A stretch of DNA of 13,430 bases from Octopus sinensis (lineage: Eukaryota): contig NW_021826134.1 of NCBI RefSeq assembly GCF_006345805.1, positions 1-13,430 of the forward strand, read 5' to 3'. Shown in pieces: positions 1-13,430 of the stretch. Every line of letters begins with the position of its first letter. Position 1 is the first letter of the stretch. The notes under the pieces were generated by a model, which saw nothing but the letters and a program-made list of their open reading frames with translations, was not told where the DNA came from and made no database searches. A program made the translations under genes and the position numbers.

Positions 1-770
1 GTTTACGGTTTGTACGTCTTTTTCAACACAACATAAAACAAAAATTCTAAAATAATTCTGGAAACGATCTACCCACAAGTTTATTTTTCTTTTTTTGCGA
101 AAGAAATTAAATGCATAAATTACATGGGTTTTACGGTAATCAGTATTTAACTTATCGCTAGGGTGCAGAATGTAGTGCCATACATGGCCCCAAGATAATT
201 CTCCATATATAATATAGTAATGCAGTTTGCCCATCTGTTTTATGATAACGCAATATATGTGGGTAATGTGGTTTGAAGTTACTTTTTTTCCTGTTTTTCT
301 CAAGGAATGTATATGCTGTGGGTATCGTGTTTAAAAGAGCTTTTCGACAGCCAAAGTAATTCCATTCTATTTTCATCTTGGACAGGTATATTCCCTTTAA
401 GGAACAAGCTTAGTGCGTTTCTAATTTTTTTACATATACACTGTGTTGTGGTTGTGAAGTATTGCTAGTCTTGTTTGTTTTTTTTTCGTTGAAATTTGAC
501 AGTCTCTGATATTACGCCATAGATTTATAGACATCATTTTAATAAATATTTTGAAGCATTCGTATAAATCGGTTTGGTTACTTATCATTGACATAAAGAT
601 CCATTGTTTCTTAATGAACACGTCCAAGCTATATTTTATCGTATCGTGCAAAATTCTTTTCCAGTTTCTGCCTTTTTTTTTTGTAAATGTTCAATATACT
701 CCAGCTTTTCTTTGAAATCGTTTCTTATAAAATGAATTGCTATAAGTTGAAAAAGCTATGATATAAACTA
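1..770 (-). mobile_element. Decayed Penelope-like retroelement 3' portion (RT-EN linker, GIY-YIG endonuclease remnant, probable pLTR start)
   Basis: Manual - strand translation across frameshifts gives, in the order expected for Penelope elements: DFKEKLEYIE (from 719), RNWKR (669-655), YSLDV, CICKK (440-426, CxC motif), YFG (358-350), LSKSSFK and RYPQHIHSLRK (from 327). The last three resemble the YIG-x(4)-FK-x-RY-x2-H-x2-S segment of PLE GIY-YIG domains. Several stops and frameshifts. Family assignment is from recalled motifs; boundaries approximate. Confidence 0.55.
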
Positions 771-1080
771 TTGTTGCACACTTATAATAACACCAACAAG
801 AGGGTAAAAAATGACATCACCGATATTTAAACGAGACAGTTGAATAGAATATTTTACTAAAACCGAGGGGTAGTGTTCTCAAAAACCGCAGCTATAACTA
901 GTCAAAGTGTTGATTGGTCAACAACAGTGAGAGCGAACTCGGATTAATTTGCAACCCAATTCAAATAACATTCATGATAGAATCAGGAAAGTAAACTACA
1001 TCTGTCATGGAAACGACACTAAAATTGTAATCAGCTAATTTATTAACATTTTTATGAAAAGAAAGTGCAAGTTCACTTAC

Positions 1081-1194
1081 TTTGATATTGTCGAATTTTA
1101 TCCCTTCATCTTGTAATCGTGAATATTCAGTGCTCCAGAATTCGCTAACATATGCTGCACATTCATATCAACGATACAGGAAATCGTATGCATA
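1081..1194 (-). other. Candidate 114-nt exon with one in-frame TGA (Sec-containing exon or pseudo-exon)
   Basis: Acceptor GTTGTTTTTCAG (AG at 1196-1195) and donor GTAAGT (1080-1075); 38 codons. Phase-0 translation YAYDFLYR*YECAAYVSEFWSTEYSRLQDEGIKFDNIK, with TGA at 1170-1168. The other two frames also contain stops. Confidence 0.45.
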
Positions 1195-1240
1195 CTGAAA
1201 AACAACTCGATTACGGCAATGTTTTGATTATGGCAATCAT

Positions 1241-1273
1241 AACAAAAACAAAAACAAAAACAAAAACAAAACA
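1241..1273. repeat. (AAAAAC)n microsatellite
   Basis: About 5 tandem AAAAAC units. Confidence 0.9.
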
Positions 1274-1499
1274 GAAAATGAAAATGATACAACGACAATA
1301 ATCGCATTGCTAATATACATTCACAAATGAATAAAGGAACGACAACATGGCACAACTACGGCAACACCTATGACATTGTAGAAACACACTGAATGAGTTT
1401 CCATTGATTATAGAAGTTAACTACACCACCCCATCGTACTTATTTGGAGTTAGTTGATAAGTCAAAAGTTACGAGTAAGTCATAAACAAGTTCACAATC

Positions 1500-1803
1500 T
1501 CAGTTGAACGAGATACCTCTATATGGTCATTCGATCCGCTGGAAAAATAACCCACTCACCCACCCACGAATCATATAACTAGTCGTGGATACATTGGATA
1601 ATGTAGACCTTATAACACTATGCAACAAGGAAAAAGAAAGAAACAAATAAACAAAAATGAAAGAAAAGGTGAGAAGTCTATGAAGTGTCTTTGAGCATAG
1701 GTTCAGCTAACCTGAGTTGACCTATGGCTGAATACAACAACAACGAGAGCAACAACAATCACAACAACAGCAACAACGAGAGCATAACCGATCTCAGCAA
1801 CAG
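1500..1803 (+). mobile_element. Old retroposon/SINE 3' remnant with (CAA)n tail
   Basis: Ends in a degenerate (CAA)n tail at 1733-1803. The segment ATGGTCATTCGATCCGCTGGAAAAATAACC near 1522 resembles ATGGTTACTTGATATGCTAGAATGTATAACC near 3156, indicating a dispersed repeat. Boundaries approximate. Confidence 0.4.
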
Positions 1804-1985
1804 CTGCCAAGGAACCTGTTAACACAGGTTGTTATAAAGCGTGTATCGTCGTACATTGAACTAAATGCACTGTTAATGATCTTCAGTAAACACTAAATAT
1901 TCGTAGTCCCACATAGAAGCATACAATCAGATGTAGCCGTGCACGTACATACACACATAAATACATATAGAAAGGAGACCGGCAA
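1789..1985 (-). other. Exon-like segment after a very strong splice acceptor; no open frame
   Basis: On the - strand a ~35-nt pyrimidine-rich tract TTTTCCGCTTCTGTTTTTTCCTTTTTTCTTTCCACAG ends at 1986. Possible weak donor CG|GTTATG at 1788. All three frames contain stops. Confidence 0.3.
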
Positions 1986-2139
1986 CTGTGGAAAGAAAAA
2001 AGGAAAAAACAGAAGCGGAAAACCAAAATAATATTGGCGTAAAGAACTGAATACATGAATATAAAACAGGTTATAAATTTTATTTTAAGGTGAAATTACG
2101 GAGATTTTGACAGTTCGCGATACTATTAGTTTGTGTCAC

Positions 2140-2720
2140 TGTATGCATACTTGTTCGTTAGTCCACACACATACAGACACACACATATATGTATATATGT
2201 GTATATGTTACATATATATAGATACATATATACATGCACTTATAAATGCGTATGTACGTAGGCACACTTTTAAATATATATACACAGACACATTTTTGTA
2301 GGTGCAAGTATACGCTGTGTACGTGTGTGGATATTATACATGTATATGTATATATGTATACACACACACACATATATATATATATACTCTTTAAAATGAT
2401 CATATAAGCATGTATGTGTGTGTGCTTATATATGCACACATGCTCATTAAAATGCTCATGTAAGCATGGAAGTCTGTATATGTATATATATAATATATAC
2501 ATGAAAAAATTATCCATATATATATATATACATACACACACACACACAGCACATATATATATATATAATGTATATATATATATATATGTGTATATATATA
2601 TATATAATATATTATATATATATATATATAATATTATATATAATATTACATATATTATATATATCAATCTGAATGCACACATACAAACTGATATATGTAT
2701 ATGTGTTCGCGTTTGTGTGT
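2140..2720. repeat. Compound (TA)n/(CA)n/(TG)n microsatellite region
   Basis: Interrupted dinucleotide runs; source of the YIYI/HTHT ORFs. Confidence 0.9.
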
Positions 2721-2854
2721 GCCGCTTGCGCAAACCTGAGTTTGGCAGCAAGTACTAAAATGTATATTCGTCAATAATCCGTTATACGTTTTAATTAGCG
2801 TACAAAGTGTTTAGAAATAATTAAATTGTAAAGATTATTAAGGACTTAGAGTAG

Positions 2855-2960
2855 GAGAGAGAAGGAGAGTGTGAGCGAGAGAAAGAGAAAGTCAGAGAGA
2901 GAGAGAAAGGGAGAGAGAGAGAGAGAGATGGGGAGAAAGATGTAGAGAGACAGGAAGAGA
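2855..2960. repeat. (GA)n polypurine tract
   Basis: Degenerate GA repeat seen directly. Confidence 0.9.
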
Positions 2961-3275
2961 TGTACTAGGAGTGATTAACTGCAAGTTGTAAGTTAAGCTG
3001 GGGGTTAATTCCACTTCTACTTATAAAATCCACTCAAATGATTAATTTTAATATAAACGAATATTGCTAATTTCCTGTTACAGAGCAAAAGTAGTTTGCT
3101 TTGAAACACCACCAGCTCCCCAAACAACGGACCTGAGCTAATAGAGTTGTTTTACATGGTTACTTGATATGCTAGAATGTATAACCGAATATATACTTTA
3201 ATTGCACACGAAATAGGTGCTGCAGGGGTTAGGAACTGAACGCAGTTAATTCGTAAGCGAAACAGAAATTGCTTA

Positions 3276-3482
3276 AATAATAATTTGAAATTTTGGCACA
3301 AGGCCTGTAATATCGGAGGAGGATTTAAATCGATTACATCGAACCCAATTTTATTTTATCGACCCCGAAATTGATAAAAGGCGAAGTCGACCTCTGCAGA
3401 ATTTGAACTCACAACGTTATGACGGCCGAAATGCCGATAAGCATTTCGCCCGGTGTGTTAGCGATTCTGCCAGCTCTCCGCC
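3276..3482 (-). mobile_element. tRNA-derived SINE family A, full-length diverged copy
   Basis: Head GGCGGAGAGCTGGCAGAATCG with A-box-like TGGCAGAATCG (3472-3462) and B-box GAGTTCAAATT (3410-3400), then the central GTCGACTT..CCTTT..TTTCGGGGTCGATAAAAT domain. Two more copies lie within 450 bp. Confidence 0.85.
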
Positions 3483-3558
3483 TTCCAGCTGCTTGAATAA
3501 AAACAACAATCAATATGAACTAAAACAATAAGAAGAATAACAATTACAAGAATCATAA

Positions 3559-3717
3559 TTCTTTCTACTAGAAGCGCAAGGCCTGATATTTAGAGGAAGG
3601 GATTAAGTAGATTACATCGTCCCCAGTGCGTAACTTGTACTTAATCTATCGATTCCGAAAGGATGAAAAGCAAAGTCGACCTCGTCGGCATTTGAACTCA
3701 GAACGAGAAGACAGACG
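3559..3717 (-). mobile_element. SINE family A, 5'-truncated copy
   Basis: Shares CAAGGCCTG..., GAAAGGATGAAA.GCAAAGTCGACCTCG and ATTTGAACTCAGAACG with its neighbours; breaks off at GACAGACG where the next copy's tail begins. Confidence 0.85.
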
Positions 3718-3914
3718 CTACACACAGAGGGGACAAATAAGGACAGACCAACGGATTAAGTCGATTATATGGACCCCAGAGCGTACTGGTACTTATTTAA
3801 TCGACCCCGAAAGGATGAAAGGCAAAGTCGACCTCGGCGGAATACGAGCTCAGAACGTAACGGCAGACGAAATACCGCTAAGCATTTCGCCCTAACGATT
3901 CTGCCAGCTCGCCA
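3718..3914 (-). mobile_element. SINE family A, near full-length copy with a different 3' tail
   Basis: ATCGACCCCGAAAGGATGAAAGGCAAAGTCGACCTCGGCGG core and CGATTCTGCCAGCTCGCC head. Its tail (3718-3754, ACACACAGAGGGGACAAATAAGGACAGAC) differs from the other two copies. Confidence 0.85.
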
Positions 3915-4179
3915 ACTTAATAAGAAAAATAATGGCTTCAAATGTTGCCTACCAGACCTGAAATGATCGGAAAAGGAGTAAGTCGTTTTCCTCGACCCCA
4001 ATACTTGGCTGGCACTTTTACCCATGAGACTACGGCCATGGTGCAGCACCATACTGAAGATTTTCGGTGATTTATTATTGCTTGTTTACACATTTTCGAG
4101 ATCAGTGACGAAAAGTCACCGGAAAAAAGGATACATGTATTTGCATTGGGCCCCCTTCCCATCGAAGACCGGTGATTGT

Positions 4180-4224
4180 CGTGTGCTGATGACGGTTAAA
4201 TACTCTGAAACCCAGGTCCGTGCG
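4180..4224 (+). ncRNA. Type I hammerhead ribozyme motif (GUC site) in a probable PLE-pLTR/retrozyme-like repeat (~4150-4426)
   Basis: Core CTGATGA 4186-4192; GAAA 4207-4210; helix III ACC/GGT; GUC triplet 4216-4218; helix I CGTGTG (4180-4185) with CGTGCG (4219-4224), 3 GC + 3 GU pairs. Helix II is imperfect. Confidence 0.65.
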
Positions 4225-4426
4225 TATCACGTCAGGTCGACGATGGGAAGGATCGCCTCTCTTTGCAAATACCGATAGGACACAGAAAGTGTGTCAATAA
4301 TCAGCTGGCGAAGATGTTCTTGTGGGGCTACAAGCTACAGTAACATCTACCTTTAGTGGTTAGCCACATTTAGATGGCAAATATACTTCACATTGTCGTG
4401 CAGTTACTGTTCATAACCTCGTTCAG

Positions 4427-4427
4427 A

Positions 4428-4473
<46 letters not shown>

Positions 4474-4494
4474 TATATATATATATATATATAT
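4427..4494. repeat. (TA)n microsatellite
   Basis: Near-perfect TA run. Confidence 0.95.
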
Positions 4495-4837
4495 GTGGGT
4501 GCGTGTAAGTATTTCATTTATTTTTTATCGTATTTTCTACTGAAGAGGGAAGAATCATAGGATTAATTGATTCAATATAGAAATAACGAACTTTAAAAAA
4601 AAAATTCTGTTCGCTAGCCATCCTCGATTTCAGCACGACGTGTATTTTATAGTGAATGTATATTGTAATGTGGAAACTGACGATTTAAAGTCTGTTCTCA
4701 CCAAACTGGTATAGAAATAATTTTTTTTTTGTCCTTGTTTATAAGTTGTTTATAATTTTAACCTTTAAAAGTATTTTAATATGCTGCCACTTTTGATGAA
4801 ATTTTTTCTGAAAAAAATTTTATCCTATTAGTAATCC

Positions 4838-4864
4838 TATATATGTATATACATATACATATAC

Positions 4865-4900
<36 letters not shown>

Positions 4901-5028
4901 TATATATTATATATATTATATATATATATAATATATATATGAGAGAGAGAGAGAGAAGGAGATAGATAGATAGATAGATTAGATAGATAGATAGATAGAT
5001 AGGTAGATAGATTTATACACACACACAA
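4838..5028. repeat. Compound (TA)n-(GA)n-(GATA)n-(CA)n microsatellite
   Basis: Seen directly. Confidence 0.95.
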
Positions 5029-5034
5029 ACTATA

Positions 5035-5242
5035 TGTATTTGTATGTCTGTGTTTGTCCACTCACCATCACTTGTCAATCCATGTTTGTGTGTTTACGTC
5101 CCCGTAACTTAGCGTTCGGCAAAGGGCGCTGATAAAGTAAGTACAAGGCTTGCAAAGAATAAGTCCTGTGGTGGATTAGTTCGACTAAAGGCGGTGTTCC
5201 AGCATGGCTAAAGTCGAACGAGTGAAAGAAGGAAAAGAATAA
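5035..5242 (+). mobile_element. SINE family B, 3' half only
   Basis: Reverse complement of about 7285-7475 (GTCTGTGTTTGTCC, CCCCGTAA.TTAGCG, AAAGAATAAGTCCTG, CGACTAAAGGCGGTG.TCCAGCATGGC). No tRNA head seen. Confidence 0.85.
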
Positions 5243-5394
5243 ATCTCTAGTCTTCTTTCCGATAAGTGTAAACATACAAAGCAAAGCACAGAGTTAGCAA
5301 AAGCCGTATCCGTGCTAGCTGTGCATCACACACCATCACGTTAATCGTCGTCGAGCGATCCATGCCATACATTAATAAATCATAATCATGCAGG

Positions 5395-5415
5395 CATATA
5401 TATATGTACATATTT

Positions 5416-5450
<35 letters not shown>

Positions 5451-5626
5451 GAGAGAGAGAGAGAGAGAGCGAGAGCGACAATGTACATACATATACCTAT
5501 ATATCTATAAACAATTTTTTCCATTTTCTGATATATATTATATGTATGTATGTGTGTATATATATGTATATATATATATCCATATATCCATCCATACATA
5601 CATAATGTATATATGTATATATATAG
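5395..5626. repeat. (GA)n plus (TA)n compound microsatellite
   Basis: Seen directly. Confidence 0.9.
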
Positions 5627-5785
5627 ATAGATCGCTTGCCACTACACATTCTTTATTTCTCTCCTTGTTTCTTTCTGTGTGCCTTTCTGCGGAAGAGCGT
5701 AGGCTCGAAACGTTAAAAACCTTTTCACTTCCGAGCGTTATACTAAACACCTGTCTATGTCTTTTATCTTACTGTGAATTCTCCC
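5627..5785 (+). mobile_element. Short dispersed repeat (PLE-pLTR-like) with variant hammerhead motif, copy 1
   Basis: Homologous to 10021-10203. HHR layout at 5684-5717: TTT-CTGCGGA-A-GAGC-GTAG-GCTC-GAAA-CG-TT-AAA. Flanked by (TA)n on both sides. Confidence 0.75.
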
Positions 5786-5819
<34 letters not shown>

Positions 5820-5960
5820 AATTATATATATATATATGTGTGTGTTGTGTGTGTGTGTGTGGTCTTTATGTGTGTGTATTTATATACATATATTGTATAT
5901 ACATATATTATAATATATATAAACATACAACACACACACACATATATATATATTTGTATA
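5786..5960. repeat. (TA)n/(TG)n/(CA)n microsatellite
   Basis: Seen directly. Confidence 0.9.
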
Positions 5961-6148
5961 TCTAATACTCTACAGCGATACTGTGCTGAATGAAATGACC
6001 GCTGACTAACAAGTCTAAGACTCTTAATTTCGTTGAACGAGTGCTGTAGTATCACTTTGGTGGTATGATTATCGCAGTTATATTGTCAACTGCAAAAGAT
6101 GCATTCTAATACCGCTGGTTGTATTGCAAATTTTGTCCGTCTCTTGAT

Positions 6149-6242
6149 GTGTATATATATAATATACTATAATATATATTATATTATATATATATATATA
6201 TATTATATATATATATATATAGTATAGTGTTGTGTGTGTGGT
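6149..6242. repeat. (TA)n/(TG)n microsatellite
   Basis: Seen directly. Confidence 0.9.
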
Positions 6243-6794
6243 GAGTGTACTGACATATCATAAAATCATATGTAGTCTACACTGTGTAGTCTAGATATTC
6301 GTTTCACAGGCATGAACTGATAAACAAATAGTTGAACGTATCCTCATTAAACACGCTATATATTTCTGACGGATTAATGACCATATCCTGTGGTCGTTAG
6401 CCCACGAGAGTGAATCAGCTTACTTTGTGACCCTAATGTTTTGGAAAACTATTGGATGAATATACTTTCATATACAACATTACATTTAGAACTACAATCT
6501 GTCGCAAGTCGCAATTAAGAGTGTCATGTGCTGTAACACAATTGTGTTTCTTTATATAGCGATATTATGTGGCCAGACTGGTCAATAAAGAGTTCAATGC
6601 TCAAATGTCTCTGGGTCACGAAACACGTATTTCTGCAAGCATGCCTGTTTGGGATCGTCCGGACCAACCGTCTCCCCAGGTCCGCCGTCTGTCGCCGAAA
6701 CATCATATATGAGTCTGTCTGTCTTTCTGTATATCTGTGTTTTTATCAATGTCGCTACGTATCTACGTCGCGTATATTTATATGTAAAATTGTG

Positions 6795-6806
6795 ATATAT
6801 ATATAT

Positions 6807-6849
<43 letters not shown>

Positions 6850-6955
6850 GGTCAATTATATAGTTATATATATATATATATATATAATTATATATGCATA
6901 TATATACTCTGTGTGTGTGTATATATATTCATATACATATACATTTATATATCAT
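6795..6955. repeat. (TA)n-rich microsatellite
   Basis: Seen directly. Confidence 0.9.
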
Positions 6956-6956
6956 A

Positions 6957-7183
6957 TTACTCTTTTACTTCTTTCAGTCATTTGACTGCAGCCATGCTGG
7001 AGCACCTCTTTTAGTCAAACAAATCGACACCAGGGTTTATTCTTTACAAACCTAGTATTTTTTAATCAGTTCATCTGCCGAACCGCTAAATTACGGGGAC
7101 GCAAACACACCAATATGGGTTGTCAAGCGATGAAGCAGGGACAAACACAGACACACAAACATATACATACATTCATATACATA

Positions 7184-7217
<34 letters not shown>

Positions 7218-7223
7218 GGGCTT
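6957..7223 (-). mobile_element. SINE family B, 3' half plus internal microsatellite (head missing)
   Basis: Direct repeat of about 7281-7570 (TTACTCTTTTACTT, TTGACTGC.GCCATGCTGGAGCACC, GGTTGTCAAGCGATG, GACAAACACAGACACACAAAC). Confidence 0.85.
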
Positions 7224-7276
7224 AGTATTTAATACATAAACTTATAAGCCATATATATTGTATATATCAATGTATA

Positions 7277-7725
7277 TTCTTTACTCTTTTACTTGTTTCA
7301 CCCACTTGACTGCGGCCATGCTGGAGCACCGCCTTTAGTCGAGCAAATCGACCCCAGGACTTATTCTTTGAAAGCTTAGTACTTATTCTATCGGTGTCTT
7401 TTGCAGAAGCGCTAATTTACGGGGACATAAACACACCAGCATCGGTTGTCAAGCGATGTTGGGGGACAAACACAGACACACAAACACACACACACCACAC
7501 ACACACACACACACCCACACACACACACATATATTATATATTATATATATATATATATATACGATGAGTTTCGTTTCAGTTTCCGTCTACCAAATCCACT
7601 CACAAGGCTTTGGTCGGCCCGAAGCTATAGTAGAAGACACTTGCCCAAGGTACCACGCAGTGGGACTGAACCCAGAACCATTTGGTTGGTAAGCAAGCTA
7701 CTTACCACACAGCCACTCCTGCACC
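7277..7725 (-). mobile_element. tRNA-derived SINE family B, full length, CORE-like domain, internal (CA)n(TA)n
   Basis: Head GGTGCAGGAGTGGCTGTGTGGT with A-box (7715-7705) and B-box GGTTCAGTCCC (7672-7662). ACCTTGGGCAAGT (7651-7639) matches the CORE-SINE motif. Microsatellite at about 7475-7560; AGTAAAAG-type tail. Confidence 0.9.
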
Positions 7726-7974
7726 TATATATACATATTTCGGACTCAATACAACCCCATCCTCTCAGTCACATTTCCTATACCTTTGAAAAAAACAAAA
7801 CATTTTATTGTATCTTACTTTTATTCGTTTATGTTTTTTTTTGTCTGTTACTGATTTTTAAAATTTATTTCTGCTATAGATTTATTCATATAATCTTTTT
7901 TCCTTTTATGATTATCACTAATTTTTATTTTCATTATTTACTGGTATTATTTTGTAAATTTTATATTCCTGTAG

Positions 7975-8670
7975 CACCCATCACACACCTCACGTGTACA
8001 CACCCACATCCACACGTACAGACATCATACATACACATGCTCTCCCACACACGCACACATATACACGCACACATGCACACTCACACACATAATACGCACA
8101 CCCTTAGCTACACCAATGTACCCACACGAACTCCACCTCTATCCTCTCTCTCCTCCTGACGCTCGCACACACACACACACAAACACACGCGTGTGCACGC
8201 ACACACCTCAATGCACATATACCTCTACAAACACAATCCTGCACACACACAACACACACATACACAGTCACATCTACCCAATCACACACCTTTCAGACTG
8301 CCTCTGACTCACTATTGATACTTCGATCTACGCACACATGCAAACACACACACACAAACATGCACACACACACACACGCACACACAGTCTCACACACACA
8401 CAAGTCTACACCCACCCATTCATATACCTGTCACTATAGCTGCTGAGCTCCAGAGAGGCATTCACACACGCACACTGATTCTACCATACGCACACAACTT
8501 CTACCACACTCACATATATCCTACCACACACACACACACAGACTATTCACATACGCAGACTACTCACACAAACACACACACTTAATACCACACACAAACA
8601 CGCTACCATATATGCTACCCACACACATGCTACCATATACGCTACCACACAAACACACACACACATATAC
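7975..8670. repeat. Degenerate (CA)n-rich low-complexity tract
   Basis: About 700 bp of CA-derived sequence; CTACC(A) recurs about 7 times in 8480-8650. Confidence 0.85.
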
Positions 8671-8671
8671 C

Positions 8672-8945
8672 GACCATCTTCACAGTATCTTGTCCCAGAA
8701 AACACTTTTCTTCGTCCTTCTACTTCCGGTCACTTCAGAAATGTAACTGCACATGGACTATCGGCGAAATTTCGTCCTTCTCTCTTTTTCTTTGGACTTT
8801 CCCGTTTTTCTTGTTTCTGACGAAAGCTATGCTGGAAACCTAAAACTACAACTCTCTTCTTTCTCCGAGCGTCGTATTAATACATTGCTTGTATTACGTC
8901 CCCACGTTGGTTTGTTTTTTACTTTTTTTCTCCGTGTTTTAAATC

Positions 8946-8948
<3 letters not shown>
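8672..8948 (+). mobile_element. Probable PLE-pLTR-like repeat with minimal hammerhead motif (8813-8846)
   Basis: GTTT-CTGACGA-A-AGC-TAT-GCT-G-GAAA-CC-TA-AAAC, with helix I GTTT/AAAC. The downstream TCCGAGCGT...AATACA resembles the 5627/10021 family. Ends at a perfect (TA)n. Confidence 0.6.

Positions 8949-8996
<48 letters not shown>
8949..8996. repeat. (TA)n microsatellite
   Basis: Perfect TA run. Confidence 0.95.
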
Positions 8997-8998
<2 letters not shown>

Positions 8999-9075
8999 GT
9001 ACATTCATGCATACACACCCAAATAATGTATACCCGAATTCATAAAACACTAGATGTATAAATATACAGACTTAC

Positions 9076-9527
9076 ATACAATCTTCCTCTGCAATATGAT
9101 GTTACTAAAGCAATATACGATGTCATCCACGGTAAAGATTGCTCTGGGCTAAATATAGACAAAACCCAGGCAATGAAACACGTACTTATCATCAGTAAGC
9201 ATTTTCAGTGAAATATTTCATCAAAATTACTAACAAATGCAAATACAACATATCTGACATTATTTGGAGCAGAATCGTCGTTTAAAATCATGGCGTTCGT
9301 TTGCCTGCCGATGTACATGTATTTTCCAAAATCATCCAGAAAGACAATGCTAACGAACCATTGCTTTCTTAACTCTCGCTCGTCTTTCTTGAGGATAAAT
9401 TTAGATTTGTGACCGTAAAGATTAATGCCCCAGGTTATGTTAGTATATCACTATGCCACAATTTGGAGAAACTCAGTTTTTGAAGCAAACGAAGGCACCA
9501 GCTATTACAAACTTTTAAAGACACAAT
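9076..9527 (-). pseudogene. Candidate decayed coding exon of unknown product
   Basis: Acceptor TTATTATTTACAG (ending 9528) and donor GTAAGT (9075-9070). Contains an 80-codon stop-free stretch YTNITWGINLYGHKSKF...QWFVSIVFLDDFGKYMYIGRQTN...RYVVFAFVSNFDEIFH that is absent from the ORF track for lack of an early start codon. Stops or frameshifts lie on either side. Confidence 0.35.
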
Positions 9528-10020
9528 CTGTAAATAATAAGGCCATGCAAGACATTCTTAAAATTCTATACGTATCTGTTATCTTTATTCTTATCCAAAT
9601 TCCAGCGACAGACCTTTTATATATTCATTTTTTTTTAAAGTTTCAGCTTAGAGCTGCGGCCATGGTGATGCACCGCCGTTTTGCGCTACACTGTTATTAC
9701 TAGGAGCCTCCTCTAATATGTGGCACTTGATGAAGAATGGAGTTTGATATAGCTACCCTCATTTGAAAACAATTCCTTCATTCTAGAAAGAAGACTAATT
9801 AATAAAAAGAAAAGAAAAAAGTCATATAAATACATCTTTATGTATAACAATATCAAAAATGTGCTGTAGTAATAAGCATTTTAAGCTTATGGCAAACAAA
9901 TTTTCTGCGGATGCGATTACAGAAAAATATTCTAAGTCTACGCAAAATACAAATGCGAAATGCCGATATCACAAATGGTACATATGTATGTATATATATA
10001 CACATATACATAGATATATG

Positions 10021-10203
10021 ATAGATCTCTAGCCACTACACATTCTTTATTTTCTTTCCTTGTTTCTTTTTGTGTTCCTTTCTGTGGAAGAGCGTAGGCT
10101 CGAAACGTTAAAGACTTTTTCACTTTCCAAGCGTTATACCAATACATCTGTTTGTTGTCTACACCACCTGTCTACGTCTTTTCTTTTTTGTGTGAATTCT
10201 CCC
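10021..10203 (+). mobile_element. Short dispersed repeat (PLE-pLTR-like) with variant hammerhead motif, copy 2
   Basis: Homologous to 5627-5785. HHR layout at 10078-10113: CTTT-CTGTGGA-A-GAGC-GTAG-GCTC-GAAA-CG-TT-AAAG. Confidence 0.75.
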
Positions 10204-10324
10204 TATATATATACAAGATTAATCAGCCGAAATTGCGAGGATGATCTTGACTGAAGATCATGTCCCGTTCATGTCTTTTGTATCGTCTTCTAAATGTTTT
10301 ACGTTCTTGTCCCAGTTTGTATTT

Positions 10325-10327
<3 letters not shown>

Positions 10328-10371
<44 letters not shown>

Positions 10372-10470
10372 ATATTATATATATATATACACATATATAC
10401 ATACGTATAATATATATATATTATATATATATATATATATCATATATATCTACATACATGTATTATATAT

Positions 10471-10501
<31 letters not shown>

Positions 10502-10520
10502 CATACATATAAGTATATAT
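10328..10520. repeat. (TA)n microsatellite
   Basis: Seen directly. Confidence 0.95.
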
Positions 10521-10559
10521 GTGTGAGTGTCTCTTTTTGTCTGTGTTCCCAATATCACG

Positions 10560-11010
10560 CGACCATTTTTGCATCTTATTGTTACGTGTGATGAAATATG
10601 GAATCTTTTCAACAATGGCAAGCGTTCTGCACGGTGGTTGGAAAGAGACGAAGTGCCAAAACACAGTCCAAAAAAGAAAATTCATCAAATAAAGCTCATG
10701 GTGTCTGTTTGGTAGTCCAGCATTGGTGTCATCCGCTGCAGCTTCATGAGACCTAGTAATGATGTGTGAACTTGCAATTGACAAACCGAGATTAGTCAAT
10801 AGAGACAGGCCAATTCTCTTGCAATGCTTGTCAACAGGTTGCTGAACTTAGAAGTACTCTGTCATGCACCATATTTACCAAAGCTTCCGCCAACTGACTA
10901 TCACGTTTTCCAGGCATTAGACTTTTGCAAGGAAAAAACTTCAAATCTGAAGAAGATGCAAAAAACAGGGTTTCAGTTCAAAATCGGACATTTCATTCTT
11001 AATGACCTGA
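10560..11010 (+). mobile_element. Decayed mariner (Tc1/mariner, DD34D-type) transposase fragment with probable 3' TIR remnant
   Basis: FLHLIVTCDEIW (first catalytic D), KLMVSVW*, RPILLQ (10807-10824; the following DNARPH motif is deleted), and HAPYLPKLPPTDYHVFQALD (HPPYSPDLAPxDY motif). Stops, frameshifts and deletions throughout. Confidence 0.9.
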
Positions 11011-11014
11011 TGTC

Positions 11015-11125
11015 TATATACATACATACATACATACATACATACATACATACATACATACATGCATACATATATATATATATTTATATATACATACACA
11101 CATACATACATATATACATATGTAT
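11015..11125. repeat. (TACA)n/(TA)n microsatellite
   Basis: Seen directly. Confidence 0.9.
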
Positions 11126-11129
11126 GCAT

Positions 11130-11332
11130 GTTGTTTGTCTAAGCGTTTGCGCTGTGCTTGTTCTCCTTACTGCTTGACAACCGGTGTTGGTTTGCTTATG
11201 CACGCATAATTTAGCTGCAAAAGAGAACGATACAATGATAGCAGACTTAAAAACAAATGCGTACTGGGTTTTATTTGTTCGACTAAACACGTCAAGGCAA
11301 AGAACTCCAGTATGGCCACAGTAAAAGATGAA
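11130..11332 (+). mobile_element. SINE family B, diverged 3' half; tail interrupted and resuming at about 11603-11624
   Basis: GCTTGACAACCG.TG.TGGT, TTGTTCGACTAAA and CTCCAG.ATGGCC.CAGT match the family B copies. CAAAAGTAAAA...GTAAAG after 11602 looks like the rest of the tail. Confidence 0.7.
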
Positions 11333-11602
11333 TTGTAACAGATGAATTTCTACACATCTGTGACCACTTCAGTGACACTTTCCATCCTCGTGTATGCTCC
11401 TGCTCTACTTAATCTATAAGAATGGATTAAGCAGAGCAGGAACATACACAAGGATAGAAAGTGTCCCTCTGCTCTGCTTAATCTATGAAAATGGATTAAG
11501 CAAGGCAGGAGCATACACAAGGACAGAAAGTGTCGCTGAAGAGGTCACACGTGTGTGACGAAAGGTTTCCAGACAATGAACAGAAAAATTCATATCCTAC
11601 AA
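11333..11602. mobile_element. 270-bp palindromic element with internal tandem duplication and hammerhead motif
   Basis: By manual count, 11352-11417 vs the reverse complement of 11491-11556 matches 55/66 ungapped, and the termini 11333-11349 vs 11586-11602 match 14/17. 11400-11465 is directly repeated at 11469-11534. Confidence 0.85.
11531..11575 (+). ncRNA. Minimal type I hammerhead ribozyme motif
   Basis: CTGAAGA 11536-11542; extra G; perfect helix II GTCACA-CGTG-TGTGAC 11544-11559; GAAA 11560-11563; UC at 11568-11569; helix I TGTCG with C(A)GACA, one bulge. Helix III is reduced. Confidence 0.65.
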
Positions 11603-12332
11603 CAAAAGTAAAAAAAAAGTAAAGCTAAACTAAAAGTCAGCCTTGAGCTGGCCCACTTGGGCCACAGAAAGAAAACAGGGAATATTTACTACACGTAACC
11701 TGTTGGTGCATCTCGATGTTTCTGTGACTATTCAGGAAGATTGATAGATTGATAGCTTGATACGAAAATAGAGAAAGTGAGTGACATAAGGAAAGGAAAA
11801 CAGTGAGAAAGAGAGAGAAAAGAAAGAGAGAGAGGAAAGAGAGTGAGTTTTTCAGAATAGTCTTTATGTAGTCATTATTTGATATCTTCTGATATCACAT
11901 TATATATTAAATAAAAACACAAACATTAATCTTTTGTACACAAGTGTGCTATTGTAATTTCAATATATAATTTCACCAACTAATGTAGGTATGATATTTT
12001 CATGCATAGAATATACACAGCACCTGTTTAACATCAATCACGTCATTTGACAGGTAAATTCCACACATTATTCAAATTTTATTCTCCGGCTTATTTCTTT
12101 ATGTTTTTGCCTGTTTTGAAAATTCAAAGAATTGGCACTTCAGGGGTTGATTTCGGCTTTAACAATTTTTTTTATCATTATTTGTATTTGTATATTGTAA
12201 TTGTGGAGGGGCATTTTATTGAAGCTTTGTGTTTCGATTTTGATTTTGAAGAAAAAAAAATAATGAAGACTTTCGTATGGTATTTTATATTCTAGTGAAA
12301 TTTAACTGTCACATTGTCATATATACATAAGC

Positions 12333-12640
12333 CACCCACCTTCTCCTCCCACCCCACCTCCTTCTCCTCCTCCACCCCTCTCCCTTCTGTCCTCCTCCCC
12401 ATCCCCTCCTCCCCTCCATCCATCCTTCCCGCCCACCCCTCCTCTTCTTCCCACCCCTCTTCTTTCTCCCACCCCCTCATCGTCCTCCACGTCCTCCACG
12501 TCCTCCACGTCCTCCTCCCCTCTCCCTTCTGTCCTCCTCCCCTCTGGTCTCCTCCCCATCTCTCCTCCCCTCTGTCCTCCTCCCCATCCCTCCCCTCCCT
12601 TCCCACTCCTCTTCTTCTTCTTCCTCCTCCTCCTTCTCAT
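12333..12640. repeat. C/T-rich low-complexity tract (CCT/CCC based)
   Basis: Almost purely pyrimidine + strand; includes CGTCCTCCA x3. Confidence 0.9.
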
Positions 12641-13279
12641 TCCCGTCATCGTCATCATTACTTTGAGAAGGAACATCATTATCGTCATCACGAACATCGT
12701 AACCATTAACATTACGAGAATCAAAAGTAACTCAGTTATCATCGTTTTAATATTTAGCATAATTTTCATCATCCTCATCGTCTTCAGCATCGTCAGCATC
12801 GTCCATCCTCTTCGTCATCGACCTTGTTTTCGTCATCGTCATCGTCATCGTCATCACCATAATAATTCTCATAGTCGACATCACCGTCATCACGTTCGAC
12901 GTCGTCTTCACCATGATCAGAACAATAACCTTTAGCAATTATCCTTACCTTCCTGGATCGTCGTCATCATCATCACCATCACCACCATCTTCATCATTAT
13001 CGTCCTCATCGTCGTCGTCGTCGTCGTCATCATCATCACCATCACCAGCAGCACCACCACCACCACCATCCTCATCCTCATCCTCATCATCACCATTATA
13101 TCGTCGTCGTCGTCGTCGTCGTCATCATCATCATCACCATCACCACCATCTTCATCATCATTATCATCATCGTCATCATCGTCGTCGTCGTCGTCGTCGT
13201 CATCATTATCATCATCATCACCACCACCACCACCAACACCACCATCATCATTATCATCATCATCATTATCATTATCATT
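12641..13279. repeat. Compound trinucleotide tract (CAT/CGT/CAC/CCT)n
   Basis: Seen directly; gives the poly-His/Arg/Ser/Met ORFs. Confidence 0.9.
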
Positions 13280-13430
13280 ACGTGAGCCCTGGCGAAAATC
13301 ATCATTTTCTCACTTTATTATGTTGAATGTCATTATTCTGTACTGTTGCAATATTATAGAACACAAACCCAGAAGATAGGGGGACCCCCTAGCCCACGAT
13401 TCTCTGTCTTCCAACTGTGGCATTATTCTT

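What the first reader, a model, noticed from the sequence alone, without database searches (positions are those of the whole stretch)
11333..11602. Fully palindromic hammerhead-bearing element nested in a SINE tail
Seen: two head-to-head arms of one unit, 3' ends outward (TTGTA...TACAA termini), meeting at a 4-nt loop, with the apex plus 44 nt duplicated at a 69-nt period. The right arm holds an HHR; the left arm is its antisense and lacks the ~27 nt covering GAAA to the cleavage site. SINE tail sequence continues on both sides (..AGATGAA | CAAAAGTAAAA), with no clear TSD. Alternative folds exist: the left arm pairs with 11491-11556 and sequesters the ribozyme core, or with 11422-11465 (39/44) and frees it. 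Known: Penelope-like insertions often contain inverted pLTR segments. Inference: either such an inversion product or a MITE-like, rod-shaped retrozyme family with ribozymes in both polarities, which I do not recognise as described.
Basis: partly seen in the sequence, partly recalled or inferred. Interest (0 to 1): 0.75.

Follow-up and report, generated by a model that had tools for sequence, protein, structure and literature searches.

The report
Back-to-back Penelope retrotransposon stump
The mirror-image DNA with a hammerhead ribozyme motif is real, but it is a single decayed, back-to-back copy of the end of a common Penelope-type jumping gene, an arrangement found in half of that family's sampled copies and already described, so it is likely ordinary.

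Summary
The palindrome, the 69-nt apex duplication and a minimal hammerhead (HHR) in the right arm are real. Contigs from independent runs cover the locus. The arm is the 3' pseudo-LTR of an old, abundant Penelope-like element (PLE): longer copies carry a decayed RT, a CX4CxxC linker and a GIY-YIG endonuclease upstream of it. Of 90 copies taken in genome order, 45 are head-to-head. Their apexes differ, and the optional tail lies on exactly one arm in 26 of 27 classifiable cases, the published PLE signature. This copy's apex, both arm-end junctions and right terminus occur once in the genome. In 14 palindromes the antisense arm resembles its own partner more than other copies' arms, so palindromes arise per insertion and do not propagate. 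The left arm has a core mutation and lacks GAAA, so there is no second-polarity ribozyme. Forming the HHR in the full RNA costs 29.5 kcal/mol. Arm mismatches look neutral. Small residue: family 5' ends pile up about 48 nt upstream of the HHR, and both arms here share a deletion-like end. This scan noted similar PLE palindromes elsewhere in this genome.

The parts
11131..11332 (+). Host SINE (diverged copy of an abundant family), body and start of its tail; start approximate
   Evidence: 28 HSPs in fetched loci; 12 tails compared; paralogue at window 7334-7454
11321..11348 (+). 14-nt tandem duplication straddling the left boundary; makes the boundary fuzzy
   Evidence: (D7)
11333..11417 (-). 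Left (antisense) arm: PLE pLTR positions -45 to +20 (0 = C3 of the HHR) plus a 19-nt end; HHR dead (A9->U at 11366, GAAA to cleavage site missing)
11418..11421 (.). Apex 1 (4-nt loop), at the family's 5'-end hot spot
11400..11537 (+). Tandem duplication of the apex region, 2 x 69 nt, 88% identical; creates a short sense copy (11419-11468), a short antisense piece (11469-11486) and apex 2 (11487-11490)
11488..11602 (+). Right (sense) arm: pLTR -46 to +46 plus about 20 nt of end; most of the family's 3' part is missing
11531..11575 (+). Minimal type I hammerhead motif (stem I 11531-35 with 11570, 11572-75; core from 11536; stem II 11544-59; predicted cut after C 11569)
   Evidence: features compared with PMC4209133; activity untested
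11603..11625 (+). Likely remainder of the SINE tail (A-rich repeats)
   Evidence: comparison with 12 SINE tails

Best explanation
This is a single head-to-head pair of pseudo-LTR ends of an old RT/GIY-YIG Penelope-like retrotransposon, likely made in one insertion event and likely decaying neutrally since. SHOWN: the arm is the 3' unit of an RT/GIY-YIG element; head-to-head pairs make up half of sampled copies; this copy's apex and ends are unique; only the right arm keeps a complete minimal HHR. INFERRED mechanism: the family's RT/endonuclease copied a short pLTR template starting about 48 nt upstream of the HHR, the commonest 5' end in the family. The copy then folded back or re-primed at that end, giving the mirror arm, and was integrated into an AT-rich SINE tail without a clear TSD. 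The template had probably already lost most of its 3' part, because both arms end in a similar 17-nt piece. The 69-nt apex duplication and the further 27-nt loss in the left arm likely arose at or soon after insertion, since all three segments are 11-17% apart. In any read-through RNA the HHR is predicted to be locked in the rod and silent.
For: 12 of 25 loci found with the endonuclease region carry the window's right arm (71-86%) 350-710 nt downstream on the same strand. RT and GIY-YIG motifs appear in L063, L064, L080 and L082, with 10 long homologues, the best 60% identical, a weak RVT_1 hit (E 0.004, below cut-off) and the linker/CCHH pattern. The exact 29-nt core occurs 287 times, control 0. 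Of 90 loci in genome order, 45 are inverted, 41 single and 4 distant; 23 of 90 sense 5' ends fall in -51..-41. 3' ends cluster at about +150 and +200; the tail is on exactly one arm in 26 of 27 inverted copies with both ends classifiable, and 18 of 45 were not classifiable. Apex, junctions and terminus are unique. Distance to own arm is 0.22, against 0.35 and 0.32 to other copies' antisense and sense arms (14 palindromes). Of 11 arm mismatches, 9 are transitions, with G-U kept 4 times on + and 5 on -. Literature passages: PMC3846280, PMC8557442, PMC4209133, PMC11167929.
Against: No intact direct pLTR-ORF-pLTR copy was found in the 12 ten-kb loci examined. Both arms sharing a deleted end departs from the family rule of a tail on one arm, and the ends do not map significantly onto the family (497 and 265 of 2000 shuffles). 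The own arm is nearest in only 7 of 14 palindromes, and for the window it ranks 2 of 27, on about 42 columns. One 109-nt contig in a run of another organism (X13) lies ungapped across apex 1 with 11 differences; orthologue or independent copy was not resolved. Pfam gave no RT or GIY-YIG hit for the 8 genomic fragments. Exact patterns would miss a family of only a few diverged copies.
Confidence: 0.92

Rival explanations
1. A propagating palindromic, MITE-like or rod-shaped retrozyme family with ribozymes in both polarities.
For: Very stable rod. Termini are more alike than chance (28 of 5000 shuffles). Five of 90 family copies are near-symmetric palindromes with an apex at the same hot spot. 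One contig in another organism spans apex 1 ungapped at 89%.
Against: Apex, junctions and terminus each occur once. The five symmetric copies have five different apex sequences. Antisense arms do not group together. The left-arm HHR is dead and the right one is sequestered. There is no strand bias in the mismatches and no TSD.
Confidence: 0.03
2. A single pLTR stump inserted first and was turned into a palindrome later by DNA-level fold-back repair, independent of retrotransposition.
For: Both arms share a non-family end, including about 9 nt beyond any family match. The apex duplication shows local rearrangement.
Against: Half of the family's copies are inverted, with the tail on one arm, so inversion at insertion needs no extra event. 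The apex sits at the family's 5'-end hot spot. The palindrome stops at the element and does not extend into flanking SINE sequence.
Confidence: 0.04
3. Assembly fold-back artefact on a short contig.
For: The contig is only 13,430 bases. No laid piece spans the whole stretch, and apex 1 has 30 letters on its short side, one below the tool's bridging rule.
Against: Arms are 17% apart. Runs X2 and X4 (two studies) have pieces across the left junction, the duplication joint with apex 2, and the right junction, with 0-7 differences; X5 bridges the left and X6 the right junction.
Confidence: 0.01

Closest known systems
Endonuclease-positive PLE insertions with an adjacent inverted pLTR and optional tail (Adineta vaga Pen2a/Pen2; PMC3846280, passages; PMC8557442 Fig. 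2 legend)
   Same: Head-to-head pLTRs with 3' ends outward, a palindrome at the junction, 5' truncation, tail on one arm only in the family, internal deletions, TSD optional
   Different: This copy is a solo stump without ORF, both arms are shortened to a shared end, and the apex is duplicated; the family tail is about 50 nt against the 30-40 reported
Minimal type I HHRs of metazoan PLEs (PMC4209133, parts 1-2 of 4 read)
   Same: [quoted passage not shown]
   Different: Here the second motif is broken; stem I needs a bulge; no activity measured
Neptune/Nematis-type PLEs (PMC8557442, passages and section 11)
   Same: C-terminal GIY-YIG with a CX2-5CxxC linker and a CCHH pattern; copies often flanked by (TA)n (seen; not counted)
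   Different: Clade not placed by a tree; no named family was compared
Non-LTR retrozymes (bioRxiv 10.64898/2026.07.22.740005, part 1 of 5 read)
   Same: Non-coding, pLTR-related unit bearing a type I HHR
   Different: Retrozymes are head-to-tail repeats with at least two complete HHRs; this is head-to-head with one

Membership tests
EN+ Penelope-like element (parent family) | [quoted passage not shown] | tested here: met
   Motifs read in decayed frames, homologues, linkage in 12 of 25 loci; Pfam support weak
EN+ Penelope-like element (parent family) | 5' truncation with an adjacent inverted copy | tested here: met
   45 of 90 loci
EN+ Penelope-like element (parent family) | Optional tail on one end | tested here: met
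   Two 3'-end clusters; one-arm tail in 26 of 27 classifiable copies. This copy's own ends could not be mapped
EN+ Penelope-like element (parent family) | Direct pLTR-ORF-pLTR tandem unit | tested here: inconclusive
   None clear in 12 ten-kb loci; partial direct tandems in L076 and L173
Neptune/Nematis-type PLE | CX2-5CxxC linker and CCHH motif | tested here: met
   against the text
Neptune/Nematis-type PLE | Placement in an RT phylogeny | not tested
Hydra-clade PLE | CxCX5C linker, no CCHH | tested here: not met
Minimal type I hammerhead (right arm) | Core, extra nt after position 9, G10.1-C11.1, palindromic loop 3, NUH | tested here: met
   core 95% conserved in 30 arms not picked by the exact pattern, flank 92%, so no strong excess conservation
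Minimal type I hammerhead (right arm) | Self-cleavage | not testable with these tools
   Needs an assay; predicted sequestered
MITE-like palindromic family | Many copies with the same termini and apex | tested here: not met
MITE-like palindromic family | Target-site duplication | tested here: inconclusive
   None evident; boundary fuzzy; no empty site seen
Non-LTR retrozyme | Head-to-tail repeats with at least two complete HHRs | tested here: not met
Viroid-like rod RNA with ribozymes in both polarities | Intact ribozyme on each strand | tested here: not met
   Left arm has A9->U and lacks GAAA
Viroid-like rod RNA with ribozymes in both polarities | Circular RNA | not testable with these tools
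   No RNA holder listed

The most novel reading that the evidence does not exclude
A deleted pLTR derivative of about 115 nt folded back on itself as one molecule, and the resulting palindrome was mobilised as a unit a few times. It would be a low-copy palindromic passenger of the Penelope machinery, whose other copies are too diverged for my patterns or lie in related species (one contig in another organism spans the same apex).
Probability: 0.05. Interest if true: 0.55.

Novelty: new member of a known kind. Interest (0 to 1): 0.13.

Why it matters
As it stands it matters little: one more inverted PLE stump. The family numbers could serve work on the open question of how PLEs form inverted ends: half of the copies are inverted, 5' ends and apexes pile up at one position, and the tail sits on one arm in 26 of 27. 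Had the palindrome propagated with ribozymes on both strands, it would have been a genomic analogue of viroid-like RNAs, but the evidence is against that.

Tried and rejected
Rfam scan: only miRNA-hairpin look-alikes below gathering score, no HHR hit. ARAGORN found no tRNA, and there is no B box near the unit's 5' end (one 1-mismatch site at +152), so the tRNA-headed pLTR noted for other families in this genome does not apply here. Cap-G idea (an extra G at 5' ends at -48): G in 6 of 19 heads that do not continue upstream, some of them mis-sorted; post hoc and inconclusive. Mapping the arm ends to the family terminus at +190 was not significant. A conformational switch was rejected at equilibrium (+29.5 kcal/mol); co-transcriptional folding was not modelled. 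Covariation in the HHR stems was not evident by eye in 30 arms and was not formally counted. Empty-site search in organism E runs and X7 gave no flank cover, so no conclusion. Expression: no RNA holder listed. The PDB sequence search was uninformative, and the protein atlas gave no result. Sequence look-up in earlier findings: nothing. Paper searches (listings only unless cited) showed no description of this family or of a propagating palindromic retrozyme; supplements were not read and may list this family.

Full report
Observation. The structure is there as described. Arms 11352-11439 and 11469-11556 are 82% complementary, 11371-11417 and 11422-11468 are 87% complementary around a 4-nt loop, the termini pair over 17 nt, and 11400-11537 is a 2 x 69-nt tandem at 88%. 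Both strands fold into rods far beyond shuffles (z -17.4 and -12.5). Rfam has no hammerhead among 91 hits at E<=1. The right arm nevertheless has the minimal type I motif: C3 at 11536, an extra G before stem II, stem II 11544-59, GAAA, a 4-nt wobble-palindromic loop, UUC with C17 at 11569, and a bulged stem I. These are the features listed in PMC4209133 (parts 1-2 of 4 read). The left arm lacks about 27 nt from GAAA on and has A9->U.

Real DNA. Four runs were laid. X2 and X4 (two studies) give pieces across the left junction, the duplication joint with apex 2, and the right junction, with 0-7 differences. Apex 1 is covered with 30 letters on its short side, one below the tool's bridging rule. 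X5 bridges the left and X6 the right junction. Runs X12-14 and X7 gave only family repeats and no flank cover.

The parent. The 270 nt gave 1847 candidates (40 scored, 84 matches), and no other copy covered the first 19 or last 17 nt. An exact 29-nt core occurs 287 times, control 0. Longer copies extend upstream into a GIY-YIG-like frame. Of 25 loci found with that region, 12 carry the window's right arm 350-710 nt downstream on the same strand and 2 carry it inverted upstream. L063, L064, L080 and L082 show RT motifs in broken frames. One 299-aa fragment found 10 long homologues; the best is 60% identical and is named by its source as a hypothetical Octopus vulgaris protein with an RT domain. 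Pfam gives it only a sub-threshold RVT_1 hit and nothing relevant for the 8 genomic fragments. The endonuclease has a CX4CxxC linker and the CCHH pattern. By PMC8557442 (passages and section 11) this fits Neptune/Nematis and not Hydra or Poseidon. No tree was built.

Family anatomy. I took the first 93 of the 287 core places in contig order, with 3 neighbouring pairs counted once, giving 90 loci. Automated mapping to a family profile called 45 head-to-head, 41 single and 4 with a distant inverted piece. A few chains are mis-cut, for example L125. Sense 5' ends fall at -51..-41 in 23 of 90, against 6-9 in neighbouring bins, and both apexes of the window lie there. Nine of 45 inverted copies are symmetric within 15 nt; five of those sit at the hot spot, each with a different apex sequence. 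The excess of shortened antisense arms (32 of 45) is biased by picking on an intact sense core. 3' ends cluster near +150 and +200. Among inverted copies with both ends classifiable, 26 of 27 have the tail on exactly one arm; 18 of 45 were unclassifiable. Eleven internal deletions of 15 nt or more were found within the unit. This matches the adjacent inverted pLTR, junction palindrome and one-sided tail described in PMC3846280 (passages) and PMC8557442. PMC4209133 already notes opposite-strand HHR pairs. PMC11167929 (passages) shows a PLE protein cutting and extending both strands and starting reverse transcription at two sites that define the tail.

Does this palindrome propagate? No sign of it. 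The apex pattern at 1 mismatch gave the 2 window sites and 1 unrelated site, control 1. The right and left arm-end junction patterns each hit only the window, and so did the right terminal 31-mer at 3 mismatches. No other scored copy extended past position 55 of the last 65 nt. I compared 14 palindromes: 13 of 14 hand-picked loci whose two arms span -42..+20 (L095 dropped as too short), plus the window. The antisense arm is 0.22 from its own sense arm, 0.35 from other antisense arms and 0.32 from other sense arms; the own arm is nearest in 7 of 14 and ranks 2 of 27 for the window. A propagating palindrome predicts the reverse. Against this stand two points: exact patterns can miss a family of a few copies, and one X13 contig lies ungapped across apex 1 with 11 differences in 99 nt, which is unresolved.

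Function. In the full + strand RNA the HHR stems have near-zero pairing probability, and forcing them costs 29.5 kcal/mol, so no equilibrium switch is predicted. Of 11 arm mismatches, 9 are transitions, kept as G-U 4 times on + and 5 on -, which is what neutral decay gives. Left, middle and right segments differ by 11-17%, so they are of similar age.

Mechanism. Shown: parentage, frequency of inversion, uniqueness of this copy and the dead left motif. Inferred: a short pLTR template starting near -48 was reverse-transcribed by the family's enzyme, folded back or re-primed there (self-priming is proposed in PMC3846280), and was integrated in an AT-rich SINE tail. The shared 17-nt termini (28 of 5000 shuffles) suggest the template was already deleted, although those ends do not map significantly onto the family. 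The apex duplication and the left-arm loss followed or accompanied insertion.

Verdict. A new member of a known kind, interest 0.13. My reading was recorded before the look-up of earlier findings, whose unreviewed notes reach the same conclusion for other PLE palindromes in this genome.

Noticed in passing
window 10542-10991 (+): Decayed mariner-type transposase fragment with stops; first segment hits Pfam Transposase_1 at E 2.5e-7.
   Followed up: partly
window 6840-7170, 7161-7495, 5031-5243: Further copies of the same SINE family as the host: a tandem pair and an inverted copy.
   Followed up: no
window 3351-3913: Several partial copies of a second SINE-like repeat, clustered.
   Followed up: no
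L054:6963-7860: Four pLTR arms forming a nested perfect two-level palindrome (antisense-sense-antisense-sense) around a (TA)n centre.
   Followed up: partly
family loci L091-L120, L123-L182: 5' ends pile up at -51..-41 (23 of 90), possibly the pLTR or transcription start; an extra G there is seen in 6 of 19 heads, inconclusive.
   Followed up: partly
L084:478-2417, L089:609-4004, L058:6175-8345: Kilobase-scale head-to-head copies that include endonuclease or RT sequence, some with large deletions in one arm.
   Followed up: partly
L076:2313-2770, L173: Direct tandem dimers of the HHR unit (about 286-nt and 472-nt period), retrozyme-like in arrangement.
   Followed up: no
window 12339-13278: Long (CCT)n and (TCA)n simple repeats near the contig end.
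   Followed up: no
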